Shown here one piece after another: positions 1-64,000 of a stretch of 64,000 nucleotides of DNA. A program made the translations under genes and the position numbers. The stretch is from Caecitellus pseudoparvulus (lineage: Eukaryota > Protista > Bigyra: Bicosoecida): contig CBFFRQ010000042.1 in assembly GCA_965644315.1 (NCBI GenBank), forward strand, positions 372,001 through 436,000. Reading direction: 5' to 3'. The notes beneath the pieces were generated by a model. It did no database searches. It saw nothing but the letters and a program-made list of their open reading frames with translations, and was not told the origin of the DNA. How positions within the stretch are numbered: position 1 is the first letter of the stretch; each line of letters begins with the position of its first letter.

Positions 1-2212
1 GGGTTTCGGGCTCAAACCAATTGAGCAGGGGCCGAAGGTGAGAAAGCAAGTTGCAGCGATTTCGTAAGTTGCAGCCCTGCCCGCTCGGGAAACGTGCTTG
101 TGAGAGACAGCTGCGTCCCGTGCACGCGATCTCAGGGATGTGCCACGCCATTGCTGGAGACGAATCAAGTGCGAGGGCCCTTCACCGCCTGTGCGCACCA
201 AGTGCTCGCTCATTGTGGAGGGAACGACCCTTGTCTTGCACGGAGGGGAGGGGAGCGGCATGTCGAATGGAGTGCATTGCCTGGACCTGGAGCAAACCGT
301 CCAGGGCTGGAGCAGCCAGACGCCAGCTCCCGACCTAGGCATCCCTGCCGCATCCAGTCACTCGGCGACTGTAGTTGGACGAGAGATGGTCGTGTTTGGA
401 GGGGAGGAGTTGGTGTCCGACGCGCAGGGTCAGAGGTTTAGGTGCCTGTTGAACAAGCTGTCCACATTCAACCTCGACGAGCAGAAGTGGATCGCCCTCC
501 CCACCCTCGGCGTGCCTCCCACCTTTGCAGTGCCCATGCCTCGTAAAGGACACAGTGCGACGGCGTTGCCCCAGAACCGCATGCTGGTGCTGGGCGGCGC
601 AGGCAAGGCTGGAGGGGCAACTGGTCCCCAGCACTACTGGTCGGACGCTTTTGTGTTGGACTGCAAAACATGGCTGTGGACAAAGCTCCGCCTGTTTGGT
701 GCTGTTCCTGGGAAGCGAGGGGGGCACTCGGCGGCCCTGAAGGCCGGAACAAGTGAGGTGTTCATCTACGGTGGCTTGACCGACCCTGTCCGGTGCACCC
801 CTGACGGGACACCGCTGCCGCTTAGTGCTTGCTCAGAGCGCACCCTGCACCCAGCCCTTGTTACTGTCCTGGATACCGAGTCGGGGCGCTGCTCTCCGTT
901 CCTCACCGTTGGCGCCCACCCAGGCCCGTTGCATGACCATGCTGCTGTGTTTGACATCCGGAGCCCCACCCTCATGTACTTGTTCGGTGGCCGAAGGCAT
1001 GACGGCACTGTGAATGGCGACTTCTACATTCTAGACACAGAGGCTGCTGCCTGGACATGCGTCAGCAGGCACTCTGTTCGCCCGTCCTCTCCTCCCGCGG
1101 CTGGGTGGTCCTGGACTCCCCCGAGCCCGCGGTTCAGTAGTGCTGTGGCAGCGCTTGACGGCGGCTTCGTCGTGTTTGGAGGGTCTTCGTCTACTGGAAT
1201 GTGTGATGCCAGTGTATTTGTGCTCTCCACCCCAGCAATGGCAGTTGATCCCATGCGGGGTGCCGCCGCCCCTCGCCATTCCTGCATTGACACTCGCGAC
1301 GTGCTGCTGCATGACCGAGCAAAGCAAGGGCTGACAACGACGCAAGCCAGTGGTGATGCCCCCGCATCTACTCAAGCGTCGCTTGCTGTGGTTTCCCCCA
1401 CCCGTGAGCGTGCTGCACCAGAGCCAGCAGCATCCCTCACGCAGCGCCGGCCGCGCACGGAGCGACGAGACATGTGGCTGTACCAACACCAGCACATGGA
1501 CGTGTGGCGACTTGCCCTTCAAATCCCAACGACAGCCTTTCACATTGCAAATGGCCGCAGAAACCGGCGGGTAGGGGCCCAGCGCAGCGGTCCTACCGGC
1601 AGAGCAGCAGGCGCCTCGCGGCCCCAGTCTCCTTGGACGCTGGCTCGCCAACGGCGTGAAGAAGCCGAAGCTGCAGCAGCACTCCGTGAAAGTGCTGCTG
1701 CTAGCCGTCCCTGCAATCCGGAGGGTCGACCTTACTCAAGGCTGGGGGAGGGTCTCGCACCCCAATTTCAAGTGGAGATCGAGCCTGCCCTCTTCACATA
1801 CCCTGGCCGGCAATCGCGAGCACCGACACCAGCAGGTGAGCCAGAGTGGGGAGACAGCAGTTGCAGTGGCTGGCTGCCCCCCTCTTCGCCCTGCCTTTCC
1901 TCAGCAGCCCTAGAGTCCTCACATCATGGGACCAAGGTGCTCGGCAAGCCGGGCAAGTGGGGCGCCCAGGAGCGCTCCCTTGCCCCAGCCAAGCCGGGCA
2001 TCTACGCTGGAACTAAGAGCTTTGCCCTGCTCTCTAGAGAGCTTGGGACTGCGCTCAAGGCAGCCAGCCACCCACGCAAAGCCGACCAGAACGATGCCAT
2101 GGAGGCGGTGCGCCCGCCGCCCACAACACTGCCCCCTTCACCGCTTCGGCGGAGCGCAGGGGCATGGCTCAGCCTCCGTGTTCCTGGACAGCATCCATCC
2201 CCGGGTTTATAG
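1..2212 (+). CDS. Kelch-repeat beta-propeller protein with a low-complexity C-terminus (5' end outside the window)
   Basis: Repeated kelch motifs (LVLHGG, MVVFGG, PRKGHSA..MLVLGG, KRGGHSA..VFIYGG, HDHAAV..MYLFGG, PRFSSA..FVVFGG). The ORF-track start at 140 is GTG. An intron at 64..135 (GTAAGT..CTCAG) joins an upstream frame that stays open to base 2. Confidence 0.85.
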
Positions 2213-2705
2213 GCCGTTTTGGTCGTTTGTGGAGCGCCGTGCTGTTTGGCGCGCTTGCCCGGCTTGCCCGCCATCCCACCTGTCCCACATCTGCTGCGCC
2301 CTCCAACAAATCAATAAATCACCCCATTCCCCCCTGCCTACTCTCAGTGTAGGCGGCCCCATTGATCTTGGCAGCTGGGCGCTTTACCCTGATCGTGGTG
2401 CCCTACCTCTTCCACTGCCAGTGTCCGTAGCAGGCGCAGGCAGCCACAGGGCCATCAGACGCGCATTGCTCTCGCGACCCTGAGCCGGTTGTTTCGGTGC
2501 CAAACGAGCACACACGCTATAAAGTGAGGGTGCATGCTTGGTGCCCCAGCCTTGCTAGGCCACCCGGCAGGGCGTGCAGGGCTTGCCTGCCACCCTCTGC
2601 CCCTGCGCCAGTCGTGAAATGCCGCAGTGCCGCTGCGGCTGCCAATGCCTATTCAGCCCCGCCACTCTCCGCTCCGCCCTCTGACGCTCCACAGGCACTC
2701 TCAGC

Positions 2706-5700
2706 ATGTCTGGTCACCCATCCTCTTCTGGGTCGGCGGGCAAGAAGCGCCGTCGCCGGAATAAGAAGGCTAAGAACGGCGGCGAGGAGAAGCCAGCTGT
2801 CGAGGCAGCGGTAGTGCAGGCAGCCCCGGCCGTGCCCGCTGAAATGGTGCCCTTTGTCAAGGCCGCCCAGCCCCATGGTTTCACCTTGGCTGACGTGTCA
2901 GCCATGGTGGATGAGCTCTTCTCGTCTGGCAAGGACGGGTGGAATGAGCCCTCCAGCGTCGTCGCTGCGCTCCTGGCCAAGCAGGTGAGTTTGCCTTACC
3001 GCACCTTGATGAAGCAGACTGCCTGTGCAGTGCTGGGCCCGAGGCGGGCCGCGCTGGTCGCGCCTGGCAACCACTGAACCTGCCCGCACAACTGCTCCGA
3101 GCATGACGCGCCTGCTTGCTCCCTTGCGCAGGAGGCAGCCGCTGCAGCTGCAGCATCCGCGCCAGTGCCCGAGCCGACACCTGAGGTTGCGGCTGTCCCG
3201 GAGCCTGCCCCGGCGACCAAGCCTGCTGTCCCTATTCCTACGCCTGCCCCTGCTGTTGCCTCTGCTGCCGTGCAGCCGGCTCCAGCCCCAGTGCCAGTGC
3301 CAGTGCCTGCTCCTGCGCCGGTGCCTGTGGCGGCCCAGGAGCAAACTGCTCCCGTGGACAGCTCAGCAAACCTGAAGAAGCTGGCATCTGCCGCCGACTT
3401 GGCACATGTTATTCGATCCCTCGCTGCATGGCGCCGTGCGGCGTCCCCCCGCCAGGTTGACGCCTTCTTCACCTGCGGAGCGTGCACCGTGCTGCTCAGC
3501 AACGTGCTGCAGCAGTTCATGCCAGCTTCACAGGATGCCTCCTTCAGGCGCCTGCTGGCGTCGCTGCTGTCTTCCGACTCTGCGGATGTCACCAGCGAAA
3601 CCCAGGCGGCAGGTTCAGCTGCCTCCAGCATTGCCTCAGCTGTCCGAGCAGCCATCGCCAAGCTGCAGGAGGCTGCAGGACCTGAGCCTGATGCTGGGTA
3701 CAAGGCCCGCATCGCCACTGCTGTGATCGCAACTGCAACCCGCCTGGCCGCAGCTGCCCTCGCCTTCCGGCAGCAGCTCAGGCACTCCATGGGCGGTGCC
3801 CTGGCAGGTGCTGACCAGGAAGCCGAGGCAGAGGAAGCCGCCAGCAAGCTGCAAGCTGCCCTCGCCCAGGCGTCTCAGCTGGTGAAGGCGGGCGCACTTC
3901 CAGCGACATACGCCTCAGCGCTGGAAGCAGATGCCACGGCCGTGTCTGGCGCGTGCTCTGAGGAGCTGCGGTACCTGGTGGCACAGCACGTCAACACGAG
4001 CGTGCTGACCGAGATTGCTCTGGACACCCTGGCCTTCACCGTCGCAGGCCAAGCCGATGCCCCGGCCGCAACTGTCACAGCGAGCGACAGCTTGAAGGCA
4101 ACCTTTGACTCTGGCGTCAGCGGCCTGGCAGGGTCCGCATCGGCGTCGTCGACTACGGAGGTACGTGGAACGTTCGAAGCTTAGGACGCATCGCGCCGCT
4201 GAGAAGGCCCAGCGTTGCTCGTGGAGGTGCTTGCACCTCCAGGAGCGGTGATGGGCCATCGACATGCCCTGCACATGGCATGTCGGTGTGCTCCTCAGCA
4301 ACAGCAAACCCAAGCGCGCAACTCAGCCGAGCTGGTGCTCCTCCACACCTCACTTGGTCCTATTCGCCGATTACACCCCCCTCTTCCCCTTCTTACACAG
4401 GCTGAAGCTGCAAAGTCTTCCCTGGCTCAGCTGCACGAGCGCGTGCAGTCTGAACTGGCGCCGTTTTTGGCCAAGGACGCGGAGTGTAAGGCGTCTCTTA
4501 CGTCGCTCACTGCCCGCAGGGAGGCTCTGCTGGTGGAGCTGGAGTCCCTGAACAGCCAGATCAAGCAAGTGGCGGCTGAGCGAGCGGCCAACAGCGCTGC
4601 CCGTGATGCCCTCGCTGCCAAGCACAAGGGCACAGCTGTGGACCTGGACAAGCAGTACAAGCAGCTGGCCCAATCCGCGGCTCGGGCATCCGCAGCTGCA
4701 GACATCTCCGCAGCAGTTGAAGGCGCCGAGGCCTCCCTGCAGGCCACCTTGCAGGCGCTGGGCGGCGGCGAAGGAGCAGCCTCGCCAGCCGGCGTCGCCC
4801 CCGCCCGGGCGGCGATGCTCACGGCCGCTGCCCGGCACTTCGGCGTGGAAGCCGCCATCATCACACGCCTCGCAGCCCGAGCACGGCAAGGCGCTGCAGA
4901 CTTGGCCCGCCTGCACTCTGAAGCCGCCAGCTACGAGCGCATGAACATGCCTACGGTGCTGGAGGGAGTGCGCGCGCGCATCGCCACCGTGAAGGAGCAT
5001 GCGGCAGAGGATGCTGCGTCTGTGCAGGGCCTCCGTGAAGGCGCCCAGGCCATGCTGGCTGACGTTGCGCTGGCCCTCGGCTCCCATGCCGCGCTGCCCT
5101 TCACAGCACAAGAGGCAAAGTGCATCACAGCCATCCGCTCCTCAGCAACTGCGGCGCAGATTCCTGGCCACGAGGCGCTGCCTGACGCTGCCGCCCCAGC
5201 GACGCCGCCGCCAGGCCTGCCACTCCCCGTCGACGCTGCAGACGCAGGCACCGACGCAGAAGCCTCAGACCTGCCCGCGGATGCGGCTGCAGCGGAAATT
5301 GCAGGGAGCAGCGATGCAGAAGACACCGCCGAGCTCCACACTGAGCCTGTGCTGGAGCCTGTGTCTGAGCCGGCACCTGCTCCGGTGCCTGCCCCTGTAC
5401 CTGCTCCCGTACCTGCGCCTGTGCCCGCACCCCTGCCGGCGGCGTCCAACATGCCCCCCGGTCTTCGCGGCTTTGGGCGTGGCGCCATGCGAGCGGGCAC
5501 CGCAGCGCCTGCCCCTGCGCCCGGAAAACTGCCCAGCTCCGCTGCAGGTCTCGCAGCTCCCACGCCGTCGACGGCAAAGGTCCCAAAGATGACCTGGGCT
5601 ACATCCGGCGCCAAGAAGTCCAAAGTGAAGAGCTTTGCAGATATCAAAGCAGCGGCTGCGGAGCAGCAGGCTGCCGAGCCCCCTGCTCCAGAACCCGTGC

Positions 5701-5732
5701 ATGATGGTGGTGCGGCTGAGAGCAAGGCTTAA
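2706..5732 (+). CDS. Hypothetical Ala/Pro-rich coiled-coil protein with a basic N-terminal NLS-like stretch; 3 exons
   Basis: ATG at 2706. Introns 2985..3131 and 4161..4400 (GT..AG) keep the frame across ORFs 2706, 3165 and 4215. KKRRRRNKK near the N-terminus, a heptad-rich middle exon and PAPV repeats. Confidence 0.7.
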
Positions 5733-5969
5733 GACCTGTGCAGCTGCTAGCAGTCTTTCTTTGTCGCTGAAGCGTGCTTCGATGGCCCTTTTTGGCGTCC
5801 CCCCCCGTTCAGCTTGCCGCGCCGCAAGCTCGTCAATACACCAGGCACTCTGCTGGGTCACCCAATTCCCCACTTCTGCTCGAGGCGAGTTCGTCGTTAT
5901 GTGCGCAAGGTCCACTTCTTGCACTCGCTCCATTGGACGACGTCGCCTCAAGTCTCCCAGACACACGCC

Positions 5970-6596
5970 ATGGCAACCCACTTGAAGCCTGCCTCCGAGG
6001 AGGTGGAAGTTGAGGTCAGATGGGAAGACCAGCAAAAGATCAACCGATTCGGGGTGCTGACAGATGCCAAGAATGAGCTTGATGACGACATTAAGGCTGC
6101 AAAGGTGAGCAGAGCTGTGCCTGGCGTTGGTCAGTAGCTACGGCTGCAGCAGCGTGCCCGGTGCTGCCTCGGCCTTGCAGAAGGAGCTGGAGTCCAACAA
6201 GAACGCCCTGGATGCGATTGAAGAAGGGGAGGTGAATTTCTTCGGCGAAGATGGCGTGACTAGGTGAGGGAGGCCCTGCACCACTTCCACCTCTGGCAGC
6301 CGGCGTTACGCCCAGCGTTTCGTGCTGCACAGTGTGATGCTGGGCGAGGCGTTCGTTGCCTGCAGCACGGAGGCAGCTCAGGAGCATGTCGAGAAGTTGA
6401 TCACGGTACGTAAGGTGGGCGACCAGGCTGTGAGCATTGCTGCACTCTCTGGGTGCGTGCTGCGCAGGCGTCCACCGCAAAGGTGGCTGCGTTGCAGGCG
6501 GAGCTGGACAGCATTCAAGAGGAGCGTGGGAAGCTGCGCACAGTGCTGTACGCGCGTTTTGGGTCCTCCATTGGACTGGATGACGCTGAGGAGTGA
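5970..6596 (+). CDS. PFDN4: Prefoldin subunit 4; 4 exons
   Basis: Spliced product contains EVRWEDQQKINRF...VMLGEAFV...LRTVLYARFGSSIGLD, typical of PFDN4/Gim3. Introns about 6105..6180, 6264..6332 and 6406..6467. Confidence 0.92.
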
Positions 6597-6774
6597 ATCT
6601 GCTCTCTTCAAATGCACTGTGTCAGAGGACGTGCCAGCCCGCGGGGCAAGGTTGTTGTGGACAGCATTGTGCGGGGAGCCGCAATACGACGACTACTTCC
6701 TGATCACGGCGTGGAGGTCCAGGCAGCGTCCCCCTGTGTGATCTGTGGCTTGTGTTGTTGCTTTCAATCTCGCC

Positions 6775-8934
6775 ATGGCAGCAGCTGCGGGAGCAGGCGA
6801 TGCTCCAAGCTTCGTGCCAGGTGAGGGTGACCAGGCCGGTGGGCAGGTCAACTGCTTGGGCGCCATCCGCCACTACCTGGACCGCATCATTCGCCCGAAG
6901 GACAAGGACAAGGAGATCAAGGGAATGAAGGCCCTCATCATGGACCGGGAGACTGTGCGTGGGGGCGCGCTCTGGCGTGGCGTGGTGCACTGCTCTGAAA
7001 TGCCGCACACCGCACCACCCTGCCGCCTTCACGCTTGCACAGAAGGCCATCGTGAGCATGGTGTACACGATGCACGAGATATTGGACAAGGACAGTGAGT
7101 GGCGTGACATGATGGCTGTGGGACGCCCCGGGCTCTGAAACCGGCAGAGGTCCGGGCGCCCTGTCGCTGGTGCGCCTCAACGCCCCTCTGCCTCCCTTGT
7201 GCCGCGCAGTCTTTCACGTGGGAACCATCGACAAGGTGCAGGAGCCCATGCTGCACATCAAGGTGAGTGGGCGCGTCACCCAGGCGTTCGGCAAGCGGCG
7301 CACTGCGGCGGTGGTGCTCACACTCGTGCCTTGGCGCCGCGCAGGCTCTGGTGCTGGTGCGACCTACCCTGGAGAACTTAAAGGCTCTGCGGGAGGAGCT
7401 GGCTGCCCCCAAGTTTGGCTCCTACTACTTGTACTTCACGAACACCGTGAAGGCGGACTTCCTGCAGCACCTGGCTGAAGCAGACACGCAGCAGGTCGTG
7501 CAGCAGGTGCAGGAGGTGTACGCCGACTTCTACGCCGTGAACTCCAACTTGTTCCATTTGAACTTGGGAGGGTCCCTGGCACTTTCCTTGCCTCGGGGGC
7601 GGTGGAGTGCAGCTGAGGGACACCTGTTCGAGCGCACTGCTCAAGGCCTGGCGGCCACCCTGCTGGCGTTCAAGGTGCGCCCCTTCATCCGCCACCAGCG
7701 CACGGCAGTGGCGGCGTCCCTGGCACGGGAGGTGAACAGCACCATGACTGGGGAGCGGGAGCTGTTCAGCTTCAAGCGCCCTGCCGGTACGCCCATGTTG
7801 CTGGTGCTGGACCGGCAGGAGGACCCCGTCACCCCCCTGCTCAGTCAATGGACGTACCAAGCCATGCTGCACGAGCTGGTGGGCATCTCGGCAAACCGCG
7901 TGTCCCTTGCAGACGCCAAGGCAGGGGGCAAGGCCAAGGTGCGTGAGTTGCCTGTGGGGCCGCTAGTGGACGACTTCTACCAGACGCACATGTACGCCAA
8001 CTACGGTGATTTGGGGCAGGCTGTGAACAAGCTGCTGGGGGAGTACCAGGCCCTGCGCGCGTCCACGGCTGAGAACATCACCACCATCGAGGACATGCAG
8101 CGGTTCGTGGACAACTACCCAGAGCTGCGGCGCCACGACAATGTGACTGGCAAGCACGTGGCGTTGCTGGGCGAGATGTCTCGCCTGGTGGACGCCCACG
8201 CCCTGTTCGAGGTGTCAGAGGTGGAGCAGACTGTCGCCTGCAGCAGTGCTCCCAGTGAGCACTTCTCCGCCATCATGGAGCTGCTGGGCCGGGGAGACGT
8301 GCAGCAGCTCGACGCCCTGCGCATGGTCATGCTGTTCGCGCTGCGATACGAGAGCGGGGAGGGCCGGCGCATCAGCGAGCTCAAATCGCAGCTCATCTCT
8401 GCCAAGGGCTTGCGGCCCGGCGACGTTGCGCTGATTGACGTGCTGTTGAAGTACGGCGGCAGTGGTACGCGGGTGGGTGACTTGTTCGGCGACAAGTCGT
8501 TCTTCTCCCGCATGTCGGCGTCTGTCACGGCCGGGTTTAAAGGCGTGGAGAATGTCTTCACACAACACGTCACGCCCCTGAAAGGCGTCCTGGACAACCT
8601 CGTCGCTGGGACACTGTCCAAGTCAGAGTACCCCAGCGTCGGTGGGGAGCCACCCAGGGGTGCCTTGGGCACCATCATCGTCTTTGTAGTGGGCGGTGTT
8701 ACGTTCGAGGAGGCGGCAGCGGTGGCAGCCCTGAACGCGAACCTCGCCAAAGCAGCTGCACCTGGCACCACCGCGCCTCGCATCATTCTCGGTGGCACGG
8801 CCGTGCACAACTCCAAGTCTTTCTTGGCAGAGCTCGCTCGGCTGGGAGGGGCCGTGGCGGCGACACCAGAGCACGTGACTGTCAGCGTGTCGGGGGGGGC
8901 TGATGCGGGTGCTGCTGGGCTAGGGGACTGGTGA
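6775..8934 (+). CDS. VPS45: Sec1/Munc18-family protein VPS45; 4 exons
   Basis: GMKALIMDRET, VQQVQEVYADF, LLVLDRQEDPVTPLLSQWTYQAMLHEL, FKGVENVFTQH, IIVFVVGGVTFEEA and IILGGTAVHNSKSFL. Three short GT-AG introns in the 5' part. Confidence 0.95.
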
Positions 8935-9134
8935 GCCAGTGTGTGCCGTTGGGCAAATGCATGCTTGCTGCTACGCCCACCGGCATCTCGTGCTGCAACA
9001 GGCTCAGCACTGTGCAGCTGCGCCACACCGCCCGCAAGCCACTGGCGGCACCGGGAACGGACTACGGGCCTGGTACCCATCGCCACCCCCCGCTGGGCCA
9101 CTCCTGAGGGCGGCTGCACCTTGCTCCCAGCACA

Positions 9135-9843
9135 ATGGTGAAGAATGCGAGGGCGTTCCAGCGCAAGCTGGGCCGAACATGGGAGCATCGGCTGGCCATG
9201 TTTAGGTGCGTGTCGGTGGCGCATGAAACGCCCGTGACACGCGCAGCACACTTCTGCCTGCTGCCGAGCAGGAACATGGCCACATCGCTGATTGAGCACG
9301 AGCGCATCAGAACGACTGTTCCCAAGGCGAAAGAGTTGAGGAGGGTCGTGGACAAGCTCATCACCAAGGGCAAGAACAGTGCGTGGCGTGAGGGAGCCAC
9401 CACCCTGCGCTGCCTGCAGCTGGCACTTGGCCACCACACTCCATGCGCAGACACAGAGCACAAGCGTCGCCAGGTCGCGGCATACGTGCGCAGCACCGAG
9501 GCAGTGGACAAGGTGTTCCAGGAGCTGGCACCTCGATACATGTGAGTCCCCTGTGCAGCAGTGGCTCGGCCGCAGCGCAGCTGTCACACACTTTGCGCCC
9601 CTCCTGTCAAGCAGGACGCGGCCTGGCGGGTACACCCGTGTGCTCCGCGCTGGCTTCCGCAAGGGTGACCGCGCCCCCATGGCCGTGATCGAGTTCGTGG
9701 ACCGCGAGGGGGAGCTGCGCCCTGCCCGGCCGGCGCCTGCCGCCGACGCGCAGCTCATCGGCAAGGTGGCTGCGGAAGCTGCTCAGGCGCACGCCGCCGC
9801 TGCTGCGACTGGCTCGGCTGACGTGGCTGCGGAGGCTCGGTAG
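9135..9843 (+). CDS. MRPL17: Mitochondrial ribosomal protein bL17m; 4 exons
   Basis: [38 protein letters not shown]...[28 protein letters not shown]. Introns 9206..9271, 9379..9450 and 9542..9614. Confidence 0.93.
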
Positions 9844-9858
9844 ACTGAAATGCATGCA

Positions 9859-12387
9859 TTATGCGAGAGACTGCGTGAGGCCCTGCCAGGCTGGCCCACC
9901 CACCGCTGATGTCCTGTCAAGCATGTCGCGCAGCAGCGGTGCGTGGGACGACGGCAGAGCGCCGGCACACAGCTGCACCTGCGCCAGCAACTCCTGCACG
10001 ACCGCTGCGGTGGAGGCCGCATGCCCTGCCGCCTCCTGGCCCTCACCCGGCGCTAGCCAGGCCGGCGGCAGGGCGGCTACCACGGCGTAGGCTAGGAGCA
10101 GGGTGACGGCGGCGGAGGGGGCCCCACCCTGGTTGGCCAGGGCAGTGATCAGCGGGAGCAGCGTGTCCCCTGCAAGTTGCTCCACGGCGACAGGCAGCAG
10201 CGTGTCCCCACCGGGCAGGCCCACCCCCCAGACATCAGCGATGTCCGCCACCATGCCGACGACAAACAGCGCTGACGCCAAGGACACTGGGGCCACCGCC
10301 GCGTCCTGCAGGGGTGCAGTCAGAACAGGCGGGACGCTGGCCACAGGCAGCTTGGCGGGGGGGTGCAGGGGCAGGATGCGGGGCAGCAGCACGTCGGCGG
10401 CGGCAGCGCGCGCGCCGTCCACTGCCGCTGCGCTGACAGCACGTAGCAGCGCCTCCCTGCTGCTCGTGAAGGGCTTGTTGGACGCCAACGCAGGGGGCAG
10501 CTGTTCCACCTCTGCCTTGATGGATCGCAGCAGGTCCACGGTCCCCGCCGTGTCCCGCCGGTGGCCCGGTTGCCAGGAGTGGCGCAGGTGTTCCTGCACG
10601 TGAAACAGGCGCATGGGCAAGGCGCAGCGCACGTGGAGGGTGGTGTCGTCATTCACCGGGTCTGACGCCCCGCTGGTGTGTGCTGCCTGCGCCGCAGTCA
10701 GTGGCTTCAGAGCGCCCACGAGGAGCGCAGAGGGGGCGTCGCCCAGCGGCAGGGACGCCACGTGCAGCCGCAACAGCGGCGCCAGCACCAGCGGCAGGGA
10801 CATGGAAGCGTAGGTGTCCTGGTATGCTTGTGGGGCAGCGGCTTTGAGGCCGGCAAAGACGCTCGCGCCACACGCTGCCGCGCCGGCCAGGGACGTGGCT
10901 GGCTCAGACAGCGCAGGGGCTGAGGCTGTCGCGCCCAGGCTTGCGTCTGCCGCGTTCCTCAGTGCCAGGCACGCCTCCACGTAGGGGGCTGCCGTGGAGA
11001 GCTGCACAGCCTTGCTGGGCGGCAAGGCAAACCCCGCCCCAGCGTCCAGGGCGAAGTGGTGTGCTGCGGCAGAGGCCACCGCCTCCTCCGCCTGCCCCAC
11101 CTCCTGCACCAGCTCGTGCACCTGGAGAGGGGCGGTCACTGCACCGCAGGCGGCAGGCAGGAGGGCCGTGTGCACCTCGATGACAGCCAGCGCTGCACTG
11201 CGTACGTCTGAGGGCGCGGCGGGGTCCACCTGCAAGACATCCTGGCAGGTCAGGTCGGGGGGGGGCAGGGACTGCTCCCCCCCGCTCACGCCCGCCAGCG
11301 ACCAGGACGACCAGCCCCCCTCGGCGCCGCCGTGGAAGGCCTCGGGTGGAAATCCAGCCGCAGCAGGGCTGAGGGCCTTCCACGTCGCGTGGGTGATGCC
11401 CAGGGCGTGGGCTGTGTTCGGCGCAGGCGGGCCGGGCGCCGTGAGCCGGCGGCTGGCCGCGGAAGCACGGCAGGCCCGGCGCATGGCGCTGACGTCTCGC
11501 TGCGTCGTGCGCACAGCTCGCGTGAGGCTCAAGAGCTCTTTCTCTGCAGCTTGGGCTGCGCGGGCCATGGACACGACGGCAGCTATGCTGTGTCTGAGCT
11601 GCAGCAGGGAGTCGTGAGTGGCCGACACCTCAGCCACGTCCCCCTGCAGGCGCCGCAGGGTTTGGGACGCCTCCTGCACCTGGGCCTCGTACGCCTTCAG
11701 CGTGTTCCTGGCACTGTCCAGGCGCCGCTGGACGTCGGCCCCCCTCGTCGCCAGGGCCTGGTGCACGGCTTGGCTGGAGAGGGGGGCCGGCGGCGTGGTG
11801 CCTGCCGGCACAGTGGCGGCCTGTGGCCCAGGGTCTTGCAGCATCAGACGTGCAGCTTGGGAATGGAGGTGGTCACTGGACACCGCGCCCGCATCGTCTG
11901 CGTCCATGCTGGCGGCGGTGGCAGCCCGGGCCAGACTGCGCTTGGCTCGGGCCGCCGCCGCGATGCGCACCATGCCTGACGATGCGTCCTCCGCGGCGTC
12001 CTCCGGGGCTGCACTTGCCACCTGCTTGGCGAGTGACACTTGCTGTGATGATCGCAGACTGGCCAAGTCGGCCTCAGAGTAGCGCCCAGTGGACAGCGCG
12101 GCCAAAGACGCCGCGGCGCCACCCGCCGCCGCACTCTGCGCCACAGCGTCTGCGTTCGCCAAGCCCGACCCTTTCAGCTTGATCAGGCCAGGAGATGCCT
12201 CGCTGTCATCCTCAGAGTCTTGCCCGCCAATTGCAATGCCTGTTGCTGAGATGCCTCTCCTTCTGCGCTTGGGCTTGGTGAACGCTTGGGAAGGGGGGAC
12301 GCTGGTGCCTGCGGTATTTGCTTCTCCCCCCAGCTCCTCATCATCATCCGCGAGCCTCGTCCGCCTGCGCCTGCGCCGAGTGGCCAT
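9859..12387 (-). CDS. GCFC-domain protein (PAXBP1/GCFC2/Ntr2/ILP1-like spliceosome disassembly factor)
   Basis: Likely ATG at 12387 (MATRRRRRR). Ntr2-like RYSEADLASLRSSQ, IAAAARAKR, a coiled coil, and AYQDTYASMSLPLVLAPLLRL resembling the GCFC motif SY.DAY..L.LP.LF.P.IRL. Confidence 0.7.
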   Translation of the reverse strand: MATRRRRRRTRLADDDEELGGEANTAGTSVPPSQAFTKPKRRRRGISATGIAIGGQDSEDDSEASPGLIKLKGSGLANADAVAQSAAAGGAAASLAALSTGRYSEADLASLRSSQQVSLAKQVASAAPEDAAEDASSGMVRIAAAARAKRSLARAATAASMDADDAGAVSSDHLHSQAARLMLQDPGPQAATVPAGTTPPAPLSSQAVHQALATRGADVQRRLDSARNTLKAYEAQVQEASQTLRRLQGDVAEVSATHDSLLQLRHSIAAVVSMARAAQAAEKELLSLTRAVRTTQRDVSAMRRACRASAASRRLTAPGPPAPNTAHALGITHATWKALSPAAAGFPPEAFHGGAEGGWSSWSLAGVSGGEQSLPPPDLTCQDVLQVDPAAPSDVRSAALAVIEVHTALLPAACGAVTAPLQVHELVQEVGQAEEAVASAAAHHFALDAGAGFALPPSKAVQLSTAAPYVEACLALRNAADASLGATASAPALSEPATSLAGAAACGASVFAGLKAAAPQAYQDTYASMSLPLVLAPLLRLHVASLPLGDAPSALLVGALKPLTAAQAAHTSGASDPVNDDTTLHVRCALPMRLFHVQEHLRHSWQPGHRRDTAGTVDLLRSIKAEVEQLPPALASNKPFTSSREALLRAVSAAAVDGARAAAADVLLPRILPLHPPAKLPVASVPPVLTAPLQDAAVAPVSLASALFVVGMVADIADVWGVGLPGGDTLLPVAVEQLAGDTLLPLITALANQGGAPSAAVTLLLAYAVVAALPPAWLAPGEGQEAAGHAASTAAVVQELLAQVQLCAGALPSSHAPLLRDMLDRTSAVGGPAWQGLTQSLA

Positions 12388-12430
12388 GGAGAAGGGAGGG
12401 TGAAAAATGGGTGCATTTCCAGCACGTTCT

Positions 12431-13991
12431 TCACGAGCAGCCGTCCCCTTCACTCTGTGTAGCGGCTTTTGGACAGGCCACCCAACTGCCTCTCCAAGCC
12501 TGCACAACCCCGTCTTCGTGCCCCGCGCACACCAGCGTGTCCTCACCCACCGAGCAGACGGAGAGGGCAGTGACGGGTGCCCTCGAAAACCCCAGCAACC
12601 AGGCGACCTCCAGAGGTGCATCGCTAGACCACAGCCCCCTCCACAGGCGCACCGACCCGTCCGAGCACCCGACAAACACATCCTGAGACGCACCGGGCAG
12701 CGCGAGGGACGTGACACACTCTCCTGGTGGCAGGAAACTCGACAGGGTGCTGCAGGACAGGGTAGGGGGCGCGCCCACTGCGGCAGCGTGGGACGCTCGA
12801 AGGTGCCACAGGCCACCCTCACCATCAGCTACGAGGCAGCTCGCCTCGGCGCTGCCTTGGGCACACACCGCCGCCATGGCTGTCGTGTGCGCCTTGCTGG
12901 GCAGCCACATGGCGGTGCAGACCACCTCCTCGCCCCTCGTGTCCGCTGCACACACAATGCCGAACTGCGAGCCAGTCACAACCAGCGGGCTGGCGCCGCC
13001 CACCACACACAGGCAGCTCACCCGGGCTGCCTGCTGGGCCAGCACGTCGCTAGGACCCTGCTCTGATGCAGTGCCTGCGCCCACTGCAGCTGCTGGCGCG
13101 TGCCCTGCATCGCTGGGCGGCGTGTGCCTGTGTGGCAGGGGAGGCACGAGGGCGGGGGGGGGCACGCTCCAGGTCTTGGCGCGCTCCCGGCGCACGGTGT
13201 CCCACACGGCACAGCGCCCCTCCCGATCGGCACCTGCACGGGGGAGCGTGGGGAATGAGTGGGTTGGTGCATGTGGTGGGCGGCGGCGAGGGCGACGCAC
13301 TGGCCAGGGCATAGGGTGCCTCGCCCTGCCACGGCAGCACGCCCAGGGCGGTGATGGGGGCAGTGCTCCCACTCATGGACGCGCCACATGCGCCATCCAC
13401 GACGCTGTGCACCTTGATGCGCATGTCTGTGCCTGCAGTGGCGGCCACCAGGGGCGGGCCGCCAGGCTGCGCCGTCAGCGGGAAGAAGACGAACGCAGTA
13501 GCGCCCAGCAGGTGCTGCTCCAGGGCCAGGCTTGGCTGGCGCGCCGGACTTTGCACGATTGGGCTGTATACTGTGCTGCTGCCATCGCTGAAGGCCACGC
13601 CGACGTGCGCCGCCTCTCCACCGAAAGCCATCAGGGAGGCAACTGGCTGCGAGGTACGCGTGGTGGACGTGGCGGTGCGGGGGAGGAGGGTCGGCAAGCA
13701 GAGGACGCACCGAAGTGGAAGCTGCAGAGTGCCAGCAAGGAGACACCATCTGGGGTGGCTCACAGCCTGCACATGCCTGTGAGCGGTGAAGAAGCAGCGT
13801 CGTGGGCAGCGGAAATTGGTCGCGCAGGAGCCCTCCGCACGCACGCTGTCGCCGCCAAGGGTGGAAGGCAGGACTGGTTTGAAGCAAATGCGGGCTTGTT
13901 CGGCGCTGTCTAAACTCCAGACCATGCCTGGCTCCTCCATTGGTTCCCATGCCGGTTGCAGGTGGGGCTTGCTTGGCACAGCCTCAGCCAT
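12431..13991 (-). CDS. WD40-repeat protein; 2 exons
   Basis: Blades such as VGVAFSDGSSTVY, LASADREGRCAVWD, VFVGCSDGSVRLW and VCAGHEDGVVQAW. An intron at about 13300..13234 (GTGCGT..CAG) joins ORFs 13050..13991 and 12431..13372 in frame. Confidence 0.8.
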
Positions 13992-14161
13992 GGTTGCTGG
14001 AAGCAGGGGGCACTACTTGAGAGGCGGCAAAACGTGTCAGAACGGTTGGGCAGCCCGCTCTGCAGGCGAGTTCGAGGTTGATGGGAAAATTGGCTTGCCC
14101 GGAGACTGCGCGAGTGCCGCAGCCTGCCTGAGCTGGGCAGCAGCACGCCTGCCTTGCCAGC

Positions 14162-15627
14162 ATGGCAGCAAGTTCGCCTCCGGACAAGGCAGCGCGGTCA
14201 AGCGCAGAGGAGCAGCCTGTGGACGATGGCACTGTGCCCCACGATCCAACTGTCAACGAAGAAGAGCCTGGCATCAACCTGTTTGTGCTGAAGCAATTCG
14301 AGCCTGCGCTGGACGTGCAGGTGCGGTAGCTGAGCGTTTCGTGAACAGGGTGTTTCGCGTGGCCAGCTCACACTGTTGGCCTCCCCTCCCAGATGATGCT
14401 GCGCGTCCGAGGTGTGCCGCACCGAGTTGTGAATGTAGGCCATTCGTGGGAGTTGTCCACTGGCCCGCTGCCCCAGGTGCTGCACGGCTCTGAGCTCACG
14501 GGGAAGGCTCGCATCGAGGCGAAGCTGGAGCACGCCCTGCGCTCCAAAGGGAAGGCGCTGGATGCAATCATCATGCAGCCGCTCAATCGGCACCTGACGG
14601 CAGCCCAGAAGGGCACTTGCATGGCATTTTCAGCCTTGCTTGATGGTGTCCTGGAGGATGTGATGGTAAGTGCACCCCCTGTGAGCGGCAAAGCAGCTGC
14701 ACTTCACAAACTGCACTCCACGCTGCCCCTCCCCACCGCCAGCTGTTCTGCAAGTACGCAATGGACGAAGTGTACGAAGCACACACCCGCCCCGCCCTGC
14801 TGGCCCAGGGCATGTGGCCACTGAACCACTACCATGCCTGGTCCAGGCGGCGGGAGGTGCTGGCTCACTTGCGGCGGGCAGGCATGACCGACATGCACTG
14901 GGCAGAGTACCGAGCCAAGGAGGCGTACGACGCCCTGGCCCGCCTGTTTGCACTGAACCACCAAGAGGTCATGGCCACGCACGGCAAGCGCTGCAGCGCC
15001 TACGCTTTCGGGCGGCAGCCCAGCACTCTGGATGCCAAGCTGTTCGGGCACTTGGTGGCGGTGCACGACACACCCGCGTGGGGCTGGGCCACCAAGCACG
15101 ACGCGCTGAAGCGCCTGTACTACGGGGTTGCTGAGCGGTACTTCATGAAGCGCGTGGACCTGGCAGGCTTCACACAGCAGCCGGTGGACGGAGCGGCGGG
15201 GTACGCCGTGCAGGGCAAGAACTACTTCACACAGCTGGTGCCGCCCCCAGGCGCCCTGCGCACCCCCACGCTGCCACCCAGCCAGAGCTCCACCATGAAG
15301 CGCAAGACCAGCAAAGCGCTGGGCAATGCCATGGCCCAGGAGGACAGGGAGGGGGCAGATGCCGCCGAGGACACGCCCGCAGCGAGCTGGTGGTGGACAC
15401 CTCACGGCACCTGGGGCACGGCAGCGTTGGGGGGTGTGGCTGTGATAGGTGTCATGGCGCTGGGTACCGTGGTACTCTCCGCTGTGCCTTCCTTCGTACA
15501 AGTGCGCCGCAGCTCCGGCAGCAAAGGCTCCAAGGTGGCGGGGGCCACCCCGGCCGTGACTCGGCCTGCCACTGCCACGCCAGTGATGATGCCGAGCTCC
15601 CTGCGCCCACCAAGCGGGACCTGGTGA
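14162..15627 (+). CDS. Metaxin/Sam37-like mitochondrial outer-membrane protein (GST-like fold) with a C-terminal TM helix; 3 exons
   Basis: MMLRVRGVPHRVVN..STGPLPQV (GST-N-like), YDALARL...YAFGRQPSTLDAKLFGHL (metaxin C-domain motif) and hydrophobic AALGGVAVIGVMALGTVVLSAV. Introns about 14321..14392 and 14667..14742. Confidence 0.82.
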
Positions 15628-15684
15628 CGAGGTGTGGCAGCGCAATGCATTCTGTGTGGCGGCGTGAGGCGGGAGCGTGCGCCC

Positions 15685-16310
15685 TCATGCTCTGTGCCTG
15701 GCAGCCTCCAACTGCGCCACGGACAGGGCATCGGCAGGGCGCCAGCCCAGCTGCTGTAGGTTGATGGTGTCAGCAGCCCCTCGGTCCACGCTGTGCAGCT
15801 CTGCCAAGGGCTTCACCACCATCTTCCCCGTGCGATTGGGGTACACCAGGCCCATGGCGAAGGCAGCTGCAGGTGACCGCTGGTCTGGGCTGGCCTCCTT
15901 GACCAGGTCCAGCACCTCACGGAGGGTTGTGTCAGGCCTGCGCAGGACAAGTGGTTCAGTGCAGTGTTGCGCAGGCAGCCTGCGTGCAGCTTGGAGGGGG
16001 GGCTGCTTCCGCTCACCACACATAGAGCTGGATGCCATTTGGTGGCTTGGCTGAGTCCTCGAAGGCGCTGGCTCTGCGCAGTGTAGTCCGTGAGGGAGGT
16101 GGGGGGAACATGGCATAGCGCCAGTCACAAGACAGCCCCTTACGAATGCAGCCGGCCTTGCTTCAAGAAGACGGGGAGGAGGCTGGGGGGCACCTGAGCT
16201 CAGCAAGCATGTGTGTGCGGAAATTGTGCCGCAAGCCTTGGCAGCGCGGAGCAACCCCTCACCTGACTGCGGTCAACTTTGGGGGGTGCAGGTGCGACTT
16301 CCGATGCCAT
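15685..16310 (-). CDS. SAP18: Sin3-associated protein SAP18; 4 exons
   Basis: Spliced product KVDRSQVPPSLLPVFLKQGRLH..NGIQLYVWPDTTLREVLDLVKEA..FAMGLVYP..TINLQQLGWRPADALSVA matches the SAP18 pattern (LQIYTW.DATL.EL..LVKE). Confidence 0.88.
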
Positions 16311-16650
16311 GGCTGTGCTTCGGGTTGGCCACTGGCTTTGCCCGGCAGACGCGCAGTCAGCAGGCAGCTGGCCGGCGGACTCGGGACAAACCACGCCGCG
16401 ACGGGCTCAAGGAATGGAGCTCGCTCACCAGGAGCACATGGAGCAAGGTGGCCATAAGCGTGCAATGTACATACATTACTGCAGGCACGAGATCGGGGGA
16501 CATTAAAATGCCTCTGATTACCACAGCGCGGCATGGAAGGCGACGAGCCTGTTTCACAACAAAAAGCACCCGGTGCGAGGCCCTGCAGCGGTGCTCTGGC
16601 TCGGCAAGACAGAAAGGCGTGAGACCGCATATCCTTGCACAGTGAACAGG

Positions 16651-18363
16651 CTAAGTCGCTTCATGCAGAGTTGCGAGAACGAATGCGGCGGCACCCTCTG
16701 TGGAGGCGATGGAGCCGTCAGCCAGGGTTCGCCACTCCAAGTCCACATCTGCGAGGAGCGGGTGCGCCACCGCCAGTCTTGGGTCCGTCACGCTCACCAA
16801 CGAGCTGGTTTCGTCATCAGAACTGCCCCCGTGCGCTGGCTGTAGCAGGAGCATGTCCTCAAACTCGGCCTTGCGCTGGGTAGCCTTCGCGACCACCGCC
16901 CGCCAATTCCTGCCCGTGACTCGCGCGCCTGTGCACAGATCTTCACCCTGGGCACCCATTTCATCAGGCGTCGGGCCTTTCCAGGTTATTTTCAACCGCA
17001 CTGACATGGGGTTCGTCGGGTACTCCACGGAGACGAAGGCCGCTGCCAGCTCAGGAGTGGACAGGACGAGCCAGTGTTTTTGGTGCCGCGGTGAGACATG
17101 CGGCTGCAGATTCAGCTCCACTGCCCTCACATAGTCCCGCGTCAGGGCCGCCATGAATGCGGAAGCTGCTCGCAGCTCCAGACGCCCCATGGGGGTGCGT
17201 GCCTTGGCGACCCACTCCCGAGAGCTTGCGTCATAGCGGACAAAGCGCTGAGCTGCTTGCGGGAGGGCAGCCAGCTCACTCGCCGCCTCCTCTGCTGACA
17301 AGCACGGACGCGTGGGCGGGGCCCGCGCCTCCGTGTGTGTGTCTTCATCCAGCTGAGGGGGTGTGGGCCGCTTGGCGCTGGTAGGTGGCAGCTGCGGGTC
17401 AGCGGTGCGCGTTCGTTTGCGTTTCGGCAGTGCGCAGGTTGGGTTGGGACCTGGCCGTGTCAGGAAGACGGAAACGTATCCTTTGAACGCTGCCGCAAAG
17501 CTGTGCGAGGAAAGGTCCATTCCGTGTGAGGCCCACCAGGCGTGGATGGTGCTTTCTAGCTCCGCGAGCTGGGCTGGCCACCGTGCGGCATGGAAAGGGA
17601 CCACCCACGCCACAGTGCTGGGCTCGGGCCCCGCCCATTCCACGCGGGACCACGGAGCCCAGTTGGGGAGTACAGCATGCATGCCAACCACAGGCACTAC
17701 GCTGGCGTGCAGGAAAGCCGCGGCCAGCTCTGGGAAGTGAGGCAAAGCCCACGGCGTGTCTGGGGCTTGCTCGACTGGGTTTGATGCGGACCAATGCACC
17801 GAACCGGGCTCTGCCAGCCCGCCCTGCCGGCCCCAGGAGCTTGCCACGCCCTGCACAGAGACGAGACTGCTATGAGATAGTGCTGTGGGCTCCCCCACCC
17901 CACTGGATGCGTCGCTGTCCCCGGCACAGGCTGCATCGGTTACAGGCGCCGCAGGGCACGGAGGCGAAGCGCCCTGCTGCATCCTGGCATAGTCACGCTG
18001 CAGCAGGGCCAGGAGGGCAGTCTTCCCATTCGCCCTGAGCACTTCTCTGCCGGAGCACGCCACGACTGCCACCCAGCGCTCAGTACTTGCGTCAAACCAG
18101 AGCTCATCCTCCCGACTCAAAGCGCTCGGCAGGTGCAGCACTTCACGCGCTGATTGTGAAGGGGCGGGGGTGAGGTGCAGCTCGGGCAGGCTTGGCAGCA
18201 GCTGGTACAATGAGGCAAAGTCTCGTTCACCCCCTTCCGGGTCTGGTTGTTTTGGGGTCAAAGTTTTGTGACCAGAAGACAACGCTGTGCCTGGCTTCTG
18301 CCTTGCCTGGGGCATACCGGCGCAGCTGCCCCACAGCCAGTCCTTCGAGGGAGAACCCGACAT
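16651..18363 (-). CDS. Hypothetical protein, paralogue A, with two copies of an AP2-like + WxGPxP domain
   Basis: Uninterrupted ORF of about 570 codons from ATG 18363. Internal repeats WFDASTERW..RDY..PELAAAF..WAGPEP and RYDASSREW..RDY..PELAAAF..WKGPTP. Confidence 0.75.
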   Translation of the reverse strand: MSGSPSKDWLWGSCAGMPQARQKPGTALSSGHKTLTPKQPDPEGGERDFASLYQLLPSLPELHLTPAPSQSAREVLHLPSALSREDELWFDASTERWVAVVACSGREVLRANGKTALLALLQRDYARMQQGASPPCPAAPVTDAACAGDSDASSGVGEPTALSHSSLVSVQGVASSWGRQGGLAEPGSVHWSASNPVEQAPDTPWALPHFPELAAAFLHASVVPVVGMHAVLPNWAPWSRVEWAGPEPSTVAWVVPFHAARWPAQLAELESTIHAWWASHGMDLSSHSFAAAFKGYVSVFLTRPGPNPTCALPKRKRTRTADPQLPPTSAKRPTPPQLDEDTHTEARAPPTRPCLSAEEAASELAALPQAAQRFVRYDASSREWVAKARTPMGRLELRAASAFMAALTRDYVRAVELNLQPHVSPRHQKHWLVLSTPELAAAFVSVEYPTNPMSVRLKITWKGPTPDEMGAQGEDLCTGARVTGRNWRAVVAKATQRKAEFEDMLLLQPAHGGSSDDETSSLVSVTDPRLAVAHPLLADVDLEWRTLADGSIASTEGAAAFVLATLHEAT

Positions 18364-19966
18364 GCTCCCCGCAGCAGACTGAACGTGGAAGGTGGTCAAT
18401 CCTGACGAGGCGGTGGCGCCGGCCTAGGCATGCAGCGGCCAAACGTGCCGTGATGGTGTGGGCGAGCGGAAATTGCCCTGCTCAAATGCCAGGCGCGCAG
18501 ATGCAGGGGAGAGGTACAGAGCACTGTCCCTGTCATGCGGGCACAGAGTGCCCAAAGGGCTATATGTGGAGTTGCAGGTCACGCTTTTTGAACAAAAGCT
18601 CGGCTTTCATCTCTGCGGCAGGCTGTATCGCCGGGCAGGTGAAGGGGGGGGGTGCTTGGCGATGCGCCGCTGGAACTCCACAGCACAACATGCGGCAGAG
18701 GGGGCGATGTTCAGTGGCGACAAGGGTCCTAGGCCATGATGTGGCGAAGGGTGCTTGACTCCCCAGCGCTGGTCCCTGCTGACTGGCTGTGCTCTTCGGT
18801 GTTTGGTTTGGGGATGTCTCCGCAGTGATCAGGTGATGTGGGGCCATATCAAACCGTCAGGCAGGCTTCTGCATGATGCGCAACAGGGCCTGCCAACCGA
18901 AAGGTCCTGAGTGGGCGAGCTCCAGGGAGGTTGCTACGGGGCCGCCTACGTCAACGCTTAGTATTCAACCTTGATTTGTGGGGGCTGAAGCCTGGCTCGA
19001 GCACCGGCCGGAAGTAGGGGTCAGAGCCAGCTTGGTGGGGTTGCGGATGTGCGGGGGGGATGCACCGCACAAGCTGCTCCAGCAGCCGCAGCGGGCAGAA
19101 GCTCCTTGCAGCAACAGATTCAGGGTAAGCCTTAAGGTTCGCGCCTCGATGTCTGCGTTTGAGGGATGCCGGAACCCGGAAAGAGCGCTGCTAGTTGCTG
19201 CATCAGAGGCTTGCCGCCACCCGCGGCTGACGCACGCTGAGTCCTCGCTGTTCGCCGCCCACGCCCCTGCTGCAGCCTCAAGTAAAGCAGGGGCTGCAAA
19301 AAAACATGCTTTGGGCGAGGTATGTGCCTCTCTGATCACAGATGCGCTTCATTCCCGCGCAAGGGCGCCCCAGGGAGCGGGCGCTCTCCGGACGTTTCTT
19401 CGATGCCCTTCGTCGTGGCGGCATGTGCCGCGGCCCCACTCCACACACGATGCCAAGGTCGCAGTGCCCCCGCTGGCACAACCCCAGCCCCAGCCCACCC
19501 ACACCACAACCAAAAACACCACCATACTACCCACTAAACTTTCTGGTGGGTGAATTCCCCCGCAGCGCTGCTGCCGAGTGCCTGCGCAATCCTGCTGCAG
19601 AGGTGTCATCTCTCCAGCACCAGGGGACAGTGATACTGCTGTCCATCCCCCTAGGCTCAAGCGCAGTCCTGCCCTGCTGACTTGACTCCCCAGCCCCCAA
19701 GTGCCACCCCAGGGCAGCTGCAGCAACTCTTGTTGCCTGACCGAAGTCTGCAGGGGCCCGCAAGGTGTGTGGCACCCGCAAGTGTCCGTAGACAGTGACG
19801 CTGCACTGCCCTTGTCACACCCAAAACTCGTGCAGTGCCGCACGTGCTGCTTGCCGGCTGCACAGCTCCGCCTGCGCACCCCCGAGTGGTTCTTCCCCGC
19901 AGGTTGTGGAACAGGTGTCTCTTGCTCAGGGACACGGCATCGAGAGTCGCGCTGCGGTCCAGGATC

Positions 19967-21877
19967 ATGCAAGGACCTGCCCAGCCGAGCTTGGCTCAGC
20001 CAACTGATGCAGCAGGAGCGGGAAGCGTCCCGCAGCTGTTTTGCTCAGCGTCCGCGCTGTCGTCCTGCAAACGCACCCCAGCTGTGATTGGGCTGCCTGC
20101 CGTCACCCACCTTGCAGGGTACGACCCCTGGGCAGAGGTGGCCAGCTGGGGCCGCTTCGACACCCCCGATGCCAACGCTGAGCTGGCGTGGCGTGTGGCC
20201 CGGTCACCGTCTCAGCCAGGACCGTCGTCCCGCAAACTTCTGGGCGGACATGGCGCGCAGGAAGCGACGACTTTCCATGAAGCGCAGCGCGTGGCCGCTC
20301 CTCCAGCACCACACCCCCCTTCTCCTCTGCGAGCTCAGCCGCGACACGCTCTCGGGCAGTTTGCGCAGCCGCCCACCCGTGCGGAGCCGCAAACTCTGGC
20401 CCTGCCAGGAGTAAGCACGGGACACTTTGAACCTGCCTCCGATGAAATCGCAACGTTGCCTGCGAGCTTCCAAGCAGCTTCTTCTCGTTCACTGGGGTAC
20501 AGGGTGTCGCGGCGCACATGGACGGCGCAGTACACCTTCACTCGCGGGCCGCTACGGCCGGGAGACTACGAGCCTCCGGTGTCCCTGGTGGGCTCGCGGC
20601 GTGGCCAGGCCTCCAAACGCGAGCGGGCCTCCCGCAGCGTCCTGGGCTGTACTGCCTTCATGGCATGCCTGCGGAGAGACTTTGATCGAATTTCCCGGGG
20701 GCTGCCGCCTCCCTCGAACTCGCACGCGGCAGTGGCCACGAACTGGCTGCTGCTGCAGTGCCCCGAGGCATTGGCTGCCTTTGCGACCCCAACTTCCAGC
20801 CCGGCGGCAGACAGTGCTGTCAGCACCTCGGCTGGCTTGCTTGGGCATCAGGCCTGCGATCCTCGCGTGCTGAGGAGGTCGCAGAAGCAGGCGGGGGGCG
20901 TCGACGATGCCTGTTGGCTCAGGTGGACTGGCCCCACTCCTGACCAACTGGAGGCGTTCGGCGCCATGCTGCACCCCCCCCGAAAGCCGTGCATGGATAA
21001 CTTCCTTGCCCTGCTGGAAGCCATGCACAGTAGCGGCTGGACCAGCGCAGCAGGTGGCGCCTCACAGGCCTTGGCCAAACAGGGTCAACTCAGCGAAGTG
21101 TGCCCCAGCCCGAACCTTGCAGCGCAGCAGCAGGGAAGGCTGGGATTCGGCCACACACCACCCTCACCTGCCGGTCAAGCAGGCCCAGGCATGCGACCTG
21201 GGAGCCTCTTTGCGGCGAAGGGGCAGCTGGGGCCCAGCTGCAGCTCTGCGGGCCCTTTCGACCCAACGCGCCTTGGCACCCAGCAGCCTGGCCTGCCCAC
21301 CGCAGAGCAACCCAGCAGCTTTATCCCAGTCAAGGGCAGTGAGCATCGCTTCTCCGCTCCCTCCATGCCACTCGGTGGAGTGCCCGGACCTGCCGTGTCT
21401 TTGCCCCTGCGCACACATGCCCATGTGGGCGGAGGCTCTGCGCTGAACCTCCCGCGCCCTATTGCCGAGTCAAATGTGGCGCAGGCCAGACAAACCCACA
21501 CAAGGCAGACTTCCCCTCCGTTCCAGCTCGTGGATGCCAGCCCGCGCTGGGCGCCTGTTGGGGACCCTGGAGATGCTGTGGGCACGGCAGAGGCGCCGCA
21601 AACGAAGCGTGGAGCTGGCTACCCTGCCCTGTGGCTGCAAGCCCTGCAGAGGGACTTCGCGCGGCTGCAGGCTGGTGCCCAACCCGCACACGACAGCGCT
21701 GATCCGTGGCTTGTCGCACAGGACCCGCTGGTCGCCGCAGCGTTTGTTTCCGTGGACCCCACCGGCGGCGTGTTGTGGACAGGCCCCACTCCGAACGTGG
21801 TGGATGCGGCCGCGGCGCAGCTGGGCATTCCCTTGACGCATGAAACTTGGCAGTATGTTCTTAATCACGCTGGATAG
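19967..21877 (+). CDS. Hypothetical protein, paralogue B, with one full and one partial copy of the same domain
   Basis: Long ORF with probable ATG at 19967. GYRVSRRTWTA..AFMACLRRDF..WLLLQCPEALAAF..WTGPTP and LQRDF..WLVAQDPLVAAAF..WTGPTP. Confidence 0.75.
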   Translation: MQGPAQPSLAQPTDAAGAGSVPQLFCSASALSSCKRTPAVIGLPAVTHLAGYDPWAEVASWGRFDTPDANAELAWRVARSPSQPGPSSRKLLGGHGAQEATTFHEAQRVAAPPAPHPPSPLRAQPRHALGQFAQPPTRAEPQTLALPGVSTGHFEPASDEIATLPASFQAASSRSLGYRVSRRTWTAQYTFTRGPLRPGDYEPPVSLVGSRRGQASKRERASRSVLGCTAFMACLRRDFDRISRGLPPPSNSHAAVATNWLLLQCPEALAAFATPTSSPAADSAVSTSAGLLGHQACDPRVLRRSQKQAGGVDDACWLRWTGPTPDQLEAFGAMLHPPRKPCMDNFLALLEAMHSSGWTSAAGGASQALAKQGQLSEVCPSPNLAAQQQGRLGFGHTPPSPAGQAGPGMRPGSLFAAKGQLGPSCSSAGPFDPTRLGTQQPGLPTAEQPSSFIPVKGSEHRFSAPSMPLGGVPGPAVSLPLRTHAHVGGGSALNLPRPIAESNVAQARQTHTRQTSPPFQLVDASPRWAPVGDPGDAVGTAEAPQTKRGAGYPALWLQALQRDFARLQAGAQPAHDSADPWLVAQDPLVAAAFVSVDPTGGVLWTGPTPNVVDAAAAQLGIPLTHETWQYVLNHAG

Positions 21878-22463
21878 ATCCTTTTCTCTCGGCTGAAGCC
21901 CGGCCAACTCGCTTGTTTCTCTGTATTTCGCCGCTGACAACGCAGCATCAGGCCGCATGCGCCCTCAAGGTGTTTGCCTAGGCTTCGTCCTGATGCTCAG
22001 CAGCTGTGAACTCTGGCGCAGAATTGTGAACACACACTGGCGCCTGCTTGCGTTGCGCCGATGCCTGTCTCAGGGGCGTTGGCAGCAGGAAGCCCGCTCA
22101 CGCTGGCCGCTTCCTGCAGTGTGTAGAGACCATGGGCTCCTCATGGGTCACCCCAGCCGGTGGCTGCAGCGACCACACCAAATTTCATAGCGTGCCCCCT
22201 TCCTTGAGCGAAGCAGGTGCGGTCCCTGCCAACGTGGTGTGCACGCTGCGAAATGGCAGGCACCTGCACCAGTGCCTCGAAGGATTGACACAAAGTGCCC
22301 GGGCACAGTTGCCAATCGCCGCAGCTTTTCCGCGCCCCACGGAAGACTCCGAGCCTCGTATATGTGCTCCACCTGCTTGCACTCCTGGCAGCGCTGAGAC
22401 AGCTTCCACGCAGCTGCTGAAGGAGCTGCGTTACACTCCCCCAGCGTTTCAAGCCTGCCTGGC

Positions 22464-23483
22464 ATGGCTGCACAGAACCTGCTCCCACGTGCCGCTATCA
22501 GCTTGCAAAGCTTAGAAACACGAGACACATGGCCCTCCATGAGCATTTCCAGGCCGCCGTTGCTCGATGAAGCGACTGTGCTGCAGTACGCGGTGTTGGG
22601 TCGGCCTGCTGTGAAGCGGGCAGCAAGCGCCATCGAGCCCGCTGCGCTGCAGCCGCATCAGCACGGCGGTCCCGGCCAGGCATCCACGCAAGCCCCGGGT
22701 TTGTTGCTGGGTGACCTTCCAGCGGTGCAGTTCCCGGCAGACTCGTGGCTCCCCTCCAGCATGTCTCCACTCGCCCGCCAAGCCGCTGTCTCTGCGTTGC
22801 AGCAGGCAGCCGCCAACTCGGCCGCTCTGGACGCAACGAGCACGCTTCCCCAGAGGCCTCGTAGAGCCCCCAAAGGTGTTGAAGCTGCATGGAGTGCGCT
22901 CCCCCAAAGTCTTCGGCAGTCAGATGTGGCCTTTGACAAGAAGCAGGGCATGTGGCGTTGCCGTGTCAAGCACCGCAACGGCAGCACCGTGGCCTCCAGC
23001 CGAAGCCTCCTCAGAGTGCTGATTCAACGGGACTTCTTGCAATTGCTGCCTGGGGGCTGGGTGCCAGCGCGGCCGGCCCGCCCTGGGCAGCCGCTGGCGG
23101 TGCTGGAGGTGAAGCTGCTCGCCCGCCTCTTCCTGAGCAGTGACCCCAGCAGTGAGTGCCCTCCTGGTGCCCTCCCCCTTCGGTGGACTGGGCCCGCTCC
23201 TGAAACACTGGATGCTCACGTTCCAGGCCAGGAAGAGCTGAACCTGAGCAACATTTCAGCCGCCGCGCGTGCCGCCCAGCAGCAAGCGGCACCACATGCA
23301 GAGCAGTCCTTGGAGGTGCAGCCACGTGGGCGGGCCACTGCCAGCCTGAACTTGCCGTTGTCTCCAGGAACGATGGGGGTGGTGCGCGCAGAAGCCACGG
23401 CTGCGTCCTTGCCCAGCCTCCGCGTGCTGCTGCAGAGCAGCCGGCCGACCATGTCCTTCATACAATCCGGCCCCGCACCATAA
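22464..23483 (+). CDS. Hypothetical protein, paralogue C, with one copy of the same domain
   Basis: ALPQSLRQSDVAFDKKQGMWRCRVKHRNG..LIQRDF..LLARLF..LRWTGPAP. The start codon is uncertain. Confidence 0.7.
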   Translation: MAAQNLLPRAAISLQSLETRDTWPSMSISRPPLLDEATVLQYAVLGRPAVKRAASAIEPAALQPHQHGGPGQASTQAPGLLLGDLPAVQFPADSWLPSSMSPLARQAAVSALQQAAANSAALDATSTLPQRPRRAPKGVEAAWSALPQSLRQSDVAFDKKQGMWRCRVKHRNGSTVASSRSLLRVLIQRDFLQLLPGGWVPARPARPGQPLAVLEVKLLARLFLSSDPSSECPPGALPLRWTGPAPETLDAHVPGQEELNLSNISAAARAAQQQAAPHAEQSLEVQPRGRATASLNLPLSPGTMGVVRAEATAASLPSLRVLLQSSRPTMSFIQSGPAP

Positions 23484-23563
23484 TCCAACCCTCTCCTGGA
23501 TTGCACTTGCCCGTGTGCGTCTGGCGACGCCGTGTCGCGGGCCTGCAATTGCAGTGCGGCGCC

Positions 23564-26500
23564 ATGGCGGCTCCCACGGTTCCCTTGCGTGTGCTGCTTC
23601 ACCACGTCGTGGACAGCTGCTATGAGGAGCTTGTGGCAGCTGGCCGCGATTTAGCCGGGGAGGACATCTCCAGCAGGCGCACAAAGACGTACCAGATGCT
23701 TTTTCGGCTCCGCCTTCGCATCACCAAGGCTGTGGCACTCGTGCGCCTGCTCAACCAAGGGCCAGCAACCGCGGAAATAGGAGCCAAGCACCAGGCGACA
23801 CTGCGGATGCAGCATGCCTGCAAGGCATTGGCGGGAGCAGGGGCACCGCTTGCCCACCCACTCACTGTAGGGCTGGGGCGCCATCTGCCTACAACTGATG
23901 CCGTGGCTGCCACGAGGCTGCTCATGGCTCAGCCCTTCTGGGAGCGGGTGACGGATGCGGCAGCGTCCGCGGCTCCTGTCAAGCCGCCTGTGCCGCCCCA
24001 CGCGCTGCCTCGGGAGGGGCATGCCTTCCTGCAAGCCGCCACAGACCCCACTAGCTGGTTGCACACAGCCTTGCGGCTTCGAGCGCCCCTGCAGACTCTG
24101 GAAACCCGCACCTGTGCAGCCCTGGCAGCCGCAAGTGCTGCCCCACCTGGGGCCACCCTGCAGGTCACGGGGGCCGCTGCGACGCTCCACAGAGAGGGCG
24201 TGTACGAAGTGCGCCTCGTGCCAGCCATGTACCCCCCCACTGCCGGCTCCTGCCCACGGGCTGCTTGGGGTGTGACGGACATCACCCAGGCCTTGCCAGG
24301 GCAGGGGGACTATGCCCGCACAGCCCTGACACGGAACCAGGTGCGACGGCTGGCGTACGGGCTGTCCCACCGCATTCGCCCCTTGGCACTGGACGCAGCG
24401 CTGGCCCTCCTGGACGAGTTCATGCGGCGCATGGTGGCTGGGACGACGCTGCTGGGCCTGGCTGCAGCGGCCACCAGCTTGGGCATCGCCGCCGCTGAGG
24501 CGGCACGCGGGCGAGGTGGGTCGCCGCATGCCGCCACAGTGCGCTTTGCCGGCGCCGCCTTGACGCCGCCCAGCGCCTGCCAGCGGCTGGTGGCGGCCCC
24601 AAGCGCCGCCGCCGTCCGGGAGGTGCTGCGTGGCGCCCGCCGCCACGCCCCACCGCTGCCCACTGCAGTGGACGTCTTGGCGAGCCACCGCGTCCGGCAG
24701 GCACAGGCCATGGCGGCGGGGTGCCTCCTCTTTGCAGTGGACACACTGCCGCTGCCAGGGGACAGCTCCTTGCCCTGGCCAGCTGAGTTGCGCCCGCGCC
24801 TGGGCCTGAGCGAGTGGGCCGACGACAGGCGGCCGCTGTACACATCCCTGGACGACCTGCTGGCCAGCTCCCTGGTCATCGCCCGTGCTGACGGTGCCAG
24901 CGCCATGCCATCCAAGGCTGCGCTGCCTGCACTGCTGGACACGCTGGCCTGTGGCGGTGTGGCCAGCCCGCCCGTGAGGTTGACCGGGCGAGGGGGGGAG
25001 GCGTCCGCCCTGCCCCAGGCGGCAGTGGCGGCCATGCCCACCCCCCTGCCTGCAGCGCTGGCCTGCGTGCACACGTCGCATGCTGCGCCAGACACGGTGT
25101 GCTGGACGTGGTGGGGGGCGCAGGGAGCGGTGCAGGCCGCCTTCCCCACCGCCGAGGCGCCTAGTTTGAGCGAGGCGCTGGGCTTGGCGGTGGCCGTGGC
25201 ACGGCCAGCTCTGCCGCCACAGCCGGCGCCCACAGCAGGCCCGCGCTTGGTGCAGTGCCCTGCAGGTGCCTGGCGCCCCCCCGACCCCCGGCAGGCAGGC
25301 GCAGCCTTGGCAGCCTTCACTGTGGACGGGCGAGGTGTGCGGAGGCAGCGCCTGCGCAAGCGAGCGCGCACGACCACTGGGCAGGGAGCTGCCGTGTCTG
25401 CTGCCTCCAACCCAGGCCATGCACCGACCTTCGTCGATGAGGTAAAGGGGCAAGTACCATACGCCCTGCTGGGGGACCGAGCGGCAGCAGTGCTGGCGGC
25501 TGTGCTGCCGACCTGGGGCGTGGAGCAGGAGGGGGCCCACCCTCATGTGCTGGCGGGGGCTCAGGCACTTGTGGCCGGCCTGCAGCCACACCTGCACAGT
25601 GCCCTGCTGCATGCGTGTGTGGCGTGGGAACGGTACGCCGCTGGCGCCATGCCACACGCGCTTGACAAGGTGCTGCAGGGGGCGGCGGGAGGCCAGCACT
25701 GGTCTGCGCCAGCGACACCCTGGGGGGAGCTGGACCCCGTCCCTGCAGGCATCCTCGCCTTCTTCGAGGCGTCCCCAGAGTCAGTGGGCGCACCGCTCCC
25801 ACTGCAGCAGTGCAGCCTGTCCCTGCCGGCGGACGCCCCGGCCTTTGCTGTCCAGGCGCAACGTGAAGCGGCGAAGGCAGCAGGTGCGCTGGACGAGTGC
25901 TTGCCTCGCATTGTGAACAACGCCTTGTTCCGCCTGGTCACGGTGGCTGCGCGGTGTGGCGCGGCGGCGGCCGTGGACAGTCTGCAGTGGGTGCACGCGG
26001 GTACGTCTGCACCCTGGACGGCCCCAGCAGCCCTGCTGGCCACCGCTGTGCGCCACGCGCGCGAGGTGTGGCAGGGGCACGTCAGCACCCAGCAGGTCCT
26101 TTCCGGCACGCCAGCCATGCTGCTGCGCTCAAGCGGCCTCCGCAGCGCTGCAGGCCGCGCCTTCCTTGGCGCCTTCCTCTCCACGGGCCAGGCTGCAGTG
26201 CAGCACTGCGCTCTGCGCTGCGCAGAACTCCTGATCCTGCAGCGCTCGCTGGGGGACGCCCTGGGTGCGCCAGCTCCAGAGCTCCCCGCGAACGTACTTG
26301 GCCCGGTGACAGTCCCGAGCTCCGTCGCACCACCTGCATTTGGGGTGCAGGTCGCCCAGGCCCAGCTGCCCTTGCACCTGCACCTGCACCCTGGCCAGGT
26401 GCACCTGAGACTGCACTCCATGTGCACTGCCCAGACCACCTGCACAGTGCTCAAGACATTGCCCGGGGACAAGGCCAGCGCGGGCGACGCCCGCGGCCCC

Positions 26501-28114
26501 GGTATGTTGGCTGGGCCCAGCCTAGCTCGGGCCCTGTGCCTGGATGTGGAAGCTGGGAAGGCGCTGGAGTCCCCTCTGGCACGTGGCTTTGTGGGGCACT
26601 TGTTGAGCAGGCACCAAGGCACGCCAAGCCAGTGGCTGGTGCTGCGGGCGCCCAACCGCAGCCTTCAAGACACGCCTGACCGGCCTACGCCAATGGCACC
26701 AGCCAACCAAGCGCCTTCAAGGCTGTCATCGCTCCTGCCCTCTCTGCACGATGCGACTAAGGCGGTCAAGCGCACAGAGACGGGGGGCGGCGGGCGGGCC
26801 CGGCATGCACCATCAGGGGGGCCCTCCACCTCCCCAGTGCTGGACTCCATGTCCACACTACCCGTCGCCCTGCCAGCAAAGGCCGTCAAGTCCATTTCGC
26901 GACTGCTGGCCAAGACACTCCTGTGCACCTTGCCCTCTGACAGCGCAACGGAGCAGCTTGTAACGGCCATGGCGCCGCAGCTGGCCGCCGTCACGAGCCA
27001 GTGGCGGGACACCCTGGAGCTGGCTGCAAGCACCAGCATTTGTACTGAAGCAGAGGTACCTCCCGCCCTCCTTGCTGCCAAGCAGCTGGGCTGCAAGTCC
27101 ATGCTGGTGCTGCCGTTGCCAGTGGAGTTGTTGGTGCAGCAGCGTGAGCAGCGTGGCCTGCATGTGAGGGTGCTGCGCTTGCTTGCCGAGGCAGCCAGCC
27201 AGGCAGGGGCAGTGGCCTTGGCAGTGCTTCCACAGGGTGCCTCTGTGGCCGCCAAGGCCTGGGTGGCCGCCGCCACGCAGCCCCAGCAGCTGGACTGCCA
27301 CAACGGCGGCGCTTGGCCGTTGCCCGTCCTCATCGCGCCCACGGCGCTGCACGCTGACCTGCTGCAGCAAGCAGCCCTTGCCCCTTCCATCGTGGCCTTT
27401 GCCAGGGCTTGGGGCCACGGCCAGCGCACGAAAGAGGTCCGTGTTGAGAACTACCTGCTGGACCGTGCACGGAAGCAGCAGGCAGCGAGCGGCGCTGCCG
27501 TTGACCAGGGCACGCACGGTCCAGTGCCAAAGGCCCCACCGCCCCTCCCGGAGGGATTGGAGCTTGTCCTGCCCCCTGGGTGGGCGTGGGGGAAGCAAGA
27601 CGTCCAGCGCACACTGCCTCAAGTGGTCCTGAACGTGTCTGGTAGCAGGGGCCGCTTCAAGCAGACTTTGCAGTGCGCCTTGGTACACGATAGGGTTGTG
27701 GTGCCTTGCGCCCCTGCTGCCCTCCTCCTAGCCCCACGTGTCGTGCTTCCCCGTGAGGATTTGACCCCTGCACAGAGTGACGCGTCGGTGGCGCTGGGCG
27801 TGCTCAAGCAGGTGCAGACGGCAGAGCTGCTGCACGCCACGCGGGCTGCTATCCGCCGCGCCCAGGCCCAGCAAGCGCTGCAGGACGAGGGCTTCGTGGT
27901 GACCCCGCAGGGCGACCAGCTTGCCGTCGCGGGCCTGGGCTCCCTGCAGCCAGGCTTGGCAAGGGCTATCCCAGCTCACCTTGCGTCAGGGGCAGCGGGC
28001 CTGCCCCACATTCAGCATGTTCGCGCCCAGGTGTCAATCGCGATGAACGGCGACATGAACGTGACTGGCTCAGGGGTTGGCATCTTGCAGGCATTCCTAG
28101 GCACGGGTCAATAG
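23564..28114 (+). CDS. MED14: Mediator subunit 14-like protein (divergent, single exon, about 1516 aa)
   Basis: N-terminus VPLRVLLHHVVDSCYEELV...RRTKTYQMLFRLRLRITKAVALVR matches the Med14 N-terminal pattern, and the length is typical. The remainder is not recognisable by eye. Confidence 0.65.
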   Translation: MAAPTVPLRVLLHHVVDSCYEELVAAGRDLAGEDISSRRTKTYQMLFRLRLRITKAVALVRLLNQGPATAEIGAKHQATLRMQHACKALAGAGAPLAHPLTVGLGRHLPTTDAVAATRLLMAQPFWERVTDAAASAAPVKPPVPPHALPREGHAFLQAATDPTSWLHTALRLRAPLQTLETRTCAALAAASAAPPGATLQVTGAAATLHREGVYEVRLVPAMYPPTAGSCPRAAWGVTDITQALPGQGDYARTALTRNQVRRLAYGLSHRIRPLALDAALALLDEFMRRMVAGTTLLGLAAAATSLGIAAAEAARGRGGSPHAATVRFAGAALTPPSACQRLVAAPSAAAVREVLRGARRHAPPLPTAVDVLASHRVRQAQAMAAGCLLFAVDTLPLPGDSSLPWPAELRPRLGLSEWADDRRPLYTSLDDLLASSLVIARADGASAMPSKAALPALLDTLACGGVASPPVRLTGRGGEASALPQAAVAAMPTPLPAALACVHTSHAAPDTVCWTWWGAQGAVQAAFPTAEAPSLSEALGLAVAVARPALPPQPAPTAGPRLVQCPAGAWRPPDPRQAGAALAAFTVDGRGVRRQRLRKRARTTTGQGAAVSAASNPGHAPTFVDEVKGQVPYALLGDRAAAVLAAVLPTWGVEQEGAHPHVLAGAQALVAGLQPHLHSALLHACVAWERYAAGAMPHALDKVLQGAAGGQHWSAPATPWGELDPVPAGILAFFEASPESVGAPLPLQQCSLSLPADAPAFAVQAQREAAKAAGALDECLPRIVNNALFRLVTVAARCGAAAAVDSLQWVHAGTSAPWTAPAALLATAVRHAREVWQGHVSTQQVLSGTPAMLLRSSGLRSAAGRAFLGAFLSTGQAAVQHCALRCAELLILQRSLGDALGAPAPELPANVLGPVTVPSSVAPPAFGVQVAQAQLPLHLHLHPGQVHLRLHSMCTAQTTCTVLKTLPGDKASAGDARGPGMLAGPSLARALCLDVEAGKALESPLARGFVGHLLSRHQGTPSQWLVLRAPNRSLQDTPDRPTPMAPANQAPSRLSSLLPSLHDATKAVKRTETGGGGRARHAPSGGPSTSPVLDSMSTLPVALPAKAVKSISRLLAKTLLCTLPSDSATEQLVTAMAPQLAAVTSQWRDTLELAASTSICTEAEVPPALLAAKQLGCKSMLVLPLPVELLVQQREQRGLHVRVLRLLAEAASQAGAVALAVLPQGASVAAKAWVAAATQPQQLDCHNGGAWPLPVLIAPTALHADLLQQAALAPSIVAFARAWGHGQRTKEVRVENYLLDRARKQQAASGAAVDQGTHGPVPKAPPPLPEGLELVLPPGWAWGKQDVQRTLPQVVLNVSGSRGRFKQTLQCALVHDRVVVPCAPAALLLAPRVVLPREDLTPAQSDASVALGVLKQVQTAELLHATRAAIRRAQAQQALQDEGFVVTPQGDQLAVAGLGSLQPGLARAIPAHLASGAAGLPHIQHVRAQVSIAMNGDMNVTGSGVGILQAFLGTGQ

Positions 28115-28358
28115 CTCCAGGGCAAATTGGTGCTGGGCCTCGTCGCCCCCCCCGAACAGAAGTTGGTGCACTTCCCAGATGCTGCAATGTAGACAAAACG
28201 GCACAGGGTACGCCTTTCACTTCATCGCGCCCAGCTCAAGCCTGTGTCGGGGCCCGCCACCGTTGCACGCCGGCAGGGCATCGAGCGTGCAACAGTGCAG
28301 CAAGAGCTGCTGAGCAACACAGCACGGCCCAGCACCATCTCTCGCTGCGCCGGGCAGC

Positions 28359-30423
28359 ATGGGAATCCCAGGCCTCTTGCAGTACTTGAAGCCAGTAATC
28401 CAGCCAGCATGCGTTAGTGTGTTCAAGGGCTGCACAGTGGCTGTGGACGCCCTTGTTTGGTACGGGCTCCGCAGCGAAACGCACGTTACCATGAAACGCA
28501 AGTTCACGGCTTTACTTATCCTTCCTCAGGGTGCACCGGGGCGTGTTCATGTGTGCCAAGGAGCTCGCTCGTGGGGAAAGCTGTGATGCATATATAAAGT
28601 ACTGCATGGGCCGTGTGCGCCTGCTACAACGGCACGGAGTGACGCCGTTGCTGGTGTTTGACGGAGGACGCCTGCCAGCCAAGCTGGGCACTGAGCAGGC
28701 TCGCGCCGCAAGCCGCCGTGAGGCCAAGGCGAGAGCTGAGGAAATGCTTGAACGGGGGGAGGGTGACAAGGCATACTCGCTCTTTGCCAAGTCTGTGGAT
28801 GTCACGCCTGACATGTGCCGCAAGGTTATGCAGCATCTGCAGGCCGCCGGAGTCCAGTACCTTGTGGCCCCCTACGAAGCAGACGCACAACTGGCGTACC
28901 TCGCAGCAAAGGGAATCGTGCAAGGCGTCATCACAGAGGACAGCGACACGATTCCGTACGGCTGCCCTGCAGTGCTTTTCAAAATGGACAAGGAGGGGCG
29001 CGGGCAGTTGTACCGGCGGGACGCCCTGGATTCCGTCCCTGCCGGGCGCATATCCCCCCTCGTGCCACGGGGGCTGTCCAAGCTCCAAATGGTGGCTTGG
29101 TGTGTCTTGGCAGGTTGTGACTACTTGCCGTCCTTGTCAGGAGTTGGCGTCAAGGTGGCCCTGCGAAAGCTGGAGGATGCCCGGCGCTGGCTACGCTCCA
29201 ACTTCACAGTGGAGGAGTTCCTGAAACGCATGAAGTACCACGGCCTGCCCGGATTCGACGCGGCGTACTCTAAGCAGTTCCTCATGGCTGTACATACCTT
29301 TCACCACCAGCGGGTGTACTGCCCGGAAGCGAAGCGGGTGGTGTGCCTGTCCCCGTTGCCCGCCGCTGCGTGGAGCCCAGCACACGACGCCCTGGCCGCA
29401 TCAACGGCACAGGGCGTCACGTCTGATGCTCTGCAGTGGCTGCCGCACGGCTACCACTGGCCAGATGCCGAGGCTGGGCAGCTGGACTTCCTCGGCCCGC
29501 TCCTGCCCCCCGACATGGCCCAAGGTGTTGCCGAGGGCGCCATCCACCCAGAGACACTGCAGCCATACCCACCCGAGCTGCTCGCTGCAGTTTCCGACCC
29601 GCCCATGGCTGCGGCACCCTCCACCGCTGCAAGCTCTGGCGTGGAGCAGGCCGCCAGCGCACCAACACCGCGCAGCAGCCTCATCACTAGCTTCCTGGTG
29701 CAGCAGCGGCCCCAGTCGTCGCCTGAAGAAGGGTCCACGCCCCTCTCACGCACTGACAGTGCTGGAAGCAGTTCTCAGGGTGGCCACAAGCGCCGCAGGT
29801 CCCGCAGCTCCACTAGCACCACCACACCCGAGCCTGATGCTGTGGGCAGCGAAGTCGCAGGGACTGCATCCCGCTACTTCGCCAAGCCCACGCCCCGCAA
29901 GGTAGCCCGCACCACCGAAGCCGCTTCGCCTGCTGTCAGCCTTGCACCCTTTCACTACGGAGACACGCCAGAGCTGCCTGTGCGGCCGAGTCCCAGCACT
30001 GGCACGGCGCCTGGGGATGAAGCGTGTCCTTCAAGTCTGGCAGGCCACCTGCGCAAGCGCCTCGTCGCAGCCACCGCCCCTCCCGCGGGCACCCCCAGTG
30101 TCTCTGGCGGGACCAAGTCCTTGCTGGCAAGCTTTGCGTACAGTGGCGGGACGGCACCCAGCACCGGGGCTTCGTCAAGTGCATTGCCGTCTGGCCCACC
30201 CAGCACCTGCCGGAGCTTTGTGTACTCCCCCCACACCTCCTGTCGAGGGGCAAGCACGGCAGCTGAAGCCGTTGCCGGGGACGTTGCGAAGGTGCTGCCC
30301 TTCACCAAGAGCCAGGGCACAGGGACAGTGCACAGCAGCCCCAGCAAGCCGCGGAGACGACGGGCTGGGCTGGGGCGCCCCCGGCAGCCTCTCCTACGAG
30401 TGCAGAAGCCTGCCCTATCATAA
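28359..30423 (+). CDS. EXO1: Exonuclease 1 (XPG/Rad2 family); 2 exons
   Basis: MGIPGLL..VAVDALVWVHRGVFMCAKEL, LLVFDGGRLPAK, APYEADAQLAYL, ITEDSD, LAGCDYLPSL and FHHQRVYCP. Intron 28460..28529. Confidence 0.95.
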
Positions 30424-30424
30424 T

Positions 30425-31166
30425 TCACGAACGGGAGCTGCCGGCCTTCTTGGCCTTCTGGGGCTTGGGCACGAAAGCCTCAGCTGCCTCCACCGCCTGC
30501 GACACGGAGTCGTGCAGGGCAGCCACCTGGGCCTTAGAGGCGGACACCTCCAGCGTGGACAGCTCCCCTGTGTTGGCGTCCCTGGACACGAAGCGAAGGA
30601 CATACTGCTGCTGGTTCACCTTGCCGCTCGCAGAGGTGCGTGTCACGTAGTCCAGGCGCCAGCCCGCCTGTACGAGAGCTGGCAGTGCAGTGCTGCACGG
30701 AGCCGCGCTGCGCTGCGCTGGCACTGCTGGCATGACCCCCGTCACAATCAACTGCGCATGCCCTGCAGGCACGTGGGCCTCTTGAAGCTGCTGCCTGTGC
30801 ACGCAGGCGCGGGTGGCGGTGAGCGGCATGGAGCCAGGGACCAGCTGTTGAGGCTAGCACGCACTGCAAGGTGGCGCTGTCCAAGCCCTCGCGCACAGCT
30901 CGAGCAAGCACTTCCAGGATGAAGGCGTAAGCGACCTTTGCGTCGGCGCTGCCCGCAAATGGCGCTTCTGGAACGTGGGGGGGCGTGCTTGGTGAAGAGT
31001 CTGCTGCACTGCACCTGCACAGCACGAGCCTCGCACCTTGCCCCAGGGGCCCCCTGCCGGCATCCACGTGGCGTCGCACAGCACGAACGATGGGCTTGAG
31101 GTCCTCTTCAGACATGGCAGCCACAGTGCCTGCACCCACGCCTGCAGCCTCGACAGCAGCAGCCAT
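30425..31166 (-). CDS. COMMD3: COMM-domain protein, most like COMMD3; 3 exons
   Basis: C-terminal COMM motif LPALVQAGWRLDYVTRTS..KVNQQQYVLRF..EVSASKAQVAAL, with a helical N-domain AKVAYAFILEVLARAVREGLD. Confidence 0.72.
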
Positions 31167-31326
31167 GGCGTGAGGCTGCCTGATGTTGGCTAGTGATCGC
31201 ACCCTCACGGCGCACAGGGGCTCCTCAGAAGGCAGCCCGCAATGAGCGAGCGGGGGCCTGCAGCGGGCAAATGCAGGCTAGCCGGTGCATGCAGCTCATG
31301 AATTGTGTGCTGAGCCCGTGCCTGCA

Positions 31327-32112
31327 TCAGCGGCCAGAACCCTCGGCGCCTGGGCTCGGCCTTGGTGCTGGCGTGGGCAGTTTCCTGCCTAGCTGGCTCT
31401 GCAAGAGCTCCCGCATTCGCGTGGCATACTTGCGCGCAGCCACACGGTCCACCTCCACCCCGTCTCCATGCATGTACTGCATGGACAGGTTGTGGCAGGC
31501 TGCCGTGTCCGCTTGCTCCTCGCACGCTCGTGCGAGGTGTCCGGCGGCGGCAGCAGGGTCTCTCGGCACACTGTACTTTCCGGACAGCAACACACTGCCT
31601 AAGAAGGAGCAGGCACTGCCCTGGCCTTCCTCAGCGCAGGCCAGGCGCAGCTGCTGCAGACCCTTGTCCACGTCCCGCGGTGTAGACGTGGCCACGATGC
31701 GCTCCCTCCCTGCAGCGGCGCAAGCATCCGCGTTGCCTGCGCTGCAGGCTTTGTCAAAGAGGAGCATGGCTCGAGGCACGTCCTTCTTCGTCCCTCGCCC
31801 AATGCCTGTGAGGGGGCAGCCAGCGTGTTCAGCGCGCAACGCAGCGAACCACCCGCATCAACACGCACTCATCTGCAGGCCAGCATTGAAGCAAGAGTTG
31901 GCATGCCCATTGGCTGCGCAGTTGTCCGCGAAAATAGCCATGCTGCGGGCATAGTCGCCACGCATGGTGGCCCACCACTCCCCCAGACTGTTGCACGCAG
32001 TGCCGTCGCCTTCCCCGCACGCCAGCCGAAACTCCGTAAACTTCTCCTCGTTCAATTTCCGCTGCAAAGCGCCTGCCCGCAGGCGCTCACGTTCCGCGCG
32101 CGCTGGCGTCAT
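31327..32112 (-). CDS. COA7: Sel1-like repeat protein, COA7-like (cytochrome c oxidase assembly factor 7); 2 exons
   Basis: Cys-paired SLRs: AC..GDGTACNSLG, NC..NGHANSCF, KACSAGNADAC and RACEEQADTAACHNLSMQYMHGDGVEVD. Intron about 31868..31806. Confidence 0.75.
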
Positions 32113-32408
32113 GGTCAGCTGGTCGCAGGCGCGCTTTTTCTCCCTTTTGAGGGGGGTGGCGTCAAGGGCTGTGCGTCCGGCAAACGCCGCGCTGGTGTCG
32201 GCGTGGGCCAAGCCCGTCGACCCAAACGAAGAAGGACAGGCTCGCTGCAGCACAGCGACAGAGCAGGAAAACGTAAGTTTCCTGGTAATAGCCGGGTTGT
32301 TTGGGTTTGTTGAGTGGTCCTGTGGTGTGCTTTGCACGGCAGGGCCTGTGTCAGGCCCAAGCCAACGCCCACTGCGTTGCGCGTGCAAAGAGGCCTTTGC
32401 TAGGTGCT

Positions 32409-32419
32409 TATATACTAAA
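32409..32419 (+). promoter_or_regulatory. TATA-like element of the U6 Pol III promoter
   Basis: TATATACTAAA lies about 25 nt upstream of the U6 5' hairpin, in an AT-rich island within otherwise GC-rich DNA. Confidence 0.6.
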
Positions 32420-32433
32420 CGTTGGATCACACT

Positions 32434-32543
32434 TTGCCTTCGGGCAATTTGTTATACGGATTACAATACAGAGAAAATTAGCATGGTCCCTGCATCAAGG
32501 ATGACACCATACGGTATTCGAGAAGGAATATCCCACTTTTTTT
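32434..32543 (+). ncRNA. U6: U6 spliceosomal snRNA
   Basis: 5' hairpin TTGCC-TTCG-GGCAA, ACAGAGA box (32468-32474), AGC triad, ISL ATGGTCCCTGCATCAAGGATGACA, and a T7 Pol III terminator (32537-32543). Confidence 0.95.
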
Positions 32544-32630
32544 GCTTTCCCAACCGCGCTTTCAGCACCCCCCTTGCCCCCAAAACCCGCAAACCAAGGA
32601 GCTTGTCGCACGATTCACATGGCATGGAGC

Positions 32631-34505
32631 ATGGCAGCGCAGAGCAGTGACACCCATGCGCACCACGCTGGCAGAGGCCGGGAGGAGGAAGGAGGTACCC
32701 CCGGTTTCATGCGGCAACCCACGCAGCAGGCCAGCATGCGCCAGGGAGCGACGCTGACCGCATGCCTGCCACGGCCGCCACGGTGCTGCCCCTCCCGAGT
32801 GACTGAGATATGGCACATACTGAGGCGGCGCCTTTGGCTGCTGCTGGACGACCCCAGCAGCTCCGGCCTGGTATGTGCTGCTGCTTCAGGCGCGCGTGTG
32901 AGCTGGAGGCAAGGTGCCGCACCTTCCGGCCCCTGCACAGGCACAAGGCATATCCCTGTTCATCATGGCGCTCATTGCCATCTCATGCACAACCTTCGTT
33001 GTGGAAACGCTGCCGTATTTCCAAGAGAACCCCTCCCCTGTTTGGTGTGTGCAAGGAGAGGTGTGACCTCCAGGAAACGCTCGGAGGCAACGCAAGACCC
33101 TTTGCGCCGTCGCCGCCCACCGCAGGGACCTCATTGAAACTGTGTGCATTGCGATTTTCACAACCGAGTGCGTTGGAGCGCCTGTGGGCGCTGAGTGCGC
33201 CCCGACCGCACACTGTGCTCACGGCCCACTTGGTGCAGGTTTTTGCTTCGCTTCATCAGCTGCCCCGACATGCGAGCCTTTTGGAGCAGTGAGTTGCGGT
33301 GCAGCGCGCCTGCACAACTCGTCAGCAGCAGGGCGGCACGGGGTGCGTGGCAGCAGTACATCCCCCCCTCTGCTCCGCATCTGCGCAGGCGCGCTGAATA
33401 TCATCGACTTCGTGTCCATCCTTCCCTTTTACGTGGAGCGCATGGCCGGCTCGTCTGCGGCGTCGGGCTCCGCCGTGTTCAGGGTGGTGCGCCTAGTGCG
33501 TGTGTTCCGGGTGTTCAAGATCTCCAGGTACTTGACCTGGGTGAAGATCTTCGCTGAAGCCCTTGTGCAGAGCTGGCAGCCCCTCGCCATGCTGGTCTTC
33601 GTCATGGGCATTGCCACCGTCGTCTTCTCCTCAGCGCTGTACTACGCTGAACGAGACGCCATCAATGCGCGCACCGGCCGGCCCAATGTCCTGTCCATCC
33701 CTGACGCCTTCTGGTGGTGCATCATCACCATGACCACTGTGGGGTACGGGGACAAGGTGCCCATCACGGGCATGGGCAAGGCCATCGCGGCAGTCACCAG
33801 CCTGTGTGGTATCCTCGTCCTGGCCGTGCCCATCACTGTCATCTCCACGAACTTCAACGAACAGTACAGCGCTGTGAAGAAGCAGCGGGAGCGCATGCGG
33901 TCCCGCATGCTGCTGCTGAAGAACCAGTTTAAAGCCCGCAGGTGCGTGCATTCTCGAGCCACTACGTTTGACCGCCCTGTCACTGCCATACCCGCCTGTT
34001 GTTGCACAGAGCTGGCCTGAACGCGATGCTGGACGAGGTGGCAGAGCTCGTCAGCCGCAACACGAGTGACTTCAAGAAGGAAGTGGAGGATGCATTCGAC
34101 AGGACGCAGGGCGAGCTGCTGCGAGAGATGCGGCAGGTGGTCACCATGGCATACGAGCGGCGCAGGGAGCTCATGCGTCGCCGCATCGCTGCTCAGCAGA
34201 GCACGGACCACTTGCTGCAGACGGCCACTTCCCGCCGGGAGGACAAAGCAATTTTCAACGGCCAGCCCATCTCCCCTACTTCCCAGCGCAGGCGCTCCAC
34301 GACGTCTCTCCCCTTGCACTCGGTGTCCAGCCACTCCTTCCAGCGCATGGCAGCTGCACACACGCCTGATGATGTGTCGCACCACGTTGTGTCCGACGAA
34401 GTGCGGCTGGAGCGGGAGAGGCGTGCCGCCCTCCTGCGACTGACCCCCGAGCAGAAGCGAGGCGGCAGGGGGAGCGCGCAAGACACCACTTCGGGCGCCA
34501 CCTAG
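32631..34505 (+). CDS. Voltage-gated K+ channel (Kv-type 6TM, no obvious T1 domain); about 6 exons
   Basis: LWLLLDDPSSS, VETLP, NIIDFVSILPFY, S4 FRVVRLVRVFRVFKISRY, filter TMTTVGYGD and S6 LAVPITVI. Five GT-AG introns. The start could be 32619 or 32631. Confidence 0.92.
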
Positions 34506-35046
34506 TCGTTCCACCGATGTCCACAAGCGGTGCACTGCAATGAGGCGTGCTTGCGGGGTGTGCTTCCTGGTGCAAGCGGCCCAAAGGCGGTGCAGGGGAC
34601 ACACCTTGTAGAACAGGGTCATGGGCTCGTCAGCAGAGCGAATTTGAATCTGCATGTAGTAGGCTTTCCTATTCGAGCACGCAGGGCATGTCACTGCAAC
34701 AGATGGGAAACAGACAAGTGCAGCGCAGGGCTGAGCCTCGCAAGGCAGGGCGTGAAGGGCAGCCCCCAGGAATGCAACCCGCACCTGTCGTCTGGTCCAC
34801 GTTCTTCCAGGCGTCCTTGCCACCCAGCACATCGTCCACTTCCTTCGTCGCCAACGGCGCACTCTTGCTCACCTGCACAGGCATTCCTCCACACCTTGCA
34901 CATGCCGCCAAGTGAGGCCGCACACGCTCAGCACGCACCGTCGTTGTTACTTCCTGAATGTATGGGCAAGTCCGGCAGAAGAACTGCATGCCAGCCGTGC
35001 CATCCTCCACGTAGAGCAGGTTGGAGCAGTGTGGGCAGAAGAGCAT
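34502..35046 (-). CDS. POLR3K: RNA polymerase III subunit C11 (RPC10/POLR3K); 4 exons
   Basis: MLFCPHCSNLL..FFCRTCPY..KEVDDVLGG..AWKNVD..CPACSNRKAYYMQIQIRSADEPMTLFYKCTACGHRW. Confidence 0.95.
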
Positions 35047-35230
35047 GGTGGCCAATTTCCGCAGACATTCACTGCTGCTCTGGGTGGGGCAGCAGGAGCC
35101 CACAGCAGAGGACGCGAAGGCACAGCAAGAAAAATGTGAGATTGACCCTGGTGAGCGGGTGCGCTGAGGCAAGACGGCGTGCGGGGAAGTAGCAGGTCAG
35201 TCCAACTGCATTGCTGAAGCGCCTGGTCGC

Positions 35231-37058
35231 CTACAAGGGCTTGCCGTTCAAGAATGCCTTGAACATGTGGTGTGCGCGGGCAGGCTCTGAGGGGAGTGCA
35301 AGACAGGGGGTGGGGTGTGAGGGGGGCGGGAGCGGGTGGCGGGGGCGTGCGCAGGGACTCACGGGTGCCCGGCACAAGGTGCCCTGCGTTGCGGACGGAA
35401 GCAAAGGTGAGGCCCTTGTACTCCTGCACAAAGCCGCCCACTTGGTCGTGGACCATGTAGGGGCGCCAGGGCTCAGCGGTCTGCAGGTTCAGCGCGTCGA
35501 TCCACGTGCGCGTGCCGGTGATGGGCACGATGGCATCCACGTCGCCAGAGTACACCAGCAGCTTCAGGTTCTGGCTCATGAGGTACTCGTACACGGGCAG
35601 CATGGAGGTCAGGAGGCTGGTGCGGTCGTAGTTGATGATGTTGCTGCAGTCTGTCCACTGCGTGGGGCGGGCGTGGATGGCCGCCTGCACGTCAGCGCGG
35701 TTCAAGTACGTGTTCACGTAGCTGGAGATGCAGGGCTCGTAGCCGCTCCAGCAGCCGCCCTTGTTGTCAGCTGCGTGAGTGGCGGAGGAGTCGTCGTCGT
35801 CGGTGGGGCCGGTGACCTTCAGGCCCCCCGTGGGCACGGGGCGGCCGGCAGCCTTGAGCATGGCGGCTGCCTGTGGCTTGAGCTGCTTCGTGCCGTCAGC
35901 TGCGACGCAGACGTCAGCGTAGATGTCATAGATGTCCACGTTGTTGAAGGACTCGAAGATGGCGTTCTGGTAGTACGTGCAGGACTGGTCGAAGGTGTGC
36001 CCGGCAGCCTCAGCCGCGGCAAGGGCCGCCTCGCTCATTTGCAGGGCGGGGAGGAAGGATGCGCCGCCCTGCTTCAGCCTGCGCAGGGGGCCCACGTTGG
36101 ACATGTTGCAGGCCTTGAAGATGCCCAGGTAGTTCTCGTCGCTGATGAGGCCGTGCGTCCAGTCGTAGAAGACGGCGCCGGCGTTGTCCAGCTCCGCGAC
36201 GGTCCATGCGTTGCCCACCATGAAGCCCTGGATGTTCATGTGCACAGCCCCCGCGACGCCGGCAGCGGCCGCGGCGTTTTCCTGCGCGATCTTCTGGGTG
36301 AAGTGGGGCACGTAGTGTCCTCCATAGCTCTCCCCCGTGATCCACAGGGGGTTGCTGGCGTACTCGGGGAACTGGGAATACCAGCCTTTCATGAAGGTGT
36401 AGAAGTCAGCGGCATCCTCCTCGTCGGTGATGTCATTGTAGAACTTGGTGTCGTTGGAGTACGAGAAGCCAACGCCCACGGGGTGCTCCAGGAAAATGAC
36501 GTTGGCCTCGGTATTCCATGCCCAAGGGTTCGGCTTGAGGGTGCCGTCGGCTTGTGCGAAGAAGGGGCCCAGCTCCGTCATGAGCCCGCCTCCCACGCTG
36601 CTGCACCCAGGCCCTCCATTGGTCCACACCACAACAGGCTTGTCTTGGGGGTTGGACGTGGCCTCCACAAACCTGGGCAGTGCAGAGGCGGGGTGACGTG
36701 CGGCACGCTTGACGCCAGTGCCGGTGTGGAGCGGCGGGCTCGTTACCCAAGTCTTCCGGCAGGCAGCATGCGTACCAGTAAAACAGAGCTCGCCCTTGGG
36801 TCTCGTTCACCTGGCATACGGCGGCGTGGAACGTGCTCGTGCGTGCAGTGCAGGCTGCGGCGAACGCGCTTCGCTAGCGCGGGCCTGGTGCAGTGCACCA
36901 GGCCCGCCAGGCAAGCAGGCACCCACAGTGATGTAGCCCGAGTACTGGTCAAAGGAGCCGCCAGCCCAGCCTGGCAGATCCTTGATCAAGGCATCAGGGT
37001 TGGCTGCAAGAGCCGTGGCGGCAGCGCACGCCAGCAAGATAGCGCCAGCACACTTCAT
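35231..37058 (-). CDS. Secreted serine carboxypeptidase (peptidase S10); 4 exons
   Basis: Signal peptide, QYSGYITV, WTNGGPGCSS, GESYGGHY (catalytic Ser), YSGDVDAIVP and VRNAGHLVP (catalytic His). The last exon is QPARAHHMFKAFLNGKPL. Confidence 0.95.
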
Positions 37059-37396
37059 GGTTTCGTGGGCTGAGACACGGAGCAGGGTAACGCGGGCTCC
37101 GCTGCAGGAGATCAAATCGCAGAGAGTGCAACTCTGCGGGGGGTGGCGTCGAAGGGTTGGGTTGGGATTTGATGGGGAGCACGGACTGTCACAGACCCTG
37201 ACGAAGGAGCACCGGTGTCTGCGTCTGCCACTTGCACTCTAGCCAGCCAGTCAAAACTGTGCTGCAGCTGAGCACGTGGGAACGACTCTGTCAGTACCTA
37301 ACCTTGCTTGTGTGTGGGGGTTCCCGAATAAGTGCGGCTGCTCTCCAGCACTGCGCGGTGTAGGGCTGTGCATCTGCGTTCGGCACACCGCCCACC

Positions 37397-38245
37397 ATGA
37401 CCACGGCACACAGGCCGACGTGGAACAGCGCCATCGGCGCTGCCAGTGGGACTGGCATCAGCCAGGGAGGGTACCTGACGGGTGGTGTGTCCTTCCAGAA
37501 GTCCGTGCGGGACATCCCAGCCCAGCTGAAGCTAAAAGAGAGGTGAGGCCTGCGCCAACGCCAGACAGCGCGCGTTTGATACCTTGAGGCGCCGACACGG
37601 CCCATGCTCAGGCAAGCGGGGCAAGGCACAGCGGAGGAGCTCAGTAAGCGCGACTTGTTGGCTGAACTTGAGGCGGAAGAGCGCAAGCACTTCGAAGCTG
37701 TGCGCAAGAGTGGCAAGGGCACCGTGCCTGCGGTATTTGCTGCGGCACAGGGCGGCGGAGGCACAGCAGTGCCTGCCATCGAAGATGCGCAGGGAGCCAG
37801 CAGTGGCGCGCAAGAAACGACACACATTGCGGGTCTCTCTGCTGAGCAGGCAGCCCTGCTGGCACAGTTCAACGATGCGGACCTGCAAGTGGGGGAGGGC
37901 GAGAGTGGCCTGGACTCCTCTGACGAGGAGGAAGACAGCGACGACGAGGACGCCGCCCTGGACGCGGAGGTGAAGCGCATCGAAGCAGAGAGGCGGCAAC
38001 GGGCTGCCCAAGAGGCGGCGGAGGCTGAAGAACTGCAGCGCAAGGAGGCGGCGGCAGCGGCCATGAGCGGGAACCCTCTCCTGGCCAGCGGAGGCGGCGG
38101 CAGCGCCACTGTGCGCCGGCGGTGGGACGACGACGTCGTCTTCCGGGCCCAGGCCGCCACAGAGCCTGCCAAGCGACGCCGCTTCATCAACGACACCATC
38201 CGCAACGACTTCCACCGGGCTTTCCTGAGCAGGTACATCAAGTGA
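37397..38245 (+). CDS. CWC15: Spliceosome NTC-related protein Cwc15; 2 exons
   Basis: MTTAHRPTW..RDIPAQLKLKERQ and VRRRWDDDVVFR..FINDTIRNDFHRAFLSRYIK. Intron about 37543..37611. Confidence 0.95.
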
Positions 38246-38402
38246 AGGTGCCGGCAGCGCCGCAGGCATCGGGCATGGAGCGCGTGCACTGCACCAGGGC
38301 AAAATCAAACCCCCCTGTGCAGTGTCCGGTGCTGGCATTGACGGCCCCCTTGCCTCAGCTTTGCGGGGTCTGTGGAGGCGGCGGCGAATGCACAGCGCGC
38401 AC

Positions 38403-39913
38403 ATGGCGGTGCCTGCCGCCGACGGGCACCTGCGCCCAGACACAGCACCAGGCGCGTATGCATTCAACTGGCACAGCCGCGCCAGCTGTGCGGGGTGCTG
38501 GTCTGTGCCCAGTGGCTATGTCATGACCACAGTCAGCAAGGTATGCGGTGCCTCGCGGCGTGGCGCGATGCAGGTGACGCAGCGCAGGCACCCCCCAATT
38601 GCAGGCTCTGCTGGGCTGTGCAGCTGTGGAGTGGCTGCTCATGATCGCCCTGGCTGTCACGATCGTCATTGAAGACTTGAAGGATGGCACCGCGCAGAAC
38701 CCCTCTTTGGTCTACGCTGTGCTGTCTGTCTATGTCGTCGTGGCCCACGCGCTGTTCACGGCAGATGCCATCATCGGTGGGTGTGCGCACCAATTACCGC
38801 AACGAGCTGCCAGCTTTGCACGCCGCTGCGCCCGTCGCCTGCAGCTGAGAACAAGTTCCAGTTCTACGTCAGCCAAATTGTTGGATTCCTCATGACCATG
38901 ATGGTGTGCTTCTTCGTCTGGTTTCACCCATACACGCTGGGCCAGGAATGGTTAGGTGTTGCCTCACGCATGCTGCAGAGCAGGCGCCTCATCCATCCTC
39001 CCCCCTCATTTCTCAGGAGGCTGCACCTACGGTGGGTGATGTTTGGAACCAGGTGCATTATGCAGCTGGTCTACTTTGCTCTCGCGTGGCCCGTCTTGGA
39101 CTCCTTTGGATACGGTGCGTGGGGTGCCTAGAGCGCGCTGGCGTCCACTGCACCCTGGCACGCCTTGTGCGCGCCTTTGCAGTGCAATACAAGCTGGCTG
39201 GCGCGGATGTGCGGCTGGGGGAGCTGTACAAGGTCTTCAAGCAGTGGCTGTCCCTGCTGAAAGTCGACGCAGTGGTGTTCTTCTTCCTCTTGCTCCTGGC
39301 CAAGTTCTTCCTGCTCGAAGTGCGGAGCACGGAGTTCATCATCGGCGTGGTGTCAGTCATCTTTGGCGTGCTGTGGGCAGTCCTGGGCTGGGTGGGGGTC
39401 GTGCAGGAGCGCACATTCCTTGTCTATGTATTCATGCTGGCCAGTCTCGTCCAGCCGGCCTGGGTGGCGTACAAGCTGTACTACTTGGACGTGCATCCGG
39501 GAGCGCTGCCCGCTCAGGTGTCCTTCGCCCAGTTCGCGGTGGTGGGGGGGCTCTTCCTCATTACTCGCGGGGCGACGCTGTTCATGACTTGCCAGTGCAT
39601 GCGCAATTTCGGGCTGGGACTGCGAGAGCAAGTGTTCCTGCAAGCCGTCACACGGGAAGCACGGGAGGCCTTCATGCAGGCGTCTGCGCAGGCCCCCCAT
39701 GTGTCCCCCAGCAAAGACACGCTGCGAGCGCCCCTTATGACCCCCTCTCCGCCTCCAGTCCAAGCGAGCGCTGCTACTGTCTCCCGCCTGCAGGACTTGT
39801 ACGCTGACGACTCTGACAGTGTCGGCGTGCCCAGCGGCAGCGAAGGCGGCATCAATGCCGACCAGGCTGGGACAGCCCGCATGGATCGCATGATGCGGGA
39901 ATTCCAAACGTAA
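38403..39913 (+). CDS. Multi-pass membrane protein, UPF0658-like; about 5 exons
   Basis: About 8 hydrophobic helices after splicing. DAII.ENKFQF, FGYVQYKLAGADVRLGELYKVFKQWLSLLKVD and CMRNFGLGLR resemble remembered UPF0658 motifs (FGW..YK..GAD..Y....LLK.D; NFGKGLK). Confidence 0.6.
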
Positions 39914-39932
39914 TGCAGCGTCTGTGTCGTTT

Positions 39933-42517
39933 TCAGCTCCTCGCGGACAGCGTCGCCTTCGCCTCCAAACGCACATCTCGGGACAGCTTGCTGTCGGCGT
40001 CGCCGCCACAGCTGGGTGGCGGGGGCAGGCCTTGTATCTGTGGCTCTGCCGCCTCGGGCTGCACTGTGACTGTTGTGCTTGGCGACCCCTGCCCTGCGGC
40101 TGCGTTTGCTTGGGCGGGGGCGACCGACACCCGTCGGAACACACGCGATATGTGCAGCCGGAGGCGGGACAAGCCTTCCTCGCCTGTGCCCGCCCGTTGC
40201 AGGGCAAGCAGGTGTCGCTTTTTGTGTGCGAGGGCCCTTTCTGCATCGATGCGCATGGAGCGGTGCTGCATGGCTTTGAGGGAAACCTCCGCGCAGAAAG
40301 TCGGGGCGCTGGCCTCCAGCTCATTGTAGTCGGACCGGGAGAGGATGAGCAAGTCCACGAAGTCCACGGCCCGAAACGAGGCGCTGTACCGCGCGCCCCA
40401 AATCAGAGGCCCCTCTCCAAACATGCCACCCGGCGTGATGGACATGAATACTTCTGTGTCGTCCAGAACGGCGTCCACCTTCCCACGCAGCACAAAGTAC
40501 AGGCAGTCCCCGCTGTCCCCAGTGCGGGCGACGAACTCGCCCGGCAAGTAGGTGCACGGCTCCATGCGTGGGGCCACGGAGATGAAGACGTCCATGGGCA
40601 GGTACTGCAGGATGGGGATGCGGTCGATGAGGTCTTGGTTCAGGACGACCCCGAGCCGCTGGCGCAGCTTGGGGGGCAGGTCGTCGAAGAGGGTGGTCGA
40701 CTTGCCAGGCACCGTCCACATGTGATTGTAGTAATCCTTGATGATTTTCTGCATGAAGGCGGGCACCTTTCGGGAGCGCAGGTAGTTGGTGACCATGTCC
40801 AGCTTTTGCCGGCGCTCCGTGGAGGCGGTGTCCATCTCTTGCAGCGCGCTCGCCGCTGAGCCGATGATGACGGAGTACATCATGAGCCCAATGATAGTCA
40901 TGCTCACGGTGAAGACAATCTCCATGTTGCTTTTTGGGATGATGTCGTTCCCGATGCCTGTCGTCACCTGCACCGCCCAGAAGAGGGAGGTCCAATACTG
41001 CCGGTCGGGCGGCCACGACGCAATTTCCGGGTGCGGCACCCACTGGTCAGGGTTGTTGGGGTCGTACCAGCCAAGACGCGTCCCTGCGACCAGTTGAAAG
41101 TCTGCGGGGTCGCTGGTGCCGCAGAGGCAGTGGTTGATGAAGCAGATGCTGGTTGTGCCGGTGACGGTGTCCGCACAGGACGTCGTCCCGCCATACTCCT
41201 CGCGGGCCATGTAAAAGTACGCGGCCGCGATGAAGTGCCACAGCAGGAACATGGCCACGAACGACCTCAAGAAGCGCAGCATGGCAGGGTTCAGCTTGAT
41301 CGCGCTTTCAATCATCACCATGACCCTGGGGAACAGCTTGAGCAGGCGCAGGATGCGGAAGAGCTTGAACAGCCGCAGCATGCGGAAGAGCTTGTTGATG
41401 TCCCCAGCGCCCGCGTCACCCCCGCTTGTAAACCAGCCAATGGGAAAGGATGCCAGGAAGTCAATGGGGAACCAGGTTTTCAGGTAGTCAAGCGCGATCT
41501 GCGGGGGGCGGGCGGCGAGGAGCCGTGGCATGACACGTGAACCTCGGGGCGGGAGCACGAACGCACCTGCGTTGGATCAGACACCAGCACACCATCAAGG
41601 TGAAATGCTGTTCGAAAGGACAGCACGATGTCCACGAGGAACAGCACGTCTGCCACGTAGTCAAAGGTTTCCTCCGCTGGAGTGAGCTGGATGTCAAAGC
41701 CGATGCGATACGGGACGACGACTGCGAAGAAGACGACCAAGCACAGCATAGCGATGTCCCAGGTAATCTTCAGGGCTCCTTCGGGGTGCAAGATGCCGCA
41801 AGGGAGCTTCTCGCCCTCTTCGTCCAGCATGCGCCGTTGGTGGCCGTACTCGTACATGTTGAACATGGTCTTGATCTGGGTATCCAGGGACTTGGCCACT
41901 CCTGACCGCTTGGGCCGCAGGCGCTTCGCCTGGTCCCCTGCCATGCGCCTGACACGGTTCAGGAACATGATCCTGCGGACAGCTCGCTTGAAGCGCTCTT
42001 TTGGCGTCACGATTTCTCCCGGGTAGTGCTGCAAGCCACGACCGCGAGGGCCCCCGCCGCTGCGAGACTTCATGCGGGACGCCATGTACTCGGATTCCTG
42101 GGCAGTGCACTGGATGTGGAAGGATGGCACAATGGCAGAAGTTTCTTCGCCGCCGACCGTGCCCTTTGCATCAGAAGTGATGTGGGTTTGGGGTGAACTG
42201 CCGCGCGGGCCGGCGGCAGCCAGCACGGGGAGTGCAGCAGACAGAACAGCAGGTGGGGGATTCAGATCGGCTTGGGAAGCGACGAACAGCGCTATTCTGT
42301 CCGAGTCCTTCAGCTCATCGCGGTTCCGAATCCGCGCCCCTTCGGGAAGAAGGAAGAGCTGGGCCCCGTGCACGTCATCGTGCTGGTAGCCCAGGGCCTG
42401 CACACACTTTGCCAAGATGGTGTCGAAACGGGCCTCATCGGCAATGGTCACTATTCTGCAGCTTGTGTCGGGTACATTCAAGTACTTCCGCCCGCAAGCG
42501 TACAGCAACAAGCGCAT
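39933..42517 (-). CDS. Cyclic-nucleotide-binding-domain family cation channel (KCNH/HCN/CNG-like) with an atypical filter; 2 exons
   Basis: ILHPEG..WD..VPYRIGF, DIVLSFRTAF, YLKTWFPIDFLASFP, a long S4 (KLFRMLRLFKLFRILRLLKL), pore FWAVQVTTGIGNDIIP, C-linker and CNBD (YFVLRGKV, FGEG). Intron about 41566..41499. Confidence 0.9.
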
Positions 42518-43017
42518 GACTGCCCGGCAGAGTCACAAAGGTGGAAACGCTTCCCGCTCAAGCTCTCGGACGCGCACACACAGGCCGGGCGCGGCGATCG
42601 GAGGCAAGTTTGACGGTGAATGCCCAATTCAGTGGACCTCGCACGTTCTGAGGGGATGTTCGGTCAGGGGGTAGCTGCTGCTGGGTGCTCCCCCCCGGTG
42701 ACGTGAACGTGCTGCTGCACCTGACACAGAGCGCCGCGCTGCAGCTGGACCCAGCTGCCTGAGGAGCAGCCTGGCAGCTTCAAGCGCTGTACAGGCGACT
42801 TCAGTTGCAAATGAACAATAGTGGTCGCCACTGAATTGTTCGGCGGCCAGTCCGTGGCTACCCACACTGCCGCGTGAGCAGTGTGTGGGCGGCTCTGGAA
42901 GCAGACATGTCGGGGTGTCAAAACTAGAAGCACTGACACAGTGAGCACCGAAGCAGGCGGTCCATGCACTGGGCCTCCTTTTCTTGACACGGGCCTGGAA
43001 GTCACTACTTGAGCGTC

Positions 43018-43751
43018 ATGGTGCGACCCAAGGCGGTGGCAGCTCGGCGGGTGGCAGGCGGCAGCGAGAGGCGGCTGCCAGGCGGCCCACGCCCTGCTGG
43101 GCTCGTGGAACCCCAGCGACGCAAGCGCTACAGGCCTGGCATGAAGGCACTGAAGGAAATCAGACAGTACCAGAACTCCACCGGGCTCCTACTGCGGAAG
43201 CTGCCCTTCGCTCGGCTGGTGCGTGGAGTGGGGCTGCGTGAGGGCTGGTGTTTCACCTGCATGGCTGCAGTGAAACGCTGAAACGAAAGCAGCGCCCCAA
43301 GCCACCTGGCGCGCCCTTCCCACTCGCAGGTGAGGGAAATCACGTACAGTTTCGCCCGTGATGGCATGCGATGGCAAGCGAATGCGCTCAGAGCGCTGCA
43401 AGAGGCGTCGGAAGCTTACTTAGTGCACCTGTTTGAAGATGTGTGAGTGCCCGCGCTCGGGCAGAAAGTCCGCCTTGCGTGTCCAGCGTGCGTGTATGGG
43501 AGGCAGCAGGGCATTGACCGCACAAGTCTGCAGTTGGTGTTGTGCTGCACTGCGCCCAGGGCTGCTTGTTGGGTTGCCTGTGTCAGTGTGTCGCTCGGGG
43601 TGCAGTGCGGAAATAGGCCCCCCACCGCCCGCCTCTTGCTCGCACGCACAGGAACCTGTGCGCCATCCACGCGAAGCGAGTCACCATCATGGTGCGGGAC
43701 ATCCACTTGGCACGCCGCATTCGTGGGCTGCGCGATCCTGCCAACGGCTAG
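43018..43751 (+). CDS. CENH3: Centromeric histone H3 variant (CENH3/CENP-A); 3 exons
   Basis: Histone fold [73 protein letters not shown]3 hallmarks: non-ARTK tail, Q68A, F84W, T107V and loop 1 one residue longer. Confidence 0.85.
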
Positions 43752-43904
43752 CGACCCCGCCCACTTGCTGCTCAGCAGCACACCGGAACTTGTGGCTCTC
43801 TCTGCGAGCCTTGCAGCCGCGCCGGCCAAGCCCTGGGGGGCGCACGGCACACTGTGCTCGCCAGCTTCCGTACTGCGCCGGACACACGCTGCTTGCAAAT
43901 GCAT

Positions 43905-46466
43905 TCACCGGCCCAGGGCCTGCATGAGGCGCTGCTTGGTGGCCAGCAACTCAGCCATGGCACGGCCGACGTCCGGCGACGGCTGCGGCGGCGGCGCAGG
44001 CGGCTGCCACTGTCGGCCGCCCGCCTCTGAGGCTGTGGACACGATGGAGGAGTCCAGCACCTCTCCATACGGCGCCTGGAAGCTGTGGCTGTGCGGGGCA
44101 GACACAGCGGCAGGCGGTGGGCGCTGGCGCACAGCCTGCGCCCCGCCTGCTGCGCCCACCGCGGGCGAGCCCTGGGGCGTCACGGCGGCGACGGCAGAGG
44201 CGAAGCGGCCACCCTTGTGCTGGCGCTGCACTGCTGAGGCGTGGCGGGGGTCGGCAGGGGGGGGGGCAATCGGCGGGGCGTGCTGGGCTGGCCAGGAGTC
44301 ATGTGGGGAGGGGGCAGGGGGTGTGGGCTTCACATCCCACGGGGGGGGGGCGTGCTCAGCGGCCTGGGTGGCCCTTATAGTGGGTTCTGGAGGGGAGGGC
44401 TCTCGTGCGCGGGGGGGGCGTGCCAGGGGGGGGGTGGCCGCCCGTGCCCCCTGCCCCCCCCTGGCACTCTGGCGCTCAGCCCCCTCGCCAGGGGACGACC
44501 GGCGGCTGGCGGCTGCCCTGGGCGCCGGAGACTGCCCTCGCGGACCTGGCGTTCCTCGTAGGGACAGAGCCCACAGAGCGTCTTGGCTGGCACTGCCTGG
44601 CTGTACCACAGCACCAGAAAGCCCCCACTGGCTGAAGTCTGGCCGGCCAGGGGGGGGAGAGGCGCCCTGCGCCGCGACTTGGTCGGAAGGTGGGCCCACG
44701 CTGGCCCCACGTGGGGCCACGCTTGCCATGCGTGCGAAACTCTCTGTCGCATCCAGGTATCCGCCCCGCCGAGTGGAGAGGGGGGCGGCCCCTCCCCCCC
44801 CTGCAGCGGCCGCTGTCCGAGCACCGGCGGCGGCATACCCCGCCGCCGCACGGCTTGCCCGGCGCTGCCGAGCTCTGTGTGTTCCGTGTGGGTCACGTGC
44901 CACAGCCCGCTCGGATGTGCGCAGGCGGGGCGGGGCGGGCTCTGGCACGACACGGGACTGTCGTGGGCGCGGAGCACCCCCCCCCTCCTCCTCCTCCACT
45001 GCCGCCCCAGGCGTGCTGGCCAAGCGCAGTGCGGGGTGCTGTGTGTGCACTGCTGCGCCTTGCTCCTGCTCTGGCCCAGCCTCGCCGCCGCCGCGCCGCC
45101 GCACCCGCCCCAGCACCTCCACTGCTGCAGCGGCGGCGGAGGCTGCTGCGCCCAGGGCCGATGCAGCCGTGCTGCCATGCAGCCGCGTCGCGGCGTCCAG
45201 GGCCGAGGCAGCTGACGGTGCTAGCACGCCGTGGCCCTGCACGTGGCTACAGTGCGTGGCAGGGGGGGTGAGGTGGTCCCCCACCCCCCCTGCCCCACCC
45301 TGCCTCACGCAGTGGTCTGGGGGCAGGGTGGAGGCCAGGGTGGCGCCAGACACCCCACCACCATCGCTGGGGGAGGTGGGACTGCCCGGCGCCGAGGCGA
45401 GGGGGGAGGCGGTGACTGGCCTGCGTGCCCGGACAGGGGACGGCGACGTGGCCAGGCCATCCAGCACCACCACCTGGGGCAGGAGGTTGAGCAGGGCTGC
45501 CCGGTACGCCCGGGCAGGGGAGCCGGAGGGTGCAGTCTTGACCTGGCGCCCCCGTTCGTCGAGGACGCAGGCGTAGGGGGGGCACAGTGGGTTGCCCTCC
45601 AGCCACACGTGCGTCAGGGAGGTGCAGTGGGAGAGGGGGCGCAGGCACCGCACGCCGGCCAGGCGGTTGTGGCGTGCGTCCAGGCGCTGCAGGGCGGAGG
45701 CGCCCTCCAGGCCGGCCAGGGACGACACGGCGTTGTGGGAGATGTCCAGGAAGACGAGGGTGTGGGCGAGGGACAGGCCCCGCACGCGGGTGAGTTGGTT
45801 GTGGGCCAGGCGCAGGGCAGCCAAGCCGGGCAGGCGCCCCAGTGCCGCCAGGTCCCCCCGCAGACCGTTGTGGGCCAGGCGCAGGTCCTGAACGCCCGCT
45901 GAGAGGGGCGCCGCCACGGCCTGCGGGTCGAAGATGTTGTTGTGTGACAGGTCCAGGCAGCGCAGGGCGCCCTGCCCAGCCACAGTGGCCCGCACGACGC
46001 CCCCCACAGACCCGTCGTGCAGCCGTTTGTAGGACAGGTTCACGTCCACGGCAGCCGAGTCACGTGCAGCGTGAAGCTGCTCGTCCGGAGGACTTGCATG
46101 CCGTGTCTGTGTTTCCGTGCTTGCCTGCTGCTCTTCCGAAGGGGGGGTGGCAGGGCGACTGAGGAAGGCAGCAGCGTGCGGAAGTTGAGCCGCGGCAACC
46201 CTGCCTGCTCCGGAGCCCGGGCTGTGCCCCTGAGCCGCGCTGCTGGCTCCTGAAACCGTAGTACTGGTGTCACTCAGGTGCTGGTTCTGTCTGAAGGCCA
46301 GGGTGTGCTCCAGGGCTGCCCTGTGCGACTCTGGCAGGCCATGCTTGGCAGCAAAGGCCGCCGACACAGCCGCCGGGTCTGTCGCCCGCGTCACGGCAAT
46401 CTCCGCCGCCTTGCCATCGTGCAAGGCCACTTGCAGCCTGAACAGCACAGGAAGGTGCTGCTGCAT
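43905..46466 (-). CDS. SDS22-like leucine-rich-repeat protein with a long disordered C-terminus
   Basis: LDLSHNNI, LRLAHNGL, LRLAHNQL, LDISHNAV, LDARHNRL, VWLEGNPL and an LRR-cap (YRAALLNLLPQVVVLDG). N-terminal domain FRLQV..I.V...DP...AAFAAKHGL. The start codon is uncertain. Confidence 0.8.
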   Translation of the reverse strand: MQQHLPVLFRLQVALHDGKAAEIAVTRATDPAAVSAAFAAKHGLPESHRAALEHTLAFRQNQHLSDTSTTVSGASSAAQGHSPGSGAGRVAAAQLPHAAAFLSRPATPPSEEQQASTETQTRHASPPDEQLHAARDSAAVDVNLSYKRLHDGSVGGVVRATVAGQGALRCLDLSHNNIFDPQAVAAPLSAGVQDLRLAHNGLRGDLAALGRLPGLAALRLAHNQLTRVRGLSLAHTLVFLDISHNAVSSLAGLEGASALQRLDARHNRLAGVRCLRPLSHCTSLTHVWLEGNPLCPPYACVLDERGRQVKTAPSGSPARAYRAALLNLLPQVVVLDGLATSPSPVRARRPVTASPLASAPGSPTSPSDGGGVSGATLASTLPPDHCVRQGGAGGVGDHLTPPATHCSHVQGHGVLAPSAASALDAATRLHGSTAASALGAAASAAAAAVEVLGRVRRRGGGEAGPEQEQGAAVHTQHPALRLASTPGAAVEEEEGGGAPRPRQSRVVPEPAPPRLRTSERAVARDPHGTHRARQRRASRAAAGYAAAGARTAAAAGGGGAAPLSTRRGGYLDATESFARMASVAPRGASVGPPSDQVAAQGASPPPGRPDFSQWGLSGAVVQPGSASQDALWALSLRGTPGPRGQSPAPRAAASRRSSPGEGAERQSARGGQGARAATPPLARPPRAREPSPPEPTIRATQAAEHAPPPWDVKPTPPAPSPHDSWPAQHAPPIAPPPADPRHASAVQRQHKGGRFASAVAAVTPQGSPAVGAAGGAQAVRQRPPPAAVSAPHSHSFQAPYGEVLDSSIVSTASEAGGRQWQPPAPPPQPSPDVGRAMAELLATKQRLMQALGR

Positions 46467-46941
46467 GCTAGATTCGCGCAGAGCAAACCCGTGTGCAGGC
46501 GCCACGGCCGCGGCTGGCTCCCGAGGCGAGTCGCAGGCGGCGGTGCACTGGCCTGCGCCTGCCGGTCACTGCCACAGCGCCCCCTGTGGCATGCTCAGAG
46601 CAGTGCCAAGGTGCTCGTGCACTACCTGGCGCGGCCAGACAGCGAAGCGGTGGCCACGGCGATTTGTGTTGCTCAACGGCAATGTGAGGACAAGCCAGAG
46701 AGAAAGCAGAAAAAAATCTCTGCCAGAGACAGCAGCCCGGCACACCTCACCGCGCCTGGCAAACTCAACTCCCTAAACACACACAATAAAGCACACATCG
46801 TGAGCTGACGCTGGCCCTCCTTCAGCACTGCCACTTGCAGCACACCGCACCTGATCTGGCCCGGTGCTGTGGAAGCGACCACTGCGCACATCAGAGCAGC
46901 ACATCAGCAGCCCGGCGCCCCCACACCAGGCAAGCCCCACC

Positions 46942-48118
46942 ATGGCTGCCGCCGCGAAGGAAGGAGAGGACTGGTTCAGACGCCAGAAGGAACTGAAGGG
47001 GTGGCATCAGGGAGCCTTGGAAGGCTTGCATGCCCTCGTTCTGGGAGGTGTGTGGGCGCACAGCCACCACGCCGAAACGCCAGCGCCCATGCGAATGGCC
47101 CCCACTTCGCAGCCGGAGGCCTTGGCACCACCATCAGCATGGACTTGTGCAGGCTGGGTGTGCGAAAGATCACCCTGGTCGACTATGACGTCGTGGGTGC
47201 GTGCCGGGCGTGCGCAGGCGGTCAGGGATGGCTGGGAGCACCACCACTGCTGGCGCCGTCACAGATGACCACAACCTGAACCGCCAAATCCTGTACCACA
47301 AGGCCCACGTGGGCAAGCCCAAGGTGGACTGTGCCAAGGAGGTGCTGGATGCCAGCCACAACCTGCGCAGCGAGGTGGTGGCTGTGAACACTGACGCCGT
47401 GAAGCGCTGGGGCGACATCGTGGACATCACGCGCGGCGTGTACCGCGCCGAGGGGGAGGAGGGCGCGCCCGCCCCCGCCGACCCCGTGGACATCATTTTC
47501 AACAGTATTGACTACGGCGACGCCTTTGACCACGCCGTGTCCGCGCTCTGCCTGCGCCTGGACCTGCCCGTCATCCTCGGCGGCACGGAGCCCTGGTACG
47601 GCCACACCGTGTCCTTTTTCTTCCAGGAACAGCGCTCCGTGGCTGGGTCCGGGCCATGCTTCGGCTGTGCCCATGACAGCGACAGCGTCAAGGCGTCTGA
47701 CATCGCCACAGTGCAGCCCGACAAGGTGCTGGGCCTGCGGGACATCTCCCACCTGCCCAAGGACGTGTACCCGGACAAGGGGGGCTCCACCACCTTCAGC
47801 GCTGGCACCTGCAGCCACATGATGGTGAGCCAGATGGTGCAGTACCTCCTGCGCAAGCGGGACTTTGCGGCAGTGGTGGCGCAGGCGGAGGCGGACGGCA
47901 CGGCCCCGCCGCCGTACAGCAGTGAAGACGCCTCCCCCCACCGCGTGCCCCCAAAAAACACCGTCATCTTCAACATGATTTCTTTCGAAAGCCAGGGCTG
48001 GCGCACAGCCCGCAGCTGCGGCTGCCTCCTCTGCAAGGACTACCACCCAGAGTGGGAAGCCAAGGAGCCAGAGGCCGCCCCTGCAGAAGGCGCCGCCGAG
48101 GTAAAATTGGAAGACTAA
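46942..48118 (+). CDS. Stand-alone ThiF/MoeB-family (E1-like) adenylyltransferase; 3 exons
   Basis: FRRQ..LVLGAGGLG, TLVDYDVVDDHNLNRQILY..VGKPKVDCA, and Zn sites CFGC and CLLC. Introns about 47048..47112 and 47197..47263. Confidence 0.85.
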
Positions 48119-48310
48119 AGACGCCGAAAATGCAGTGTTTCCTACACTGGTCGGTGCACACGCGAGCCCCTGCGCTCCCCTTTTTTCGCGTGCTTGCGAT
48201 TGGCGGCCCACGCCGCCTGCGCTGCGACCCGAGGTCGGCGCCGAAGCGATTTCCGCAGCAGCACCGTCAGGCAGAGCCTTCTGTGACGCCGGCACGGCGC
48301 GGCGTGCACC

Positions 48311-49471
48311 ATGCCGCCCAAGCGAAAGAGCCAAGATGAAGGTAGGTGCTGCCATTCGTGCTCGAGTGTGCGGGACAGCTCTGCGGCGCAGGCACTGGCC
48401 TCACCCCCGGCACCGCGCAGTGGACTACGAGGAGGAACTGCTGAGCAACTACAAGCGCGTGTGCAAGTGCGTGGCCGCAGCACGCCGCAGGGTGGCATCC
48501 CCTGCACCACCCTGCTCCCCCTGCGCAGGGCCCTGGGCATCCCCGAGAGCAAGGAGCTGCTGGCGTCCCTGTTTCCCGCCGAGCAGAGCAAGGGCAAGGA
48601 GGCGGAGCACATCCAGCAAGTGTGCGTGGACAGCAAGCTGGGCGCGCTGGGCACACGCGCCCTGGCGGCGGCCGTCCTCGGCAAGGGGCAGGGCATGAAG
48701 TCACACTACCCCTTCCTGCGCTCCCTGCGCTTCTGGGAGGCGGAGACGGGGGACGCGGGGGTGGCCGCTGTGGCCGCCCTGCTCAAGGTGGGCCCACCCC
48801 TCGTCGCCCTGGGCAACGTGGAGTTCATGAACTGCGGCGTGGGTCCAGAGGGCTGCTGGGCGCTGGGCGATGCCCTCATGCTGGGCGCCAACACCTCCCT
48901 GCAAACGCTCTCTCTGGACATAAACCCGGGCATCGCTGACGCAGGCACCATGCAGCTGTGCGAGGGCCTGCGCAGCAACCCCACCCTCACCAAGCTGCAG
49001 CTGTCCTACTGCGAGGTGGCGGCGGATGGCGCCGCGGCGCTGGCAGAGGTGCTGTCCATGCCCACCTGTGCGCTGAAGAGCCTGGACCTGTCCGGCAACC
49101 GCCTGGGCAGCGAGGGGCTGGCATCCCTCGCCTCAGGGTTGGCGGCCAACACGTCGCTGGAGGAGCTGAACCTCGCCGACAACGGCATCGGGGCGACGGT
49201 GGACGACGCCATGACCATCGACGCGCTGACGGCGCTGGGGGAGGTGCTGGTCAGCACCACCTGTCCCCTGGCGGTGGTGGACCTCACCCTCAACTCCCTG
49301 GATGCGCCCATGGCAGAGCACTTGGTGCAGTACCTGGGCTCCGACAACACCAAGGTGCGGGGGTTCCTCGTGGACGCCGCCCTGCCGCCTGACCTGTACG
49401 ACAAGCTGCTGCGCCTGGACAAGGGCAAGAAGAAGAAGAAGAAGAAGAAGGGCGGCAAGAAGAAGAAGTGA
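48311..49471 (+). CDS. RNI-like LRR protein with a poly-lysine C-terminal tail; 3 exons
   Basis: 28-residue RNI-type repeats (LQTLSLDINPGI, LTKLQLSYCEV, LKSLDLSGNRL, LEELNLADNGI) and the tail GKKKKKKKKGGKKKK. Introns about 48342..48420 and 48468..48528. Confidence 0.85.
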   Translation: MPPKRKSQDEGRCCHSCSSVRDSSAAQALASPPAPRSGLRGGTAEQLQARVQVRGRSTPQGGIPCTTLLPLRRALGIPESKELLASLFPAEQSKGKEAEHIQQVCVDSKLGALGTRALAAAVLGKGQGMKSHYPFLRSLRFWEAETGDAGVAAVAALLKVGPPLVALGNVEFMNCGVGPEGCWALGDALMLGANTSLQTLSLDINPGIADAGTMQLCEGLRSNPTLTKLQLSYCEVAADGAAALAEVLSMPTCALKSLDLSGNRLGSEGLASLASGLAANTSLEELNLADNGIGATVDDAMTIDALTALGEVLVSTTCPLAVVDLTLNSLDAPMAEHLVQYLGSDNTKVRGFLVDAALPPDLYDKLLRLDKGKKKKKKKKGGKKKK

Positions 49472-49512
49472 GGGGGGGTTGGCAATGCACAGAGCACAGT
49501 GAATTGTGGCGC

Positions 49513-51565
49513 CTAGGCCTGGCCGGCGGCAGGGGTTGCCTCAGCCGGCGCAGCGCCCTCTGCCTCCGCCGCCGCCGGGGTGGCTGCTGGTGACGCTGCT
49601 GGGATGAACTCGTCAGGCACCTTGGCGTTGGCGCCAGCCAGCCCTGCCGTCTGCTCCGGCTGCGTGTTGCGGAAGTCGGCGAAGGAGTGCTGGCGGCTCT
49701 CTGCCAGGAGGTTGTGCCCCTCCTCCCCCTCCTCGTACGGCTTGAGGTTCAGGTACTTGAAGGTGTGCCAGTTGTCCACCTTGTCCCCCGTGATGGGGTT
49801 CACGAAGGAGCCCTTGGTGAACATGCGCGGCTCCCAGGGCTTGAACTCGTCGCCCTTCTTGTGGCAGGCCAGCAGGCGCTGGTCCTCCTCCAGCAGGCCC
49901 TTGCTCTTGTCCACGTCGCCCCACTCCACCGTCGGCCGCGCGTTGAGCATGAGGGACGTGCGCGCCCACAGGCGGCGAGACTCCCACGGCCCCTGCAGGT
50001 GGATGGGCAGCACGCGCTTGGGCAGGATGGGCTCCGCCTTGGTGTCCAGGAACAACGCCTTGGCGCCGCCAGTGCGCGTGATGTGCATCTTGTCGTTCCA
50101 GTAGCCCTCCACCACTGCCACCTGCTTGCCGTTCTCCGTGATGGTGGCGGTGACCTTGTTGATGTTGTCCTCGCCGCCCCAGAAGGGCTTCTGGTGCCAC
50201 GTGAACTCTGCCTTGCACTTGGTCTTGGCGCAGTAGATGACGGAGGCGCCGCCGTACTCCATGCGCAGCGTGCCCATGAGCAGGTTGTGCGCGTTGGCGT
50301 CAGGGTACGTGATCCAGTAGCTCTCGTCCTTGTCTGTCAGGGTCAGCGTGGCGCCGCCCTCCAGGATGCTCATGGCGCTCTGGGGCGCGGCGAACTTTGA
50401 CCTGCGCAGGGTGGCCAGGCAGATTTGTGTGAAGGCAGGCGGAGGCGGCGTGCCGCCTGCGGGCCTGGACGTGGCCAGGGCGGGCCGAGGAAGTGGGCGG
50501 AAAATGAAGCACACCGTCTGAAACGCAGGTCGCTGCCCGACGCCAGCACGACCCGCGCCGCGCCAGCGCCCAAACATCCAAGCGTGTGAAACAAACAAGT
50601 GGCACCCTGCCTGCCCGTCAGCCAACGACCGCTCACCCCCCGCAGCTTGGCACACGGGGAAGGCTGCACAGCCCATGGGACATGCACCCAACGGAAAGCA
50701 GCCAGGCGCGGCACGCACCGAGTGTGCACCTGCCCAGTGCAGACGATGTTGTTCTTGCGGTTCTCAAAGTAGAAGGCGGTCACGGGGGGTCGGTGCAGCA
50801 CCTGTGCAGCACGCAGACACACGGGACTGCCGGCTCCGCATCACCCAAGCGCCGCATGTGCCACTGCCTCACCTGCTCCCCAACATACTGCGAGCGACTG
50901 CCGTCGTCGTGCTCCCAGGTGGCGGCAAAGGACTCCCCGATGATGGGGTTGTACGGCTTCTTCACTCCCTGCGGCAGCCAGGCGTCGCGCGGCGTGGCGT
51001 GGTGGTCACACGTGCGCTGGGAAAGGGCCAACAGCAGCGGCCCAACCACACAGCGTGCATGCCGCGGCGCTGCGTCCAGGGCGCGCCCCACTCACCGGCA
51101 ACTTGTAGTGCCATCCACTGAGGTACCACTTGGTGAGCGCCACCATGCGATCGGCGGGCGTCTTGGCTTGCCCGACGCTGCAGGCGCGGGAGGTGGTGCG
51201 TGCGCCTGTGGTTCGGCGTGCACGGCGGACTGGCGCACGCACTGAATGAGCAGGTCTGGGTGCATCAACGTGTCGGCCATCTTCTCCAGCAGGCTCCGGC
51301 TCTCCAGGAACCAGGAGGGGATGGTGACCCGGGTCAGGTCCTGCCCTGGCATCAGGGACCGCACCAAGTGACCCATCATGCTGGGGTGCTCCAGCTCGTC
51401 CGTGTTGTGCGCGCCGCCCAGCGTCTCGGGCGCGTCTGTCTCACAGGCCGCCAGGAGCTGCTCTCCTGTCAGCTCCATGGGCTCCAGGCCGTGTCGCTGT
51501 GCGTCGCTGGCGCCGGCCAGGGCAGGCGCCACGCCACTGCCGCTGCTGGTGTCAGCTGCAGCCAT
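49513..51565 (-). CDS. Oxysterol-binding protein-related lipid transfer protein (short ORD-only type); about 5 exons
   Basis: GQDLTRVTIPSWFLESRSLLEK, KKPYNPIIGESF, EQVLHRPP (fingerprint variant), HQKPFWGG and QGPWESRRLW. Confidence 0.92.
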
Positions 51566-51952
51566 GGTGGGATTGTGGACAGGAGAAGACGAGGCAAGAG
51601 GGCCGGCACGAGCCAGGCAGCAGTCCGTCGACGAGTACGGGCTAGGACTTGCTGCGGAGTGGACACAGCAGGCATGAATTGCACCGCCTTGCTGGCTTGT
51701 CGCAGTGCGCAGGGAGGGTTGAGAAGGGGGGGGGGGTCACAGTCTGACCCAGCTTCCCTCGCCCAAGCCTTGCCCACGTGCCTCAACACACGCCACTGGC
51801 AAAAAACAAGTGAACAACACCAGCAGTCGCTCCCAGGCCATGCTGTGTTGGTGCGGTAAACGTGTCCACCCTGGTCCGATCACAGGGGCTGCCGCAGAGT
51901 TTCATCTGCGTTTCTGGAAATCCCCCGCCACGTGACCGCCCTCCCCTGCAGC

Positions 51953-52726
51953 ATGGCAGGGCGAGGGGACACGCTGAAGTGGTTTCAGGACGCCCGACCA
52001 GCCGCCCAGGCGCAGCCCAACCTCACTGGTGGCGGGTCTTTCTGGTCGTCGGGGGCAGCCAGCGCGGCCGCCCAGCCTGCGCCTGGCGCCACCGCTCCCG
52101 TGGCGCCCAGCCCCGCCGGGCCTGCCACGCCCTGGGCAGGCATGAGTGCCATGTTCGGACGAGGGGCACAGGAAGGCACACCTGCCTCTCCGCAGCCTGG
52201 CCAGGGCTCTGGGCTCTTCGGCAGCTTCACGGCGCAACCTGACGAGTGGGCCTGCGGCCTGTCGCAGTGGCAGCGCCTGCAGGTGTTCCTGCTGCTCATG
52301 GCCGCCGCTGCCGTGCTGCTGGGCATGGCCCTCTTCGTGTTCCTGCCCATGGCGCTGGTGTTCCCGGGCAAGTTCGCCATGACCTTCACCGTCGGCTCCC
52401 TCGCCTTCATGGCCGCCTTCGCCATGCTGCGCGGCCCCCGCACCACGGCCGCCAGCCTCTTCGCCCCCGACCGCGCCGTCTTCACCACCGCATACCTGGG
52501 CAGCATGCTGCTCACACTCTACGCCACCTTTGTCGCCAAGACCTACCTGCTCATCATGCTGGCCACCGGCGTGCAGAGCGCCGCTTTGGCGTGGTATGGC
52601 GCCAGCTACGTCCCGGGCGGCGCCGCCGGCATGTCCTGGCTCTCTGGGCTCTGCTGGCGCGTGACGACGTCCACTGCCAGGGGCGTTGCGTCGCAGGTGT
52701 CCTCTGCGGCGTCTGGGTCAGGCTGA
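51953..52726 (+). CDS. SFT2: Vesicle transport protein SFT2/Got1 family
   Basis: GLSQWQRLQVF..FLPMALVFPGKFAMTFTVGS..LRGP..FTTAYLGSMLLTLY..QSAALAWYGASYVPGG. Confidence 0.9.
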   Translation: MAGRGDTLKWFQDARPAAQAQPNLTGGGSFWSSGAASAAAQPAPGATAPVAPSPAGPATPWAGMSAMFGRGAQEGTPASPQPGQGSGLFGSFTAQPDEWACGLSQWQRLQVFLLLMAAAAVLLGMALFVFLPMALVFPGKFAMTFTVGSLAFMAAFAMLRGPRTTAASLFAPDRAVFTTAYLGSMLLTLYATFVAKTYLLIMLATGVQSAALAWYGASYVPGGAAGMSWLSGLCWRVTTSTARGVASQVSSAASGSG

Positions 52727-53310
52727 GTCGGCCGTCGCCGCGACCGGAAACGCAGCGGGGCTGCACGGCGCCCCCAGCCAGCTTCCTGGCGCAGTGCCTG
52801 CCATGCCGCAGCCACGACTCGAGAACAGGCATTGGCACACGCGAAGGGGTCGCCACTGAGGGCTGTGTCGCCCCGCTGCCGCGCAGGCGCAGTGCGCGCC
52901 ACCCACCGCTGCAAACCAAGCGCTTGACTCCACAATCGCTGCCACACAGCTGCAGCGGCAGGGGAGGGCGCCTCGCAGGCCTTGCGTTGCAGCAAGGTTT
53001 GCTGGTTGTGAGTCTTGCAGTGTGCACAGGCGCACGGGCGTGTCGGCAGCACAGGCTGGTGAGCTGTCGCGGCGTGAGCGTGCGTCGAGTGTGTCGCTGC
53101 GGCGCGAGGCAGGCTCCCGCTGCCAGGGCACACCCAGGCTACAGCCGCCCGGCCTTCCAGCACTTTCCGCATCTCTTGAATGCAAATGGCCCACACTGCC
53201 GCGTGCAGCGCCTCAGGCAGCGCAGGCGCGTGGGGGCGGTGCACCGCGCGTTGCTGGCTCGACGGCCTGCACGGCACAGCTGCGTCGCCGTCTCCTGGTG
53301 GGCCAGCCAT
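52606..53310 (-). CDS. Possible small hypothetical gene
   Basis: A 234-aa ORF with a GCCATGG context fills an otherwise empty 1-kb gap. It has no recognisable motif and overlaps the SFT2 3' end antisense. Confidence 0.2.
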   Translation of the reverse strand: MAGPPGDGDAAVPCRPSSQQRAVHRPHAPALPEALHAAVWAICIQEMRKVLEGRAAVAWVCPGSGSLPRAAATHSTHAHAATAHQPVLPTRPCACAHCKTHNQQTLLQRKACEAPSPAAAAVWQRLWSQALGLQRWVARTAPARQRGDTALSGDPFACANACSRVVAAAWQALRQEAGWGRRAAPLRFRSRRRPTQPDPDAAEDTCDATPLAVDVVTRQQSPESQDMPAAPPGT

Positions 53311-53791
53311 GGCTGTGGGGTAGACTCGGATGTGTGTAGGGTGTACAAGAGGTAGTTAGGCTCCGTGGTTGGAGATGTGGCAGAGAATTGTGCCAACAAA
53401 GGAAGAACTTATGGTGGATCCAAGCGTTTTTAGCACGTTTGTGGAGAAGACGCCGGATCCCGCTGACTTGCTTGGATCGTTCTTTTTCTGTTTCACCCGG
53501 GCAGGCCAGGATTATAAAAAATAACCGCCCCAGGGCACCACTGCCCCCACTCGCAAACTTCCATCGCCTGCCTGGCCTGGGAAGCTGCTCCCTGTGCAGC
53601 GTTTCAAGCGTTCCAGCCGGGCCGTGTGCCGCAGGGCGGCTCCCACACCAGTAGAGGCGGTGGGGGCAGCCTGTTGCAAAGGAGATCTGAAGCGCCTGCG
53701 GCAAGGGACAGCCCGCATCGAGGCAAGGGCAGCACAAAGCACCTGTCGCGAGCTTGCGGTGTGGCTGTGAGCCGCAGCTGCTGCGTGGGCC

Positions 53792-56700
53792 ATGGCTCTG
53801 CGACACGGCTCAGCGTCCGAGCAGAAACGGCCGGCAGGGTCACAACATCCACATGCGACGCCCGAGGACGTGTCCATCCGGACGGAGGACGCTGTGCTGT
53901 CGCGAAAAGACATCGATTCCCGCGGCTCCACGCGAGATGGAGTCGTGACTCGACTCAGCTTTGAAGCATTGGACGCGGGGGGCAGCGATGGCGTTTCGAG
54001 TGAAACCCCTGCAGTAGTCCACATCCCGCGCTCACTGGCCACGATCGTCGCAGACGCTAAGGGACCCGAAGGCAAGTCGCCCCCTCCCCCTTTCAAAGAC
54101 ACCTCCCTCGCTTCGAGGCTGTGGCTGCACACTGTGCCCCAGGCGGAGCTGGTCGCCGCCGCGACACGCCAGGACGCGCACAGCGCCCTGGCATCTTTTT
54201 TGACGTGCCTGCACGCCGCCCGGGCGCGGGGGCTGTGGGGCGAAGGCAACGTCACCTGGCCCACTGGGCCCCCCACTGCCACCCCCGCCCATCCCCTGGT
54301 CACGGCCTGTTGTCGCCTGGGCTGGTGCGTGCTGGCCGCCCAGCACGGCCGCCACCTCACGGCATACCTGGCGGGGGGAGGACGGGAGCCACAGGGCCCC
54401 TGCACCCCCGCCTCCCTCTCTGCCATCACGTCGGCGGTCCTGACTGCACTGGGCGCGGAGGGGGCCGTGCCGGGGGACGCTGCGTGCCCCCCCCCTCCCC
54501 CCGCCACTGTAGGCGCCCTGTGCTCCAGCCTGGGGCAGCTGGCAGCGGCGTGGGCGGGGGAGGTGCAACCCCGGGCGTCCAGGCCCCCCTGGGCGTGCGA
54601 CCTGCAGGCGGCCTTGGGGGCGGTGCTGGCCCCCGCGCCACCCCCCCCTCACACCCCCCTGCCGGCCCTCAGCACCACCACCATGCAGGCGGTGTGGTCG
54701 GCCCTGGCGCTGTGCACGGGGGCGGCCTTTGCCTTGAACCTGGCGGCGGTGCAGAGCACGGGGGCTGTGGCGGAGCTGTGCCAGGCGGTGGATGGGCGTG
54801 TGCGGCGGGCGACCCCCCCCTCCTGCGCGTCGTGGGGGGGGGTCGACCTGGCAGCCCTGCACGACGCCGCCGCCCAGTCTCGGCGCGCCTCGGACAAACA
54901 CTTGCAGCACTGCATGCGCACGAGCGGCGTGGCCATGGCTGCCGCGGGCGGTGGCTCTGTGCGTGCCCCCTCCCCCTGGCAATGCCTGGCTGCGGCGGCG
55001 GCTGCGGTGCTGAGCGCGGAGGGGGGGGTGGGAGGCGACACGCACCCCCCCTCCTCCGCCCTGCTGGTGCCTCCCTCAGCCCGGCAGCACGCCAGCCACG
55101 TGCCGGCGTTGAATGTCTTGGTGCGGCAGTGCCTGTCAGCGTGTCGCGTGGGGGGGGTGTTGGACGTCGCGGAGGGGGGGTGGGTGGCGCCCTACCTCCC
55201 GCCCACCACGCAGCCGCCCGCGCCACGCCAGACAGGGCTGCCGTCCCACGTGGCCCTGACTGAAGGCGCCCCCCCCACTCCCCTGCTACCGGCCCTGGTG
55301 GCGGTGGTGAGTGGGGCGCCTCCGCATACCGCCCTGCTGCGCTGGGCGTGTGACGGCACCACCAAGGCTGGGGCCATGCATGGGCCCATGGCGCGGGCGG
55401 TGGGCGGAGGACTGCCCTCGCAGTCCAAGTGGACCCAGTCCTCCCCTGCCACCCTCCCCCCCCGGCTGCGTCTGTACGTGCCCCGGGCAGTGCACCCCGC
55501 ACCCTGCCGCGAGTTGCTGCTGGGGCAGCTGCGCGAGGCAGGCCTGGCGCCACAACCAGACGGCGAAGGCAGTGGCAGTGGCAGTGGCAGTGGCGGGCGA
55601 GGCTCGGCGGTGTTCCTGTCGCCCCTGCTGCTGCGGGGCTTCTCAGGGGACGACGGGCGGCCCACCCTGCCAGGCGCCTTGGCGGAGGGGCAGACCCCCC
55701 CCTCACTCCTGCCGCGCCTGCCTACCCTGGCGGCAGAGGAGGGGGAGGGGCAGGGGCCGGTGAAGGAGACGTGGCCGGTGGTGCTGGCTGCGATGACAGA
55801 TCGGCACCAGGCGTGGGTGCCCGGGGCCTGCCCCCTGCGACCAAGTACGGAGGGGGGTGCACACCCCCCTCCTCCCCCCCTGCAAGCTGAGCTGGTGGGA
55901 GTGGGGGCCGCCCCCCGCGCAGTGGTGACGCTGCCCACCCTGTCCCCGGCACAGCTGGAGTCTCCGCAGGCGGCTGGATGGCTGCGCACCCTGCGTGAAG
56001 CTCTGTGTGCGGGGGGCACCTTGGCAGTGCTGCGGGGGGGGGGAGGGGGGGGCGTCACGGGCACCCCTCCCGCTTCTGCTGTCCGCCTGCGAATCTTGCG
56101 GTTGCTGCCGCCTCCCCAGGCGCCCACTGGCGTGGGGGGTGGCGCCACCCCTGCCGCAGTGCACTTGGCCCTGGAGGGTCCCCTGGATGAGGGTGGGCCG
56201 GGGGGGGACCCCGGCGCCCCCCGCCCCGCCTGGACATGGTGGACTCAGGCCCCCGCCCCGCCCCACCTGGTGTGGCACCAGGGCACAGCATCCTGGACGC
56301 CGCCCCCCCTCAACACACACCCCGCGCCTCAGGTGTCCCAAGCGGGCTGGCTCCTGGGCTGGTTCGCGGGGTGCGGCCTGCTGAACCGCGTCGGCTTCGG
56401 CGCCCGCCTGTCCCCCCTCCTCGCCGCCGCGGCGCTGCCAGACACACTGCACGGCGGCGGCCCTGGCGGCGGGGGCGTGCCCCTCACGGCGCAGGTGGCC
56501 CTGGACTGCGGCGGCCTGGACACGCTGCACCAGGTGGCCCAGCTAGCAGACATGGCGGGGGGGGACCTGAGCGCCTTTGCTGAGCTACAAGGGGTGGACG
56601 TGCCCGCCATGCGGCAGGCAGCGGTGGCCCTGCTGCAGCCGCCGCCGCGGGGGGGGGGCTGGAGCGCACGCCGGCCATGGAGGGGGGGTGCAGGGGGGTG

Positions 56701-57897
56701 GCCGCAGCAAGGTGGTGCCTGTGCAGATGGCGGGTGCAGGGGGGTGTCGACGGGGGGCGCAGGTGGTGGTGGTGCTGTGGGGGGGGGGGCGTGGAGGAGC
56801 CGGGTGTTGCTGGGGACGCACAGGTCATGCCGTCCCCGCCCAACCACCCCGCACCCGTGGACGACACCGCCCCCGCCCCCACTGCACACGTGGACAGCCA
56901 GGTGGAGGAGGAGGACGACGCCTTCCGTCTGCTGTTCCTGTGGCACACGGCGGTGGGGGGGCTGGTGGAGGGGGGGGCGTCTGTGGAGGGCACCCCCCCC
57001 TCGCCCCCCCTCTCCGCCCCCCCCTTCCTCACCGGCTTCCGTCGCGGGTTCTGGGAGGCCCTTGGGCCTGCTGGCATGGCAGTGCTGGTGCGCAGTGGCT
57101 TCACAGCCACGGACCTCGTGCATGCGACGGGGGGTGCTGGCGTGGCGGCAGGGGGGGTGGGCCTGGCCGCTGCTGGGCCCACCGGAGGCGCCGCGGACTG
57201 GGGGTGGGCCGGCCCCGCCGCCGCTGAGCTGGACGTGCAGGGCACCTTCCGCATCGTGTACGACGCGGACGCAGGGTCGGAGCGCAATGCGCCCCTGCGC
57301 CAGGCGCTGTGGGAGGTGGTGGCGGGCTGGCCGCTGGCCACGCGGCGGGCGTTTCTCTCCTTCGTCACAGGCACCAGCACACTGCCGCTGCCTGGCGCGG
57401 AGGCGCTGCGAGTGGACATGCCACACATGCCCATGGGCCTGGCCCAGCACGCGGGCATGCTGGCCACTCTGCCCACCGCCCACACCTGCACCAATGCGCT
57501 TGAGCTGCCGCCGTACTGGCTGTCCCTGCAGGCGCTGGTGCGGGGGGCGGAGGGGGGGGGTGCCGGCTGGGCAGCTGCCGCAGCCAAGCTGCCGCCCTGC
57601 CTGCCCAGAGCTGCCGCTGCCTGGCGCGGCGTGGACGCGGCGGGGCTCAAGGCGTGGCTGGGCGCCGTGCTGAATGACAGGCTGTCCCTGGCTGTGCAGG
57701 CGGCCGGGGCGGACTACGGGCTGGATGAGGCGGTGCCTGGGGCGGCGCGCGGGGGCAGGGCGGACGCAGGGCCATCTACTCCTGGGCGAGGGGCCAGCAC
57801 ACCTGACAGCGACGACGACGACGACGCGCTGCTGGCCCTCGCGGGGGGGGACCGCCCCGGCAAGGTGCAAATGTTTGGGGGGGGCACAACGCAGTGA
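53792..57897 (+). CDS. Divergent HECT-domain E3 ubiquitin ligase, with the frame broken in G-homopolymers at about 56650-56790
   Basis: N-lobe-like WLLGWFAGCGLLNRV in one frame. GFRRGFW, LWEVVAGW..RRAFLSFVTGTSTLP and catalytic LPTAHTCTNALELPPY in another frame. Confidence 0.75.
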
Positions 57898-58105
57898 CAT
57901 GGGCACCCTCCCCCAAGTCAGCGTCAGTGCGCGAATGCAGTGGTGATTTCGCACACGCCACGGCCCGCTCGTCCCGGTGCTGGCTGCCTCGGGCGTGTGT
58001 TGCCCGGCAGTGCGTGGGCCCGTTGGGTGCGGAAATTGCCTCGCTCCCAGCGGCGGCCGGCCCCCCACGCCGTCGGCATCGCTCGCTCCTCGCGTGCCCT
58101 GCACC

Positions 58106-61100
58106 ATGGCACAAGAATCGTACTATGCCAATTTTACAAAAGCAAAGGGGGTGCGTGTTGGGCTGCGCGCGACTCCCCCTGGCGCCCCAAGTGCCTGCCG
58201 TTAGACTGGCTGGCCTGCTCCCTGCTTGCTCGGCACGCACCCTCCCCCCTCCCCCCTTACCGCAGGTGCCAGTGACAGGCGCCGACAAGAAGCGCCTCTT
58301 GACGGACCGCTCGGCGTACATCAGCTTCCTGGAGGTGCAGCTGGAGCGCGTGACGGCGGCGGTGCTCACGGCGCAGGGCTTCAGCGACCGCATCGACGAC
58401 CAGCAGCGCAGCGTGACGGCGGCCCACACGAAGATCGTGAACCTCACCAAGCTCGTGCAGCTGGCACAGACGTACAGCGAAAAGCTGGGCGCAGAGACGT
58501 CTGCCTCGGTGCAGTCCGCCAAGGCTGCCACCGCCGCCCTGGCCACGCAGTACGAGGGCGTTGCGCATGCAGTCGCTGCGTTGCGGGCCAAAGCCACGTC
58601 GGCGAGTGAGGCGGCGGCAGGGCAGGCTGCCTCCCTGGCCTCCCTGCAGAGCACAGTGGATAGTCTGCAGGGCGCCTTGACGGCTCGTGACGGCGCCATG
58701 GATGCCCTGAACGGCCGGCTTTCCGAGGCGACGGCGGCCTTCGCGCCCATTTCCGCAGTGCGCGCAGTGCAGAACCAGGCCGCAGCCGCCGCCCGGGACG
58801 CTGATGCCGCCGTGGCGTCATCTGAATCTGCCGCTCAGGAGGCTGTGGCGGCACGGGAGGCGGCGGAGAGCGCCGCGGGGCGTGCTGGCGCGGCGGAAAG
58901 TGCCGCCAGCAGAGCGCAGGGGCAGGCGGCTGGCGCGGCGGCGGAGGCGCAGAGCGCCCTGGACACCGCCCAGCGCGCCCAGAGCGCAGTGGAGGGCCTG
59001 ACACCACAGGTGACTGGCGCGGCCTCCGTGGCCGACCGTGCCCTCACCCGCGCCAGTGACCTGCAGACATCCCTGGCATCCCTGCGAGGGCACGTGGAGG
59101 GGGTGGAGGGGGAGCTGCGGGCGGGCTTGCGAGGGTGTGTCGTGGCAGGGGACTTCCTGCCCCTCCTGCGGCAGGGCCTGCGGGAGGAGGGGCTGGCGGG
59201 GGAGGTGGACGCCGCGCGGCGGGCTGCCACCGTGGCGTCCGAGGCGGTGGGGGAGGTGCAGGGGGCCCTGGCGGCAGCGCGGGCGGAGGCGGCGGGGGAG
59301 GCGGCGGGGGTGCGGGCGGAGGTGGGCCGGCTGCGGGGCGCCCTGGCGGAGAAGGATGACGTCATCGCAGGCCTGGAGGCGCGCCTGGCCACCCTGGAGA
59401 GCCGGGTGGCGGGGGGCACCTCCACGGCGGAGGCGGCCCTGGATGCTGCCGCCGCAGCCACGGCATCCGTGAAGGAGTGTGGGGAGCGCGTGGGGCGGCT
59501 GGAGGGCGCGGCGGCCGAGGCGGACGCCGCGACGCAGGGGGCGCTGGGTGCGCTGGAGGAGGGCTTGGCGGGGGTGGAGGAGCGCTGCACGAGTGTGGAG
59601 GGGGCGGTGGAGGAGTTGCTGGAGGGGGGGTGCAGCGGGGGTGCCCCCGCCTCGCCACGCCCCCCCCCTCCGCCCAGTGCAGCTCTGCAGGCAGTGCAAG
59701 ACACACAAGCCTCCATCGTGCGCCGTCTGGCGGGGCTGGAGGAGGCTGTGCACCGCGTGGGGCAGCGTGTGCAGCCGCGGCAGGCAGGCGTGCCACCCCC
59801 CCCCCACTACGCAGCAGCGGCAGTGGTGACGGCAGCCATGGGCAGCAGCACCGCAGTGCCACCCGCTACAGTGGGCTTCTCAGGCAGCTCTGTGGGCAGC
59901 ACAGTGTCCACAGCCAGCACAGCTGCCACCTCGAGCACTGCACCATCACCAAGCACTGGTGGGCAGGGCGGCGTGTTGGCCATGTTGGCGGCGCAGCGCG
60001 AAGTCATCAACGCACTCACGCAAGAAGTGCAGGAGCTGCAGCAACGCCTGGTTCACGTGCAAGAACAGGCAGAAGGGGGCGTCGCTGACGCCCTGGCTCG
60101 CAGCACTGCCGCGGAAGCGGCAGCCCGCGCGTTGGCTGACGATGCACTGGCGCGCTCCTCAGGAAACGCGCAGGTGGTGCTCAGCGCTTTGAAGACCATG
60201 GAAGCAAGGGTGTCCTCCCGCCTCTCCTCGGCTGCACCGGAAGCCCTGCGCAAGCTGGTGGGGCGGGAAGTTGACACAGCGGTGGGCCCGCTGGCGGCAA
60301 CGTGTGCTGCGCTGCGGTCAACACAGCAGCGCCTCAGCGCAGCACACGAAGACGTGGCTGGGAGACTGGCCAGCGCCGAGGAGGGCCTAGCAGTGCTGCA
60401 GCGCAGTGCTGCAAGCAGTCCCGACGGCGCCAGTGGAACTGTCATGTCCACAGCTGCCCGGGAGAGCGTCGTGGGGGACGTGCTGGCGCGGGTGCAGAGC
60501 AGCGTTTCGGCTGCCGAAGCGCGCTTGGCTCGGGAGGTGTCCAGCGCCATGGCGGCCTGGGACAGCAAGCAGCGCGCGTCCCTGGCCTCCCTAGAGGCCA
60601 CTGTGCAAGGCAATTCCCAACGCCTGCAGCACGGCCTGACGCAGATGGACGGTACTGTCGCATTGTGTCACCGCATCGCTGCTGACGTGCACACAGCACC
60701 CCGCCGCGCCAGCCGCACAGTGCAGGCCACCGCGACGCCGCCGCGCGTCGAGCGGCACACCGCACCGGTTGCGGGGGGGCATGACTTCCTGCCACCTGCG
60801 GGTTCCCCCCCCGGCGCGAGTTTGCGGCGTGCCAAGCCCCCCACCCACCCTCGCCCACCCCCTGGAACGTTCACGACTGCCGCGGCAAGTGCGGGGCGAC
60901 CCCATGTTGAGGTGCAGCCCATCAAGGGGCCCCTGAAGGTGCCCACGACGACCCCTCGCAGTCCTTCCCCGCCCCTCATCGGCCCCGCTGCGCTGTCGGA
61001 CCTCCTGGCTGCCGCCAGCTCCGACGCAGGCAGCACGCACTCAGGCACAAGTCGCCGCAGCGCGTCCAGTGCTCCCACTGCGCCACGCAGCAAGGCCAAG

Positions 61101-61196
61101 GGCACAGCCAAGGCCAGGCGTGTGGTGTCCAGCGCCTCCTCCAGGCGCAGCAAGGGCGCCGGAGTCGCCTCAGGGAAGGTTGGACGTGGCAAGTGA
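58106..61196 (+). CDS. Long coiled-coil protein with a globular N-terminal motif; 2 exons
   Basis: Exon 1 MAQESYYANFTKAKG (58106-58150), intron 58151..58265, then VPVTGADKKRLLTDRSAYISFLEVQLERV followed by extensive Ala/Glu heptads. Confidence 0.75.
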
Positions 61197-61423
61197 CGTC
61201 AGATGAGCCGTGCACCAGAAGCGGGGAAGGGTCCCAGTCACCCCCCCCCCCACCTCCGCCGAGGCCGCAGTGTAGATGCAGTGATCTGTAAATTTAACTT
61301 CACCCACACGTCCACGGTACCGTCACAACCAGCCCACCCGGCTCGCTCTCCCTCCGAACCTCGCTGAGGCATCGGGCAAACGTCACACCCACAAGGTGCA
61401 GTGCACATCACACTCCCACCAAC

Positions 61424-64000
61424 ATGGCAGCAGCTGTGGAAGGAGGAGCAGCCGCCATCCCAAAAGTTGGCGGCGCGAAGCACGGCCTGTCCACAGTTCG
61501 CGTGGAGGATGACACCTCCATCGGCCGCAGCTACAGCAAGAAACAGCGCATCATTGCCGGCATTGGTGCTGAGCGGCGCAAGTTGCGCACGCGTACCTTC
61601 GAACATGAACACGCTGACGCGCCAACGGTGGCATCATTGACCATGAAGTCTGTCAATCTCCGCACTGCTACCCGCGCTGAGATTTTGCAGTACTTCAACA
61701 ACACATGGTGAGTCAACGGGACGCCTCAGCAGCACTTGCCAATGTAGGCTCGGCGAAGCAGCCTGCGGGTACGGCTCCCGGAGGGCCTTGGGTTGGCTCA
61801 CGGCAGGCGAGGACGAGCTGGGGTGGCATGCAGTGCACTGGCGTTGACTTGGTTGCCTTGTTGGCGTGTGGGCTTGCGCAGGTGGCGCGGCATCGCTGTC
61901 TGGCCTTGGCGTGGTGCCCTGCCGGAATTCGCTCCCGCCACCCTCCGACCTGCACGGGTGCCGTAAATCCTGGACCAGTGCGCAGCATGGGCAGGCACCG
62001 CAACGGACACAGTAGCCAGACTCCGCTGTCTCTGCTGCCTTGCCTTGTGCCTCGGTTCCCTCGCTCTTTCCACTCTCTCCACACCTCACCGCTTGTGCCC
62101 CACATCACAGGGAGCTCACCAACACCCTCTTCTCTGCACTGCGAGATGACAGTGTTTTTTATGACATGCCCGACAAGCTGCGACGCCCCCTCATCTTCTA
62201 CTTCGCCCATCCTGCCGCTGTGTGCGTGGCAGGCGTGTGCTGTGGCTGCACCCGCCAGCGCTGCACAGCTCGTCGCCACTTGACTCTCCACAGGTATGCC
62301 AACAAGCTGCAGCTGGCGGGCCTGGGCGACCACATCGACCTGCACACCCAGAAGGTGTTCGAGACAGGGGTGGACGAGATGAGCTGGGACGACATGGACG
62401 GCATGCAGGTGCGCACGGCCATTCTGCAGCGTGGGACTCACGCAGCCTCGCGCCCTTCACTGCACTGCACACTGCCCACACCTGCGTGCAGAATGAAGAC
62501 TTTGCCTGGCCGACAGTGCGCGAGGCCATGGACTTCCGGCAGAAGGTGCGGCCTGTGCAGGTGCTGTGTGCGGCGCAGAAGTTCCCTGCTGGCGCCCTGG
62601 TGCAGGCACGCCTCCCACCGCACACACCCCCCACCTCGCACCACAGGTGTACGATGCCGTCGTGGCTCTCATCAAGTCCATGCCCGAACCTGCCAGCACG
62701 CCGCTGGGGCAGGCCAGCCCGTACTGGGCACTCTTCATGGGTTTCGAGCATGAGCGCATCCACCTGGAGACGTCGTCAGTGTTGATCAAGCAGCTGCCCG
62801 TGTCCAGTGTCAGGCGGCCTGGCAGGTGGCAGTACGGCCCTTCCTTTGCACGGACACCGACAGAGGCACCGGAAAACACCCTGCTGGACCTGCCCGCGAA
62901 GCAGGTGGTGCTGGGCAAGCCCCAGGATTTCCCGTCGTATGGCTGGGACAATGAGTACGGCAGCCGCAAGGTGGCGGTGCCTGCCTTCAAGGCGGCTTCC
63001 TTCCTCGTCACCAACGCTGAGTTCCTGCCCTTCGTCATGGCGGGTGGGTACACCCAGAAGAAGTACTGGGTGTCCCCTGCCGGTGACGACGAGGGCTGGC
63101 GGTGGGTAACCTTCCGCAACGCCACCCACCCCTCCTGGTGGGTGGCCACCAAGGCCATGCCCCAGTTCATCGGCGGCAAGCCCGGCCTGCCCTACCAGAA
63201 GGACGACGGCACAGAGGCTGCAGGGGACGGGGCCCAGTTCCGCCTGCGCGTCATGTTCGACATCGTGGACATGCCTTGGGACTGGCCGGTGGAGGTGAAC
63301 TACCTCGAGGCGCGTGCCTTCCTCAACTGGAAGGAGGAGTGCGCTTGCGGCGTCAAGTTCCGCATGCCCACAGAGGCAGAGTACCACGTCCTGAGGGCTG
63401 ATCCCTGTGCGCTGCCTGGCAGCGACACAGCGCCCGATGCCACTGCCGTGGCCGGAGGCGGCGCGGCCGGCTGCGTCCCTCGGCGCAGCGGCCCCGGGCT
63501 GCTGGCCCGGGAGGGTGACCCTGAGACGGGCCACTCCCCCATCACGCCCAGCCTTGAGGCGGGTTCCACAGACTCCCTGTCTGGCAAGGTGGACGTGATC
63601 ATGCAGGCGCAGGCGCCAGGCAACGTGAACATGCGCTTCGGCTCCAGCACGCCGGTGGACATGTTCCCACCCTCTGCCGCCGGCGCATTCGACACGCACG
63701 GCAACGTGTGGGAGTGGGCAGAGGACCACTTCGGCCCCCTGCCTGACTTCAACATCCACTTCCTGTACGACGACTTCTCCACGCCCTGCTTCGACGGCTG
63801 GCACACAATGATCCTGGGCGGCTCCTGGGTGTCCACGGGCGACCAAGCCTCCAACTTTGCTCGCTACGCCTTCCGTCGCCACTTCTTCCAGCACCTGGGT
63901 TTCAGGTACGTCGCCCTGCCTGGGGATGCCAAGGAGCCGTTCCCTGGCTGCGCCACGGTGGCCAACCTGTGGGAGGGGCATGGCGCGCTCAGTGCTGACC
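61424..64000 (+). CDS. ovoA: Ovothiol biosynthesis enzyme OvoA (5-histidylcysteine sulfoxide synthase; DinB-like + FGE-sulfatase domains), 3' truncated by the window
   Basis: YFNNTW, LRRPLIFYFAHPA, FETGVDEMSWDD, Fe-binding FEHERIHLETSSVLIKQLP, SYGWDNEYG, GNVWEW, LYDDFSTPCFDG, GGSWVSTG and FRRHFFQHLGFRY. Four introns. Confidence 0.93.

Follow-up and report, generated by a model that had tools for sequence, protein, structure and literature searches.

Three neighbouring genes of the marine flagellate Caecitellus pseudoparvulus, here called A, B and C, encode proteins that share a module of ~150 aa with a predicted AP2-like first third and a conserved C-terminal extension. They lie within a 64,000-nucleotide stretch of contig CBFFRQ010000042.1, the whole of which is referred to here as the window. 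A, B and C are members of an undescribed family confined to a small set of stramenopile flagellates with GC-rich genomes. The analysis produced a family-level HMM and a confident structural model, and it found ten module copies in the genome and ~30 member proteins worldwide.

The coordinates of all three ORFs were verified in the window. Gene A (16651..18363, minus strand) is an intronless ORF of 570 aa, counted from the first ATG, whose product carries a basic patch, KRKR, and has a conserved acidic tail at its C-terminus. Its protein has 99%-identical metagenome copies (P0001/P0004) and an orthologue, P0002, at 32% identity. Gene B (19967..21877, plus strand) encodes 636 aa, again counted from the first ATG, and gene C (22464..23483, plus strand) encodes 339 aa; their near-identical metagenome counterparts are P0006 and P0017, respectively. 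A non-coding, divergent spacer of 1.6 kb (18364..19966) separates A from B, and the ATG of a Med14 gene lies ~80 nt downstream of the gene C stop codon. The spacers matched no Rfam family and their repeats are short and two-copy only. No spliced gene model was required, and the candidate poly(A) signal AAUGCA was absent from the 300 nt following each of the three ORFs.

Module copies were placed with the family HMM (HMM A3), which detected two copies in A, two in B and one in C at domain E-values of 4e-22 to 3e-42. Copy A1 (A aa 74-280, 17524..18144, minus strand; E 3.9e-30) has its halves separated by an insertion of ~60 aa. Copy A2 (A aa 363-510, 16834..17277, minus strand; E 2.9e-42) is the most compact and best conserved. 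In gene B, copy B1 (aa 160-362, 20444..21052, plus strand; E 7.3e-34) carries insertions within the sheet and ahead of the WxGPxP motif. Copy B2 (aa 546-635, 21602..21871, plus strand; E 4.1e-22) covers HMM positions 36-139 only and is thus detectable from the helix onward, in agreement with its having been called partial; against an HMM of the N-half, its helix alone was matched (E 5e-5). The single copy in gene C, C1, spans aa 142-287 (22887..23324, plus strand; E 1.4e-31). Pairwise BLASTP in a three-sequence database aligned A and B collinearly over 427 aa (E 1e-11) and gave E-values of 1e-6 for A and C and 7e-6 for B and C. The matches were therefore significant both by BLASTP and with the HMM built from aligned copies, confirming the three ORFs and five shared copies reported in the preliminary description.

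To define the conserved residues, we used an alignment of 35 module copies from at least 20 proteins. The W, G, P and P of W100-x-G102-P103-x-P105 were invariant in 35/35 copies, and high conservation was also observed for W23 (97%), P60 (97%), L46 (94%), D49 (94%), R52 (91%), W70 (89%), the LP pair (79-93%) and F82 (77%). The consensus originally proposed was correct. The true end of the module lies ~40 aa further towards the C-terminus than had been marked, and the added stretch comprises two further helices in which N125-W126 and A133 are conserved. The family-defining pattern of W23, L46, D49, R52, P60, W70, F82 and W-x-G-P-x-P was found in the five window copies and in the ten copies of the genome. 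The net charge of the N-half was positive in 16 of 17 copies, with a mean of +4.6, and that of the C-half was approximately neutral. The helix (L46, D49, R52) and the extension (P60, W-x-G-P-x-P), both outside the presumed DNA-contacting sheet, were the most strongly conserved parts, and the Arg positions of the sheet varied among copies.

The ten copies in the genome are distributed over seven ORFs at three loci, with five copies in four ORFs at the two loci outside the window cluster. When 1.84 billion representative proteins were searched exhaustively with the HMM, only 31 family members were returned, all of them unannotated metagenome or assembly proteins. The family is thus restricted by lineage, as had been supposed, but it is not confined to the cluster. 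Pfam gave nothing at E<=1 for the whole proteins A, B and C and nothing relevant at E<=10 for the 35 module copies. No enzymatic or other Pfam domain was found in A, B, C and ten full-length relatives; in some of the relatives a coiled coil is present at the N-terminus. Neither PHROGs nor a PDB sequence profile search matched the family, and a literature search on stramenopile AP2 and lineage-specific transcription factors yielded no description of the module. The initial description of the domain as unrecognised thus holds against Pfam, PHROGs and the PDB sequence profile.

In a domain tree, A2, B1 and probably C joined different orthologue groups from other organisms, so that the clustered genes are old paralogues rather than recent tandem copies. 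The earlier term "tandemly expanded" is accordingly only half correct. Copy B1 grouped with the subfamily of contig C44 (support 96/86), and copy C1 grouped weakly with a 359-aa subfamily, P0020/29/32 (support 86/88). Pairwise BLAST did not establish C and P0020 as orthologues (E 0.08), orthology being suggested only by synteny and the weak tree node. A related assembly holds only an A-like and one C-like gene, which adjoin each other. Orthologues retain the two-module order and an adjoining metaxin-like gene; identity to orthologues was 51-53% for copy A2 and 39% for the metaxin-like neighbour. In two organisms the family loci are syntenic, single-copy and flanked by housekeeping genes.

Copy A2 was used for structure modelling. 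AF2 returned a model with a pLDDT of 93.8 and a pTM of 0.86 from a 14-row alignment, and the per-block pLDDT was 94-98 over residues 1-110. Strands were predicted at residues 14-17, 22-29 and 32-38, followed by a helix at 41-55, which is the AP2/ERF topology of a three-stranded antiparallel sheet on one C-terminal helix. A Foldseek search of the PDB matched 1gcc_A (49 aa, rmsd 2.4) and the Toxoplasma gondii mitoribosomal protein 9hqv_Yn (probability 0.77). In the ESM Atlas, the best structure match was a plant AP2/ERF cluster, with phage HNH-AP2 and integrase clusters ranking next; the feature search of the same resource gave no usable match. AP2/ERF and HNH-AP2 proteins dominated the BFVD list (probability 0.9-1.0, rmsd 1.5-2.8, 43-53 aa). 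Structural match scores were middling overall. The three-strand-plus-helix N-half first suggested from sequence is thus predicted with high confidence, and domains of the AP2/ERF type are its recurrent best matches in the PDB, BFVD and ESM Atlas.

Kinship of the N-half with AP2 at the level of sequence is borderline. Using hhalign, the N-half aligned with six AP2 domains of the same genome over 47 columns (P 5e-4, probability 31%), in a register that places W on W, AA on AA and D on D. W23 thereby coincides with the Trp of the genome's own AP2 domains, and D49 with the Asp in the "RAYD" helix of AP2 domains. In controls, the score was reached by only one of 200 column shuffles, and P was 0.42 with the columns reversed. 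None of the 35 module copies matched Pfam PF00847, even at E<=10; six other ORFs of the genome match it at 23-32 bits, just below the cut-off.

The remaining 95 residues of the model form short helices, a two-stranded hairpin that terminates in the invariant W-x-G-P-x-P, and a helical hairpin with the conserved NW, and together with the first third they are predicted to make up a single compact domain. These C-terminal two thirds, W-x-G-P-x-P included, had no counterpart among known structures. As in the preliminary description, which recognised no family for the C-half, structure searches with this part gave no recognisable fold. Its identification as an integrase core-binding domain was rejected because no integrase was present among the matches of the C-half modelled alone.

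Since the first third of the module (~residues 12-55 of A2) is predicted to adopt the AP2/ERF-type sheet-plus-helix fold, we reasoned that A, B and C may well be lineage-restricted regulators that bind DNA, their modules pairing a divergent AP2-type core with a novel extension, a reading we hold with about even confidence. The proteins would be nuclear and bind DNA sequence-specifically, the Arg/Trp-bearing sheet reading the major groove in the manner of AtERF1. The extension, specific to the lineage, could stabilise the core or supply contacts or partners, and the two-module proteins A and B might read bipartite sites like the two-repeat plant AP2 proteins. Long disordered regions, KRKR-type basic patches and conserved acidic tails, the latter two read by eye only, may act in nuclear import and in activation or the recruitment of partners.

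Some AP2-like folds bind RNA or protein, however, and this counts against a regulatory role: the T. gondii chains among the best matches belong to a ribosome and not to a DNA-bound complex. The module could instead be a lineage-specific protein- or RNA-binding scaffold in which the conserved helix and the W-x-G-P-x-P surface form the functional site, the three-strand-plus-helix start being merely a common small motif. The position of the strongest conservation beyond the sheet, the middling structural scores and the absence of a Pfam AP2 signal are consistent with such a scaffold. In contrast, four independent libraries were dominated by AP2-type domains rather than by mixed small alpha/beta motifs, the profile-profile alignment with AP2 is in register, and the N-half is consistently basic. 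We consider a scaffold rather unlikely.

The nearest shapes include a tyrosine-integrase cluster and HNH-AP2 proteins of phages, which raises another alternative: the module might derive from a mobile element, as a domesticated DNA-binding domain (of an integrase arm-binding type or from an HNH-AP2 homing endonuclease) that has lost its catalytic partner, and the genes would then control such elements and not ordinary transcription. This is improbable, given that no integrase, HNH or transposase domain was found in A, B, C, the ten whole relatives or the 35 copies, that the C-half alone lacked an integrase core-binding match, and that the syntenic, single-copy loci hold old paralogue groups that are orthologous between organisms.

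A, B and C are real, fast-evolving protein genes. Compared with the 98.7%-identical population variant L005, the three ORFs had 8-19 differing sites per kb and the spacers 26-36 per kb, indicating purifying selection on the genes relative to the spacers. The A-B spacer had 35.6 differences per kb and indels of 1, 2 and 3 nt; the only indel inside an ORF, in gene B, was of 3 nt and in frame. Synonymous and non-synonymous codon changes numbered 8:6 in A, 16:17 in B and 5:3 in C. Although a GC content of ~65% gives many long spurious ORFs on both strands, the idea that A, B and C are chance open frames with compositional repeats is refuted by six-frame genome searches reaching HMM E-values of 1e-56, by orthologues at 32-53% identity in other assemblies, by the polymorphism data and by the very confident AF2 model obtained from the 14-row alignment.

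To our knowledge, almost no transcription factors have been characterised in heterotrophic stramenopile flagellates. More tentatively, the module may be a composite DNA-binding domain of a new type, in which an AP2-type core is permanently fused to an unprecedented fold. It would mark an independent, lineage-specific transcription-factor family of bicosoecid-like stramenopile flagellates, a counterpart on a small scale of ApiAP2 in apicomplexans, and W-x-G-P-x-P would represent a mode of recognition, of DNA or of a partner, absent from all described AP2 proteins. If the extension is a new fold that alters how the AP2 core reads DNA, the module would constitute a new branch of the AP2/integrase DNA-binding superfamily and a further instance in which this fold was independently recruited as a lineage-specific regulator. 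Should DNA binding fail, the family would still offer a clear case of an orphan domain that is restricted to one taxon and well defined in structure.

Compared with the AP2/ERF domains (PF00847) of AtERF1 (solved GCC-box binding domain, 1GCC/2GCC), WRINKLED1 (7WQ5) and TEM1 (7ET4), the module has the same predicted strand-strand-strand-helix order over ~55 residues, a basic sheet whose second strand bears a conserved Trp, and a helix whose AA...D is in register with the RAYD element. It occurs in one or two copies per protein, as in the ERF-type and AP2-type plant factors. Unlike these domains, it fails the Pfam model completely, lacks the YRG element, tolerates large insertions inside the sheet and between its halves, and always continues from the core into the conserved extension of ~95 residues (W70, F82, W-x-G-P-x-P, NW). 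It is also limited to a narrow stramenopile group, which has separate, more canonical AP2 domains as well. The T. gondii mitoribosomal chains (9HQV chain Yn, 9I05 chain Xn) are possibly AP2-type, as read from their rank beside AP2 entries, their titles being silent on this. Phage HNH-AP2 homing endonucleases and integrase arm-binding domains (lambda Int, Tn916 Int N-terminal) share the small DNA-binding fold predicted for the module, whereas the members of this family lack HNH or recombinase domains, are encoded by eukaryotic nuclear genes in conserved synteny and have an extension that, by the searches run, is unrelated to the integrase core-binding domain. In the ApiAP2 proteins of Apicomplexa, divergent modules of the AP2 fold have multiplied within the lineage, in long and otherwise low-complexity proteins. 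We know of no C-terminal W-x-G-P-x-P extension in ApiAP2 proteins; their domains, unlike these modules, are recognised by Pfam AP2, and the family described here is small, with seven genes in the genome. Both, however, appear to comprise divergent AP2-fold modules that expanded within one protist lineage in long, low-complexity proteins.

The three neighbouring genes lie at 16651-18363 on the minus strand (gene A, 570 aa counted from the first ATG), 19967-21877 on the plus strand (gene B, 636 aa, likewise) and 22464-23483 on the plus strand (gene C, 339 aa, likewise), where the preliminary description had placed its three ORFs. The significant mutual alignment of their shared copies, which its reading requires, was borne out by BLASTP among the three proteins, with E values of 1e-11 for A-B (collinear across 427 aa), 1e-6 for A-C and 7e-6 for B-C. 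The shared module was defined by aligning the window copies with orthologous copies (alignments A1, A2 and A3, labels separate from those of the copies). It spans ~150 residues and starts with LP, 10-15 residues, W23 (module numbering), a loop, a third strand, S-x-F-x(3)-L46-x(2)-D49-[YF]-x-R52 and P60, followed by a variable insert, W70-[LV]-x-L, P-E-L-x(3)-F82 and another variable insert, and it ends with W100-x-G-P-x-P105, a helix, N125-W126 and a helix finishing near A133. W100, G102, P103 and P105 are invariant across 35 copies. The mean net charge of the N-half is +4.6 (positive in 16 of 17 copies), and the C-half is neutral. HMM placement located the copies at 17524-18144 (A1) and 16834-17277 (A2) in gene A, 20444-21052 (B1) and 21602-21871 (B2) in gene B, and 22887-23324 (C1) in gene C. 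The copy positions and consensus first reported were right, except that the module reaches further C-terminally than was marked. B2 was detected by HMM from the helix onward only. Upstream of B2, a 'QLVDASPRWAPV' stretch is similar by eye to strands 1-2 of A1, a similarity that is not significant.

No described family fits these proteins, as had been supposed. Pfam gave no match to any of the three at E<=1, nothing relevant for 35 module copies at E<=10, and nothing relevant for ten full-length relatives except weak coiled-coil matches in one of them (P0024); PHROGs, the PDB sequence profile and the ESM Atlas feature search gave no match. When 1.84 billion representative proteins were searched exhaustively with hmmsearch, only 31 passed E<=1e-3, and all 13 members whose source records were examined are unnamed or 'hypothetical', their sources being metagenomes or a single, highly fragmented assembly at NCBI. 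Six-frame HMM searches of this genome revealed ten copies in seven ORFs, namely A, B and C, three ORFs at C44:336-344 kb and one of 820 aa with two modules at C67:499.5-502 kb.

Copy A2 was modelled with AlphaFold2 from a shallow, 14-row alignment (pLDDT 93.8, pTM 0.86). The predicted elements are H8-11, E14-17, E22-29, E32-38, H41-55, H64-67, H71-74, H76-82, E83-86, E97-100 (with W100 at its end), H105-115 and H126-146. For the first 55-80 residues, AP2-type domains either ranked best or kept recurring in every structure library searched. Foldseek against the PDB matched T. gondii mitoribosomal proteins (probability up to 0.77) along with TEM1, AtERF1 (49 aa, rmsd 2.4), ERF96 and WRINKLED1; in the ESM Atlas, a plant AP2/ERF cluster came top, followed by phage HNH-AP2 proteins and by a tyrosine-integrase cluster; and BFVD returned AP2/ERF and HNH-AP2 proteins (probability 0.9-1.0, rmsd 1.5-2.8, 43-53 aa). 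No single structural score is convincing by the tools' own yardsticks, and the argument is one of consistency across libraries. Together with the predicted three strands and helix, these recurrent matches support the earlier proposal that the N-half is AP2-like. The C-terminal two thirds modelled alone, again from a shallow alignment (38 rows), kept the same elements (pLDDT 79) and gave no Foldseek match in the PDB at E<=1e-3. On this modelling, they appear to form an extension whose fold is not recognisable at the available sensitivity, which is not proven novel.

The genome also contains more canonical AP2 domains in six ORFs (L019-L024; C17:8347-8475, C46:40741-40890, C96:135781-135933, C96:351283-351429, C69:540708-540845 and C18:1192196-1192321), with the consensus GVSW..S.RW.A.I.H.G.R..LG.Y.T..EAA.A.D. 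All six score 23-32 bits, just below the Pfam cut-off of 33.3 bits; the organism therefore has a second AP2 set, conventional-looking yet divergent. Aligning the N-half (A5) with these six domains (A4) by hhalign gave P 5e-4 and a probability of 31% over 47 columns, with W23 paired to the AP2 strand-2 Trp, D49 to the RAYD Asp and AA to AA. Among 200 column shuffles just one scored as high, and the reversed alignment gave P 0.42.

In a maximum-likelihood tree of 36 module copies, A2 grouped with the related proteins P0002/7/8 (support 99/98), B1 with the C44 copies and P0013-15/18 (96/86), and C1 weakly with P0020/29/32 (86/88). Of the C67 copies, C67_2 grouped with P0010/11/22 (99/97) and C67_1 with P0010/11, nested in a wider group to which coiled-coil proteins also belong (99/97). 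Since the window copies fall in separate orthologue groups, A, B and C are old paralogues; a more recent duplication is suggested for C44a and C44c alone (100/98). On the related scaffold L004, the gene resembling A is the divergent neighbour of a C-like gene of 359 aa, with no B counterpart between them. There the Med14 C-terminus (L004:18-905) runs convergently toward the C-like gene, whereas in the window Med14 (23564-28114) lies downstream of C in the same orientation; this change beside the cluster is a local inversion or rearrangement. The related metagenome contig L028 carries P0025 (1781-3784; coiled coil, single module) and P0011 (10001-12472; two modules) 6 kb apart. The gene that comes next is the WD40 gene also found after this genome's C67 member. 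An HMM search of this genome found no P0025-like copy.

The window (C42:372001-436000) belongs to a 30.6-Mb genome in 215 contigs and has a GC content of 61-75% in 2-kb windows. Genes for Med14, SAP18, Sec1, a ribosomal L17-type protein and a metaxin-like GST_C_6 protein, together with 18S arrays, identify the source as eukaryotic. Five full 18S copies of only ~1,697 nt each are spaced ~8.45 kb apart at C81:462535-506238, and a fragmented copy comes after them; C91 holds further fragments and C213 a divergent copy. Only ~80 nt (23483-23564) separate the stop of C from the first ATG of Med14 (1,5xx aa, same strand), so the 3' end of C and the Med14 promoter/5' UTR must overlap or be extremely short. 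The hexamer AATGCA, a candidate poly(A) signal, was not found in the 300 nt downstream of A, B or C (16351-16650, 21878-22177 and 23484-23783). In the divergent A-B spacer, the 14-mer CTTGACTCCCCAGC occurs exactly twice (18754-18767 and 19681-19694, 927 nt apart), which may reflect chance or a common promoter element; the remaining spacer repeats are short and imperfect.

Compared with the metagenome scaffold L005 (98.7% identity across 21.7 kb), A, B and C differ by 8.2, 18.8 and 8.8 changes per kb and the two spacers by 35.6 and 25.6. Spacer indels are of 1, 2 or 3 nt, and the sole indel within an ORF is of 3 nt. Synonymous to non-synonymous codon changes number 8:6 in A, 16:17 in B and 5:3 in C, against 38:8 in Med14 and 8:1 in Sec1, and selection is therefore purifying but relaxed, as is common among regulators that evolve fast. 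In another assembly (L004), the orthologue of A, P0002 (679 aa, 32% identity, 87% coverage), adjoins the same metaxin-like gene as A does. This adjoining gene shows 39% identity between the two organisms, and the A2 module 51-53% to its orthologues, so A2 is more strongly conserved than its housekeeping neighbour.

Collectively, the models suggest that the module forms a single compact domain, which starts as an AP2-type fold and continues into a conserved extension. The basic sheet of the N-half would bind DNA, and the extension could act as a stabiliser or provide added specificity or a partner surface. The most strongly conserved residues, L46, D49, R52, P60, W70, F82 and W-G-P-P, belong to the helix or the extension, a placement that would suit an interface between the two parts. 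Two-module proteins might achieve bipartite recognition, and KRKR-type patches and acidic conserved tails may serve nuclear import and activation. One such tail lies outside the module at A aa 520-570 (~16651-16805), with the motif D-S-D-A-E-S-L..S-E-P-H...AAAF-L-L, and is conserved in P0002, P0003, P0007 and P0008. A second, 'EYEE[DN]P-[DE]-LAIDSIASLLG' (also cited as 'EYEEDP-LAIDSIASLLG'), forms the extreme C-terminus in the 359-aa subfamily P0020/P0029/P0032/P0033; gene C has no EYEE-type tail. The best place for the module is inside the AP2/integrase DNA-binding fold group, as a new variant restricted by taxon; it is neither a Pfam AP2 member nor a categorically new kind of system. Compared with AP2/ERF proteins, its start is predicted to work like an AP2/ERF-type domain, whereas the module falls outside the sequence definition of that family and invariably has an additional conserved part.
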